A DNA stretch of 64,000 bases, taken from a phage. Positions 1 through 64,000 of the stretch are shown one piece after another. A program made the position numbers and the translations under genes. Position 1 is the stretch's first letter, and each line of letters begins with the position of its first letter. The stretch is from sequence record PQ478073.1; one strand, written 5' to 3'. The notes below the pieces were generated by a model. The model was not told the DNA's origin and searched no databases. It saw only the letters and a program-made list of their open reading frames with translations.

Positions 1-750
1 GAAGTTGGTGAATCTTTCCCATCATTTATGCATGAGATGTTCAACACTGGTATTGAAAAAGGTAAGATTGTTGGTGCAGACCTTGAGATGGTTGGTTCAC
101 GTGGCCTATTCTTGAAGAAAAAACGTTATGCAATTCTGAAGTACTGGGAAGATGGGTTCCGTAAAGATATTGATGGTAAACCAGGTGAAATCAAAGCGAT
201 GGGTCTTGAAATTAAACGCTCAGATACGCCAAAATACATCCAGAACTTCCTAGAAGAGACTCTAATCGCATTACTGGTAGGTGAGAGTGAACAACAGCTA
301 AAACAGCGTGTACGTGAGTTTAAGGACGTATTTAAGGATATGCCTGTACATGAAAAAGGTTCACCAAAAACTGTAAAAAACTACACTAATTTAGAGGCTG
401 AATATCAGCTAACTGGTAAGTGTAAAGTTGGTCACGTTCTTGCTGGTATCCAATGGAACCGCCTACGTGAAGTTTATGATGATAAATCTGTACCAGAAGT
501 AACGGATGGAACAAAAGTAATTGTCTGTAACTTAAAAGATAATCCTATGGGAATTAAAGCTGTTGGTTATCCAATTGACTGTGTTGAGTATCTACCAGAA
601 TGGTTCTTGGAACTACCATTTGATACTGAAAAAATGGAAGAGATTGTTCTAACTAAAAAATTAGAGAATATTTTTGGTATTTTGGATATGGATATTGGTA
701 TTCATGAAAAAAGTACTGCGTCAGTAAACAATGGATTCTTCACTTGGTAA
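1..750 (+). CDS. 43: DNA polymerase, family B (T4 gp43-like), C-terminal part; 5' end upstream of window
   Basis: Frame open from base 1; KKKRYA (KKRY motif of B-family polymerases) and T4 gp43-like C-terminal region; stop 748-750. Confidence 0.8.
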   Translation, partial: EVGESFPSFMHEMFNTGIEKGKIVGADLEMVGSRGLFLKKKRYAILKYWEDGFRKDIDGKPGEIKAMGLEIKRSDTPKYIQNFLEETLIALLVGESEQQLKQRVREFKDVFKDMPVHEKGSPKTVKNYTNLEAEYQLTGKCKVGHVLAGIQWNRLREVYDDKSVPEVTDGTKVIVCNLKDNPMGIKAVGYPIDCVEYLPEWFLELPFDTEKMEEIVLTKKLENIFGILDMDIGIHEKSTASVNNGFFTW

Positions 751-761
751 GGAGTAATAAT

Positions 762-911
762 ATGGTTATTGTAAATGAAATTGAACTAAACTATGATGAA
801 GTAAACGATACTTTCACTAATGAGATGTTGAATCTTACTGAAGAAAGTGTAAATGAGGCATGGGAAAAATATGTAGAATGGACTTCATTACAAGGTAAAA
901 ATAATGAGTAA
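762..911 (+). CDS. small acidic hypothetical protein (49 aa), not in ORF track
   Basis: GGAG at 751-754 seven nt upstream of ATG 762; open to TAA 909-911. Confidence 0.3.
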   Translation: MVIVNEIELNYDEVNDTFTNEMLNLTEESVNEAWEKYVEWTSLQGKNNE

Positions 912-1200
912 TATATATAAGCGTATTGGTGAAGTATTAGAAGGTAATGGTATCATTAATTCTGTACTAGCATATGATAATGATGAAGAAGTAGTTCTAA
1001 TTGGTGCGGGTTTTACTCGCACTGGTTCAGTGGAAGTTGACGGAGAGATTGCTGATGTTTACACTCTTGTGAAAAAGCGTAAAGTTGTTTTTGTCGATGA
1101 TGTACATACATTAAAAGACTTGAAAAAATTACGCGATAAAATTGGCATGAGTTCTACAATTGATAAGCCTTATCTTCAACGTTGGAATACAAAATACTGA
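904..1200 (+). CDS. hypothetical protein (98 aa)
   Basis: ORF between polymerase and clamp genes; no recognisable motif. Confidence 0.45.
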   Translation: MSNIYKRIGEVLEGNGIINSVLAYDNDEEVVLIGAGFTRTGSVEVDGEIADVYTLVKKRKVVFVDDVHTLKDLKKLRDKIGMSSTIDKPYLQRWNTKY

Positions 1201-1207
1201 TAAAAAA

Positions 1208-1237
1208 TTGAGACAAGCATCATTTTTGAGATATAAT
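1208..1237 (+). promoter_or_regulatory. sigma70-like promoter TTGAGA-N18-TATAAT
   Basis: TTGAGA 1208-1213, TATAAT 1232-1237, upstream of clamp gene. Confidence 0.5.
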
Positions 1238-1301
1238 GGTGCTTGTAGTAATCTTACATAAAAACATTTTTTGATTAACAAATAAAACGGAGAATTATAT
1301 A

Positions 1302-2033
1302 ATGGATCTACGCAACGTACTACGTGACCTCGTAAACACAACCAGTGGTATTGACTTCTCTTGTATTGCAGTAAGCAGTGAAGACCGTGGTGAAGGACAA
1401 CGTGTATATCTAGAAGCGTACACAGATGACCGAACTCTTGTAATGCGAGCATATACTAAAGAAGATGTTCCTGAAGTTCAGGGTCGTTTTGGCTTAGGTA
1501 ATCTAGGTCTTCTTCAGGGTCTAATGTCTCTAAAAACATACAGTACCGAAGGAACCACAATCACATCAAATGTTAAAGATGGTTCAGTTAAAAGTCTGGC
1601 ATTTAAATCTGAAGATGCAAGCACTACATTTATGGTACAAGCTGAAAAACTTATTCCAGTTCAACCACGTTTTCATGAACAACCATATGACGTACAGGTT
1701 ATTCCTAGTGCAGCAAAAGTTCAGGAACTAAAGAGTTTTTCTGGTGTATTTAAATCTTTTAGTTCTCTTGTAACTCCGTATACTGAAGGCGACACCCTAT
1801 ACTTTCACGTTGGTGAGAAAAACAAAAGTAACCACGTTGGTTCTCTAGCTTTTTCTAAAACTGAAGGTGAATTAGGTCTTGGTTTTGGTTATAATATTGA
1901 TCGCGTACTTCAAGCATTATCTCGCGTATCTAATGCCGAATCAGTATCACTTGGTATTACTAAAACTGGTATGCTAAATGTAACACTAGATACTGGAATT
2001 GCAGTATACAAATTTTACGTAACAGGCTGCTAA
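1302..2033 (+). CDS. 45: sliding clamp (T4 gp45-like)
   Basis: 243 aa; N-terminal NTTSGIDF and GNLGLLQGLMSL region resemble T4 gp45 (recalled from memory); GGAG RBS at 1288-1291. Confidence 0.7.
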   Translation: MDLRNVLRDLVNTTSGIDFSCIAVSSEDRGEGQRVYLEAYTDDRTLVMRAYTKEDVPEVQGRFGLGNLGLLQGLMSLKTYSTEGTTITSNVKDGSVKSLAFKSEDASTTFMVQAEKLIPVQPRFHEQPYDVQVIPSAAKVQELKSFSGVFKSFSSLVTPYTEGDTLYFHVGEKNKSNHVGSLAFSKTEGELGLGFGYNIDRVLQALSRVSNAESVSLGITKTGMLNVTLDTGIAVYKFYVTGC

Positions 2034-2041
2034 TATAAATA
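2034..2041 (+). promoter_or_regulatory. T4-late-like promoter box TATAAATA
   Basis: Exact TATAAATA directly after clamp stop. Confidence 0.4.
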
Positions 2042-2043
2042 AC

Positions 2044-2062
2044 GGGGAACACTATGTTCCCC
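2044..2062. terminator. hairpin GGGGAACA-cta-TGTTCCCC (weak T-tract)
   Basis: 8 bp perfect stem; same arms recur at 44895 and 51646. Confidence 0.4.
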
Positions 2063-2097
2063 AAATTAGTTTGATTTAAAAAGTAAAGGAATACAAA

Positions 2098-2304
2098 ATG
2101 CCATTATATACATATCGTTGTGAAAAAGAAGAATGCAAACATAGCATGGAAAAAATTGTTAAAATTGCAAATCGTGATGAACCTCATGATTGTCCTAAAT
2201 GTAATGGTGAAAAAACTATGAAGTTGGAAGTGTTCACTCCAGGTGATAAGGGTGCTAATCTTTATTTCCGTGGAAAATGGTTTGCAAATACTGGAGGTTA
2301 CTGA
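2098..2304 (+). CDS. zinc-ribbon protein (FmdB-like CxxC...CPxC)
   Basis: YRCEKEEC ... CPKCNG motifs; AAGGA RBS. Confidence 0.55.
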   Translation: MPLYTYRCEKEECKHSMEKIVKIANRDEPHDCPKCNGEKTMKLEVFTPGDKGANLYFRGKWFANTGGY

Positions 2305-2305
2305 T

Positions 2306-2605
2306 ATGAAAATTAAAATGATTAATGATTACGTTCTTGTTCGACAAATTGAAGCACAGAATAAAAGTACTGGTGGTATTATTCTAGGTAATGTTGAACC
2401 ACCATGTATTGGGATGGTAATTTCCGTTGGTCCAGGTAAAATTCTTCCGAACGGACAACTTGCAGAACATAATATTAAAGAAGGTGATATGGTTGTGTTT
2501 GGTCGTTCATCTTTGAACACACCACTGACTGAAGATCTTGGTGGCGGCGAAGATACATATTATGTAATGAAAATCGAAGAGATTTTTGGTAAGAAAAATG
2601 GCTAA
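2306..2605 (+). CDS. groES: co-chaperonin GroES (cpn10) homolog
   Basis: DYVLVRQIEAQNKSTGGIILG ... GMVISVGPG ... IKEGDMVVFG matches GroES pattern; GGAGG RBS 2293-2297; first ATG of longer track ORF is internal. Confidence 0.85.
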   Translation: MKIKMINDYVLVRQIEAQNKSTGGIILGNVEPPCIGMVISVGPGKILPNGQLAEHNIKEGDMVVFGRSSLNTPLTEDLGGGEDTYYVMKIEEIFGKKNG

Positions 2606-3323
2606 AAAGAAATTTATTCCATTTTGGATGGTCCCTGCTCACTGGGGACTTTCTGGAAAGGCAAAAGAGATAGCTAAAGCATACTACTACAATGATGATT
2701 ATGAAGCTGATATGAAAGTTGCTGAATTGACATATCTAACTCCATATGAAGTTGAAGTGGCCCAATTGGATATTAAAAAGAAATATAGCGTAATTGGAGA
2801 TTTGGAATATCTAATTGCTGTACTTGATGTTGAACTAAAATATTCTAAAATTACTCGTGAACAGTATGATGTTAAAGTTCTTGATGCAAAACTAAGTATT
2901 GGAGTTATTACAGAAAAAGAATATGATATGGAAATCATTGAGTTAATGCCAGAAGGTGATGAAAAAAGGCTTAAGGCTATTGAATTTGCATATCGTTACG
3001 ATGAAATCACACAAAGTGAATATTCTAAGGAAATATACACACTTCGTAAAGAACCTTGGATTGATTTGGATGTTGTTCTTGATCCTGAAACTAATGAAGT
3101 TGAGTTTGTATTTGACTATAATGAATATTTCTGGAAAAAGTTGAAAGCTGAAGGTCATCCAGGAAATGATGAAGAAGAAATTATCGATAACTTTGTGAGA
3201 GACTTGGGGCGTAAACTTGCTACGGATGATTTCAGTGATGATTACGACACAAAGCTGGTGAGTGCGAACGAAGGATTAGACAAGCTACCTGGTTTGCCTG
3301 AAGGATTTCGTTCATATAGATAA
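2598..3323 (+). CDS. hypothetical protein (241 aa)
   Basis: First ATG of TTG-initiated track ORF; followed by bidirectional terminator. Confidence 0.55.
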   Translation: MAKKKFIPFWMVPAHWGLSGKAKEIAKAYYYNDDYEADMKVAELTYLTPYEVEVAQLDIKKKYSVIGDLEYLIAVLDVELKYSKITREQYDVKVLDAKLSIGVITEKEYDMEIIELMPEGDEKRLKAIEFAYRYDEITQSEYSKEIYTLRKEPWIDLDVVLDPETNEVEFVFDYNEYFWKKLKAEGHPGNDEEEIIDNFVRDLGRKLATDDFSDDYDTKLVSANEGLDKLPGLPEGFRSYR

Positions 3324-3330
3324 CATATAA

Positions 3331-3362
3331 AAAAAGGAGAGCAAATGCTCTCCTTTTCTTTT
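3331..3362. terminator. bidirectional rho-independent terminator
   Basis: A-tract, GGAGAGC-aaat-GCTCTCC stem, T-tract; between convergent genes. Confidence 0.8.
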
Positions 3363-3370
3363 GAAAAATA

Positions 3371-4060
3371 TTAAACCAATGCTGGGATGTATTGGAAAAG
3401 TTTAACACCGAAATCACCTGCTGCATCAGCAGATTGGGAACGTAGGTAAACTTCGGTAACACCATCTTTAGCAAGTAGTGGAACACCAGTTAGATCATCA
3501 ATTAGTAGACGGCCTTCTTCGGATTCAGTACTTGGTACACCTTGTGGTGATTTAAGATCTTTGTTAAAGACACCAGCACGTTCAACTAGGAAGGTAACAA
3601 CAGAAGCATCAGCAATACTAACTGAACCTGCACTCAATACACCATCAGGTGCGTTGGTGAAACCAGTAACTGGAAATACTTCAAGACCATTACCTGCGAT
3701 GTTAGAGGTAGCGATGATAACCGCACGTTGTTGAACAACATCGACAATACGTTTAACGTTAGTTTGTGCTGCATAAGATGCATTGTAATCAGCTTCTAGT
3801 GTGCCAAGAACAAATGCAGTTCCATCAATACGTTTGATACCTTTATCATTTAGATATGCTAGAATTTCTTCTGGAATATCAGTGTTTAGAAAACGTTGTA
3901 GACCAGCATAAGAAGAAACTGCACCAGTAACTAGAACGTTTACGTTTCCTAGCTTACTGATAGCAATGGATGCTAGGGCGTTAGTGCCACAAAAGTAACC
4001 TAGAATACGTTCAAAGGAATAACCATTGATACGTTCAAAAGAAGTATTAGTATATGACAT
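3371..4060 (-). CDS. putative late/virion protein, tandem paralog 1 (229 aa)
   Basis: Shares QQRAV..ATS and ER.GVFNK blocks with adjacent ORF; AGGAGGA RBS; Ala/Gly/Val/Thr-rich; higher GC than neighbours. Confidence 0.6.
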   Translation of the reverse strand: MSYTNTSFERINGYSFERILGYFCGTNALASIAISKLGNVNVLVTGAVSSYAGLQRFLNTDIPEEILAYLNDKGIKRIDGTAFVLGTLEADYNASYAAQTNVKRIVDVVQQRAVIIATSNIAGNGLEVFPVTGFTNAPDGVLSAGSVSIADASVVTFLVERAGVFNKDLKSPQGVPSTESEEGRLLIDDLTGVPLLAKDGVTEVYLRSQSADAAGDFGVKLFQYIPALV

Positions 4061-4074
4061 AATCTATCCTCCTA

Positions 4075-4674
4075 TTATAGTTGAACAGGAAGAGCAGCAC
4101 GTACTTTAATTGCTACAGCAGTAGATGCACCTGCATCACCAACACCATCAGTACCTTGACTTACGAAAGTTTTGGTACGGAAAACTTTAGCTTGAGCGAT
4201 AGACTTAGCTAGGTCAACAGTTGGATCAACTGGAGCAGGACATGCTGAACCAGGACGAACTTCTTGCTTGTTAAATACGTCTTGACGTTCACAGATGAAA
4301 GTCAATGCAACAGAATTAGCACCACCTGCTACATCAGCACCACTAGTGCCGAACGCAACTACGTTTGGATTAGCATTTTTGAAATCAGCAGGAATAACAA
4401 CTTCTGAATCAAGAGCTAGTAGAGAGGTAGTAACTAGAACTGCACGTTGTTGTAGTAGTTGGGTAACCATGAATAGGTTATATTGAGCATTACTTAGAGC
4501 AGTTTGATACGCTTCAGCTTGAACATCAGAACCGTCAGAAGTAACTTTGGTAGTACCTAGTTCAACATCAGTTGGTAGATCGATTACGATGGTAACGAAA
4601 CCGTTATTACCACCCCACCATTCGCGAGCAACGCTAGACATACCATAGTTACGGTTAAAAGAATTAAGACTCAT
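4075..4674 (-). CDS. putative late/virion protein, tandem paralog 2 (199 aa)
   Basis: Paralog of 3371-4060; AAGGAGA RBS 5 nt upstream of ATG. Confidence 0.6.
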   Translation of the reverse strand: MSLNSFNRNYGMSSVAREWWGGNNGFVTIVIDLPTDVELGTTKVTSDGSDVQAEAYQTALSNAQYNLFMVTQLLQQRAVLVTTSLLALDSEVVIPADFKNANPNVVAFGTSGADVAGGANSVALTFICERQDVFNKQEVRPGSACPAPVDPTVDLAKSIAQAKVFRTKTFVSQGTDGVGDAGASTAVAIKVRAALPVQL

Positions 4675-4817
4675 GAAAATCTCCTTGTCAAATTTTGTGC
4701 AGGTATATCCTGCTTAAAGTTATTTATCAAAAAATATCACTAGCATTTAAATTTACTGAGATATTTAATGAATTTCTATGATATTATTTATCAAATCTGG
4801 GAAAGTGATTCAAGATG

Positions 4818-4826
4818 TGCTATAAT
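4818..4826 (+). promoter_or_regulatory. extended -10 promoter TGcTATAAT
   Basis: Member of recurring TGTGCTATAAT family; about 65 nt upstream of RNase H ATG. Confidence 0.5.
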
Positions 4827-4835
4827 TATCAATGA

Positions 4836-10093
<5,258 letters not shown>

Positions 10094-10123
10094 TTAAAAA
10101 ATATGGGACAGTATAAAAACCTG

Positions 10124-10132
10124 TGCTATAAT
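10124..10132 (+). promoter_or_regulatory. extended -10 promoter TGcTATAAT (gp32 leader)
   Basis: TGTGCTATAAT family; TTGACA at 10081-10086 further upstream. Confidence 0.5.
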
Positions 10133-10219
10133 GTAAAACGTTGAAGGAACAATGAAGTTTCTGAAACATTGAAGCCAATTAACAAATAACAAAGAAACCC
10201 AAAATCAAGGAAGATATAT

Positions 10220-11272
10220 ATGAAATCTCTAGCTGAAATTCGTGCACACCTAAAAGCAGAACAAGAAAAAGCAGAAGCTCAAAAGAATGGTACATTTACT
10301 GGCGAGCGTAAAGCTGATTCGTTCTTAGCTTTCTGGAACGTACCTTATAACGAACCACTAAACCTACGTTTTCTACCAGATGCAGATGAGTCTAACCCAT
10401 TCTTCTGGCGTGAACGTGACATGATTAACCTAACTTTCAATGGTGTAGTCGGTATGCACACTGATAAAGTTACCGTTCAAGTACCTTGTAACGAAATGTG
10501 GGTTCCTAAATCCTGTCCGGTTCTGAAAGAAGTACGTCAATGGTTCCAAAGTGCGAATGAAACAGGGAACGAAGAACTAAAAGCAATGGCTGGTCGTTAC
10601 TGGAAGAAGAAAACCTATCTAATGCAATGTTTTATTGCTCCTGATAGCGTTGCAGTAAAAGACGACATTGCACCAGAAAATCCAATTCGTCGTATTCTGG
10701 CTAACAAAGATATCTTTGATAAAGTTAAATCCATCCTGCTAAACCCAGGCATCAAAGAGTCTCCAACTCACTACGTTCAAGGTCGTGATTTTGGTATTGT
10801 TAAAACTAAGAATGGTGGTGGTTATAATAGCTACGACATGTCTCAATTCTCCATGTCTGAGCGTCCACTAAACGAAGAAGAACTAGCAGCAATTGAAAAA
10901 TATGGCCTATACAATCTAAATGATTTTATGCCAAAACAACCAACTCCAGAAGAGTTGAAAGCAATTGAAGAAATGTTCGAAGCATCAGTAAATGGTGAAG
11001 CATATGATCCAGCACGTTGGGCATTTGCATATCGTCCAGCAGGTGTACCAAAACCTAACTCTGGAACTGTTACTGAATCAAAACCAACTCCTGCTCCAGT
11101 ACAACAAGAGTCAGCACCTGCACCAGTAGCACCTACTGCTCCAGTTACACCAGCCCCACAAGCTGCTCCAGTAACTCCAGTCGCTACCCCAGCAGCAACC
11201 ACTCCTGAAGCACCAAAAGAACAACTATCTGCATCTGCACTAGTTGCTCGTTTGAAACAACAAGGTAAGTAA
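10220..11272 (+). CDS. 32: single-stranded DNA-binding protein (T4 gp32-like) with Pro/Ala/Thr-rich C-terminal tail
   Basis: LRFLPDADESNPFF resembles gp32 core (recalled); Cys cluster; AAGGA RBS; long structured leader. Confidence 0.7.
   Translation: MKSLAEIRAHLKAEQEKAEAQKNGTFTGERKADSFLAFWNVPYNEPLNLRFLPDADESNPFFWRERDMINLTFNGVVGMHTDKVTVQVPCNEMWVPKSCPVLKEVRQWFQSANETGNEELKAMAGRYWKKKTYLMQCFIAPDSVAVKDDIAPENPIRRILANKDIFDKVKSILLNPGIKESPTHYVQGRDFGIVKTKNGGGYNSYDMSQFSMSERPLNEEELAAIEKYGLYNLNDFMPKQPTPEELKAIEEMFEASVNGEAYDPARWAFAYRPAGVPKPNSGTVTESKPTPAPVQQESAPAPVAPTAPVTPAPQAAPVTPVATPAATTPEAPKEQLSASALVARLKQQGK
11090..11220 (+). repeat. imperfect short tandem repeats encoding PAPV/TPAP low-complexity tail of SSB
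   Basis: Reiterated gctccagta / cctgcaccagta units. Confidence 0.6.
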
Positions 11273-11290
11273 TAGTTTTTGAAAAGTTAA

Positions 11291-11320
11291 GGGGCAACGG
11301 AGTTTGCCCCGTTTTATTTC
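11291..11320 (+). terminator. rho-independent terminator
   Basis: GGGGCAA-loop-TTGCCCC then GTTTTATTT. Confidence 0.75.
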
Positions 11321-11341
11321 ATAAAATTCAAGGAGCGAATT

Positions 11342-12460
11342 ATGAAAATGACAAGTGGTTTTGCGAACATTCTTAAAAACAGTACTGGTAGTGTTAAAAA
11401 GAATACTGGTGTTAGTGTTGGTTTTCATGATCCAGATACATGGGTTAGTACTGGTAACTATGCACTAAATTATCGCATCAGTGGCTATTTTGACCGTGGT
11501 ATCCCACTAGGCAAAGTAACGATGTTTGCTGGTGAATCAGGTAGTGGTAAATCTTTTATCGTATCTGGTAATATTGCACGTGAAGCTCAAAAACAAGGCA
11601 TCTTTGTTGTTATGATTGACTCAGAGAACGCATTGGATTCAGATTGGCTTCAAGCACTTGGTGTTGACACTTCTGAAGAAAAACTTTTGAAAGTCAATAT
11701 GGGTATGATTGGTGACGTTGCAAAATTCACCTATGAGTTCATTGAAGGATATCGTAAAGAATACGAAAATACACCTAAAGATGAACGTCAAAAAGTATTG
11801 TTTATTATTGATTCAATTGGTATGCTAAACACTGAAGTAGCCAATGATCAAATGAAAGCGGGTAACCTTAAAGGTGACATGGGTCATAAACCCAAACAGC
11901 TTAAAGCATATATCACAAACTGTGTAAACTCTATTGGTTCATTGAACATTGGTATGGTTTGCGTTAACCACAGTTATGAATCTCAGGACATGTTTAACCC
12001 AGATCCTAAAGTTTCAGGTGGTAGTGGCTTGATTTATGCTTCATCTATGGTTATCGCAATGGGTAAATTAAAACTTAAAGAAGATGAAGACGGAAATAAA
12101 ACTTCCGAAGTAAATGGTATTCGTGCTAAATGTAAAGTCATGAAGACTCGTTACAACAAGCCGTTCGAAGATGTAGAAATTAAAATTCCTTGGGATAAAG
12201 GTATGGACCCACGTAGTGGTCTACTAGATATGTTTGAAAAATACGGTCTAATCACTAAATCAGGTAACCGTCTATTGTATGTTGATATTGTAACTGGCGA
12301 ACAGATTCTAAAATATCGCAAAGAGTGGATGCGTAATGAAGATTCATGTCTTGATTTGGTAATGCATCAATTTAAAAATCATCCTTTGATTGAAGAAGTT
12401 AAAGAAGAAGAAAAAGGTGATGAAACTTTTGGTACTGATGTGGATATTAGTGAGGAATAA
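11342..12460 (+). CDS. uvsX: UvsX recombinase (RecA family)
   Basis: Walker A GESGSGKS; GLLDM block as in T4 UvsX; AAGGAG RBS. Confidence 0.9.
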   Translation: MKMTSGFANILKNSTGSVKKNTGVSVGFHDPDTWVSTGNYALNYRISGYFDRGIPLGKVTMFAGESGSGKSFIVSGNIAREAQKQGIFVVMIDSENALDSDWLQALGVDTSEEKLLKVNMGMIGDVAKFTYEFIEGYRKEYENTPKDERQKVLFIIDSIGMLNTEVANDQMKAGNLKGDMGHKPKQLKAYITNCVNSIGSLNIGMVCVNHSYESQDMFNPDPKVSGGSGLIYASSMVIAMGKLKLKEDEDGNKTSEVNGIRAKCKVMKTRYNKPFEDVEIKIPWDKGMDPRSGLLDMFEKYGLITKSGNRLLYVDIVTGEQILKYRKEWMRNEDSCLDLVMHQFKNHPLIEEVKEEEKGDETFGTDVDISEE

Positions 12461-12921
12461 TGAAACCTTGGCATTGGATTATCAAAGATGATAAATCTAA
12501 AATTATTGAAATGATTGAGTTCTTTAACAAAGAAGTTGAAGAAGCTCGTCGTGAAGTAAAGAAGATTGGCATCATTGAAAAAATTGCTCAAGAGATTCCT
12601 GGCTGGCATGAGATGCGTCTAAGCCAGCTTCAAGAACTTGAAGCAGTATTGGAAATGTTAGAAATTGAAATGCGTCAGGTACAAGCCGAGAAGTTCAAAT
12701 ACTTTCTCGAAGGATACCGCCGTGCACTATCTTCATCTGACTGTAAAAAGTATGTTGAAGGTGATAAAGATGTTTGTGAGTTAGCAGAACTTATAAACGA
12801 GGTATCTTATATAAGAAATACATATTCAAGTATTGTTAAATCCTTAGAGATGAAAGCTTTTCAGTTAAACAATATTGTGAGACTACGTGCCGCTGGTATT
12901 GAGGATGCACGTTTAGAATAA
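12460..12921 (+). CDS. uvsY: UvsY recombination mediator
   Basis: Directly downstream of uvsX with TAATG overlap; DKDVCEL ... KAFQLNNIVRLRAAG resembles T4 UvsY C-terminus (recalled). Confidence 0.65.
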   Translation: MKPWHWIIKDDKSKIIEMIEFFNKEVEEARREVKKIGIIEKIAQEIPGWHEMRLSQLQELEAVLEMLEIEMRQVQAEKFKYFLEGYRRALSSSDCKKYVEGDKDVCELAELINEVSYIRNTYSSIVKSLEMKAFQLNNIVRLRAAGIEDARLE

Positions 12922-12929
12922 TTATCATT

Positions 12930-12955
12930 AAGGACGCATATCGCGTCCTTTTTCT
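12930..12955 (+). terminator. rho-independent terminator
   Basis: AAGGACGC-atatc-GCGTCCTT then TTTTT. Confidence 0.8.
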
Positions 12956-12968
12956 ATGCGAGAATAAA

Positions 12969-13787
12969 ATGACAAAATTAAATGAGTTTTTATCAAATGT
13001 AGCAGTTCTAGATACTGAAACTACTGGGGTTGAGAGTGAAGATGATATTATTGAATTTAGTATCTCGTATCCACATACTTCACATGAAAACATTGATACT
13101 ATTGATAACTATACATTGAGATACAAACCCTTGAAAGATATTCCACCAGAGGCATCTGCTGTGCACTTTATCAGTACTGAGGATGTAGCTAATTGTGTTG
13201 GGTATAAAGATGATTTAGATAACATTGATGCACTTATGGGATGCCGTAAGTATTTTGTTGGTCATAATGTACAATTTGACCGTAGAATGATGGTAGATAA
13301 CGAATATAAATATCGTAACTCAATTTCACAGTACTTACTTGATGAAAATAAATGGATTTGTACCCTTCGTCTTGCTAAGAAAATGTTCGCAGAAGATATT
13401 GAATTTAAAAACTTAACTCTAAGTTATTTGTGGTATAAGTTTGGATGTTATCGTGATGTTCATCGACCTGTTAATGCACACGCAGCAAAAGACGATGTGT
13501 TTATGTGTTATCAGGTTCTAATCAAATTAGTTGAAATTGCAATCGAACGTGGACATATCGAACCTAATGGTGATATTGGTGAGCAAATTGTAACTTTCTG
13601 CAACACACCAATGCGTTATCAATTCATGCCATTTGGTAAACACAAAGGTGTGCCAATGAGTACAGTTCCATTGAATTACATTGAATGGATGATTACTAAT
13701 AGTGACATTTTAGATGCAAGTAACCCTAACTGTGATAAAGATTTAGTATATACATTTGAGTACGAATATAATACTCGAACTAATTAA
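12969..13787 (+). CDS. DEDD-family (DnaQ-like) 3'-5' exonuclease
   Basis: Exo I LDTETTG, Exo II GHNVQFD, Exo III H..D motifs. Confidence 0.7.
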   Translation: MTKLNEFLSNVAVLDTETTGVESEDDIIEFSISYPHTSHENIDTIDNYTLRYKPLKDIPPEASAVHFISTEDVANCVGYKDDLDNIDALMGCRKYFVGHNVQFDRRMMVDNEYKYRNSISQYLLDENKWICTLRLAKKMFAEDIEFKNLTLSYLWYKFGCYRDVHRPVNAHAAKDDVFMCYQVLIKLVEIAIERGHIEPNGDIGEQIVTFCNTPMRYQFMPFGKHKGVPMSTVPLNYIEWMITNSDILDASNPNCDKDLVYTFEYEYNTRTN

Positions 13788-13802
13788 TAAAGGTAATCAT
13801 GG

Positions 13803-15287
13803 ATGAAAACTTGTAAGTTAACCTTATTGGATGAGGTGAATTGTAAATTTGAGGGACTTGATCCCTCAATTAGACAAAAGATGATTCGTGCAACTGAATA
13901 TGTGTTACCATATGCAAAGTTCACACCAGCAGGACGTATTGGACGTTGGGATGGTAAAGTTCAGTTTATGAATTTAGGCGGGACAACTTATTATCATATG
14001 TTAGATAAGTTATTGCCTATTCTTGATGAAGCTAAGATTGACATTGAATTAGTAGATCATAGGGTAGATTATGGATTTAAATTTGACCCCATTGATGAAG
14101 ATATTTTTAGTGATGTTGTATTCGGTGCAGGACACCACATGGAAGGTAAATCCATAAAACTACGTGAACATCAAGTTAATGCGGTTAATGCATGTTTGGC
14201 TAATCCACACGGACTGCTATTGGCAGCGACTGGTGCAGGTAAAACTCTCATTACTGCTGCATTGTCAAAGAAAGTGCAAGAGTATGGACGTTCTGTTATA
14301 ATAGTACCAAGTACTGACTTAGTACAACAAACATATGATGACTACATTATGTGTGGGTTGGATACTGGCATGTTCTATGGTTCACAAAAAGATTTTGGTC
14401 ACCAACATACTATTACGACTTGGCAATCATTTAACTCTCTATGGAAGAAAACCAAGAAAGGTGAAATTGAATTAACTGAACAAGACGTGAATGATTTTAT
14501 CGATGGAGTAGTTTGTGTTATCGTTGATGAGTGTCAAGGTGCAGGCGGTGACGCATTAGTTCAAGTACTTTCTAAAGTTATGAATAACGTACCATTACGT
14601 TGGGGTCTTACTGGAACAATTCCTAAAGATCCGGTAGTTGCCGCGAAAATCAAATGTAATGTTGGTGATGTTATATTTAAAATAACTGCAAAGGAATTAC
14701 AAGATAAACAAATACTAAGTACATGTAATGTGAATTGCATCAAACTAAAAAGTAGTATGAAGTTTGCATCATATGCTGAAGAGTTGAAATACTTAGTAAC
14801 TGACAGAGATAGGATGGCATATGTAGCGTCATTGATATCTGCGTTATCTGAATCAGGAAACACTTTAGTTTTAGTAGATAGACTTGAAGCAGGTGAGTTG
14901 CTATGTGAATTTTTAGGCATTCCCAAATCAGAATTCGTTCGTGGAGAAACTAAAAAGAAAGATCGAGAATCATCTTATGGTGAAATTCGTTGGGCTGATA
15001 ATAAAATACTTATTGCGACATACGGCGTTGCCAGTACTGGTATTAGTATTTCAAGGTTATATAATGTAGTATTGATTGAGCCAGGAAAAAGTTTTGTAAG
15101 AACTATACAGTCAATTGGACGTGGATTACGCCGAGCAGAAGATAAAGACCACGTAGAAATATATGATATTAGTGGTTCTAATAAGTATAGTGCTAAGCAT
15201 TTACGAGAACGTTTAGCTTACTATAAGGAAGCACAATATCCTCATAGTATAATAGATGTTAAAGATTGGGAAAACACAGCGGGATAA
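13803..15287 (+). CDS. uvsW: UvsW-like SF2 DNA helicase
   Basis: Walker A ATGAGKT, DECQ box, helicase C-terminal motifs; position after uvsX/uvsY. Confidence 0.8.
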   Translation: MKTCKLTLLDEVNCKFEGLDPSIRQKMIRATEYVLPYAKFTPAGRIGRWDGKVQFMNLGGTTYYHMLDKLLPILDEAKIDIELVDHRVDYGFKFDPIDEDIFSDVVFGAGHHMEGKSIKLREHQVNAVNACLANPHGLLLAATGAGKTLITAALSKKVQEYGRSVIIVPSTDLVQQTYDDYIMCGLDTGMFYGSQKDFGHQHTITTWQSFNSLWKKTKKGEIELTEQDVNDFIDGVVCVIVDECQGAGGDALVQVLSKVMNNVPLRWGLTGTIPKDPVVAAKIKCNVGDVIFKITAKELQDKQILSTCNVNCIKLKSSMKFASYAEELKYLVTDRDRMAYVASLISALSESGNTLVLVDRLEAGELLCEFLGIPKSEFVRGETKKKDRESSYGEIRWADNKILIATYGVASTGISISRLYNVVLIEPGKSFVRTIQSIGRGLRRAEDKDHVEIYDISGSNKYSAKHLRERLAYYKEAQYPHSIIDVKDWENTAG

Positions 15288-15300
15288 ACCCGCTGTTTGT
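15276..15300 (+). terminator. hairpin ACAGCGGG-ataaa-CCCGCTGT overlapping uvsW stop
   Basis: 8 bp stem; short T-tract; immediately followed by a -10 box. Confidence 0.5.
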
Positions 15301-15308
15301 GATATAAT
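15300..15308 (+). promoter_or_regulatory. extended -10 promoter TGaTATAAT
   Basis: Followed by perfect palindrome GTCATATGAC at 15311-15320. Confidence 0.45.
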
Positions 15309-15342
15309 GTGTCATATGACAACAACAAGGATGTAAAATAAA

Positions 15343-15771
15343 ATGGAATTGAGATCTAGTATTGCTTTTATTTGTGACCAAGAAACTTTAGAAGTTATGG
15401 ATGTATTGTTGAACGATGATGGTATTATGGATGACATGGTATCTTCTCTTGACTATATACCTGAGCTAGAAACGGATGATACTAACGTATGGAGATGTAA
15501 TATTGATAGTGATTCTTGGATTAATATCTATGAATTACAGACACGAATTGATTCTAAAGTAGAATCATTGAAATATGATATCATCTATGCAAGTACTGAC
15601 ACGAAAACTTTTATTGATGTAGTAAGTCTAAGTGGTAATTTTGATTCATATCTGGATACTGATGTAGATAAAATTCAAGAGATGTGTGAAACTTATGGAC
15701 TTGAATTTTATGGCGTAGAAGACCAAGATGATGAAGAATATTATGATGACGAAGAAGATTCGCAGTACTAA
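15343..15771 (+). CDS. acidic hypothetical protein (142 aa)
   Basis: Asp/Glu-rich; no motif. Confidence 0.5.
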   Translation: MELRSSIAFICDQETLEVMDVLLNDDGIMDDMVSSLDYIPELETDDTNVWRCNIDSDSWINIYELQTRIDSKVESLKYDIIYASTDTKTFIDVVSLSGNFDSYLDTDVDKIQEMCETYGLEFYGVEDQDDEEYYDDEEDSQY

Positions 15772-15780
15772 GGAGATGAC

Positions 15781-16278
15781 ATGAACGTATTAACACCTGA
15801 AAATAATTCTTTTGACATGGATTTAGTAACAGAACATATCCCTGAAGAAATGTATTGTGTTTTGGATCTAAGCCCAAATGGTGAATCTGATTTTTATTTT
15901 AGACATATTCTAAACACCGTATCATTTAATAGTATTAGTGCTGATCTTCAAATTGGTGAAAAGATTATTCAAGTGCCTCTAGGATGGCAAATTATGTTAG
16001 GTGATGAAGAAACTGGTATGGTTGAGATGTGTACAATTGAAAACATTCTTAACATGAAAGAACCAAAAGCTTTTGTTTACAATCCTATCCGTTCAATGTA
16101 TCCTAAGTTTGAACCAGTCAAAGTACTACGTGTATTTGCATTAACTACAAAGTGGCAGATACCAATGTTACCTAAAAAGAATTTACTATGCGTCCCACTA
16201 CATAGTGGTGAAAATCCACCATGTGTGTACTTTGCAGATGAAAACGAAAAAATTCAAGATTTGTATCTAGGAGTATAA
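15781..16278 (+). CDS. hypothetical protein (165 aa)
   Basis: AAGGAG RBS. Confidence 0.55.
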   Translation: MNVLTPENNSFDMDLVTEHIPEEMYCVLDLSPNGESDFYFRHILNTVSFNSISADLQIGEKIIQVPLGWQIMLGDEETGMVEMCTIENILNMKEPKAFVYNPIRSMYPKFEPVKVLRVFALTTKWQIPMLPKKNLLCVPLHSGENPPCVYFADENEKIQDLYLGV

Positions 16279-16282
16279 AATA

Positions 16283-17128
16283 GTGTTTGATTTCAGTGAT
16301 ATTAAAAATAAGTCGGTCGATGATGATGAAAAACCAACACAGCATTCTTTTTCTATTGCTGAATTTCTAAAACACATTGACCGTGCTGATTATAAGTACT
16401 ATAATGACATGACCGAAAAAGAACGAAAAGAGTTTACTCCATATACTGTTTTGCGATGGGTAAGCTCTTTAGATGATTCGTTACAAGTAACCTACCCTAG
16501 TAGTAAAGTTGAAAGTGTATTTGGAAAATGGAAATCTGGTGGTAAAGAAGCACTGACTGAACTAGTTACTGAATTAAAGTCTTCAGGGACAAATATTTCA
16601 TCAGTAACTAAGTACTGTCATAGTGATTATGATTGGCGTATTAAATTTGCAGTCCAATCAAAAGATGACGCACAAAAATTAATATCCTCAATGGTCGAAT
16701 TTGGCGTATCAGGTTCCGAAATTGTTTCATTAGTAGATACTGAAGTTGTCAAATACCAACTTATTATGCTAAATGATATGGTTAATGATGGATTTTGGGA
16801 TATGAAAGAACATCCAGAATTAGTATATCAGCTTATGTGTTCAGTCCATGATATGATTGGTGGACAAGAAATGCCACGTAACTGGTTAAACTTTTCTAAG
16901 AATTTCAAAAAGGCAAATAACGAATTATTTGAGTTAATTAAAAGCTCACAACCTGATACTATATCTACTCAAATGAATGAAGATGAGTACAAAATTGTTC
17001 TATTGCAGTATGATAAAAAAACATTTGAGACATTTCTTGACAATAATGGTTTTCAAGATAATGAAAAGAAATCTATGATGAAATTGTTTAAAGAAGAATG
17101 TAAAAAATATGGCAAAGAAATCAAGTAA
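16283..17128 (+). CDS. hypothetical protein (281 aa, probable GTG start)
   Basis: AGGAG 10 nt upstream of GTG 16283; first ATG only at about 16412. Confidence 0.45.
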   Translation: MFDFSDIKNKSVDDDEKPTQHSFSIAEFLKHIDRADYKYYNDMTEKERKEFTPYTVLRWVSSLDDSLQVTYPSSKVESVFGKWKSGGKEALTELVTELKSSGTNISSVTKYCHSDYDWRIKFAVQSKDDAQKLISSMVEFGVSGSEIVSLVDTEVVKYQLIMLNDMVNDGFWDMKEHPELVYQLMCSVHDMIGGQEMPRNWLNFSKNFKKANNELFELIKSSQPDTISTQMNEDEYKIVLLQYDKKTFETFLDNNGFQDNEKKSMMKLFKEECKKYGKEIK

Positions 17129-17819
17129 TAAAGTATATACCTGTAGATTTTGTGATCGTGAATTTAAACGTGAAGAAACTGTAAACACACATAAATGTAT
17201 AAAACGTGACCGATACGAAGACCGCCAAAGCCGCCAGATGATGGAGGCTTTTCGTATATATATGCAATTTATGGAATTGAATAAGTTCCCATTTAAAAAA
17301 GGCGTAGAGCCTTTTATTGCTTTTATAAAGTCAAAGTACTTTAATGATTTTTATAGTTTTGCCGAATACTATTTGAATAATAGAGATATTATTAATGTGG
17401 ACGAGTTTGTAAAGTACTTGATTATCAATAACAAACCAATCACGGAATGGAGTACATATAAAGCAAAAGATGAATGGATATTAAAAACAATTCGTGCCGA
17501 GCACCCAAAAGAAGCAATTGCAAGAAGTGTTATCTCACTGGTTGAATGGGCTGAAAATTTGAATGTACAATGGAATACTTTCTTTGAAAATGTAAGTTCT
17601 GCCCGTGCAATTGCATGGATTGAGAGTGGTAAAATTTCACCTTGGATTATCTGGCTTGCTCCTAAAAAAAGTACTAATAAGTTTTTTAAAAAACTATCAA
17701 ACTCAGAAATTGAATATATACTTAAATACATCGATCCAAGTTATTTTGAAATCAAAACTATAAAATACAAAAAGGATTGTGATGAAATTAAGATTATGCT
17801 ATGTGAGGCAGGATTATGA
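17109..17819 (+). CDS. hypothetical protein with N-terminal C2H2-like zinc finger
   Basis: CRFCDREFKREETVNTHKC. Confidence 0.5.
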   Translation: MAKKSSNKVYTCRFCDREFKREETVNTHKCIKRDRYEDRQSRQMMEAFRIYMQFMELNKFPFKKGVEPFIAFIKSKYFNDFYSFAEYYLNNRDIINVDEFVKYLIINNKPITEWSTYKAKDEWILKTIRAEHPKEAIARSVISLVEWAENLNVQWNTFFENVSSARAIAWIESGKISPWIIWLAPKKSTNKFFKKLSNSEIEYILKYIDPSYFEIKTIKYKKDCDEIKIMLCEAGL

Positions 17820-18145
17820 ATGGAAAAAGTATATATAATAAAATACCAGAAGGGTATGTACCTGTACCTAAAGAACAAAAATCAAAACAAATATCTCTAC
17901 TTAGACAAGGATCTATTACTGAAATAACTTTAGATGGTAAAACATTTCAAGTTCATGATCCTGCTCGTATTGAAAAAATTATTTCTTTGGTAGAAAGACA
18001 CGAAGAACGCTTTTTCAGTTTAAGTCAAGAATTGGCAAAGACAAAACAAAATTGTAGATTATTAGAGAATCAAATATCAACTTTGACTAATACAGTTAAA
18101 CAGTTACAGGAGCAAATAAAAAATGCAGGATTCGACCGATTCTAA
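17816..18145 (+). CDS. hypothetical coiled-coil protein (109 aa)
   Basis: ATGA overlap with upstream gene; GAGGCAGGA RBS. Confidence 0.5.
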   Translation: MNGKSIYNKIPEGYVPVPKEQKSKQISLLRQGSITEITLDGKTFQVHDPARIEKIISLVERHEERFFSLSQELAKTKQNCRLLENQISTLTNTVKQLQEQIKNAGFDRF

Positions 18146-18761
18146 ACATTATAGAAAAGCCCGAACTGATATTGACATTGACTTCAAGGATAGTAAAAGC
18201 GTAATCGCTAAACTTCCATGTGTGCGAAGTACTGAAAAAATTACGGAGGATGGTTTAATCCCCCATAATAGTGGTGTTCATTTTGATAATATACCTATTG
18301 ATCCAATCACTGGATTGGCAAGTATACAATATAAAGAAGCTGAAAGGTTAGGGTATCAAAAAGTTGATATTCTTTCACAGTCAGCTTACATGTATGTTCG
18401 TGATAGAGAGCATTTAAAAGAACTAATGAATCAGGAACCAAATTGGGATCTATTGTTAGAACCCGAAATTGTAGAACATCTATCGCAAATTAAAAAACAT
18501 GTAACTTTATTAAATGTATGGAAGCCTAAATCTATAGACGAACTAGCAATGTTTATTGCAATGATTCGCCCAGGAAAAAGGCAGTGCCAAAGTATGAACA
18601 CATGGGACGAAGTTAAAGCTACCATATGGGATTATAGTACTATAGGCACTGACCAAGCAGGAAATAAATTACGATATTTCAAAAAGCCACATGCTTACGC
18701 ATATAGCTTAATGATTGTTGTACAACTAAATGCTTTAGTTGAACATCTTACTTCTTCTTAA
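18123..18761 (+). CDS. DnaE-like (C-family polymerase palm) protein, C-terminal module of a split mini-DnaE
   Basis: TDIDIDF (DnaE PDFDVDF), HNSGVHF (HAGGVVI), AMIRPG (ALFRPGP), FKKPHAYAYSLM (FNKSHSAAYALV); motifs recalled, not searched. Confidence 0.5.
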   Translation: MQDSTDSKHYRKARTDIDIDFKDSKSVIAKLPCVRSTEKITEDGLIPHNSGVHFDNIPIDPITGLASIQYKEAERLGYQKVDILSQSAYMYVRDREHLKELMNQEPNWDLLLEPEIVEHLSQIKKHVTLLNVWKPKSIDELAMFIAMIRPGKRQCQSMNTWDEVKATIWDYSTIGTDQAGNKLRYFKKPHAYAYSLMIVVQLNALVEHLTSS

Positions 18762-19101
18762 GAGCCACATTACGACGCTTGATGCGTTTCTGTGGCAAAT
18801 TGCTTAAAGAAACTACTGGACCACATACGAAATTCACCGACGGTGTATCGAATCTCTGTGTGTACGGTTCAAATTTCTCCATCTCTTCTTGAAAGAATAG
18901 ACAAACTGGAATGGTTCTATTACTTTGCCACCACCAATCGTGTGCTATACCTAACAATTCGTCTTGCATTGAATCATCCATATCATCGAAACAGTAAAGA
19001 GTTGTATACTGTTTGCTTTTGATTTTGATGATACCAACAAACGTTTTACCATCATACTGGATTACAGTAATGAATGGTGGAATAGTGTTATATTGATTCA
19101 T
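18748..19101 (-). CDS. hypothetical protein (117 aa), Trp-rich
   Basis: Minus ORF with higher GC, convergent with 18123-18761; an imperfect hairpin (18764-18796) lies inside its 3' end, so uncertain. Confidence 0.35.
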   Translation of the reverse strand: MNQYNTIPPFITVIQYDGKTFVGIIKIKSKQYTTLYCFDDMDDSMQDELLGIAHDWWWQSNRTIPVCLFFQEEMEKFEPYTQRFDTPSVNFVCGPVVSLSNLPQKRIKRRNVALKKK

Positions 19102-19121
19102 ATTAGTTCCATAAATATTAG

Positions 19122-19133
19122 TATAAATTTATA
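19122..19133. promoter_or_regulatory. bidirectional late-promoter-like TATAAATT boxes
   Basis: TATAAATTTATA reads TATAAAT on both strands between divergent ORFs. Confidence 0.35.
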
Positions 19134-19158
19134 CCTATTATTTATGGAAGGAAAAACT

Positions 19159-20136
19159 ATGGCTCATCACGGCGTGTTTATGTACCCTTATAATCAGGAA
19201 GTATCATTGGGCAATTTTAATATGCCATATAGCAATGAAAAACTAACTATATATAGAGGGGCAAATAATAATTTATCTTTTACTGTTCACAACGCTGATG
19301 GAAAATATACTTTATTGAAAGATAATGAATATCTTACATTTATGATTTTTGATGCAAGAAATAATACTAAACTATTTGATGTTGTATTAGAAAAACAAGA
19401 ACCCAGTTGGTTATCAGAAAGTGGACAAGCAAGACAAACATTAGGAAATAAAAAGAAAGTATATTATGGATGTATTGTTCCAGCAGGAGTTATTCAAGAT
19501 ACCAGTCCTGGTTCAAAATATAGATGGAGCATTACTAAAGTAACAATGGATGGTTCACTTATAGAACCAACACAATATCTATACACAGGGATGAACTTTG
19601 AGGCATCAGCAGAGCTAATAATTTCAGACCAAGCAGCACCTGTATTTGTCCCCAGTACTGAAATATCAGTTAATAAAAATCCAGCATGGACAACTATAAA
19701 GCGTTTATATCATGAACCAATTGGAAATGGTATGATTGGTGAATATGATATTCTCGCATCAACTCCACTACCAGCACAAATGCAGTTTGGATTAGTAGAT
19801 GGATTAAGTAGTATTGCAATCTATTTTGATAAATTTATTGGTAGAATACAGCTACAAGGGTGCTTGTGTAACAACGTACCTAATGATAATGAAAACTATA
19901 AATGGTTTATTATTAAATTAGATGGAAAGGATTATATTGAAAATGGAATTGATTCAGAAGGTTTTCCAAAAGAACTTGACGGAATACAAGCATTTAATTT
20001 TAAAGGAAATTATATGTGGTTACGTTTGGTGGTTGCTATTCATCCCAAAATTGTTCCAGTACCATATGACTATGCTGCTGTCCGAAAAGTGTATGACCCT
20101 TTCCTAACAGTACCTAAAATTTTGATACGTAGATGA
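19159..20136 (+). CDS. hypothetical protein (325 aa), possibly late/structural
   Basis: GGAAGGA RBS before ATG 19159; track ORF starts at upstream TTG. Confidence 0.5.
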   Translation: MAHHGVFMYPYNQEVSLGNFNMPYSNEKLTIYRGANNNLSFTVHNADGKYTLLKDNEYLTFMIFDARNNTKLFDVVLEKQEPSWLSESGQARQTLGNKKKVYYGCIVPAGVIQDTSPGSKYRWSITKVTMDGSLIEPTQYLYTGMNFEASAELIISDQAAPVFVPSTEISVNKNPAWTTIKRLYHEPIGNGMIGEYDILASTPLPAQMQFGLVDGLSSIAIYFDKFIGRIQLQGCLCNNVPNDNENYKWFIIKLDGKDYIENGIDSEGFPKELDGIQAFNFKGNYMWLRLVVAIHPKIVPVPYDYAAVRKVYDPFLTVPKILIRR

Positions 20137-20153
20137 GACAAAACTAGAAGGTG

Positions 20154-20162
20154 TGCTATAAT
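20154..20162 (+). promoter_or_regulatory. extended -10 promoter TGcTATAAT
   Basis: TGTGCTATAAT family, 30 nt upstream of primase ATG. Confidence 0.5.
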
Positions 20163-20191
20163 CATTTGTAAGAAAAGACAAGGATTAACTT

Positions 20192-21247
20192 ATGAACGCT
20201 GTACAAAACATAATGGCACAAATTATGAATGATCCAGTACCTGCGATTGGTACATGGTCACAACACAACTGTCCAGCTTGTGTGTTCAGAGGACATTCAA
20301 GGCCGGATACAAAGCACCGTGGTAATCATATGTTCAATGCAGATGGTTCCGTTTCATATAACTGCTTTAACTGTAGTTTAAAAACTGGTTGGCAACCAGG
20401 AAAATATATGAGCAAAGATATGGAGTCTTTGCTCATTTCTTTTGGTGCACAAGATAAAGAAATAGAATTAGTTAAGTTTTATATTAAAGAAATGGTTGAC
20501 AGCGGTGATTTTGCTGCACAAGAAACTGTTGCATCAAAATTGTATGACCGAGTAACAGTACGTGATTTGCCATCAAATGCAAAAACATTTTGGGAATGGG
20601 CTTCTTTACCTGAAGATAAAATTCCACAAGAATTTATAAGTGTTTTGCATAATGTCAATGAAAGAAACCCATATCTGTTAGACTTAGAATTATATTGGTC
20701 ACCTAATAAAGAACATAAAATGTATGACAGATTTATTATTCCATATTTCATGAATGGTAAAATTATTGGTTATACTGCACGACATAAATTAAAAGATCCT
20801 GGAAGTACATACAGGTTCATAAATCAAGTAAGTACTAATATACTATATAACTATGATTTATTAAAAGATGAACGAATAAAAACAATTTTAGTATGTGAGG
20901 GTCCGTTAGACGCAGCATTAATGGGTGGTGTATCTGCTAATAACTTTAAATTATCAAACGTACAGATTGATGTATTAAAAGATGCACAGCAAAAAGGTAA
21001 AAAAATAGTTATTGTTCCAGATAGAGATAAAGATGGATTAATAACTATAGACCAAGCACTTGAAAATGGATTCAGTGTTTCCTTCCCAGACTTTGGTGCT
21101 GTAAGAGAAGGTAGTACAATACGTCATATCAAAGACTTTGAAGAAGCTTGTGCACGATTTGGTAGGTTATTTTGTTTACAATTAATACATGATAGTATAG
21201 TAGATGAGCCATTTTATATTAAAGCTCAAACGGATAAATGGATGTAA
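20192..21247 (+). CDS. 61: DNA primase (T4 gp61-like; zinc-binding plus TOPRIM)
   Basis: CPAC...CFNC zinc ribbon; TOPRIM VCEGPLD; AAGGA RBS. Confidence 0.85.
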   Translation: MNAVQNIMAQIMNDPVPAIGTWSQHNCPACVFRGHSRPDTKHRGNHMFNADGSVSYNCFNCSLKTGWQPGKYMSKDMESLLISFGAQDKEIELVKFYIKEMVDSGDFAAQETVASKLYDRVTVRDLPSNAKTFWEWASLPEDKIPQEFISVLHNVNERNPYLLDLELYWSPNKEHKMYDRFIIPYFMNGKIIGYTARHKLKDPGSTYRFINQVSTNILYNYDLLKDERIKTILVCEGPLDAALMGGVSANNFKLSNVQIDVLKDAQQKGKKIVIVPDRDKDGLITIDQALENGFSVSFPDFGAVREGSTIRHIKDFEEACARFGRLFCLQLIHDSIVDEPFYIKAQTDKWM

Positions 21248-21269
21248 TACATATAATGAGGGAACATAG

Positions 21270-22790
21270 ATGATTCAAAGCACAGTGGATGTGAAACAAT
21301 ATGGGATTAATGCACAACAATACTTATTATCTCAGATTTTCAGTAATCCTGATTTATATGTACGTTGTAAAAATATCCTTAAACCAGAATATTTTGATAA
21401 AACATTTCATGAAAGTATTCAATACGTGCATGATTATGCTGCAAAATATAGTTCATCACCTACTTTGAAAGATATTGAAGTTAAAGGTGGTTATCAATAC
21501 GATCAATATGAAGTTCAAGAATTACATAAACAATCAGTACTTGATACCTGTGGTGAATTTTGTCGCCATAAAGCATTAGCTTTAGCCGTTGAAAAAGGAA
21601 TGGAACTTGTCCATCAGAAAAAATATGGTGGAATCGAAGAACTAATCCGAGAAGCAATGTTGGTAACGGTACAGAATGAGTTAGGTTTGGATATTTTTGA
21701 AAACCCTGAAGATACAATCCGCTCACTCAGTACAATGCAAGGATCATTTAAGAGTGGTTGGGAAACTCTTGATTACAAACTTTTCGGTGGATTTGGGCGT
21801 AGAGAGTTAGAGATCTTTGCTGCTGCATCAGGTGGTGGTAAATCAGTAGTACTGCAAAATTTAGCAGTTAACTTTGCGAAAGCTGGAATGAATGGTGCAT
21901 ACATTTCACTTGAACTAGCTGAAGAGTTGGTTGCTGTTCGTATCTATGGTATGATGACTGAATCAAAACTCAGTAACGTAAAAAATGAAGCTGAAAAGAT
22001 TGGATTTGCTGTTAAAGTTGAAGGTAAAAACAGTGGTATGTTGCGTATTAAACGCTTACCTGAATCTGTAACAACCACAGACGATATTGAAAGTTATCTA
22101 CGTGAATTACAAATTAAGATGGAAATCAAACTTGATTATGTATGCGTGGACTATTTGGATCTATTAACTTCTAATCGTCTTGGACCAAATGATAAATCCA
22201 ATACATTTACTAAAGATAAATTTGTATCAGAAGAATTACGTGCTCTTGCATCCAAAATGGATTTGACTGTTTTCACTGCATCTCAGTTTAACCGTAGTGG
22301 TATGGACGAAGATAAGAAAAGTCAAAGTCAGATTGCTGGTGGTATTTCAAAAATTTATACTGCTGATAACGTAATTTATATTGAAGCAAAAAAAGAAACT
22401 GGCGAACTATGGTTTGATTTCCAAAAAACACGTAACAGTAGTGCAGTAGGTTCCCGTTTGCGTATGTCTTATGATATTGATTCATTGAGAGTTCTTGACC
22501 ATGCAACTACAGTACAACAAATGGAAACCGAAGGTAATGGATTCCGTCACAGCGGTGTTTCTAAGATTGGTGGAGGGAACATGGCGTTACCACCCAGCAC
22601 TATGCAAACATTACGTCATTCGCTTTCTGGTGCAGCTAAATCACCATCTGTGCAACCTGACAATACAGTAACACTAAATACTGATAGTGCTCCTAACTCT
22701 ACGACACAAAACGAAATACAGAATCCACAGACACATGCTGGTACTGATCGTGTTCATGCAATGAAGCAATGGTTAAATCAAAGGAAATGA
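21270..22790 (+). CDS. 41: replicative DNA helicase (DnaB family, T4 gp41-like)
   Basis: Walker A SGGGKS, DnaB-like C-terminal domain; disordered C-terminal extension. Confidence 0.9.
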   Translation: MIQSTVDVKQYGINAQQYLLSQIFSNPDLYVRCKNILKPEYFDKTFHESIQYVHDYAAKYSSSPTLKDIEVKGGYQYDQYEVQELHKQSVLDTCGEFCRHKALALAVEKGMELVHQKKYGGIEELIREAMLVTVQNELGLDIFENPEDTIRSLSTMQGSFKSGWETLDYKLFGGFGRRELEIFAAASGGGKSVVLQNLAVNFAKAGMNGAYISLELAEELVAVRIYGMMTESKLSNVKNEAEKIGFAVKVEGKNSGMLRIKRLPESVTTTDDIESYLRELQIKMEIKLDYVCVDYLDLLTSNRLGPNDKSNTFTKDKFVSEELRALASKMDLTVFTASQFNRSGMDEDKKSQSQIAGGISKIYTADNVIYIEAKKETGELWFDFQKTRNSSAVGSRLRMSYDIDSLRVLDHATTVQQMETEGNGFRHSGVSKIGGGNMALPPSTMQTLRHSLSGAAKSPSVQPDNTVTLNTDSAPNSTTQNEIQNPQTHAGTDRVHAMKQWLNQRK

Positions 22791-22793
22791 TAA

Positions 22794-23066
22794 ATGTCTA
22801 GTAAATCCAATAAAAAGAATCTACTTGATAGTATAGTTGACTATACGCCAGAGAAAGATACATTACAGAGTTTTAGTAATCGTGCCGACCACGCAATAAA
22901 CTCTGTGATTCATTTATTGGAGAGCATTGAAGATGAGTTTAACCAAACTGATGCTGAAGATTTAAAAAAACGCTTATTTCTAAGTATAAAAAACCGAGAT
23001 TATAAAAAGTTTCAAAAAGGGTTAGAGAATATAGCACTTGATGAAAAACGTAATAAAGGAAATTAA
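22794..23066 (+). CDS. hypothetical protein (90 aa)
   Basis: AAGGA RBS. Confidence 0.5.
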   Translation: MSSKSNKKNLLDSIVDYTPEKDTLQSFSNRADHAINSVIHLLESIEDEFNQTDAEDLKKRLFLSIKNRDYKKFQKGLENIALDEKRNKGN

Positions 23067-23067
23067 T

Positions 23068-23232
23068 ATGAAGAAAAAGAATATCAAAGAAAATGCATCT
23101 TCTGGAGCTACTTCAGCAGGTGCTATTGCATCAGTCAGTACTGGTTTACATTATCCATTACATCGTAGATTGCCTCCTACTAACTTCTTTGGATACAAAG
23201 TCGTAGAGAAAAAAGATAAGGACAAAGAATGA
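23068..23232 (+). CDS. small hypothetical protein (54 aa)
   Basis: AAAGGA RBS before ATG 23068; track ORF began at TTG 23038. Confidence 0.4.
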   Translation: MKKKNIKENASSGATSAGAIASVSTGLHYPLHRRLPPTNFFGYKVVEKKDKDKE

Positions 23233-23621
23233 AACCATATACATTCTACACAATTCACACTGTAGTAGATATTGGTGATGGTAAAACCCCAACAATCATA
23301 GATTCTAAGTTCACTGGTGCTATGAACTTGTCTAGGTTGTTGGAAGCTATTATGGTATATGACTATCCAATGATGGTAAGCGTTGTTAAAAATGAAGTCG
23401 ATTTATATAAAGATAATAATTCATCTTTTTATAACATGCCAATTTCTTGGGGAAAATGTACCATAAGCACATTCAAATTCGCATTACCAATGGATGTCGA
23501 ACTTCGTTTGAATGGTATACCATTGGTTCTACCAACCGAATTAAATGGAAAACGAATAACAAAATTTATCACATCTGGTGATGATATTAACATTAGCATC
23601 AGCAAACAGACCTTTTCTTAA
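23229..23621 (+). CDS. hypothetical protein (130 aa)
   Basis: ATGA overlap; AAGGA RBS. Confidence 0.5.
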   Translation: MKPYTFYTIHTVVDIGDGKTPTIIDSKFTGAMNLSRLLEAIMVYDYPMMVSVVKNEVDLYKDNNSSFYNMPISWGKCTISTFKFALPMDVELRLNGIPLVLPTELNGKRITKFITSGDDINISISKQTFS

Positions 23622-23677
23622 TTGTGATAAATATCATAAAGCAAGACAGAGGTCTTTTTATTTTATATGGAGAAATT

Positions 23678-24622
23678 ATGGATATAAACCAAACAGCAAC
23701 TGAACTTCAAAAGTTCGCAGATGCACATAATTTGAATGTTGATGTTTCTGTTATTCTTGATAATATGGATGCAGGTGATTTTATCACTTTAAATTCTGCG
23801 ATTGATAATTCTGACAATCGTGAAATATTCCAAATTTTACAAAAATACAAAGCACAGATGAGTGAATGTTATAATTATTTTAGTACTAAAAATGTTAACA
23901 AACATATTAATGAAAGTACTGAACTTCATAGTATTGTTGATTCAATGTCACTAAAGCAATTAGCAGAAGAGTATCATAAAAATTATACATATTCAGATAT
24001 AACAAAACTAACCATACAAGAATTAAAAGCAATTGTATTTGAAGATTTACAAAATCAAGCCACACAAATGCAAGCAAAACAAATTGCTAAAATGAATGTT
24101 TCTCAGGGTCAACAACAAGTCAATCCACAAACTCAAGCTAAAATGAAACAAGCTGAGTTGCAAAGAAATGCTAATAATATGAAAGTTAGTGTTCCTGGTA
24201 CACAAAGCGGGACAGATTCGGTTGAACCTGTAGTTGGTGTTGACCCAGGACAAACACCGGAGCAATCATTAGTTATTACTAAAAGTGGGACTAAGCCAAA
24301 TGAGTTGAACGTTTTTCCTTTGAGTGATGTTAATCCTATTGATAATCAAAATAATCCAATTCGTGAAGAAAAATCTCCACAAGAAATTAACAGTGAACTT
24401 ATGGCTAATTCCAGTTTAGAGCCTGATAGTAATCCTGATACACCATCACCATTGTCACATCACGCACCTGGTATGGGCGAAATGATACATGCAATTTCTG
24501 ATATTGAAAAAGAAGATGATATCTATGGTGATGAAAGTGTTATGGCAAACACATCACAATCTGATAATGATGACATGGTAGACCAAATTATCGATTTCTG
24601 TCATCGTATGCGAGGTCGTTAA
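23678..24622 (+). CDS. hypothetical protein with disordered Gln/Pro/Ser-rich C-terminal half (314 aa)
   Basis: GGAG RBS before ATG 23678; track ORF began at GTG 23624. Confidence 0.5.
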   Translation: MDINQTATELQKFADAHNLNVDVSVILDNMDAGDFITLNSAIDNSDNREIFQILQKYKAQMSECYNYFSTKNVNKHINESTELHSIVDSMSLKQLAEEYHKNYTYSDITKLTIQELKAIVFEDLQNQATQMQAKQIAKMNVSQGQQQVNPQTQAKMKQAELQRNANNMKVSVPGTQSGTDSVEPVVGVDPGQTPEQSLVITKSGTKPNELNVFPLSDVNPIDNQNNPIREEKSPQEINSELMANSSLEPDSNPDTPSPLSHHAPGMGEMIHAISDIEKEDDIYGDESVMANTSQSDNDDMVDQIIDFCHRMRGR

Positions 24623-24840
24623 TGAGAACAGTACTAAATGTGCATGGTCACAATACAATGGTTTCTAATGAAGAATATAAACTATTACAAAAGATAAAAG
24701 CACGCGGTACTGTTCCAGTTGAAAAGGTAAATGAATATTATCAGGAATTAGCTGATAAGATGGTATCACGTGGTGTTCTAAATAAAATAGAAAATGATGA
24801 CGGTACTGAATCTTACCAAACAGTTAGGAGTAGTAAATGA
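24622..24840 (+). CDS. hypothetical protein (72 aa)
   Basis: TAATG overlap; GAGGT RBS. Confidence 0.45.
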   Translation: MRTVLNVHGHNTMVSNEEYKLLQKIKARGTVPVEKVNEYYQELADKMVSRGVLNKIENDDGTESYQTVRSSK

Positions 24841-25514
24841 ATTACGAATATGATCAACAATCAGTTAATCAGATGGCTGATTTGTTAAGTGGATTGAATG
24901 ACATTGAAGCTGGTGAAACACATAACGCATCGGGAGTTCCATATAAAACTGGTGGTGATATCGGTGCTATGGCTTCTATTTTAACTTCATTAAATGAAGC
25001 AGGTATGGATTATGGGGTTGACCCAGAGCAACAACATCCACAAGTTGTTCCATACTATGCACCATACAACGAACATATGCTTGGACATCAATCAGTACAA
25101 CCTGTAGTTCAACGAACTCCAGCTAAACCAAAAACTAATTGGAGTTTAGTGGAAGAAAAAGTACAAGGTACTAAATCTACTAAAGTTTATAGCATTAAGT
25201 GTAATCATAGTTCACAAATTATTATGAATAATATTATGATGTATGAAGCAGCACTTACATTAGTTAATCTTCTCAATGAAGGAAGAATGTTGACAGATGC
25301 AAAAGTACTTGGTATAATCAGTTCGGGTCTTCAATACACGAATGTGATTAGTGAAGCATTGAAAGCAGCCCAGAAACGTCAACGCGTACTTAATGAATCG
25401 AAGTATGATGAAGCAAAAGATTTAGATATAATTATTGCAGAAAAGAAAGCTGAAGCGTATAAATTAAAAGAGCGTGTATTAAACTTTCTAAAAGGCGAAG
25501 GTTATATAAAGTAA
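24837..25514 (+). CDS. hypothetical protein (225 aa)
   Basis: AGGAG RBS; ATGA overlap. Confidence 0.5.
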   Translation: MNYEYDQQSVNQMADLLSGLNDIEAGETHNASGVPYKTGGDIGAMASILTSLNEAGMDYGVDPEQQHPQVVPYYAPYNEHMLGHQSVQPVVQRTPAKPKTNWSLVEEKVQGTKSTKVYSIKCNHSSQIIMNNIMMYEAALTLVNLLNEGRMLTDAKVLGIISSGLQYTNVISEALKAAQKRQRVLNESKYDEAKDLDIIIAEKKAEAYKLKERVLNFLKGEGYIK

Positions 25515-25546
25515 ATAAATGAGTGATATTTTATAAGGAAATACAA

Positions 25547-26179
25547 ATGTCAAAATATAAAAAACTAATGGAAGCAGCTTCTCGTGCAGAAGCTATGAAG
25601 TTTATTCAACTAAATGAATCTAATATTGAAAAAGCAGAAATTGTTCTTTCAGTAAAAGGTGAGATTGTGGATAAACTCCAACGTCAATCTGAGGTTATTA
25701 ACAACATGGGTGTTGACGTACTAGGCCCACTACTTGACCGTATTAAAGCCGAGCAAGGTCTAGATGCTGCACAAAATTTTAGTGATAATGTTCGTCATCT
25801 ACTACAACATGCAGTTACTACCTTAATGGATGTAAAAGACAAAATCAGTACTGAAACACTTAAACTAACTGGTGATATCACTGACGGTCCAGATGTTTCT
25901 GATATTGGAAGTGAAGATGTTGATATTGATATTGCAGCAGATACCCCAACTTTTGATATGGATGCAGACGCAGACTTTGAAGAAGACATTATCTCTGAGC
26001 CAGTACCAACTGAACGTGAAATGAAAGAATCTGTTAAACCAAGTAAAGTTGGTGTAAAAATGGAAAGTATTCGCGGAACTGTGGGTACTAAATACTTTAG
26101 TTCAAAAGAAGAAATGAAAACATGGCTTTCTGAGAATGAAAAGAAAGTTAAACGTGTTCTAGGATACGTTAAAAAATAA
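25547..26179 (+). CDS. acidic hypothetical protein (210 aa)
   Basis: AAGGA RBS before ATG 25547; track ORF began at GTG. Confidence 0.5.
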   Translation: MSKYKKLMEAASRAEAMKFIQLNESNIEKAEIVLSVKGEIVDKLQRQSEVINNMGVDVLGPLLDRIKAEQGLDAAQNFSDNVRHLLQHAVTTLMDVKDKISTETLKLTGDITDGPDVSDIGSEDVDIDIAADTPTFDMDADADFEEDIISEPVPTEREMKESVKPSKVGVKMESIRGTVGTKYFSSKEEMKTWLSENEKKVKRVLGYVKK

Positions 26180-26195
26180 TTAAGGACAATTCTAC

Positions 26196-26531
26196 ATGAG
26201 ATTTCGTGATCTTACTGAAGAGGCTCCTGGTAAAGATATACGCAATATGATTACTACTATTGCGTTGTCTTTAGTGTCCACGGGTCGAGAAGAAGTAAAT
26301 GTTCAATCTTTGATTTCTGAAATTAAAAAGAGAACCAACATCGATGTTCCATACAATGTAATGATGGACATTTTGAATTCCCTTCCTTTTGTACAGGATG
26401 CTAATTCTGATGTTGTAACTTTTGCAGGAAATTCAGCAGAAGGTTCAGAAGAAGTCGAGCAAGATTCTGAAGAGCAAGTTGAAGATTGGGCCACAAAAGC
26501 TGCTGTGACAGCAAATAAACAAAAAAACTGA
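26196..26531 (+). CDS. hypothetical protein (111 aa)
   Basis: AAGGA RBS. Confidence 0.5.
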   Translation: MRFRDLTEEAPGKDIRNMITTIALSLVSTGREEVNVQSLISEIKKRTNIDVPYNVMMDILNSLPFVQDANSDVVTFAGNSAEGSEEVEQDSEEQVEDWATKAAVTANKQKN

Positions 26532-26570
26532 GACAAATTAAAATATAATGCTATAATTAGGAGTACACGG

Positions 26571-27290
26571 ATGTACACACCACCAATTGTTAGCAGATAT
26601 ACATATGTTGGTTACAATAGAATTGAAGGCGGCCCAGAAGGTCGCCTTTATTCAACTCCAACAGGTAATCTGCCGTCAGTAACAACAATTCTAAGTGCGA
26701 CCTCGAATGACGAAGGTTTAAAGAAATGGAGAGAATTTGTTGGTGAAGAAAAGGCTAATGAGATTACATTAGAAGCATGTACAGTTGGTACTTTTATGCA
26801 TGAGAACTTGGAATTTAGATTGGAAGGAAAGCCAGACCATGAAGGCGGTATGCCAATTCGAGTTCTTGCACGTAGAATGGCTGACAAAATTCAGCAAGAA
26901 GCATGGCCTAGAATTAATGAAGTATGGGGACAGGAAGTCCCATTGTACTATGAAGGTTTATGGGCCGGAACAACTGATTTAGTAGGTGTTCATGATGGAA
27001 TCCCAACCATTATGGATTATAAAAATTCCCGTAAAGTTAAGAAGTGGGGACAAATTGAAAATTATCGTATGCAAATTGCAGCATATGCATTAGCCCATAA
27101 TCAAATGTTTGGTACTAATATAGAACGTGGTGTGATTTTCATCTGTGTAAGAAAAGATCCTAACAATCTACAATATCAAGAGTTTGTCATAGAAGGACAA
27201 GACTTCAAAGATGCAGTCAATATGTGGATTGAACGTGTAGAACAATACTATATTTTACGTGGAGAAATTGAATCAAATGGAGCAGCATAA
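26571..27290 (+). CDS. PD-(D/E)xK nuclease (RecB/lambda-exonuclease-like fold)
   Basis: GTTDLVGV ... IMDYKNSRK ... YRMQIAAYALA (D...D.K plus QxxxY). Confidence 0.6.
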   Translation: MYTPPIVSRYTYVGYNRIEGGPEGRLYSTPTGNLPSVTTILSATSNDEGLKKWREFVGEEKANEITLEACTVGTFMHENLEFRLEGKPDHEGGMPIRVLARRMADKIQQEAWPRINEVWGQEVPLYYEGLWAGTTDLVGVHDGIPTIMDYKNSRKVKKWGQIENYRMQIAAYALAHNQMFGTNIERGVIFICVRKDPNNLQYQEFVIEGQDFKDAVNMWIERVEQYYILRGEIESNGAA

Positions 27291-27831
27291 AAAAATGAAA
27301 CAAGATCTATATACAATTCGTGCACTAGTAAGTAAAGGTTATGATTTAGAAGAAGTAATTAAACTTAGTGAAGAAGATATTGATAAACTTGATTTATCAA
27401 ATAAGCTAATTCTAAATATCAAAGATTATAAACAACGTGGTGCTAAACCTGTTGAAGAAATTAAAGAACAAATTGCACAAGATATTAGTGTTGATGAAGT
27501 ATCACGCAATGTACCACCAGAAGTTATCCAAGAGTATGTTGTTGATAGTGAAGAACAAGTTAAAGTTTCTGAAGAAGTTGAAATTATTGCAGAAGAACTT
27601 GCTCCTGAATTGGAAGAAGATGAAGTTGTTATTGAGCGTGTTGTTTCATCTAAAGAAGATTTGGACATTATCAAAGAAGCATTACAGACCAAAGAATTTA
27701 AAAGTGTTTCCAACTATGTTAAACATTTAAAATCTTTAGTACCAGAACAAATTTTATCTTCTGTAGATAGCTCAGTTGTATCTCAACTAATTAATGAGCG
27801 TATTGCGGAAGTTAAAGAAAAAGCTAAATAA
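27277..27831 (+). CDS. acidic hypothetical protein (about 184 aa; start uncertain)
   Basis: Track ORF begins at GTG 27259; in-frame ATGs at 27277 and 27295. Confidence 0.45.
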   Translation: MEQHKKMKQDLYTIRALVSKGYDLEEVIKLSEEDIDKLDLSNKLILNIKDYKQRGAKPVEEIKEQIAQDISVDEVSRNVPPEVIQEYVVDSEEQVKVSEEVEIIAEELAPELEEDEVVIERVVSSKEDLDIIKEALQTKEFKSVSNYVKHLKSLVPEQILSSVDSSVVSQLINERIAEVKEKAK

Positions 27832-27859
27832 TCCTATAATACTATAGGAGATAGTTTTT

Positions 27860-28441
27860 ATGGCACAACAACAAATTGCTTTACAACAAGTAAGAACTGG
27901 TAAACAGAGAGATTTACCTGATGCATTAGAAAAAGGTCAGATAGGATTCAGTACTGATGTGGGTCGTGTTTTTATTGGCCTTCCATCATCATCTGACCCC
28001 GCCAGCTTAGTTGCAGGTAGAACTTGGACTACTGATCCAAATTCAGGTAAAGAAAACGTAGAAATAATTACAGAATTTTCACCGTGGAGAACGGTATCAA
28101 AAATAATTAACAGACCGTTTAAAGTTGATCTTCCACAAAATCAAGAAAGTATAGAAGTTATTCTTGAAAGTGAAAGTAGAGTATTCATCGATTATATTGC
28201 ATATGATGATACCGAAACGGTTTTGGAATCAGGAACTATTCAAATTGTAGCTGCTGGTACAAACACGATGATTGCACAGTCAAATAATACAAATAGAACT
28301 GACGCAATTATTTCTATCTCATTTGAAGATCCTGCATATGATTCAACAACTGGAAATATGCAATTTAACATAGTTAACTCGGATTATTTAAATTCAGGAT
28401 ATCATATAGAATTTGTATATCGTGGGTGGGACAAACCTTAA
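27860..28441 (+). CDS. hypothetical protein (193 aa)
   Basis: AGGAG RBS; followed by terminator. Confidence 0.55.
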   Translation: MAQQQIALQQVRTGKQRDLPDALEKGQIGFSTDVGRVFIGLPSSSDPASLVAGRTWTTDPNSGKENVEIITEFSPWRTVSKIINRPFKVDLPQNQESIEVILESESRVFIDYIAYDDTETVLESGTIQIVAAGTNTMIAQSNNTNRTDAIISISFEDPAYDSTTGNMQFNIVNSDYLNSGYHIEFVYRGWDKP

Positions 28442-28462
28442 AAGGCGTCCCGCCTTTTTCTT
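28441..28462 (+). terminator. rho-independent terminator
   Basis: AAAGGCG-tcc-CGCCTTT then TTTCTT. Confidence 0.65.
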
Positions 28463-28504
28463 CCACTAAAAAAAGAAATTTACATCAAAAAACAAGGATG
28501 ACAC

Positions 28505-30823
28505 ATGATTAACGTAACCAAGCGTAATGGAATGAAAGAGCCGTTATCATTGGATAAGATCCATCAAATTTTATTTTTCGCTGCTGAAGGTTTAAGTGGT
28601 ATTTCAGTTTCTGAAATTGAAATCCGAGCACAGCTTCAGTTTTATGAAGGTATTGAAACCAGTACTATTCATGATATTCTAATAAAAGCAGCAGCAGAAC
28701 TTATTTCTGAAGATACGCCTAACTATCAATACGTTGCTGGAAGATTATTAAACTATAGTATTCGTAAGCAAGTATATGGACAGTATGACCCAATTAAGTA
28801 TACTGCTCATCTTCAAGAAATGGTAGATACTAAAATATATGATCCTGAAATTTTGGAGAAATATACTCTTCAAGAAATAGAAGAGCTTGGGCGTTATATC
28901 AAACATAAGCGTGACGACAAATTTACTTATGTTGCTATGCGTCAGTGGGAAGGAAAGTATCTTTATAAAAACCGAGTCACTAAGAAAATTTATGAAACCC
29001 CACAAATGGCATATATGACTATTGCAGCAATCATCTTTATGGAGTATGATCGTTCTGTACGTATGTCATATGTTAAAAAGTTTTATGACGCAGTAAGTAA
29101 TTTTGACATCAGTCTTCCAACACCTATTATGGCAGGTCTACGTACTAATACACGTCAGTTTAGTTCTTGTGTAGTACTGAACGTTGGTGATAGTTTAGAT
29201 AGCATTGGTTCATCAAATCACGCTATTCTACGTTATATCTCACGCAAAGCTGGACTAGGTATTAATATGGGCCGCATTCGTGCTCTAGACTCTGAGATTC
29301 GTTCAGGTGATGCAGTACATACTGGGTTGATTCCTTTTATCGCAGCAACTGCTAAGACCGTTAAAAGCTGCTCACAGGGTGGTGTGCGTGGTGGTGCAGC
29401 AACTGTTCACTTTCCATTGTGGCATTTGGAATTTGATAACCTAGTTGTACTTAAAAATAACAAAGGTACAGAGTTTAACCGTGTACGTCAACTAGACTAT
29501 TGTTTCCAAGTAAACAAAACTTTATATCAACGTTTGGTTGATGGAAAGAATATTACATTCTTTAGTCCTAATGAAGTCCCTGGGCTATATGAAGCATTTT
29601 GTTCTGACCAAAAAGAATTTGAAAAACTATATAAAAAATACGAAGCTGACCAAAGCATCCGTAAAAAATCCGTTCCTGCTGTGGAAGTATTCAGTACTCT
29701 AATGACTGAACGTGCAGAAACTGGTCGTATCTATATTCAAAATATTGACCATGCAAACACTCACTCAACATTTATTGAATCAATTGCTCCAATCGAACAA
29801 TCCAACTTGTGTCAAGAAATCGCACTACCATCTGTGCCATTTGATGATATTAATACTGGTGAAGGTTTGATTAGCCTATGTACTTTGAGTGCAATTAACT
29901 GGGGTAACTTTGATAAACCAGAAGATATGGAAACTGCGTGTGATCTTTCTGTTCGTGCTCTTGATTCACTATTGGACTATCAAGACTACCCAGTAGTTCA
30001 TGCTGACCGAGCAACAAAAATGTATCGTCCACTAGGTGTTGGTATTATTAACTTTGCATACTTCCTTGCTAAACGTGGTTTACGTTATAATGAAGCAGCA
30101 CTAGAAACAGTTAACGAGTGGGCTGAAGCATGGTCTTACTATCTAATTAAATCTTCTGTACAGCTTGCTAAAGAGAAAGGTAAGTGTGAAGGATTTGATA
30201 ATCTAAAATATGCCAAAGGTATCCTTCCAATCGATACTTATAAATCGGACATTGATGAATTAGTAACTAAAGAACTAAAACAAGATTGGGAATCCTTACG
30301 TGCCGATATCAAAGAATATGGTATTCGTAACGCAACAACAATGGCATTAATGCCAGCAGAAACAAGTGCACAAATCAGTAACAGTACTAACGGTATTGAA
30401 AAGCCACGTTCTCTTGTAACGAAGAAACTATCTAAGGATGGTATTCTTAAACAAGTAGTTCCAGAAATCAATAAGTTGAAAAACAAATATGATTTACTAT
30501 GGGATCAGAAAGATAACATTGGTTATCTACAAATCTGTGGTGTTCTACAAAAATACATTGACCAAAGTATCAGTGTTAATACTAGTTATAACCCAATACA
30601 CTTCCCTGATGGTAAGTTGCCAATGTCAACTCTTCTAACTGAACTTATGTATGCATATAAAGTTGGTTTGAAAAATCTTTATTATCATAATACAAATGAT
30701 GGTTCAGATGAAGTAGACGTTGAAAAAGTACTGAAAGAAGCTGCCAAACCAGAATCTGGACAATTTGTATTACCATCACTTCCTGATTTGGATGAAGGTG
30801 ATTGTGATAGTTGTAAAATCTAA
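28505..30823 (+). CDS. nrdA: ribonucleotide reductase class Ia large subunit NrdA
   Basis: ATP-cone N-terminus (VTKRNG...LDKI); catalytic-site Cys/NxCxE-type blocks; C-terminal CxxC tail. Confidence 0.95.
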   Translation: MINVTKRNGMKEPLSLDKIHQILFFAAEGLSGISVSEIEIRAQLQFYEGIETSTIHDILIKAAAELISEDTPNYQYVAGRLLNYSIRKQVYGQYDPIKYTAHLQEMVDTKIYDPEILEKYTLQEIEELGRYIKHKRDDKFTYVAMRQWEGKYLYKNRVTKKIYETPQMAYMTIAAIIFMEYDRSVRMSYVKKFYDAVSNFDISLPTPIMAGLRTNTRQFSSCVVLNVGDSLDSIGSSNHAILRYISRKAGLGINMGRIRALDSEIRSGDAVHTGLIPFIAATAKTVKSCSQGGVRGGAATVHFPLWHLEFDNLVVLKNNKGTEFNRVRQLDYCFQVNKTLYQRLVDGKNITFFSPNEVPGLYEAFCSDQKEFEKLYKKYEADQSIRKKSVPAVEVFSTLMTERAETGRIYIQNIDHANTHSTFIESIAPIEQSNLCQEIALPSVPFDDINTGEGLISLCTLSAINWGNFDKPEDMETACDLSVRALDSLLDYQDYPVVHADRATKMYRPLGVGIINFAYFLAKRGLRYNEAALETVNEWAEAWSYYLIKSSVQLAKEKGKCEGFDNLKYAKGILPIDTYKSDIDELVTKELKQDWESLRADIKEYGIRNATTMALMPAETSAQISNSTNGIEKPRSLVTKKLSKDGILKQVVPEINKLKNKYDLLWDQKDNIGYLQICGVLQKYIDQSISVNTSYNPIHFPDGKLPMSTLLTELMYAYKVGLKNLYYHNTNDGSDEVDVEKVLKEAAKPESGQFVLPSLPDLDEGDCDSCKI

Positions 30824-30828
30824 TTTAA

Positions 30829-30856
30829 GATCCCGCTTCGGCGGGATTATTATTTC
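30829..30856 (+). terminator. hairpin ATCCCGC-ttcg-GCGGGAT (weak T-tract)
   Basis: 7 bp stem with tetraloop after nrdA. Confidence 0.55.
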
Positions 30857-30877
30857 AAAATATATAAAGGAATATAT

Positions 30878-32002
30878 ATGTCAGTTTTCAAAATTAACGA
30901 GAAGTCTCACCTAGAAAAAAATATGTTTTTTGATGAAAGTGTTGATATCCAACGCTTTGAAAGTAACAAATACTCTACACTTGAAAAACTAACAGAGCAA
31001 CAGAAAAGTTTCTTCTGGACTCCTGGTGAAGTTGACGTATCTAAAGATAAAATTGATTTTGCCAACCTTAATGATTCCGAGAAGCACATTTTTACCTCTA
31101 ACTTGAAACGTCAAATTCTTCTTGATTCCGTACAAGGTCGTGGTCCAAACCTAATGTTACTTCCATATGCATCTCTACCTGAACTAGAGAACTTTATAGA
31201 GACATGGGCATTCTTTGAAGGTGCGATTCATAGTAAATCATACACTCATATTATTCGTAACATTTATCCTAATCCTTCTGAAGTATTTGATACTATGTTG
31301 GACATTCCAGAAATCACTGATTGTGCTGCTGATGTTTCCAAATACTATGATGATCTTGATGTACTAGGTACTCTATACCGTGCATTAGGTGTTGGTACAC
31401 ATACAATCAATGGTGAAACAGTCGAAATTAGTTTATACGAACTAAAGAAAAAACTTTGGTTGTGCCTGAATAGTATTAACATTCTTGAAGGTGTTCGTTT
31501 TTATGCAAGCTTTGCGTGTTCTTGGGCGTTTGCTGAAAACAATCTAATGGAAGGTAATGCTAAGATTATCCGTCTAATCTGTCGTGATGAAAACCTACAC
31601 CTAGCAGCAACCCAAATGATTCTACGTCTTCTCAAAAAAGAAGATCCAGATATGGTAAAAATAGCAGAAGAGTGTTATGATGAAGTACTGGAAATGTTTA
31701 TGTCTGCTATCCGTCAAGAAGAAGCTTGGGCAGACTTCCTCTTTAAAGATGGTTCAATCATTGGACTGAATGCAGAAATTCTAAAACAATATGTTCGTTG
31801 GATTGGTTCTAAGCGTATGACTGCACTAGGAATTAAATGTCCATATACCGTATCTAAGAGTAACCCTCTACCTTGGACTGAGCATTGGGTTAGTGGTGGT
31901 TCAGTACAAGTTGCACCACAAGAAACTGAAATAAGTTCTTACATCATTGGTGGTATTGTGAATGATATCCAAGTAGATACATTCTCACCATTCAAACTAT
32001 AA
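30878..32002 (+). CDS. nrdB: ribonucleotide reductase small subunit NrdB
   Basis: Di-iron ligand helices (EGVRFYASFA...; ENLH); follows nrdA. Confidence 0.9.
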   Translation: MSVFKINEKSHLEKNMFFDESVDIQRFESNKYSTLEKLTEQQKSFFWTPGEVDVSKDKIDFANLNDSEKHIFTSNLKRQILLDSVQGRGPNLMLLPYASLPELENFIETWAFFEGAIHSKSYTHIIRNIYPNPSEVFDTMLDIPEITDCAADVSKYYDDLDVLGTLYRALGVGTHTINGETVEISLYELKKKLWLCLNSINILEGVRFYASFACSWAFAENNLMEGNAKIIRLICRDENLHLAATQMILRLLKKEDPDMVKIAEECYDEVLEMFMSAIRQEEAWADFLFKDGSIIGLNAEILKQYVRWIGSKRMTALGIKCPYTVSKSNPLPWTEHWVSGGSVQVAPQETEISSYIIGGIVNDIQVDTFSPFKL

Positions 32003-32014
32003 ATTCTAACTAAC

Positions 32015-32040
32015 AGGGATTCTATGAATCCCTTTTCTTA
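32015..32040 (+). terminator. rho-independent terminator
   Basis: AGGGATTC-tatg-GAATCCCT then TTTCTT. Confidence 0.75.
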
Positions 32041-32052
32041 TGGGTATAATGT

Positions 32053-35091
<3,039 letters not shown>

Positions 35092-35176
35092 TGTTAATCT
35101 CCAATCTTATTGTTATTTTTATAAAGTATTTACCCAATTTTACGTTTTACATAGTTTATATGGAGAAAGAAGTAAT

Positions 35177-36479
<1,303 letters not shown>

Positions 36480-36506
36480 CTTGAAATGTAAAAATCAGTC
36501 GAGGGA

Positions 36507-37850
36507 ATGATGAGTAAAATTAAGCTTACGGATAAGCAACAAGAAATCTTTGATGATTTTATAGATCGTGTTTACAACTATGCAGGTAAGACCATTTCGG
36601 TTTTGTCTGCCCCAGCAGGAACTGGAAAAACATTCACTACTGCTGAGATTGTAAAAGCACTATGTAAAAACTATAATATTGCAGTAACTTCACCTACACA
36701 TAAAGCCAATGCTGTTATTCGTAATATGCTAATCAATAATGCTGGTCTTACTAAGGAAGATGCACAAGTTAGTACAATACACTCTTTTTTAGGATTAAAA
36801 TTAGTATATGAAAAGAATCGTCAAGTACTGAAGCATGATCCACAAAGTAAAGTTAGTAATACTAACGTTGACATTCTTATTGTTGATGAGTGTAGTATGA
36901 TTTCAGATGAACTATTCCAGCACATACAAGACCAATTGTGGCGTGTCCGTCGAGCAGTTTTATTCATTGGTGATCGTTGTCAATTGCCTCCAGTTGAGTC
37001 AGAAGGAACAATGGGCGAGACTAAATTGTCTCCTACGTTTGATGTACCTGTTCAATATGAGTTAACTGAGGTTTTACGACAAGCATTAGATAATCCGATT
37101 CTGGCAGTTGCAACTGCTATTCGTGAGTGTATTGGAACTAGTAAAAATCCATTTGATATTATGCACCAAACATATGGTTTAAGCACTATTACACCTATTG
37201 ATGATGAAGATTTGTTTTTGAATGTTTATCGTGAATTCATTATGGAAAACAAGGGGTCATCTAAAAAAATATTTGATTTCGTAAATGAAAATAAAATCTT
37301 AGCATATACTAACTATAGAGTTAATTTGGCTAATATCTACATTAGAAGTCAACTATTTGAAGTACCAGATGAATTTACTAAAGGTGAGCCAATTGTTTTT
37401 GAAAGCATAACTGAGAATAGTCCATATGTAGTACAACAAATTATACAATGTCCTGAAGTAAAACGTGAAAGTTTCATGGGAATAGATTGTTGGCAATTCC
37501 GTTTACCTAATGGTAGTTATATTTTAGGTGTAGGACCAGAAACAAGAATTGCAATGGACGAAAAACTTGATAAACTTGTTAAGGATATTGAGAAAAAAGA
37601 AATAAATCCATTGACAAAGAAACCATATATGTGGCAGGATTACTATGTAATTAAGAACAAATTACATATCATCAATTATCCTTATGCAACCACTGTTCAT
37701 AAATCACAAGGAAGTACTTTTGATAACATTTGGTTTGATACTGATTTTATTGAACGTATTGGTACAAATGATACTAAGTGTAGAATTTTATACACTGCCA
37801 TGACACGCCCACGCTATAGTGTTATGTTGAGGCAAAATGCACGATTCTAA
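36507..37850 (+). CDS. dda: SF1 DNA helicase, Dda/RecD-like
   Basis: Walker A APAGTGKT, Walker B LIVDECSM, conserved C-terminal HKSQGST. Confidence 0.8.
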   Translation: MMSKIKLTDKQQEIFDDFIDRVYNYAGKTISVLSAPAGTGKTFTTAEIVKALCKNYNIAVTSPTHKANAVIRNMLINNAGLTKEDAQVSTIHSFLGLKLVYEKNRQVLKHDPQSKVSNTNVDILIVDECSMISDELFQHIQDQLWRVRRAVLFIGDRCQLPPVESEGTMGETKLSPTFDVPVQYELTEVLRQALDNPILAVATAIRECIGTSKNPFDIMHQTYGLSTITPIDDEDLFLNVYREFIMENKGSSKKIFDFVNENKILAYTNYRVNLANIYIRSQLFEVPDEFTKGEPIVFESITENSPYVVQQIIQCPEVKRESFMGIDCWQFRLPNGSYILGVGPETRIAMDEKLDKLVKDIEKKEINPLTKKPYMWQDYYVIKNKLHIINYPYATTVHKSQGSTFDNIWFDTDFIERIGTNDTKCRILYTAMTRPRYSVMLRQNARF

Positions 37851-37933
37851 AAGACTAAATGTTATACGTAAATATTTTTGATTTTTAATAATAAATAATC
37901 AAAAGTGTTTTGTATTATGGAGAAGAATATACA

Positions 37934-38500
37934 ATGAACAATTTACTACAAGTATTTAAAATTGAAGTTGCAGGGACGAACCTAGATAATATCCCATATT
38001 ATATGTATGGTGATTATGATTCATCTTCCCCAACAACCGCACCGACTGACCAGCAAACTATTGATAAGTCAATTGCACTTTTACGTTACCTACAACTTTC
38101 TCGTTTGCTTTCAACTTATTCAGTACCAGTTTATAGCAATGTTGAATTTGCTACACCAGGAACTGCAAAAACGATTCCAACTGGTGCAACAATCACCGTT
38201 GGATATATTAGTTATCAACCTTTTCTTAGTACTTTGAGTGTTGCAGAACAAGCAGCACTAACTACTGAAGATATGAAAACAGCAAAAGCTGCTGAGATTA
38301 TCCAAACACTAATCAATGATTCATTGAAAGGTAATGGCACTAATGCACTAGAAAATGAAGAAATTACTGTACAAAAAACCATACAACGTATCAAGAATGC
38401 TCTTACTACGAGTACTGTTGATTTTATTGAGTATGAGAACGTGTATCTTAATGTTCCTTCTGTTTCTGATGCATCTGTAGTATCTTACGTTAAATTATAA
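37934..38500 (+). CDS. hypothetical protein (188 aa)
   Basis: GGAGAAG RBS before ATG 37934; track ORF began at TTG. Confidence 0.5.
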   Translation: MNNLLQVFKIEVAGTNLDNIPYYMYGDYDSSSPTTAPTDQQTIDKSIALLRYLQLSRLLSTYSVPVYSNVEFATPGTAKTIPTGATITVGYISYQPFLSTLSVAEQAALTTEDMKTAKAAEIIQTLINDSLKGNGTNALENEEITVQKTIQRIKNALTTSTVDFIEYENVYLNVPSVSDASVVSYVKL

Positions 38501-38523
38501 TTTTATAACATGGAGTTCTTGAC

Positions 38524-38718
38524 ATGACTGACAAAACATTTTATGATCGTATTATTGAAGACAAGGGAGTTTTTGATAAGGTAGTTTATGACCTAGAACT
38601 TATGATCAAAGACGCACCGAACCCCCGTGTGCGAACCCAAGCAGAATTTGCAAAAACTTATCTTGTTCAAGTTCAAGCAATCTGTGAAGCAATTAAAAAA
38701 CACAATGATAGTGCTTGA
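38524..38718 (+). CDS. hypothetical protein (64 aa)
   Basis: GGAG RBS. Confidence 0.45.
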   Translation: MTDKTFYDRIIEDKGVFDKVVYDLELMIKDAPNPRVRTQAEFAKTYLVQVQAICEAIKKHNDSA

Positions 38719-38743
38719 CAGAACTAATGTTCTATCCTATAAT
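38715..38743 (+). promoter_or_regulatory. sigma70 consensus promoter TTGACA-N17-TATAAT
   Basis: Spacer contains palindrome AGAAC-taat-GTTCT. Confidence 0.6.
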
Positions 38744-38787
38744 TACTATCGAACAAAACATTAAAATCATATTGGAGCTTTTATTAC

Positions 38788-39850
<1,063 letters not shown>

Positions 39851-39861
39851 AATATAGACTT

Positions 39862-42027
<2,166 letters not shown>

Positions 42028-42028
<1 letters not shown>

Positions 42029-42819
42029 TGCCAAGTAAGAGTAAAAGTCAGGCTAAATTCTTCGCAGCCGCCGCACACAATCCAGTATTTGCAAAGAAAG
42101 CTGGAATTTCACAAAGTGCTGCTAAAGAATGGAATGCCGCTGATGAAAAGGAAGGAAATCTTAAAAAAAGTTCTAAACTTCCTAATAAAGTAAAAGAAGC
42201 AAGTATGCGTAGTTTAGTCGATATTGTACAAGATGCAGAATTAGCTGATACAGACGACAGAACTTGTGATATAATGGATTCATGTGAAGACGACAAAGAT
42301 AAGTTGGATGAAATGCCACAACGTTTCGATAGTTTTCAAGGTCAAGACCGAGACGAGTTTGTCGATAAAACTGCCGAAATGACAGGTAAGCACAACATGG
42401 TTAAGTTCGCAGAACATAAAGACTATGATGTATATATGAACAAAAACGGTACTGGATTTATCGCTTACGATAAGTCTGGTAAACAGCTTGCTATAGTTAG
42501 TGGGCATTTATCCAATGATGCAGTACTTGGTGTTCAAAACGTTTTTGAAATTGCCGCAACTGCTTCTAAAACTGGAACTAAAGGTATAATTTATAATATC
42601 TTTATGGATATGATATCACATGGTATTAAAGTTCTGAGTGATAGTCTGCATACTGATGATGCGATTAAATTCTGGACCCGTTTAATTGGTTCCCATCAAG
42701 TTTATATTGTTGGTGGCGGTGAAGTACTTGCAAAGGCGAGTCCAGATAAGGTTCATAAGTACTGGAGTGATGATGAATCAAGTCCAAGTGCCGAACTTCA
42801 ACTTATGTTAGTAAAATAA
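42028..42819 (+). CDS. hypothetical protein, N-terminal DUF3008-like segment
   Basis: SKSKSQAKFFAAAAHNPVFAKKAGISQSAAKEW; TAATG overlap. Confidence 0.5.
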
Positions 42820-42823
42820 TAAT

Positions 42824-42857
42824 ATATCGGGACAAATCGTTCCGATATTTTTTTTTG
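42824..42857 (+). terminator. rho-independent terminator
   Basis: ATATCGG-loop-CCGATAT then T9. Confidence 0.75.
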
Positions 42858-42884
42858 AGACAAACAAAACATTGGTGATACAAT
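42855..42884 (+). promoter_or_regulatory. promoter TTGAGA-N18-TGaTACAAT
   Basis: Upstream of topoisomerase large-subunit gene. Confidence 0.5.
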
Positions 42885-42918
42885 GTTTTATGACAAAGAG
42901 ACATGATAAGGAATTCAA

Positions 42919-44883
42919 ATGGCTAAGAAAGAAAGTGCTGTTCTACAGGAACATGATGTTCAACGACTAAATGATTATCAACATGCTCGTTTGCGTACCG
43001 AGATGTATCTTGGTTCTCGTTCAGTGCATGAAAGTCAAGTACTGATTTTTGGCGAATCAGGTTATGAGGTTAAGAACGTAGAATGGGTTCCTGCAATTCT
43101 TACTGCTACACGTGAAATTATTGATAACAGCTTAGATGAATTTAAAAAAGCTGGAACCAAAGAACCTGTTTTGAAAGTTGATTTCAATGAAGAAGAACTA
43201 TCATTTGAAATTAGTGACAATGGACGTGGTATTCCAATTGATTATGTTCCAGAGTATCAGAAAAACTTGTGTACTATGGTAATGACTGAAACAAAAACAG
43301 GCCGTAACTTTGACGATTCAAAACGTGATGAAACGATTGGTCAGAATGGTTTAGGTGGTTCTGTTGCAATGATTGTCAGTTCTAAGGCAGAGTTAGAAAT
43401 TCATCGCCAAGGTCGTCCGTATAAAACACAAAGTAGTAATGATGGTTATGATGGGTTTTATAAGTTCAATCAGAAGTTTGAGGAAGGAACTATTATGTTC
43501 CCTGAGCTTCATGTACACGAACCTACTATTAGAAAGGTACAAACCGATAAAACTGGAACAACAATTCGTTTTACTTTGAGTAAAGAAGTTTTTCCAAACA
43601 GAAAACTACCAACCGAATTACTTTATAGTATTCTTAAAGAAATGGCAGCAGCTAACCCAACTTATAAAATCTTTCTGAACGGGAAACGTATTGCTATTAA
43701 AGGAAACACTGAAAAAGCACTCTTCAATGCATCTAAATTAATGCAGTTGAATGTTAAAGATGATTCATTCAATTTTAACAGTACTTTTTATATTGTTCCT
43801 AATGCAGTAGCTGGCATGAACACAAATTTCCATATGCATGGGTTGGTTAACAATGCTCCTGCATTTGATGGTGGTACACATCTTGATACATTCAAGAAAT
43901 TCTTCTCACTCGGTGTAGGAACTGCACTAGAGAAAGAATCTAAGAAACGTAGGATGAAACCTAATCGTTCTGATATTGAAGAAGGTTTGTTGATTTATAA
44001 TGTCACAACTATGAAAGCACCTTCATTCAACTCACAGATTAAATCTAAACTAACTAATGAAAACGTAATCCGTCCAATTCAACAAGCTATGAATACCGAA
44101 TGGTTTGATGAATTAGTTAAGAAGAACAAAGAATGGGTTGATGAAATCTTCGAACGTTGTGCTGCCCGTACAAATAAGAAAGATGCAGAAGAAGATCGTC
44201 GCCTAGCAAAGAAACTTCTAAAAGGTAAAGTTGCAAAACTATTGGATAGTACTGGAACAGACCGTTCACAGTGTATTCTATTGATTGCAGAAGGTGACTC
44301 TGCAATTTCCAACATGGCTAGTGCTCGTATACCAAGTATTCATGGTATTCTACCATTGCGTGGGAAAATTATGAACGTCAGTGGTACTGAGAAAACCAAA
44401 GAATTAATGGATTCAATGGCTTTACATGATATAATGGCTAGTATCAACTTAGTTCCAGGTGTCAAAGCAGAACGTTCTGAACTAAACTATGGTAAGCTTT
44501 ACATCTGTGCTGATGAAGATGAAGATGGGAAGAACATTGGTGCTCTAGTGTGTAACTTCTTATTTAAATTCTGGCCTGAATTGTTTCAAGACCCAGAAAA
44601 TCCATTTGTGTATGTATTCAAAACACCATTTATCATTCTTGAGAAAGGTAAAGAATCAAAATACTACTATGGTCATAATGTGCATGAATATAACCCAGAT
44701 GATTGGAAAGGCTGGAAAGCAACGCGTGCAAAAGGTTTAGGAACTTTAGAAAAAGCAAACTTCCGTGATGCATTCACTAATAGTGTTGCAGTAGCGATCA
44801 CCGATGATGGCCGTCTTGGTGAAACTCTTGATTTGATTTTCAACAAGAAACGTGCAGATGATCGTAAGAACTGGATGGAATAA
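42919..44883 (+). CDS. 39: DNA topoisomerase II large subunit (GyrB-like ATPase plus TOPRIM; T4 gp39/gp60 equivalent, unsplit)
   Basis: GHKL ATPase region, TOPRIM (LLIAEGDSA ... CADEDEDG). Confidence 0.9.
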   Translation: MAKKESAVLQEHDVQRLNDYQHARLRTEMYLGSRSVHESQVLIFGESGYEVKNVEWVPAILTATREIIDNSLDEFKKAGTKEPVLKVDFNEEELSFEISDNGRGIPIDYVPEYQKNLCTMVMTETKTGRNFDDSKRDETIGQNGLGGSVAMIVSSKAELEIHRQGRPYKTQSSNDGYDGFYKFNQKFEEGTIMFPELHVHEPTIRKVQTDKTGTTIRFTLSKEVFPNRKLPTELLYSILKEMAAANPTYKIFLNGKRIAIKGNTEKALFNASKLMQLNVKDDSFNFNSTFYIVPNAVAGMNTNFHMHGLVNNAPAFDGGTHLDTFKKFFSLGVGTALEKESKKRRMKPNRSDIEEGLLIYNVTTMKAPSFNSQIKSKLTNENVIRPIQQAMNTEWFDELVKKNKEWVDEIFERCAARTNKKDAEEDRRLAKKLLKGKVAKLLDSTGTDRSQCILLIAEGDSAISNMASARIPSIHGILPLRGKIMNVSGTEKTKELMDSMALHDIMASINLVPGVKAERSELNYGKLYICADEDEDGKNIGALVCNFLFKFWPELFQDPENPFVYVFKTPFIILEKGKESKYYYGHNVHEYNPDDWKGWKATRAKGLGTLEKANFRDAFTNSVAVAITDDGRLGETLDLIFNKKRADDRKNWME

Positions 44884-44894
44884 TATAGACTAAT

Positions 44895-44918
44895 GGGGAA
44901 CATGGTGTTCCCCTTTTA
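44895..44918 (+). terminator. rho-independent terminator
   Basis: GGGGAACA-tgg-TGTTCCCC then TTTTACC. Confidence 0.75.
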
Positions 44919-44933
44919 CCAAGAGACAATGGA

Positions 44934-46346
44934 ATGGCTAAAAGTAAAAAAACAGAAAATCATAATATCGATAACCAAACACTAACTCTACTAGATTATA
45001 ACAGTTCTGATTATGTGAATACAACATCACTAGAATATTCGATGTATACACTAGACCGTGCTATTCCTGGAATTGATGGTCTAAAGAGTTCACAACGTAA
45101 AGCAATCTTCACATTATCTAAAATTAGTGGGGAAATTAAAACAGTATCATGTGCTGGAAAAATGATTAGTGATGGTATCTATCTTCATGGGGACACGTCA
45201 GCATCAGGAACACTTCAAAATCTAGCATCTCCAGTAGCTAACAACTATCCTCTTATTGGAAAACGTGGTGGTTTTGGTACACAAGTAAACAGTACACCAG
45301 CATCTGCTCGTTACACTTATGTTAAAAAGAATAAGAGTACTGAGATGCTTGTTTTGCGTGATGCTGATATTATACCAATGAAAGAGAACTATGACGGGAC
45401 AACATATGAACCTGTTCATTTCTTGCCTATTATTCCATTATCATTGTTTGGTAATGATAGTATGTCAGTTGGTTATAAGAGTACAATTCTACCACATAAA
45501 ATTGAAGATATTATTGATAATTGTATTCGTGCTATTGATAAAAAACCACTAAAAGAAATGACCCCATATTATGTTTCATGTGGTGCAAGTGATGTTGTGA
45601 CTAAGCTTGATGAAAATAAGTATGAATTCTATGGTAAAGCTGAGGTTATTGATGCAAGCACTGTTAAAGTAACAGGCTTACCACCTAATTACAGTATTGA
45701 GAAATTCATCGAAAAACTAATCAAAATGAGTGATGATGGTGAGATTCGTGATTATGACAATGATAGTACTGATGTAATTGATATTACCATTAAACTTCCA
45801 CGTGGAACGTCAGCTAAATGGACAGAGATGGATGTTATTGAGTATTTTGGCATTAACAAAAAAATGACTCAACATTTAACTGTTCTAGGTGAAAATGGCA
45901 AAGTGAAAGTTTACGATACTACGATGGATTTGATTAAAGACTTCGTTGATTTCCGTTTCAAATATTACATCAAGCGTTATGAAAAGAAACTTGATGATTG
46001 TGCTGCTGAAGTTCGTTATAAAATTCTAATTAAAGAATGTTTCGATAATGATATGATTGCTAAGGTAAAAGGATTTGCAAACCGTGCTGAAATGGTTGAA
46101 TTCGTTAAATCGTTAAATACCGAAATTGAAGCAACGGAAGAGAATATTCAAAGCATTGTAAACTTCCCTTCATATCGCTGGACGCAAGATAATTATCAAT
46201 CAGTACTACAAGATATTCAAGATAATCTTGATTTGATGGATAAGTACAATGAACTGTTATCTAATCATGACTTAATTTGGGACATTTATAAATCTGAACT
46301 AAAAGAACTAAGAAAGATTGACTTTACTCCTAAATCAGACAATTGA
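44934..46346 (+). CDS. 52: DNA topoisomerase II medium subunit (GyrA-like; T4 gp52 equivalent)
   Basis: LDRAIPGIDGLKSSQRK and active-site region typical of type IIA topo A subunit. Confidence 0.85.
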   Translation: MAKSKKTENHNIDNQTLTLLDYNSSDYVNTTSLEYSMYTLDRAIPGIDGLKSSQRKAIFTLSKISGEIKTVSCAGKMISDGIYLHGDTSASGTLQNLASPVANNYPLIGKRGGFGTQVNSTPASARYTYVKKNKSTEMLVLRDADIIPMKENYDGTTYEPVHFLPIIPLSLFGNDSMSVGYKSTILPHKIEDIIDNCIRAIDKKPLKEMTPYYVSCGASDVVTKLDENKYEFYGKAEVIDASTVKVTGLPPNYSIEKFIEKLIKMSDDGEIRDYDNDSTDVIDITIKLPRGTSAKWTEMDVIEYFGINKKMTQHLTVLGENGKVKVYDTTMDLIKDFVDFRFKYYIKRYEKKLDDCAAEVRYKILIKECFDNDMIAKVKGFANRAEMVEFVKSLNTEIEATEENIQSIVNFPSYRWTQDNYQSVLQDIQDNLDLMDKYNELLSNHDLIWDIYKSELKELRKIDFTPKSDN

Positions 46347-46356
46347 TATATTTAAT

Positions 46357-46388
46357 GGAAGACCTTATGGGTCTTCCTTGTCCTTTAT
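46357..46388 (+). terminator. rho-independent terminator
   Basis: GGAAGACC-ttatg-GGTCTTCC then T-rich. Confidence 0.7.
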
Positions 46389-46395
46389 ATAAATA
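46388..46395 (+). promoter_or_regulatory. T4-late-like promoter box TATAAATA
   Basis: Exact TATAAATA about 40 nt upstream of ATG 46434. Confidence 0.45.
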
Positions 46396-46433
46396 ATCTA
46401 TAGATAATGGCAGCTTGGCTATGGAGAATTATA

Positions 46434-48827
46434 ATGACAACTTTTACCCCACGATGGGATATAAAAGCCGATGCTCGATATATACAAGAAGGACAAGACA
46501 TTCTTGTGCGTTTGAGTATCAATAAAGAAAGCACAACGGATGATAGCTATGTATTAAATGAAGATGAATACTTAGAAATGATTCTTAACATACAATGCTT
46601 GGATAGTTCAGGTGCTGTATTTGATCCAGAACCACATTATACTTTTTATGTTGGTAATGACGAAAATACTTTTGTTCCTATTTCAGATGGTACAACTGGT
46701 AATAAATTAGTAAATGGTAAGCATAAGTGTAAAATCAGCAAAAATGAATTTAACTTATCTGCAAGTACTAATAGTGAAGATGTTTATTTTATAAAAATTC
46801 ATTGTAAAAATGATGGAACCTATAATAATACAGAAATTATAAATTTTTATTTACAAGCAGTAAATGTTATGTATTTTGGAAATATTTCACCAAGTGGTGT
46901 TCTAGGATTAACTGATACATCAATAACATATGATAGTCAAGAAGTTTGGGTTACACCCGGAGTTGAGATTGGTGATGACAAAAAGCTTTATTGTATTGGT
47001 GATGTTGAGTATGGCTCCAACAGTACATTGTTCGTTCAAGGATTTGGAAGAAGACGACCTTTCATTTTGGGTACTGACATGACTACTGATATTACACCTC
47101 GTGTCTTTTTTCCAGCATATCGTTTGATTGACATGGATATTTCTGAAGTTCCAGATAAACATATTACGAATGATTTCGCAGTATTCAAGCCAGCACAATC
47201 AACATGGCCTATTTCTGGTATAAACAAAGAAGTAAAAGTTAATATTCAAAATAGAAATGGTAATTTAATTGACACTGGAATGGTGTTCAACCCAAATGGG
47301 CAATTATTGCAAACATTTTTATATGACTCAGATGCTTGTGATGCATATTTTAAAGTTGAGATTGTTGATATATTAAGTACATACACCGAAGAAAGTGAAA
47401 GGTTTGCTATCAATCAACGATATAAAGCATATCAAATGTGGGTTTGTCCTGAAGACATAGATACTATATATTCTATTTCAGAAAAACCACTACCCAATCA
47501 TTTATATCAATTAAAAGATAATGTTGTGTATCCATACGTAATTAGTGGTGAATACGATAATGGAACAATTAAGCCCGTTTATGATAGTAGTGATTGGATT
47601 GATTTAGGATATTATGACTCTACTCTTGGTGATAATATCATTGGTATGCAAAAAATGTTCAGGGTTTTGATAAACGCAGAAGAAGGTAATAATATAAACT
47701 TTATTACTGATAGTGATTTAGGAACCATACATGTTGGTGAATATTTTGGAGACAGTATATATCCTAAAATTGAAACTGATAGCTCTAATCAAGTTTCGTA
47801 TGTTTTAGATGGTGGTGATGACATTAGAAAGTATGGGATAGATTTGACACCAGATGGATATCTTGTAGGAACTGCATATGCCAAAAGTATTGATTTTAGT
47901 GAAAATGATGATATTAAATTATCGTTTTATGTTAAAGCATTTAGTACTGAAGGTGGTGAAGCAAGAAAAATATTTAACCTTAAGATTGTAAGAGGATTCG
48001 GACAGAATTATTTGAGTGCACATGTATTACCTTCGGTTGCATTTGAGAGAGAATGGTTTAAATGTATAAGTACTTCATCATTCACTAATCAACTATTTTT
48101 CCGACAATCTGACAATAGGTATGGTCTTCAGAAAATACCGAAGATGTTATTGAAAGAAAACTTCCTAAGTCAAACGTATCCATATACGAACCTTTCTGAT
48201 ATCAAGAAAGTATTGAGAAATAGTATAATTAACCCAAATGGAACTACTATTCCAAATGGAAAATTTAAAATGGTAATGGGTAATTATAAAATAATATCAG
48301 CACTTGACAATCAAGGTAACTTACAATATGATCTATTATATAGAGAGGTTTTACCTGAAGGTTCTTTAGTATCTGTATCCAAAAATCCACGTCAATATAC
48401 TCAGATCGACAACGGTCAGCTTGGTGAATTATTTGGTTTACGACAAAATATTTTTCAGGCTATTGGTGAAGACACAACCAACTTAGTAAAAGACCCAACC
48501 GATTTACAAAATCGTGGTCTATACGTTGATGCGATACCAAGTATCAGTGATGAAATGCTTGATACGGTTCCAAGATTTATGAATCACCCATACATTGAAG
48601 ATGGTATACAGAAAAAATTCATGCCTATCATTCCAGTTGCATATTGTCAACCAGGGAAAGGTGAAGCATTTTTCAACACTTTACTTCAGAACAATGAACA
48701 TGGTACAATGGTAGGTGTAGAGTTCGAAATCACATCGGTTGAATTCGGATACTTTTCGCATGAATCAGTGAATTATGTTTCAGATACATTTTTGATTACA
48801 TTGCAAAACAATAACATAGGAGGTTAA
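46434..48827 (+). CDS. large hypothetical protein (797 aa), likely late/structural
   Basis: GGAG RBS before ATG 46434; late-type promoter box; Asn/Gly/Thr/Tyr-rich. Confidence 0.55.
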   Translation: MTTFTPRWDIKADARYIQEGQDILVRLSINKESTTDDSYVLNEDEYLEMILNIQCLDSSGAVFDPEPHYTFYVGNDENTFVPISDGTTGNKLVNGKHKCKISKNEFNLSASTNSEDVYFIKIHCKNDGTYNNTEIINFYLQAVNVMYFGNISPSGVLGLTDTSITYDSQEVWVTPGVEIGDDKKLYCIGDVEYGSNSTLFVQGFGRRRPFILGTDMTTDITPRVFFPAYRLIDMDISEVPDKHITNDFAVFKPAQSTWPISGINKEVKVNIQNRNGNLIDTGMVFNPNGQLLQTFLYDSDACDAYFKVEIVDILSTYTEESERFAINQRYKAYQMWVCPEDIDTIYSISEKPLPNHLYQLKDNVVYPYVISGEYDNGTIKPVYDSSDWIDLGYYDSTLGDNIIGMQKMFRVLINAEEGNNINFITDSDLGTIHVGEYFGDSIYPKIETDSSNQVSYVLDGGDDIRKYGIDLTPDGYLVGTAYAKSIDFSENDDIKLSFYVKAFSTEGGEARKIFNLKIVRGFGQNYLSAHVLPSVAFEREWFKCISTSSFTNQLFFRQSDNRYGLQKIPKMLLKENFLSQTYPYTNLSDIKKVLRNSIINPNGTTIPNGKFKMVMGNYKIISALDNQGNLQYDLLYREVLPEGSLVSVSKNPRQYTQIDNGQLGELFGLRQNIFQAIGEDTTNLVKDPTDLQNRGLYVDAIPSISDEMLDTVPRFMNHPYIEDGIQKKFMPIIPVAYCQPGKGEAFFNTLLQNNEHGTMVGVEFEITSVEFGYFSHESVNYVSDTFLITLQNNNIGG

Positions 48828-48828
48828 T

Positions 48829-49140
48829 ATGTTTAATCCGTTTTTTGACCCGTCTGGAATGACGGAAAAAGAACTACAGTTAAAAATTAATGAACAGTCA
48901 ATGCGTTTAACTTCTGCTCGTGCTGCTGGCCTAAGCGACATGATTATTGGTAATATGCAAACTGTCTTAAATCAATGTTATGCTGAACTAGAACTTCGCC
49001 AAGGACAAAAAGAAAAAACTGTTTATGACGAAGAAGACCCATGTATCTTCGATATGGATTCATATCTAACTGACAACGAAGAGGCCCAGAAGAAGAAAAA
49101 TGAAAGTACAAGGAAACAGATTTATAAGTCCCAATGGTGA
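48829..49140 (+). CDS. hypothetical protein (103 aa)
   Basis: AGGAGG RBS. Confidence 0.5.
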   Translation: MFNPFFDPSGMTEKELQLKINEQSMRLTSARAAGLSDMIIGNMQTVLNQCYAELELRQGQKEKTVYDEEDPCIFDMDSYLTDNEEAQKKKNESTRKQIYKSQW

Positions 49141-49618
49141 TGTGAAATGTAATCTTAACGCAGTTGTTTATGCAATCAATTGCGGTGCAGATATCCAGTA
49201 CTTACAATTGCAGGAAATTGATGAACCTGAAAGGTTGAAATTCAATGATAACTGTAAAAAATTTGGCTTAGAACAACGTATGCTGGATTATACAATTGAG
49301 CATGATAAAAATCATGAACTGTGGCGATATGATCCAGTATACGACAATATAAATCTGCGTGACTTTTTCTTACAAAAATGCACATCCGATGAAGCACGAA
49401 AACGTGTTGAGTATGAACTTGATTTATATGAATATTATAATATGACAAAGCTACTAAGATGTATGATATGGCTTGTTGATTATATGGAAGAAAATGAGAT
49501 CTTTTGGGGTCTAGGTCGTGGAAGCTCTGTTGCATCATACTGTTTGTTTTTGATTGGACTACATATGGTAGATTCATTGAAGTACGAACTTGATGTTAAC
49601 GAATTTTTGAAATGGTAG
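49100..49618 (+). CDS. DnaE-like protein, N-terminal module of a split mini-DnaE (no PHP domain)
   Basis: IFWGLGRGSSVASYCLFLIGLHMVDSLKYELDVNEFL aligns to DnaE [34 protein letters not shown]; ORF ends just before where the catalytic DxD would follow. Confidence 0.5.
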   Translation: MKVQGNRFISPNGDVKCNLNAVVYAINCGADIQYLQLQEIDEPERLKFNDNCKKFGLEQRMLDYTIEHDKNHELWRYDPVYDNINLRDFFLQKCTSDEARKRVEYELDLYEYYNMTKLLRCMIWLVDYMEENEIFWGLGRGSSVASYCLFLIGLHMVDSLKYELDVNEFLKW

Positions 49619-49627
49619 AAAAACATG

Positions 49628-49636
49628 TGATATAAT
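49628..49636 (+). promoter_or_regulatory. extended -10 promoter TGaTATAAT, left arm of 10-bp inverted repeat
   Basis: TGTGATATAA at 49627-49636 and TTATATCACA at 49650-49659. Confidence 0.45.
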
Positions 49637-49681
49637 GTTTATTGTAGGCTTATATCACACATACAATAAAAGGATTTTGAT

Positions 49682-50026
49682 ATGTCTAAACATACAACTT
49701 ATCGTGGTACAACAATTGACATGGATATGCTCAAGTACCAAAATCAACATCAGGTAGCATTAGGTAATGCTAATTTAAACGCACGTGGTGATAAAATCGG
49801 TTCAGGTGGAACAATTATTAAAACTCGTGAAGAGTTGATTCAAGAAAAAGAACGAGAAATGCAAATTCCTGATTATATCCCTGAACATCAACTTCATAGT
49901 ACTGAACATGGTACGGATGAAGTATGGGATGATGAGAGTTTTGAAGTTAAGCCCGAAGAACAAGAAGCTGAGGTTTCTGAAGAGAAGAAAGCACCACGTC
50001 GAGCTAGAACCAAAGATCAGGAGTAA
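49682..50026 (+). CDS. hypothetical protein (114 aa)
   Basis: AAGGA RBS. Confidence 0.5.
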   Translation: MSKHTTYRGTTIDMDMLKYQNQHQVALGNANLNARGDKIGSGGTIIKTREELIQEKEREMQIPDYIPEHQLHSTEHGTDEVWDDESFEVKPEEQEAEVSEEKKAPRRARTKDQE

Positions 50027-50034
50027 TATATTAA

Positions 50035-50361
50035 ATGACTAATAAAGTAATGACTGCATGTAAAGGTAAAGTACTGGTAACTGAACTGGAACATGGTGAA
50101 CGCAAAACAGCAGGTGGTATCGTTTTAACAAACGATGACGGTAAAATTAGAGGTATTCGTTCTCGCTGGGCAAAAGTTTATTCTGTAGGCGAAGACATTA
50201 CTGATATTAAAGAAGGTCAATGGATTTTAATTGATCATGGTCGATGGTCAAGAACTATTGAAGTTGATGGTATTGAATTAAACTTGGTTGATTATCCAGC
50301 CGCAGTTAGTTTAGTTTCAGATGAAGATCCACGAACTAAAATGCTAACCTTTGGTCGTTAA
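50035..50361 (+). CDS. GroES-like (cpn10 fold) protein, second divergent copy; possible gp31 analogue
   Basis: KVLVTELEHGERKTAGGIVLT and VGEDITDIKEGQWILIDHG follow GroES pattern. Confidence 0.5.
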   Translation: MTNKVMTACKGKVLVTELEHGERKTAGGIVLTNDDGKIRGIRSRWAKVYSVGEDITDIKEGQWILIDHGRWSRTIEVDGIELNLVDYPAAVSLVSDEDPRTKMLTFGR

Positions 50362-50417
50362 TAAAATATAATTAAAGCTCGGATGAATATCTGGGCTTTT
50401 TATTTGGACAGATTTTG

Positions 50418-50687
50418 ATGATAACTGATGATGGAAAATTTAGTTTCAAGGATGTAACATTAGTATCTAAAAACGGAAGATTCATGTTTGAAGATAGAAA
50501 AAATACCAAATATGTATATGAAGTTTCACATGATATGTTTAAAGTTTTATTAGTTGCATCAGCCCAAGCTGAAAGTACTGGGATTAAAAATAAGGCAAAT
50601 TCTTTTAATTTTTTATTAAATCAATTGGAAATGACAGAAGAACTTTTCACGGCTTTATTATATAATTCAGCCGATTGGATTCTATAA
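50418..50687 (+). CDS. hypothetical protein (89 aa)
   Basis: No RBS; first ATG of TTG-initiated ORF. Confidence 0.35.
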   Translation: MITDDGKFSFKDVTLVSKNGRFMFEDRKNTKYVYEVSHDMFKVLLVASAQAESTGIKNKANSFNFLLNQLEMTEELFTALLYNSADWIL

Positions 50688-50710
50688 CACGTACACATAA
50701 GGAAATACAA

Positions 50711-51664
50711 ATGACCACACTATGGACTGAAAAATATCGCCCACAATCAATGGAAGATTATGTATCAAAAAACGATGCACTACGCCAGAAAATGGAAGAA
50801 TGGATTAAGACTGGTGACATTCCACATATTGGGTTTTTTGGCCCAGCAGGAACTGGTAAAACATCTGCGATCAAAGTACTAATTAATGGACTAGTTCAAA
50901 ATGGACACCTTGATCCAAGTGATGTGACCACGCTTAACATGTCCGATGAAGGCATTGATGCTGTTCGTGACAAAATCGATGCCGCAGCAAAGCTATCATG
51001 TTTTGGTAGATATCGTATTTTTGTTCTTGAAGAAATGGAGCAGATGAACCACAAAGCACAAGGTAGTTTGAAACGTGTAATGGAAGACTATCATGAAAAT
51101 GCTCGCTTTATTTTAACAAGTAACGAACCACATAAAATTCAAAAACCTATCATTTCTCGTGTTCAAGTTATTACAATCGAAAAGCATGATATGGAACAAT
51201 TCATGACTCGAATTTATAATATTCTTCTAGCAGAAGGTGTTGATTTGAGTAGTGATGATAGTGTTGAACAAGTTCAAAAGTACATCAATGCTTCCTATCC
51301 TGATTTCCGTAAAACACTAAACGTATTGCAAAGTTCAGTTGTTGATGGTAAGCTAGTAAAACTTGAAGATAGTATTGAAAATTCAGCAGGGTATCGTACT
51401 GCAATTGTTGAAGCATTAAAGGCAGGCAACATTCGCCAAATGCGTGAACAAATTGTACAAAATATCCCTGATGATGAGATGGATGCATTTTTCTCTTACT
51501 TGTACAGAAATGCTGAAATGTTCAGTACTGATGAAATCACACTGATGAAGATTAAAGTTAAAATTCGTGATGCAGTTGTTAAGCAAGCAACCGTATCAGA
51601 TCGTGAAATGAATCTTAGTGCTTTACTGTGTGAAATTGACCTAATTTGTTCGGGGAACATGTAA
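50711..51664 (+). CDS. 44: clamp loader large subunit (T4 gp44-like, RFC-type AAA+)
   Basis: EKYRP box, Walker A GPAGTGKTS, PDFRKT block; AAGGA RBS before ATG 50711. Confidence 0.85.
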   Translation: MTTLWTEKYRPQSMEDYVSKNDALRQKMEEWIKTGDIPHIGFFGPAGTGKTSAIKVLINGLVQNGHLDPSDVTTLNMSDEGIDAVRDKIDAAAKLSCFGRYRIFVLEEMEQMNHKAQGSLKRVMEDYHENARFILTSNEPHKIQKPIISRVQVITIEKHDMEQFMTRIYNILLAEGVDLSSDDSVEQVQKYINASYPDFRKTLNVLQSSVVDGKLVKLEDSIENSAGYRTAIVEALKAGNIRQMREQIVQNIPDDEMDAFFSYLYRNAEMFSTDEITLMKIKVKIRDAVVKQATVSDREMNLSALLCEIDLICSGNM

Positions 51665-52290
51665 TGAAGCCACGTTGTATAGTTTTTGATTGTGATGAAG
51701 TTCTATTGGACCATATGGGTATGCTTTCTGAGTTTGTAAAACAAACTTATAATATCACACCATCAACACCATACCCATTAGAATATGATTTATCAGACTG
51801 GTTGGGTGTTCCTCAACCTGAAGTTAAAAAGATTCTTGAACAGTTCAACCAACAATCATATTTGTTTGGGTTGTTAAAGCCAGTCGAACCAAATACAGTT
51901 GATATTGTACAAGAGCTACGTGATCGTTTTCATAAAGAAAAATTCGTAGTACTCACAAAATGTGGTAAAAAAGGCTATGGTGAAGTTTTACGAAATGTAA
52001 ATCTAATGCGTGAATTTGGTGAAAACTGCTTTGATGAGATTATTATCATAGAAATGAATGAATCAAAGAAAGAAGCATTAGAGGATTTACAAACACGATA
52101 TGATGTAAAACTAATGATTGATGATTATATCAATAATATTGAAACTGCTATGGGTCTTGGTATTCCATCAGTTATGATGGGATGTTCTCATAATACTATG
52201 TATAAGAATCATAGTGGTTTTGAATATATCGAAAACTGGACAGAACTTAGACTGAAAATTTATTCAGTACTAGGTAAATATTACAAATAA
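51664..52290 (+). CDS. HAD-superfamily hydrolase (possible nucleotidase)
   Basis: HAD motif I FDCDEVLLD; TAATG overlap with gp44 gene. Confidence 0.6.
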   Translation: MKPRCIVFDCDEVLLDHMGMLSEFVKQTYNITPSTPYPLEYDLSDWLGVPQPEVKKILEQFNQQSYLFGLLKPVEPNTVDIVQELRDRFHKEKFVVLTKCGKKGYGEVLRNVNLMREFGENCFDEIIIIEMNESKKEALEDLQTRYDVKLMIDDYINNIETAMGLGIPSVMMGCSHNTMYKNHSGFEYIENWTELRLKIYSVLGKYYK

Positions 52291-52302
52291 AACTTTTAAA
52301 TT

Positions 52303-52330
52303 GGGGTTTGATTCAAACCCCTTTTGTTGT
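52303..52330 (+). terminator. rho-independent terminator
   Basis: GGGGTTT-gattc-AAACCCC then TTTTGTTGT. Confidence 0.8.
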
Positions 52331-52386
52331 ATTTTAAAAGTAGTAAATAGTATTATATGTGCTAGTTTTTAAGGATAATATAAAAT

Positions 52387-52950
52387 ATGGACGATTTAGA
52401 TTATACAGATAATGCTATTCAGCAGTTGTATGATAACAGTGGTATGTTAGATATACTTCTTGCTGTAGAGAAATATTTCGATGATAATGATTTATATGCG
52501 TATAAAGGAATTATTGAGGGTGAGTTGGTAGAGGGGCCAATTGTAAGTAAGTATTGGTGTACTGTTACATTTAAATACTATCGTGAAAATTTTCCCGATC
52601 CTACCGCATTCTCTATTTTAGAGAAACATGGAACTAAAGTATATGTTAAAGCTGATTATGAAATAACTCCTATTAAAGAACCAAATCGTCAAGCTGACAT
52701 GAAAAGTGTAGCGACACAATCTGGCTCTGTACGTATACCAAAAAATGAAAGAATCCCAGTACTATTGGTTAGAGTGCAGATTCCACGAAACTTGATTAAT
52801 CCAGAAAGTTTTGATGAATATAAACTAATGGCAGCAGAATTCAATAGTAATCCAATGAATTCTCCTGAGAATATTGAAGAACCTGTAACTGGTGATGATG
52901 TGGATTTAGATGTAGAAGTAACGGATGAGACACAAGAAGGTGGAATGTAA
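52387..52950 (+). CDS. hypothetical protein (187 aa)
   Basis: AAGGA RBS. Confidence 0.5.
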   Translation: MDDLDYTDNAIQQLYDNSGMLDILLAVEKYFDDNDLYAYKGIIEGELVEGPIVSKYWCTVTFKYYRENFPDPTAFSILEKHGTKVYVKADYEITPIKEPNRQADMKSVATQSGSVRIPKNERIPVLLVRVQIPRNLINPESFDEYKLMAAEFNSNPMNSPENIEEPVTGDDVDLDVEVTDETQEGGM

Positions 52951-53630
52951 TGAAAAAGAAATTAAATGAACAAGGCTTACGTCCGCAAGTTCTCAAAGAT
53001 TTGATTCATCCTATCATTAGTGTTGATGAATATACTCCTAAAATTGAAGATAGTAATATTGTTATTATGTTTCAGGTACTTAACAATTTTGATGCAGCAT
53101 ATGATTTATCTTCTTTTATTGAAAAATCACCTATTGATGTAGCTGATACAGAAGCAGCAGAAACACCAAATTTAGATGGTCGATATCAAGTTTATGTTGA
53201 AATGGAACGAAATGCTGAATTCCCTGAAAAACTTTTACGTTTAATTAAAACTATTGAAAATATTTGTCCAGACCCAGGTTGGAAAATACAACTATATGGT
53301 GTTAATGACCCAATCGATGTTGATTTTGAAGAAATACAGCAGAGAATTGATTTGGGTATTCCTAGTTCAATTAGTGAGTTCCTTGATTATGCTGGTGTTT
53401 CAGTAATCAAAGAAGGAAACATGTTGACATTAAAAACAGCATATGGTAAATTACATTACAGTACTGGAAGCGGTTTTGTTTCAGAAACATATGTGAAAAA
53501 GTTATTAAAGAATGATACACAATTAGACACTTCGCGTCTTAGTTCCATACTAGGGGAAAGCTATACAGTACTACGAAGTGGTGATCAATATGTAATTGGA
53601 AGAAACGGGAAATATTTGGTGTTGCGATGA
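52950..53630 (+). CDS. hypothetical protein (226 aa)
   Basis: TAATG overlap; AGGTGGA RBS. Confidence 0.5.
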   Translation: MKKKLNEQGLRPQVLKDLIHPIISVDEYTPKIEDSNIVIMFQVLNNFDAAYDLSSFIEKSPIDVADTEAAETPNLDGRYQVYVEMERNAEFPEKLLRLIKTIENICPDPGWKIQLYGVNDPIDVDFEEIQQRIDLGIPSSISEFLDYAGVSVIKEGNMLTLKTAYGKLHYSTGSGFVSETYVKKLLKNDTQLDTSRLSSILGESYTVLRSGDQYVIGRNGKYLVLR

Positions 53631-54445
53631 GAATTTTAAATATGCTTAAATCTCTTCACGAAACAACCAAATTACATCAGGATGAAAAGTATCGTCGCAG
53701 CCTTACTAAAGATTTAGCATGTCGTATGTATATGCGTAGATTTGAAATTTCAAGAATTGGTAAAGGCTGGGATGATGTAAATCGTGAAGACATTGATCCA
53801 GATGCAATTTTTAAAGCATACATGGCTAGAAAAGTTTTCATAAATGAAAAAACTTTTTATATTGATAGTGATAGAGAATTAGAAAATAAATTTACAAAAG
53901 GTTTATGGAAGATATGGTGTGTTGAAGTATTCGGTGAAGTATTACCTGAGCCACCTGTTCCAGAAACTTATAAAGATTTAAAAAGTATTTTTGATAATGA
54001 ACATATACATTCAAATTTCTCATTATATGATACTGTGTCAGAAGCTGTATTTTATGGTGAGTTACATGGTCATAACAAATACTTTGATAGTATGGTTAGT
54101 TTTGATTTGTTTTGTCACTTGCCTGGTGTATCAAGTTGGACATGTGACCAACACAGAGCAAGTAAGATTGATAAGCGAAAATTCTCGGCCCAAAGATTTA
54201 TGCAAGTTGCTATGAGTATGTATAAACTTGATTATCTTGGTTGTCCAGAACCATATAAACATTTTTGGAAAGAAAGAGCACAAAAATGTTTAAACTATTG
54301 TATAATCCGTTTAATGGACACATACATTCTTAAGTTTAGAAATGCAACTGTATACGACATGCCTGAACCACCAAAGAATGAAAAATATCCACCTGTCAAG
54401 ACATTTGTATGGTACAAGGATAAAAGTAACAAAAGGATGCACTAA
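53627..54445 (+). CDS. hypothetical protein (272 aa)
   Basis: ATGA overlap. Confidence 0.5.
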   Translation: MRILNMLKSLHETTKLHQDEKYRRSLTKDLACRMYMRRFEISRIGKGWDDVNREDIDPDAIFKAYMARKVFINEKTFYIDSDRELENKFTKGLWKIWCVEVFGEVLPEPPVPETYKDLKSIFDNEHIHSNFSLYDTVSEAVFYGELHGHNKYFDSMVSFDLFCHLPGVSSWTCDQHRASKIDKRKFSAQRFMQVAMSMYKLDYLGCPEPYKHFWKERAQKCLNYCIIRLMDTYILKFRNATVYDMPEPPKNEKYPPVKTFVWYKDKSNKRMH

Positions 54446-54464
54446 GGTGCGTCCTTTTTTCTTT
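54433..54464 (+). terminator. rho-independent terminator
   Basis: AAGGATGCAC-taag-GTGCGTCCTT then T6. Confidence 0.8.
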
Positions 54465-54471
54465 TCAGGTG

Positions 54472-54500
54472 TTGACATGTGTAGTCGAAGTATGTACAAT
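54472..54500 (+). promoter_or_regulatory. sigma70 promoter TTGACA-N17-TACAAT
   Basis: Near-consensus hexamers, 40 nt upstream of ATG 54542. Confidence 0.65.
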
Positions 54501-54541
54501 ATCACCATAGCGTAAATTTTAATTGATTATGAGGTTTTATA

Positions 54542-55669
54542 ATGAAAGGTAAATATTTTTTCATTGAAAATGGCAAAGAAGTTGAGATTCAAGAATTTAA
54601 CTATAATTATGTACTGAACTCTTTATTGAAACAATATGACCGTTCATCAAACAAAAAATACATTTATAATGTAATTGTTCGCCGCACCTATGACTCATTG
54701 GGTAATCCGTTATTTGATGTAAAAACTCTGTCATTAGATGAAATCTATTTTGATAATAAACGTCTGAAAGTTCTTGATTTAATGAAGGATAAAATTCATT
54801 TTAGTAATATTAGAATTGATCCTAACATGCCAGTACCGCCATTAGAGCGTGAATATCGTGAATGGAAAGAAGGTCGTGCCAAACCACGTTTAGACTTGGT
54901 ACAAACATCACCAGATGTACCTGCACCTATTGTTCTTAAGAAAAAACCTATCAACCCAGACGATAGCAGAATTGATGACATTGAAAGATGGGTTGAATTC
55001 CCTAGTACTATTGAAAAGAATTCAGTAAAAGTACTAGACTGGTTTGTAAACTTACCAGTTTGTGCACAAGAAATTGGAACTAAGATTCAACAAATTTCAG
55101 AACGTCAATTGGATCTTAACTCAGCATTACAACAGCATAGTGATTATATTAGAATGCTTATGAATAACCTTACTGTTGCGTTGGAAACGTTGTTCCCATT
55201 GAAGCCGACCTTTACACAGAAATTGTTTGGTAAAACTGATATCAAAGTGCAACCATCAGATTTGCCAAAAGTGATGAAAGCACTAAATGAAGCAGTTAAG
55301 TATGACACTAATAAGTTTAGTGGTCTTAGTACGATGTTTTCAGAACTTAGAAACGAAGTTAATGAAATCAAAAATGAACTTGAATATGGTAAGTTGGGTT
55401 GTGAATACGCACTACGTTGTGTGGATGATGCGTTTGAATATGAATTAACATTAGAACGTATTATGAAAATGGGAATCACCACCTCCATGACTGAAACGAG
55501 CATTATTGCAACAAGTAAGCAATATCAAGTTGATATGAATCGTATGGTAGATATTCAAACTATTACTATTCCTTTGATTATCAATCGTTTACAATCACAG
55601 ACAGGTAAAGCTGTAGATGAGAGTACTGTAGAAATTATTCGTAATCTGGCATATGGTAACAAAGAGTAA
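54542..55669 (+). CDS. hypothetical protein (375 aa)
   Basis: GAGG RBS. Confidence 0.55.
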   Translation: MKGKYFFIENGKEVEIQEFNYNYVLNSLLKQYDRSSNKKYIYNVIVRRTYDSLGNPLFDVKTLSLDEIYFDNKRLKVLDLMKDKIHFSNIRIDPNMPVPPLEREYREWKEGRAKPRLDLVQTSPDVPAPIVLKKKPINPDDSRIDDIERWVEFPSTIEKNSVKVLDWFVNLPVCAQEIGTKIQQISERQLDLNSALQQHSDYIRMLMNNLTVALETLFPLKPTFTQKLFGKTDIKVQPSDLPKVMKALNEAVKYDTNKFSGLSTMFSELRNEVNEIKNELEYGKLGCEYALRCVDDAFEYELTLERIMKMGITTSMTETSIIATSKQYQVDMNRMVDIQTITIPLIINRLQSQTGKAVDESTVEIIRNLAYGNKE

Positions 55670-55679
55670 AAAAAAATAC

Positions 55680-55708
55680 TTGACTATCATACGTGCTGCC
55701 CGTATAAT
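55680..55708 (+). promoter_or_regulatory. sigma70 promoter TTGACT-N17-TATAAT with flanking inverted repeat GTGCTGC/GCAGCAC
   Basis: IR arms at 55693-55699 and 55723-55729 bracket the -10. Confidence 0.65.
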
Positions 55709-55756
55709 GTTTATCACAGAGCAGCACATCATATTAAATTAAACGAGGAATACTAA

Positions 55757-56893
55757 ATGTCCGAGAAAGAAATCAATCCTAAAAAAGCATCCACCGCAGC
55801 TAAATCAGCAAAACGTACTACTAAAACTGCGTCTAAAGGTCATACAATTGATGCAAGTGATATTTTTAACCAAACTACAAAATCACTACCAGTACTGAAA
55901 GATGTTAAGGGAAATACTATGTCTCTAACAGTTCAAAACATCAATACTGTTGGTACAACTGCTGGTGCTGCTGTTGGGCGTTTGGCTGATGAAATTATGT
56001 CTAAAGTTAATGTAACGGATGACAATACCGAGTTTGGTAAATCAATCACCACAATTCTTACGTTGACTCGTGCAGTTGATATTGACAGTCTTCAAGAAGA
56101 TAAATCAATTGTTGGACGTATTAAGAAATTCTTTGTTAATGCTCAACAGAAAGTAGGTGATCAGTACAAAAACAGTAAAGAGCAAATTGACGAAATTATG
56201 AAAACTCTTCAAACTGGTATTAATCGCCAGCACGGAGAATGTGAATGGCTTGATAAAGCATATAATGAAAACAAAGAATATTTGTTTGAATTACGTGATA
56301 CATTAGTTGGTTTAGAAGAAGTAACTAAAACACAAGATGCATTATTATTAGAAATGCAAGCAGACAAAAATGTAGACTCTTTTGCTATTCAAGAGCAAAA
56401 GATGATTTGTGAAGCACTTTCTAAACAAGAAGATAAGATTCGTCGTCTTATCATGATGTGCGAGCTAAGTGGTCCACGTTTGATGAGTATGAAAAAAGTA
56501 AACTTGAACACTGTTTCTAAGTTTGAAGATTTAAAATCTGTTGTTATTCCAGCATGGAAGTCTCAATTGGCTGAACAGTTAATTTCCGAGCGTCAACGTA
56601 AGGATAATGAACTAGGCAATCTAATTGATAATGAGACAAACCGTCTTTTGGAAACTAACTCTAAAATGGTTGCAGCAAATATGTTGGACGCAGCAAAGGC
56701 AAACAACCGTGGTATTGTGGATATTAAAACCTTGCGTAATGTACATAAAACGATGATTGACAGTATTGAAGCAGTTATTGAAGAAGAGAAAAAAGGTAAA
56801 TTGGAACGTGAACGTGCTAAACAGGAAATTGCACAACTTTCCTATGAACTGGAAGACACTCTTCGTGAAATTGCCGAAAAAGCTAACAAGTAA
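55757..56893 (+). CDS. hypothetical coiled-coil protein (378 aa)
   Basis: GAGGA RBS. Confidence 0.55.
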   Translation: MSEKEINPKKASTAAKSAKRTTKTASKGHTIDASDIFNQTTKSLPVLKDVKGNTMSLTVQNINTVGTTAGAAVGRLADEIMSKVNVTDDNTEFGKSITTILTLTRAVDIDSLQEDKSIVGRIKKFFVNAQQKVGDQYKNSKEQIDEIMKTLQTGINRQHGECEWLDKAYNENKEYLFELRDTLVGLEEVTKTQDALLLEMQADKNVDSFAIQEQKMICEALSKQEDKIRRLIMMCELSGPRLMSMKKVNLNTVSKFEDLKSVVIPAWKSQLAEQLISERQRKDNELGNLIDNETNRLLETNSKMVAANMLDAAKANNRGIVDIKTLRNVHKTMIDSIEAVIEEEKKGKLERERAKQEIAQLSYELEDTLREIAEKANK

Positions 56894-56896
56894 TAG

Positions 56897-56925
56897 TTGA
56901 CATATGAGTGCGTTTTTAATATAAT
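56897..56925 (+). promoter_or_regulatory. sigma70 consensus promoter TTGACA-N17-TATAAT embedded in terminator hairpin
   Basis: -10 lies in the loop of the 56907-56943 stem. Confidence 0.65.
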
Positions 56926-56948
56926 CTTATTGAAAACGCACTCTTTTT
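56907..56948 (+). terminator. rho-independent terminator (11-bp stem, 15-nt loop)
   Basis: GAGTGCGTTTT-loop-AAAACGCACTC then T5. Confidence 0.65.
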
Positions 56949-56972
56949 AATGTACAGATAAGGAACTAACTT

Positions 56973-57662
56973 ATGAAACGTCGTCATATTAGTGTTGATA
57001 TTGAAGCTCTTGGAACACCTGAACTTTCCGGTTATGATATTATTATCCCAAATTACGCAGCAGTAGTAGTTCCAAGTAAACCTGAAAATGACATTCGTCA
57101 GTTCTTATATATTAAATTACCATACCAGGATCAAGTTGCAACTGGTTTAAAATCAGACGCAGGTGCAATGGATTTTTGGATGAATACATGTCAGAAAGAA
57201 TACCCTAATGCATATGCTGAAGTTGCCAGTACTATGAAACTCAAAGCACCTGAACTGTATGGACCGAATGGTCAATCACGACGTTTTTTTGCATACAGTA
57301 GTATTGTTGATTTCTGGAAAGAATTACGTTACAATGATTATGGTGAAGAAGTTCCTCATTCAGTCTGGGGCAACGGATGTAACTTCGATTGTAGTATTTT
57401 ACAAGCAAACCATTTAAAACTAATGAACGCTGGTGAGTTGTGGAAGTATGATGCACCTGAAAATGCACGCACATTGAAACGTTTATTGAATGAAGAAGCT
57501 CGTATTGAAATGGATGAAATCGTTTCGGTACAGTTGGATAAATTTATCAGATATGCAAATACGTGTGGGATTAATGGGTTGGAATTACATCACCCACTGT
57601 TTGATGCAGCACGTGAAGCAATCCAGATTTCATTCTGTCTAAACAAGCTTAAAATGGATTAA
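56973..57662 (+). CDS. dexA: exonuclease A (T4 DexA-like, DEDDh)
   Basis: ISVDIEALGT, GNGCNFDCSIL (T4 CRGMSFDFPIL), HHPLFDAAREA. Confidence 0.7.
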   Translation: MKRRHISVDIEALGTPELSGYDIIIPNYAAVVVPSKPENDIRQFLYIKLPYQDQVATGLKSDAGAMDFWMNTCQKEYPNAYAEVASTMKLKAPELYGPNGQSRRFFAYSSIVDFWKELRYNDYGEEVPHSVWGNGCNFDCSILQANHLKLMNAGELWKYDAPENARTLKRLLNEEARIEMDEIVSVQLDKFIRYANTCGINGLELHHPLFDAAREAIQISFCLNKLKMD

Positions 57663-57665
57663 TAC

Positions 57666-58760
57666 ATGAATTTCATTATTCTGTTAATACCTGCTCTTAT
57701 CGTTGTATTCGTTATGAAATACATGTACGATAAGCATATCAGTACTAAAGAACTATTGATTCATATTGGTTGTTGTCTGGTTGGTGCGGCTCTTGTTCTT
57801 GGTATTTCATACGCAATCAACTATAGCCAGCTTTATGATGTTGAGATTCTGAATGGTCAAGTAACTTCAAAATACAGCCACAAAGAATATTGCACACAAT
57901 CTAGTTCATGTAAGCACTATACATGGCATGAGAAGTGCCATACGCGATATGATAGTAAAGGTAAATCACATCGTGAGTGTGAATCATATAAGGTTTTTGA
58001 TTACTCATATGAAGTTGATTGGTATGTGAAAAGTACAGTAGGTGAGTTTGAGATTGAACGTGTGAACCGTCAAGGTACAATGACACCACCACGTTGGCAG
58101 CAAGTTATTATTGGTGACTATGCCGCAGCAGAGAGTTCATATATCAACTATCTATTTGCTGATAAGAACTCATTGTTTAGTCCTGAAGAACTACACAAAA
58201 TGTATGATGAAAAGTATCTTAGTACTATTCCAGAATACCCAAGTGTAGTTGATTATTACAAAACACATCACGTAATTAACACTACAAATTACAACGTTGA
58301 TGGTTACGATGAATACCTTCGTAATGAGCTAAAAACGATGGGTGCACGAAAGCAGGTAAACATCCAAGTACTAGTTTATGATTACAAAGATGTGGATTTT
58401 GTTGATGCTACCCTTGCATCGTGGCGTGGTGGTAAGAAGAATGATGTTATTATGTTCTTTGGTATTGACAATGATGGTAATGTTGTAAAATTTTACAGTA
58501 CATCATTTGCACAAGGAATGAAGAATGAAGAGTTACATGCAAAGATGCGTATTGATGCATTAAATGAAAAATTAACTCTTGACTTACTAGTTAAAGAAGT
58601 ACATAATATTGACAAACATTTTGAGAGACTCTCTAATAAAGAGTTTGAGTACTTGTCAGTAAAAATGGAACCTAGAAAAGATGTTCTTATCGGTGCTTCC
58701 ATTGTGTTGTTGATTCTGTCTATTTTCATTGGCCTTTATATGAGGGATAACGATTTATGA
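57666..58760 (+). CDS. membrane protein with N- and C-terminal TM helices and Cys/His-rich ectodomain
   Basis: Hydrophobic N-terminus and C-terminal ASIVLLILSIFIGLY. Confidence 0.55.
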   Translation: MNFIILLIPALIVVFVMKYMYDKHISTKELLIHIGCCLVGAALVLGISYAINYSQLYDVEILNGQVTSKYSHKEYCTQSSSCKHYTWHEKCHTRYDSKGKSHRECESYKVFDYSYEVDWYVKSTVGEFEIERVNRQGTMTPPRWQQVIIGDYAAAESSYINYLFADKNSLFSPEELHKMYDEKYLSTIPEYPSVVDYYKTHHVINTTNYNVDGYDEYLRNELKTMGARKQVNIQVLVYDYKDVDFVDATLASWRGGKKNDVIMFFGIDNDGNVVKFYSTSFAQGMKNEELHAKMRIDALNEKLTLDLLVKEVHNIDKHFERLSNKEFEYLSVKMEPRKDVLIGASIVLLILSIFIGLYMRDNDL

Positions 58761-59311
58761 ATGGTAAACTCCTTGCGTTAATTGGTATTTTGGTAGTTAT
58801 CGTACTAATGGTGTTTGGTTCTATTAGTATGTATGTTGGTGCACATGATCGTGCAGTTGAGTTTGAAGGAAACATTAAAAAGTACTATGATGCATCAGAA
58901 AGTCAACTTAGCAATTATACTCTTACTATTCAAGATAAGGTTCAAGTAGCCGATAAGTATAAAGATGCGTTGAAAGAAACGATTGAATCATACTTTAAAG
59001 GGCGTGAAGGTGTTGACCAGAAGTTTGTAATGTCACAGATTCAACAACAGGTTCCAAATCTTGATCCTAAAATTTATCAGGAATTGATGGTGACAATTGA
59101 AACAGGACGTACAAAGTTCAACAATCTTCAGAAAATGAAAATTGACCAGTGTACTGATTATGCTAAGTTCCGCAAAGGCTTCTGGAATTCCAAAATTCTT
59201 GATTCGAATACGTTTCCAAGTGAAAATATTGAACACCTTTGTACAGTAGTATCTGATACGCGTACCAAGAAAGCAATGGATACTGGTATTCAAGAATCAA
59301 TTAAACTATAA
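58757..59311 (+). CDS. LemA-like membrane protein (tentative)
   Basis: N-terminal TM then YVGAHDRAVEFE and C-terminal AKFRKGFWNS...TFPSENI resembling LemA blocks (recalled). Confidence 0.45.
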   Translation: MNGKLLALIGILVVIVLMVFGSISMYVGAHDRAVEFEGNIKKYYDASESQLSNYTLTIQDKVQVADKYKDALKETIESYFKGREGVDQKFVMSQIQQQVPNLDPKIYQELMVTIETGRTKFNNLQKMKIDQCTDYAKFRKGFWNSKILDSNTFPSENIEHLCTVVSDTRTKKAMDTGIQESIKL

Positions 59312-59320
59312 TTAAATGTT

Positions 59321-59346
59321 GGGAGTACTTTGTACTCCCCTTTTCT
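59321..59346 (+). terminator. rho-independent terminator
   Basis: GGGAGTA-ctttg-TACTCCC then CTTTTCT. Confidence 0.75.
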
Positions 59347-59946
59347 ATGGGGTGTACTGTGTTTTTAAAAAATACTTATGAATTAATTAAAATGCTTCAA
59401 AATATGAATTCCAGCGGCTTGTTTCCCTATTACTCTGAGGATGAAACTCATCGTTTAGTCCTTAAATTGGATGAAACTGGACGTATTATATCACTAAGAA
59501 CAACAGTCCCCAGTGTAGAACCAGTAATTACCAAATCAACTCAAAATTCAGGAACTGCTGTTAAAACACCACAAACATACAACTCTAATTACCAACAACC
59601 ACAAATGTACACGATTAGCACTCCACCTATTAAACGAGTTGCTTGTATTGTGAATATAAAAGTATCTAAGGACTATCGCGACTTAATATCAGTTGAATGG
59701 TCAGAACTAACATCATCATTAGCAACAAATGGATTTGTAGTAACAAATACAGGTCTAGCACAAAATGTGAAAGAAGGACAACAGATCATGAGTGCATTGT
59801 ATCTTAGTAATGGTTGTGTTATCATCAATGGTAAGTTGTATAGCGATGCCGACCCCACTGCATTCACTGAAGATTTGATTGGTGATAAAGAATACAGCAT
59901 TCTTGAAATTATGAATTTGAAAAAGGTATATGAAAACCATGACTAG
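59347..59946 (+). CDS. hypothetical protein (199 aa; start uncertain)
   Basis: ATG abuts terminator, no RBS; internal ATGs at 59392/59401. Confidence 0.4.
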   Translation: MGCTVFLKNTYELIKMLQNMNSSGLFPYYSEDETHRLVLKLDETGRIISLRTTVPSVEPVITKSTQNSGTAVKTPQTYNSNYQQPQMYTISTPPIKRVACIVNIKVSKDYRDLISVEWSELTSSLATNGFVVTNTGLAQNVKEGQQIMSALYLSNGCVIINGKLYSDADPTAFTEDLIGDKEYSILEIMNLKKVYENHD

Positions 59947-60511
59947 ATTTCATCAAGATGATTTGCCATTTATCCAAGAACTAGAAGAACTGGTGATAAG
60001 TATTATGGATGAAATTAGTACTTGGGATATAACAGTTTTTCGAAATGTATATGATAAAGTGGTGAATTTTAAAAATGTTAATATTGAAGTAAAACATAAT
60101 AATTTTTACTTAACAAAACAATTCATTCTAACTCGACCAGGATCAAAGCCAGTTAAACGTAATTTATCATTCGGACACCTGATTGGTGCAGAAAATGTAC
60201 ATGATGAATGGGTTGATTCAATCTATTCGTATACAAAAGAACTTATTCCTGATATTGAGAAAAAATATTATCTTAGTATCACATTAGATGAAAACGGTAA
60301 TCTTAATGCATATTCAATAAATTCTTCTTCAAATGTTCCATTACATTCAGTGACGATTGGTGATAAAAAAATGCTAATAAATTCTGAAACATGGTATAAT
60401 AGAGAAAATTTCGCAGCAGAATCATTTCAGTACTCAGTATCTGAACCAAAGTCACCTTTTGATTTAGTGTTTGTTAATAATATTATTTTACGTTTTGGTG
60501 TAGGAGTGTAA
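59930..60511 (+). CDS. hypothetical protein (193 aa)
   Basis: ORF only. Confidence 0.45.
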   Translation: MKTMTRFHQDDLPFIQELEELVISIMDEISTWDITVFRNVYDKVVNFKNVNIEVKHNNFYLTKQFILTRPGSKPVKRNLSFGHLIGAENVHDEWVDSIYSYTKELIPDIEKKYYLSITLDENGNLNAYSINSSSNVPLHSVTIGDKKMLINSETWYNRENFAAESFQYSVSEPKSPFDLVFVNNIILRFGVGV

Positions 60512-60514
60512 TTT

Positions 60515-60868
60515 ATGCTAATTTATTTAAGTGTTATTGTAATTTCATTACTGGTATCATTCGCTGTTCTTAAAATTGTTGCTATTTGTAGAAGTAAGAT
60601 TGATAGTTCTGAAACTAGTTCAGTACTTGACTTGATTATGGACCATCCTAAAATCTGTGGTATTATTGTATTATTCGTTGTACTGATTAATACATATATT
60701 GTCAGGGAACATTTATATAATATGTATGATTGTAGTGTTAGATCTATATCACAAGGTGTTGAAACAGACTATAGTTGGTACTATGAGAAATGTCGATTTA
60801 AAAACCAGCATGGTATTTGGGTTGATTTTGATAAACTACGTGGAACACCTTCAGGAGAAGAAGAATAA
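60515..60868 (+). CDS. small membrane protein (117 aa)
   Basis: Two hydrophobic helices; AGGAG RBS. Confidence 0.5.
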   Translation: MLIYLSVIVISLLVSFAVLKIVAICRSKIDSSETSSVLDLIMDHPKICGIIVLFVVLINTYIVREHLYNMYDCSVRSISQGVETDYSWYYEKCRFKNQHGIWVDFDKLRGTPSGEEE

Positions 60869-60870
60869 TT

Positions 60871-61362
60871 ATGTTTGAATTCCCAGAAGAGTCATTTAAC
60901 TTCATTGACCCTACTGATGATGGATACCGACATATTAACATTTATAGTAAAGCCAGAACGAAGTTAGGTAGAGATCTATCTAACTTTTCTTCGCATAGCT
61001 TCACACTTGAACCATATGGTTGGTTCCCTTCAGTTGAAACATTTTACTTTTGGTTTTTAACTGGGCAAAAACATGATGACCTTAGAAAAGTATCTGGTGC
61101 AGCAGCAAAAGCAGCCGCTAACAAATATATGCATGATCGAATTGAAATGACGGATGATTGTATTTCTATTATTCAAGATGCTATTTGTGCTAAGATAATT
61201 CAAAATCCAGAGTTAGCCGAAAGATTAAGAAAAAGCAAGTTGCCTTTTTACCATTACTATGTATATGGTGGTAAAGTTGTAGATGTATCCGACGAACATG
61301 ATTGGTTTGTTAAAACATTCGAATATATAAGAACGGTGTTAAAGGAAAACTATAATGGGTAA
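60871..61362 (+). CDS. hypothetical protein (163 aa)
   Basis: GGAG RBS. Confidence 0.5.
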   Translation: MFEFPEESFNFIDPTDDGYRHINIYSKARTKLGRDLSNFSSHSFTLEPYGWFPSVETFYFWFLTGQKHDDLRKVSGAAAKAAANKYMHDRIEMTDDCISIIQDAICAKIIQNPELAERLRKSKLPFYHYYVYGGKVVDVSDEHDWFVKTFEYIRTVLKENYNG

Positions 61363-61633
61363 ATGTTGGGTATGCTTCAAGGTGTTTGATGAAGAATATG
61401 AAATAATATTAGATGTATTGCCACAGCAGTACATGGTGTGTAATGAAAAATACAAATTGGACACCTACCCGACCCCCAAGTACATGGGAATATGTCCTTT
61501 GTGTGATGCAAATGGCGTGTCCAATAGTGAGATTTCATTCACTAACCAAGCCACAACTAACTGTGTATCTGGGTATATAAGAGAGAATCGAGAATATTTT
61601 ATTAGGAGATTATATGAACGACAAAATCTTTGA
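61355..61633 (+). CDS. Cys-rich small protein (92 aa), probable zinc binding
   Basis: CWVC ... CPLC; AAGGA RBS. Confidence 0.45.
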   Translation: MGKCWVCFKVFDEEYEIILDVLPQQYMVCNEKYKLDTYPTPKYMGICPLCDANGVSNSEISFTNQATTNCVSGYIRENREYFIRRLYERQNL

Positions 61634-61844
61634 TACATATGACATCGATACTTTACTAACACCATCTGATAACAGTACTGTTAAAATGGACATGTACTGG
61701 ATTGTCGTTGATAAAAAAGTATTTAGACATAAAATTACTAAAGTTTGGCAATGTAATAAAAACAAATCTATTGTTGAAGGATTGGCACAATGCATTCCTA
61801 ATGCAGAGGTTTTATTTTTACCATATGCATATACAAAGGAATAA
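61614..61844 (+). CDS. hypothetical protein (76 aa)
   Basis: AGGAG RBS 8 nt upstream. Confidence 0.4.
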   Translation: MNDKIFDTYDIDTLLTPSDNSTVKMDMYWIVVDKKVFRHKITKVWQCNKNKSIVEGLAQCIPNAEVLFLPYAYTKE

Positions 61845-61845
61845 A

Positions 61846-62007
61846 ATGAAAAAAACTTGGAAAATATTCACAATACCTGCTATAATGTTGTTATTGGCAC
61901 TTTTCACACCGCAGAGTCATGTATTGTCTCTTAACATTGTGGAAATAATTCTTCTTGTAATTCACTGTGTCGTGTGTTATAATTATGTAAAAGGTGATAA
62001 AGAATGA
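61846..62007 (+). CDS. small membrane protein (53 aa)
   Basis: AAGGA RBS before ATG 61846; track ORF began at TTG 61702. Confidence 0.35.
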   Translation: MKKTWKIFTIPAIMLLLALFTPQSHVLSLNIVEIILLVIHCVVCYNYVKGDKE

Positions 62008-62426
62008 AGTTCTTTAAAATTCGAATTGGTGTAAGTTCTGGTTTATCTCATTGGGTATTTTATGATTTACCTGATAGTTATACTATTGATGATGTAATTG
62101 ATTTATATACCGAAGATCAACAATGGGTGTTAGATACCGAAACACATAGAATTGATTGTCAAGAGATTAGTGAAGAAGATTACAAACACGGAAAGCAAGC
62201 CATGAAGTATTTTGAAACAAATATCAAAATGCTGACTGAAAACGTATTTCCAGTAAAAGAATGGGCAATTTTACTTGCTAATCCTAAAAAACCTGTTAGA
62301 ATTGGTTATCCAAATTTTCATATGGTGTATCGTATGAATGATAAGCGAGAGCTTAACTATCAATACGATTACGATTCATCTAAGTTTGGAGTTCTTAAAC
62401 AATTTTTAAAGGCTTATCCAGTATGA
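62004..62426 (+). CDS. hypothetical protein (140 aa)
   Basis: ATGA overlap. Confidence 0.5.
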   Translation: MKFFKIRIGVSSGLSHWVFYDLPDSYTIDDVIDLYTEDQQWVLDTETHRIDCQEISEEDYKHGKQAMKYFETNIKMLTENVFPVKEWAILLANPKKPVRIGYPNFHMVYRMNDKRELNYQYDYDSSKFGVLKQFLKAYPV

Positions 62427-62758
62427 GTGAAGATAGTAAAGAGTATATTTTACGTTGTTCTTGTGGCGATAAAATGGAGCATTGCGTTCACATTGCACAA
62501 TTTGACTTGACAGAGGAATATGGAGATGATAAACTTGGTCAATGTCTGATAAGTATGCGTTTAAATCCTTTTTTAAAATGGTATAACCGTGTATGGGTTG
62601 CAGTAAAGTATGTTTTTGGTGCAAACGACTATCAATATGTAGAAGCAACAATTGATGTTGACATTCTAAAAGAAGTTGTGTTACAATTAGAAGATACTAG
62701 AACTGATGAGGTTAAAAAAGAACAAAGAGAAAAACGTACTGATGTGAAGGTTTTATGA
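62423..62758 (+). CDS. hypothetical Cys/His-containing protein (111 aa)
   Basis: ATGA overlap. Confidence 0.5.
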   Translation: MSEDSKEYILRCSCGDKMEHCVHIAQFDLTEEYGDDKLGQCLISMRLNPFLKWYNRVWVAVKYVFGANDYQYVEATIDVDILKEVVLQLEDTRTDEVKKEQREKRTDVKVL

Positions 62759-62949
62759 GTACTGAACTTTATGAAAAAAAGTACTGTACAAATTGCTCAA
62801 CTGAGTATACAATACAAGGTATGTTGATTTGTACAATATGTCAGTCAAAGAAATCAGCAACTTTCATCGTTGATGATAGATTTGGTGATTTGAAACAGTT
62901 TAAAGCAAACCGCAATCTTCGTATTTTTAGCAATCTAAATAAGGAATAA
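62755..62949 (+). CDS. zinc-ribbon protein (64 aa)
   Basis: CTNC ... CTIC; ATGA overlap. Confidence 0.45.
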   Translation: MSTELYEKKYCTNCSTEYTIQGMLICTICQSKKSATFIVDDRFGDLKQFKANRNLRIFSNLNKE

Positions 62950-62952
62950 TAT

Positions 62953-63381
62953 ATGAATATCGAACAAACTATCCGTGAACATTCTTTCTTCGCTCCAGAA
63001 ACTGGTCGTGTTATTGAGAGCGTCAAAATTGAAGAACTAATGGTCAATGTTAAATACAAAGAACCAAATGATGAGATTAGCAGTACTTTTTGTGCTCTAC
63101 GTGCACCATTCCGTAATGAAAAAGCTAAGAAACCAGCATATGTTCTTGCCATTGCACTGGGTTGTGTTGTAAAACTTGCAGTTGATGAAAATCTTCTGAA
63201 TATTAAAGTTGCACCAAGCAATGACGATGAAAACATTGATTTGAACTTTGATGGTTCTCTTGATGAAGATGTATTTTTCCAACAGTCACTTGTTTACGAC
63301 TTCCGTACAGTGACACATTCTCACATCAAGTTCATTAATGAAATGGTTGGGATTGTTGCTGAATACGAAGAATCTCTCTAA
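62953..63381 (+). CDS. hypothetical protein (142 aa)
   Basis: AAGGA RBS. Confidence 0.5.
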   Translation: MNIEQTIREHSFFAPETGRVIESVKIEELMVNVKYKEPNDEISSTFCALRAPFRNEKAKKPAYVLAIALGCVVKLAVDENLLNIKVAPSNDDENIDLNFDGSLDEDVFFQQSLVYDFRTVTHSHIKFINEMVGIVAEYEESL

Positions 63382-63390
63382 GTAAATACA

Positions 63391-63416
63391 AAAGCCTCCA
63401 TAATGGAGGCTTTTAT
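63391..63416 (+). terminator. rho-independent terminator
   Basis: AAAGCCTCCA-taa-TGGAGGCTTT then TTATC. Confidence 0.7.
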
Positions 63417-63434
63417 CACATAAGGAAATGAAAT

Positions 63435-63986
63435 ATGATAGACCAAATTAAAATCCTTACAAAGCAAATCACTGATTTTCTTTCTGATAAAGATGGATTT
63501 AATACAGAAGTAAAAATGCACGGTGTTAGTGTTGATGTAATTGCACCAAATGGTAATGTAACAAGTTACGACATGTATGAATTACTTCTTTATACTCTAG
63601 CAGTACGTAAACTAGGTAGTGATATTGAACTCAATATCAATACTGATGAAAGTGGGAATAAAATTTTTGCAATCAACACCAGTGCTAAATTCGATATCAG
63701 TACTGAAATTAAAAAAATAAATGAAAGTTTTATTGGCTTTAAGCATGAATCAATTCAAAGTGTTTTTATTGGAAAGCAAACTTCTAATAGTGAATGCCCA
63801 TATTGTGTAATGACTTTATATAAAGATGGAAACTGGATGCGTCAAGATTTAGTATTTGCTGAACTTCTGTATGCATTTACACATGAACTTAAAATCGAAT
63901 TGGACGATAGTGTTTATTGCTTTAAGAAAATTCGAAATATAACTAAAGATATACAAACCCAACTTAAAGAATTAAATGATAAATAA
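63435..63986 (+). CDS. hypothetical protein (183 aa)
   Basis: AAGGA RBS; ends 14 nt before window end. Confidence 0.5.
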   Translation: MIDQIKILTKQITDFLSDKDGFNTEVKMHGVSVDVIAPNGNVTSYDMYELLLYTLAVRKLGSDIELNINTDESGNKIFAINTSAKFDISTEIKKINESFIGFKHESIQSVFIGKQTSNSECPYCVMTLYKDGNWMRQDLVFAELLYAFTHELKIELDDSVYCFKKIRNITKDIQTQLKELNDK

Positions 63987-64000
63987 ATATACCAGAAATG

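Follow-up and report, generated by a model that had tools for sequence, protein, structure and literature searches.

ORF1 (57666..58760, + strand) and ORF2 (58757..59311, + strand) very probably constitute a self-contained two-gene module that, by identity and architecture, represents a much diverged phage counterpart of the bacterial LemA-TPM pair. The genes lie within the window, that is, the whole 64,000-nucleotide stretch of DNA analyzed here, and the source genome belongs to Asteriusvirus (121Q/phAPEC6-like), a jumbo E. coli phage. ORF1 (phrog_2087) encodes a 364-aa protein predicted to reside in the inner membrane and to carry a TPM-fold domain, and the 184-aa product of ORF2 (phrog_1383) is a helical, LemA-like protein with an N-terminal anchor. 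The two reading frames overlap by ATGA in the context ...GATTT-ATGA-ATGG, via which translation of ORF2 is predicted to be coupled to that of ORF1. The original prediction had given exactly these outer coordinates, lengths, and overlap.

ORF1 and ORF2 are conserved genes and not chance open reading frames; in tblastn searches, 486 phage records contained ORF1 and 471 contained ORF2. ORF2 is directly downstream of ORF1 on the same strand in 79 of the 79 testable IMG/VR viral contigs, which represent 32 lineages, and BLAST clustering of the neighbors at 80 loci from 32 lineages revealed no third conserved gene common to them. The ORF1-ORF2 order is the same in CBA120, ICP1, PX29, phiW-14, phiM7, TAC1, and RAY, with unrelated flanking genes. 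The large virulent myoviruses of Gram-negative hosts that bear the pair include Asteriusvirus, Ackermannviridae, ICP1, Aeromonas T4-likes, and Erwinia jumbo phages, as well as Acinetobacter, Sinorhizobium, Delftia, and Lak phages. The pair had been considered unusual in a lytic phage; instead, it is common and strictly syntenic in large virulent myoviruses (~480 phage records). Starting from ORF1, a search of representatives gathered a family of 2,163 clusters at 50% identity and did not reach the TPM superfamily. Among the records examined, ORF1 is unannotated except in phage CBB, where it is named 'putative membrane protein'. We found no characterized phage LemA or TPM protein in the literature, and the ORF1/ORF2 genes go unmentioned in the papers on CBA120 and RaK2. 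A literature match of LIMEstone to 'LemA' was discarded, as it is the author name Lemattre.

At the level of profile-profile comparison, ORF2 is a remote relative of LemA. The protein has one N-terminal hydrophobic segment (residues 1-31, Kyte-Doolittle), in keeping with the anchor proposed originally, and the signal-anchor TM helix therein (approximately residues 4-27; 58766..58837, + strand) is predicted to be oriented N-in. In the AF2 model, residues 3-62 form one unbroken helix, which is followed by shorter helices. When the 107-member ORF2 family was aligned with 80 bacterial LemA proteins using hhalign, 154 columns were matched with a probability of 96.6% (P=5.7e-10). Positions conserved in the ORF2 family fall on signature motifs of LemA: E37 of ORF2 aligns with the LemA Glu after the TM helix, the (E/Q)xxPxLD motif aligns with ENYPnLKAD, and Y135...F/W...G-Y-P154 aligns with YN...FP...GF. 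The LemA structure 2ETD ranked second in a search of the PDB with the ORF2 profile and was aligned nearly end to end; a fold search with the ORF2 model did not retrieve it. The family also contains a Cys pair, C132 and C162, which is complete in 17 members, absent altogether in 89, and reduced to a single Cys in 1; it is found in enterobacterial, Vibrio, and Aeromonas phages. The window protein has no LemA (PF04011) match at E<=1, a precomputed Pfam domain is present in no family member, and LemA appears in 7 of 107 relatives, always below threshold (best E 0.0043) and only as the fifth commonest sub-threshold family. Scans with Pfam, NCBIfam, and PADLOC gave no model above threshold for ORF1 or ORF2, and phmmer against PDB sequences gave no useful match for either protein. 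Hence, the LemA-like character first noticed from the sequence holds in profile-profile comparison, but not at the Pfam threshold.

In ORF1, Kyte-Doolittle analysis marks three hydrophobic segments (residues 1-22, 27-54, and 336-361), all of which are helices in the AF2 model (pLDDT 93.9). The first two form an N-terminal TM hairpin (57669..57827, + strand), with TM1 comprising residues 2-20 and TM2 residues 27-54 in the model, and the last one forms a C-terminal TM helix (residues 338-361; 58677..58748, + strand) followed by a short tail. TM helices had thus been correctly placed at both ends of the protein, except that the N-terminal end has two helices and not one. The hairpin leads into a β-rich domain (residues 57-160; 57834..58145, + strand), which matched no known fold and hosts the conserved Cys cluster C76, C82, C91, and C105. 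A Cys/His-rich middle domain was originally described for ORF1, and the window protein does possess His residues at positions 72, 84, 88, 92, and 102 in addition to the four Cys. Conservation of the four Cys in a set of 87 family members is 100, 98, 84, and 83%, respectively, whereas no His is conserved above 31%. Each member has 3-7 Cys, all within residues 60-125, with at least four in 85 of the 87; residues 126-335 are free of Cys in 86 of them. As the His residues are not conserved, a Cys/His metal site was ruled out, and what remains of the description is a Cys cluster located in the N-proximal β domain.

The second soluble domain of ORF1 (approximately residues 200-333; 58263..58664, + strand) has, in a fold-level comparison of the model, the TPM α/β fold, and it contains the nearly invariant W253-x-G255-G256-K257-K258-N259-D260. 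A full-length match to ORF1 in BFVD bears the name 'TPM domain-containing protein'. TPM is also the commonest Pfam family in ORF1 relatives, with 14 of 87, all below threshold (best E 3.8e-4), versus 3 for the runner-up. The window protein has no match to Pfam TPM_phosphatase (PF04536), and the ORF1 family profile found no match in the PDB. The suggested search for a TPM domain was therefore positive at the level of fold and negative in Pfam and profile-profile comparisons. On the basis of the model, ORF1 is given a structural identity for the first time.

Both charge bias and Cys patterns lead us to infer that the soluble domains of ORF1 and ORF2 face the periplasm. In the ORF1 family, the C-terminal tail has a mean K+R of 3.79 versus a mean D+E of 1.37, and the N-terminus has nearly no positive charge; the ORF2 N-terminus has a mean K+R of 1.37 versus a D+E of 0.07. 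The short tail after the C-terminal TM helix of ORF1 is predicted to be cytoplasmic, and the β domain is predicted to be periplasmic and next to the membrane, with all ORF1 Cys falling in the part predicted periplasmic. Given the hydrophobic segments and the charge bias, neither protein is predicted to be soluble, which agrees with their initial designation as a membrane protein pair.

The genes around the pair are those of replication and nucleotide metabolism. A perfect σ70-type promoter (TTGACA-17-TATAAT, 12/12 match) is located at 56897..56925 (+ strand) in the TelA/exonuclease intergenic region, and is the predicted start of an exonuclease-ORF1-ORF2 transcript. σ70 matches of at least 11/12 occur 15 times on the coding strand versus once on the other strand, with 2.55 per strand expected from shuffles, and this promoter is also 12/12 in phage ph0011, the region of which is 86% identical. 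It is overlapped by a 16-bp hairpin with a T-run (56906..56943, + strand), whose stem is kept in ph0011. The hairpin would end the upstream TelA transcript, and an RNA begun at the promoter would hold just the 3' half of the stem. The putative operon is predicted to start with an Rv2179c-like 3'-5' exonuclease gene (56973..57662, + strand; Pfam PF16473, 1.5e-8; phrog_255 'exonuclease'), the stop codon of which is 3 nt 5' of the ORF1 ATG. Its predicted end is an intrinsic-terminator-like hairpin with an 8-bp GC-rich stem and a T-run (59321..59339, + strand), 10 nt 3' of the ORF2 stop; in ph0011 the stem is kept and the loop is altered. The TelA (toxic-anion-resistance family) gene (55757..56893, + strand; Pfam PF05816, 2.2e-37) has its own near-consensus σ70 promoter at 55680-55708 (11/12 match). 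A 375-aa protein encoded upstream was ruled out as a TelA paralog (BLASTP E=1.3). Phage CBB shares the TelA...exonuclease-ORF1-ORF2 order, and has an 11/12 σ70 site immediately 5' of ORF1 and likewise a terminator-like hairpin 3' of ORF2. TelA adjoins the pair only in Rak2-like jumbo phages, and the exonuclease is a lineage-specific context rather than a conserved neighbor of the pair outside these phages. Bracketing of exonuclease-ORF1-ORF2 by a σ70 consensus promoter and a terminator suggests early expression.

Early expression brings to mind T4 Imm and Sp, which are early, small inner-membrane proteins of a large virulent phage and act at the periplasmic face. An early inner-membrane complex of this kind would serve superinfection exclusion or injection block, stopping the DNA entry or the cell-wall-degrading enzymes of later phages. 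Although we consider this function unlikely for ORF1-ORF2, it is consistent with the early σ70-type promoter, with the predicted inner-membrane location and periplasmic domains, and with the restriction of the pair, among the hosts listed, to virulent phages of diderm hosts. The absence of any other conserved partner gene is likewise typical of accessory host-interaction genes. However, the proteins have no likeness to known exclusion proteins, and their PHROG matches are families of unknown function or 'virion structural' families. Moreover, exclusion genes usually turn over fast, whereas the pair persists in phages ranging from Asteriusvirus to those of Sinorhizobium and Prevotella, with no change in architecture. 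Such a distribution points to either a housekeeping role or a host target that is itself conserved.

The kinship to LemA and TPM could also be only apparent. ORF2 would then be a generic membrane-anchored helical protein, with a LemA signal stemming from shared composition and architecture, and the TPM fold of ORF1 would be a coincidental Rossmann-like α/β sandwich. After removal of the TM helix, hhalign aligned the ORF2 family with LemA over 123 collinear columns (54.8%, P=1.2e-4), and the reversed control aligned 21 columns (P=0.06). The score of the TM-less alignment was 33.2, versus 13.4±2.4 for 60 column shuffles (maximum 18.8). For ORF1, hhalign against LemA-linked bacterial TPM gave P=0.085 with the full-length protein, P=0.3 with only the domain, and P=0.17 with the reversed control, and in HMMER the forward and reversed sequences of the ORF1 TPM region scored alike against LemA-linked TPM proteins. 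Taking both proteins together, we judge a chance resemblance to be improbable and retain the LemA-TPM assignment.

The resemblance of ORF2 to Rz-type i-spanins in architecture raises lysis control as another function, in which ORF2, with its predicted N-in TM helix and Cys-bearing periplasmic helical domain, would act like an i-spanin or antiholin and have ORF1 as its membrane partner. The Cys pair of ORF2 co-occurs in some phages, and the endolysin gene of phiW-14 starts ~2.9 kb upstream, four genes before ORF1. Yet neither endolysin nor holin genes are recurrent neighbors of the pair in the 32 lineages, the promoter signals and replication-gene neighbors point to early rather than late expression, and the best remote similarity of ORF2 is to LemA. 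With 364 aa and three TM helices, ORF1 is not an outer-membrane lipoprotein. The lipoprotein partner and the lysis-cassette proximity of a two-component spanin are thus missing from ORF1-ORF2, the promoter is of the early σ70 type and not one suggestive of late expression, and we regard lysis control as very improbable.

Finally, the reading of ORF2 as a virion structural protein, which comes from the 'virion structural protein' label of phrog_1383, the same name in many RefSeq records, and the GenBank name 'structural protein' of CBB_344, is almost certainly wrong, because gp143c and gp144c are not in the phAPEC6 virion proteome (62 proteins; region 99.2% identical), the protein is missing from the phage CBB MS table of 55 proteins, which passes directly from CBB_334 to CBB_494, the original GenBank names are not structural ('LEMA protein' in 121Q and 'hypothetical' in RaK2, GAP32, and PBECO4), and a structural role sits poorly with the N-terminal membrane anchor and the early σ70 promoter of ORF2. 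This corrects a label that has spread through RefSeq.

We thus return to the diverged LemA-TPM module, and the best explanation of the pair as a whole, which extends from this identity to an action at the host inner membrane, is moderately probable. Shortly after infection, ORF1 and ORF2 would assemble into a complex at the outer face of the host's inner membrane. By analogy with MamQ and with the chaperone-like action proposed for TPM domains, this complex may stabilize or remodel that membrane or a complex embedded in it, so that the cell would remain energized and unbroken while a large virulent phage completes its long cycle. The role in membrane maintenance or remodeling, which is drawn from this analogy, is a tentative part of the explanation. 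Confinement of the pair to large virulent phages of Gram-negative hosts probably means that it serves a requirement, at the inner membrane, which long infection cycles generally share. A more specific version, which seems fairly improbable, regards the pair as a LemA/MamQ-class membrane-remodeling or -repair machine that reshapes or reinforces the host inner membrane early; it could uphold the proton-motive force over the long cycle of a jumbo phage, or blunt membrane-breaching abortive-infection effectors and premature holin triggering. If true, this would be the first function for a LemA-TPM pair outside magnetosomes, and would make a widespread bacterial module accessible to genetics. Both LemA and TPM are membrane protein families found widely in bacteria, a large phage gene family very probably is a diverged LemA-TPM module, and ICP1, CBA120, and the E. 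coli jumbo phages are tractable systems for the role of LemA-TPM at the membrane.

Comparison with known systems places the pair as follows. Like T4 Imm/Sp, its products are likely early, inner-membrane, and periplasmic-facing; no relationship to T4 Imm/Sp was detected in sequence or fold, and known exclusion genes are conserved far less widely than the pair. The bacterial pair is the closer reference. In 63 of 80 fetched bacterial loci, an ORF of 230-290 aa is directly downstream of LemA, and a Pfam scan of three such ORFs identified all as TPM proteins (e-35 to e-38), as anticipated by the original prediction that bacterial LemA pairs with TPM partners. One bacterial LemA scanned as a check of the set matched PF04011 at 4.6e-62. 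TPM domains have been proposed to be chaperone-like, assembling or repairing membrane-linked complexes, in association with PspA (PMC11237479, PMC12419801). The TPM-domain membrane proteins (PF04536) include AtTLP18.3, Psb32, MOLO-1, BA41/BA42, YdjH, and those linked to LemA. ORF1 shows no significant sequence-profile similarity to TPM, lacks the Gly-rich tail, and belongs to a family (2,163 clusters) separate from the TPM superfamily. It has an N-terminal TM hairpin where TPM proteins have a signal peptide, the partners of bacterial LemA starting with an N-terminal hydrophobic, signal-like segment, and its TPM domain is preceded by an inserted Cys-clustered β domain of ~100 aa, unlike in the TPM partners examined.

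LemA-like domains have been linked to membrane remodeling (bioRxiv 10.64898/2026.07.15.738315), and MamQ, which is needed for magnetosome membrane formation, is alone among LemA members in having been connected with a cellular process (PMC4902198). Unlike bacterial LemA, ORF2 is encoded by virulent phages, fails the Pfam threshold with ~20% identity in the hhalign alignment, and has an extra C-terminal segment as well as the Cys pair in some lineages. Like bacterial LemA (PF04011; 2ETD of Thermotoga maritima; MamQ), it consists of an N-terminal TM helix and a helical domain of ~150 aa, with 184 aa in total versus ~190 aa (range 185-195 aa). An extracytoplasmic C-terminal domain is predicted for ORF2, as it is for LemA (PMC3905215), and in both cases the gene adjoins that of a TPM-type membrane protein. 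The LemA-like gene is downstream of its partner in phages and upstream of TPM in bacteria; hence, the phage form of the LemA→TPM pair is rearranged relative to the bacterial one.

The region matches Asteriusvirus jumbo phages of Escherichia (among them BAU.Micro_ELP-22, phAPEC6, PBECO4, and 121Q) at 98–99.7% identity, and all of its long ORFs lie on the + strand. ORF1, encoding the larger membrane protein (57666–58760, +, 364 aa), and ORF2, encoding the N-terminally anchored one (58757–59311, +, 184 aa), occupy exactly the positions originally predicted and overlap by ATGA. Hydropathy analysis places hydrophobic segments at residues 1–22, 27–54, and 336–361 of ORF1 and a single one at residues 1–31 of ORF2, each of which is helical in the AF2 models. 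The ORF1 model, based on an 87-sequence alignment, is confident (pLDDT 93.9, pTM 0.83) and consists of TM1 (residues 2–20), TM2 (27–54), a β-rich domain (57–160), an α/β domain (about 200–333), and TM3 (338–361). The original prediction described a Cys/His-rich middle domain, and the cysteines and histidines in question do occur in ORF1. Among the 87 relatives the cysteines are conserved (C76 100%, C82 98%, C91 84%, and C105 83%) while no histidine exceeds 31%; the feature is a cysteine cluster in the N-proximal β domain, for which no match to anything was found. ORF1 is annotated as hypothetical in the records examined, except for "putative membrane protein" in phage CBB.

The model indicates that ORF1 carries the TPM fold, to which its sequence is faintly linked. 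Among sub-threshold Pfam families TPM_phosphatase is far ahead, appearing in 14 of the 87 relatives (best E 3.8e-4) against 3 for the runner-up. No significant similarity to LemA-linked TPM proteins was detected by hhalign or HMMER, and the sequence-based test did not place ORF1 among TPM members. The search for a TPM domain proposed with the original prediction thus has a positive outcome for ORF1 at the level of fold.

The LemA assignment of ORF2 stands as remote homology seen in profile–profile comparison; a Pfam LemA match at E ≤ 1 does not. Direct model scans of ORF2 gave no Pfam, NCBIfam, or PADLOC match at E ≤ 1, its relatives among the matches listed from a large protein collection all lack precomputed Pfam domains, and only 7 of 107 relatives show sub-threshold LemA matches in a Pfam scan. 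When PDB sequences are searched with the profile of these 107 relatives, the LemA crystal structure 2ETD comes second, with an E-value of only 0.15, yet aligned almost end to end. With the 2ETD sequence as query, we retrieved 80 bacterial LemA loci, one LemA protein of which matched PF04011 at 4.6e-62 when scanned against Pfam. Aligned by hhalign, the phage ORF2 family and bacterial LemA match with 96.6% probability (P=5.7e-10, 154 columns). Because TM helices inflate such scores, they were then excluded, and the match persisted over 123 collinear columns (P=1.2e-4); with the LemA alignment reversed, 21 columns matched at P=0.06. The real score is 33.2, against 13.4±2.4 (maximum 18.8) for 60 column-shuffled LemA alignments. 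LemA signature positions coincide with E37, the (E/Q)xxPxLD block, and Y135...F/W...GYP154, all conserved in the ORF2 family. These comparisons support ORF2 as LemA-like at the remote-homology level.

The pair had been thought unusual in a lytic phage. Its association is extremely stable. By tblastn, 486 phage records contain ORF1 and 471 contain ORF2, with Gram-negative hosts throughout among the matches listed. The two genes are adjacent and in the same order amid unrelated flanking genes in CBA120, ICP1, PX29, phiW-14, phiM7, TAC1, and RAY. ORF2 lies directly 3′ of ORF1 on the same strand in 79 of 80 IMG/VR loci, the sole exception running out at a contig edge; 60 of these 79 loci have a gap of −7 to +50 nt. 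Clustering of all neighbouring genes in 32 lineages revealed no third conserved gene. An exhaustive HMMER search returned 2,163 ORF1-family clusters at 50% identity without spilling into the TPM superfamily; the best 150 matches are nearly all full-length (about 345–390 aa). As an accessory module, the pair is therefore common among large virulent myoviruses, and the claim of rarity is wrong. A complete pair of this type (394 aa and 196 aa) also occurs on an 816-kb Variovorax replicon (LR594690.1; locus L091, 6772–8591), flanked by GmrSD_N, AAA_15/21, HTH, and T5orf172 genes in mostly unannotated surroundings, and could represent a cryptic prophage or defence-island cargo. Lak megaphages show a weak ORF2-type match, seen in the unannotated record of Prevotella phage Lak-B8 (locus L010, 4001–4468; 24% identity, E=3e-5); with it the family would reach into Bacteroidota phages.

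Upstream of the exonuclease gene lies a perfect σ70 promoter (56897–56925); the stop codon of this gene is 3 nt 5′ of ORF1. A terminator hairpin (59321–59339) follows ORF2, and both promoter and terminator are kept in the comparison phage ph0011. Phage CBB, with an ORF2 that is 51% identical, has an 11/12 promoter directly 5′ of ORF1 and a terminator behind ORF2. The surrounding genes serve replication and nucleotide metabolism. Taken together, the signals, their conservation, and the neighbours point to early expression of the pair by host RNA polymerase. On its coding strand the whole window has 15 σ70-type sites that match at 11/12 or more, compared with 1 on the opposite strand and about 2.5 expected per strand by chance; examples are at 1208, 1275, 16377, 25290, 29103, 34343, 38519, and 38715, and further ones at 48304, 49607, 54472, 55680, 56897, 58609, and 62658. 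This suggests that early, host-RNA-polymerase transcription units are densely arrayed along the entire 64 kb. The site at 58609–58637 (11/12), within the 3′ end of ORF1 and about 120 nt before the ORF2 start, could be an internal promoter for extra ORF2 expression, or chance. At 56897–56943 a 16-bp terminator hairpin is interleaved with the perfect promoter, its 5′ arm beginning in the promoter spacer, and the arrangement is kept in ph0011. Transcripts from the toxic-anion-resistance homologue TelA would end here, and local starts, devoid of the 5′ arm, would read through.

TelA (55757–56893) and the 375-aa protein 5′ of it (phrog_13312, 54542–55669) each have their own near-consensus early promoter, at 55680 and 54472, respectively; a paralogous relationship between the two was rejected (BLASTP E=1.3). 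The order TelA, exonuclease, ORF1, ORF2 is common to the window and phage CBB, and TelA is linked to the pair in Rak2-like phages only, where its presence may fit an envelope-related theme. Just downstream, a 117-aa protein (60515–60868, phrog_8041) has two hydrophobic segments; the homologue in ph0011 bears the name "WWE domain-containing protein", and the window protein has no WWE-domain match at E ≤ 1 in Pfam.

Family-wide, ORF1 ends in a basic C-terminal tail (K+R 3.79 vs D+E 1.37), its 3-residue N-terminus is almost without positive charge, and the ORF2 N-terminus is basic (K+R 1.37 vs D+E 0.07). Under the positive-inside rule, this bias would put three domains in the periplasm: the LemA-like domain of ORF2 and, in ORF1, the β and TPM domains. 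The C-terminal domain of LemA is predicted to be extracytoplasmic (PMC3905215). Every ORF1 cysteine falls within the predicted periplasmic region, and the two ORF2 cysteines occur together in 17 members, are both missing in 89, and single in 1, a pattern compatible with disulfide bonding.

The analysis shows the architecture and folds, a strict and translationally coupled pairing, and transcription signals of early type. We propose that, early in infection, ORF1 and ORF2 assemble with each other at the periplasmic side of the host inner membrane. Throughout infection the resulting complex would maintain or remodel that membrane or a complex embedded in it. TPM domains are regarded as chaperone-like, aiding assembly or repair of membrane-linked complexes, as in PSII repair and the PspA-associated YdjH, and the phosphatase idea is disputed (PMC11237479, PMC12419801). 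MamQ, the only LemA protein tied to a cellular process, is needed for magnetosome membrane formation (PMC4902198), and LemA-like bundles are connected to membrane remodelling (bioRxiv 10.64898/2026.07.15.738315). By analogy with these proposals, inner-membrane maintenance or remodelling is the likeliest role, though we hold it tentatively. The main functional rival, that the pair acts in superinfection exclusion, is less probable. Lysis control is unlikely, and so is a virion role, for which the name "virion structural protein" given to ORF2 relatives in PHROG and RefSeq would speak and two virion proteomes speak against. The phAPEC6 proteome (62 proteins; region 99.2% identical) lacks gp143c and gp144c, and the CBB mass spectrometry table (55 proteins) lacks CBB_344, despite its GenBank name "structural protein". 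The original records of 121Q, RaK2, GAP32, and PBECO4 read "LEMA protein" or "hypothetical protein"; RefSeq renaming, seen in NC_025447 (121Q), NC_027364, NC_019526, NC_019401, and others, followed the PHROG label, which looks like a propagated annotation error. Present in the phAPEC6 proteome, by contrast with gp143c and gp144c, are gp149c and gp150c, which are encoded nearby. Their homologues are hypothetical genes a few kb upstream in the window (about 52390–53630), so that genes for virion proteins lie scattered among early-type genes here.

The module occurs widely, has been mis-annotated, and is amenable to experiment. Its closest counterpart is the bacterial LemA–TPM pair, and the pairing assumed for bacteria holds: an ORF of 230–290 aa lies directly 3′ of LemA in 63 of the 80 loci, and all three downstream ORFs scanned are Pfam TPM proteins (e-35 to e-38). 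The sequences of these partners begin with a signal-like segment and also contain a TM helix and a Gly-rich tail. The phage pair reproduces the partnership but reverses the order, as LemA comes first in bacteria and ORF1 precedes ORF2 in phages; a TM hairpin replaces the signal peptide, and ORF1 has an added β domain. The phage pair is a rearranged, phage-specific LemA-like/TPM-like module rather than a categorically new kind of system.
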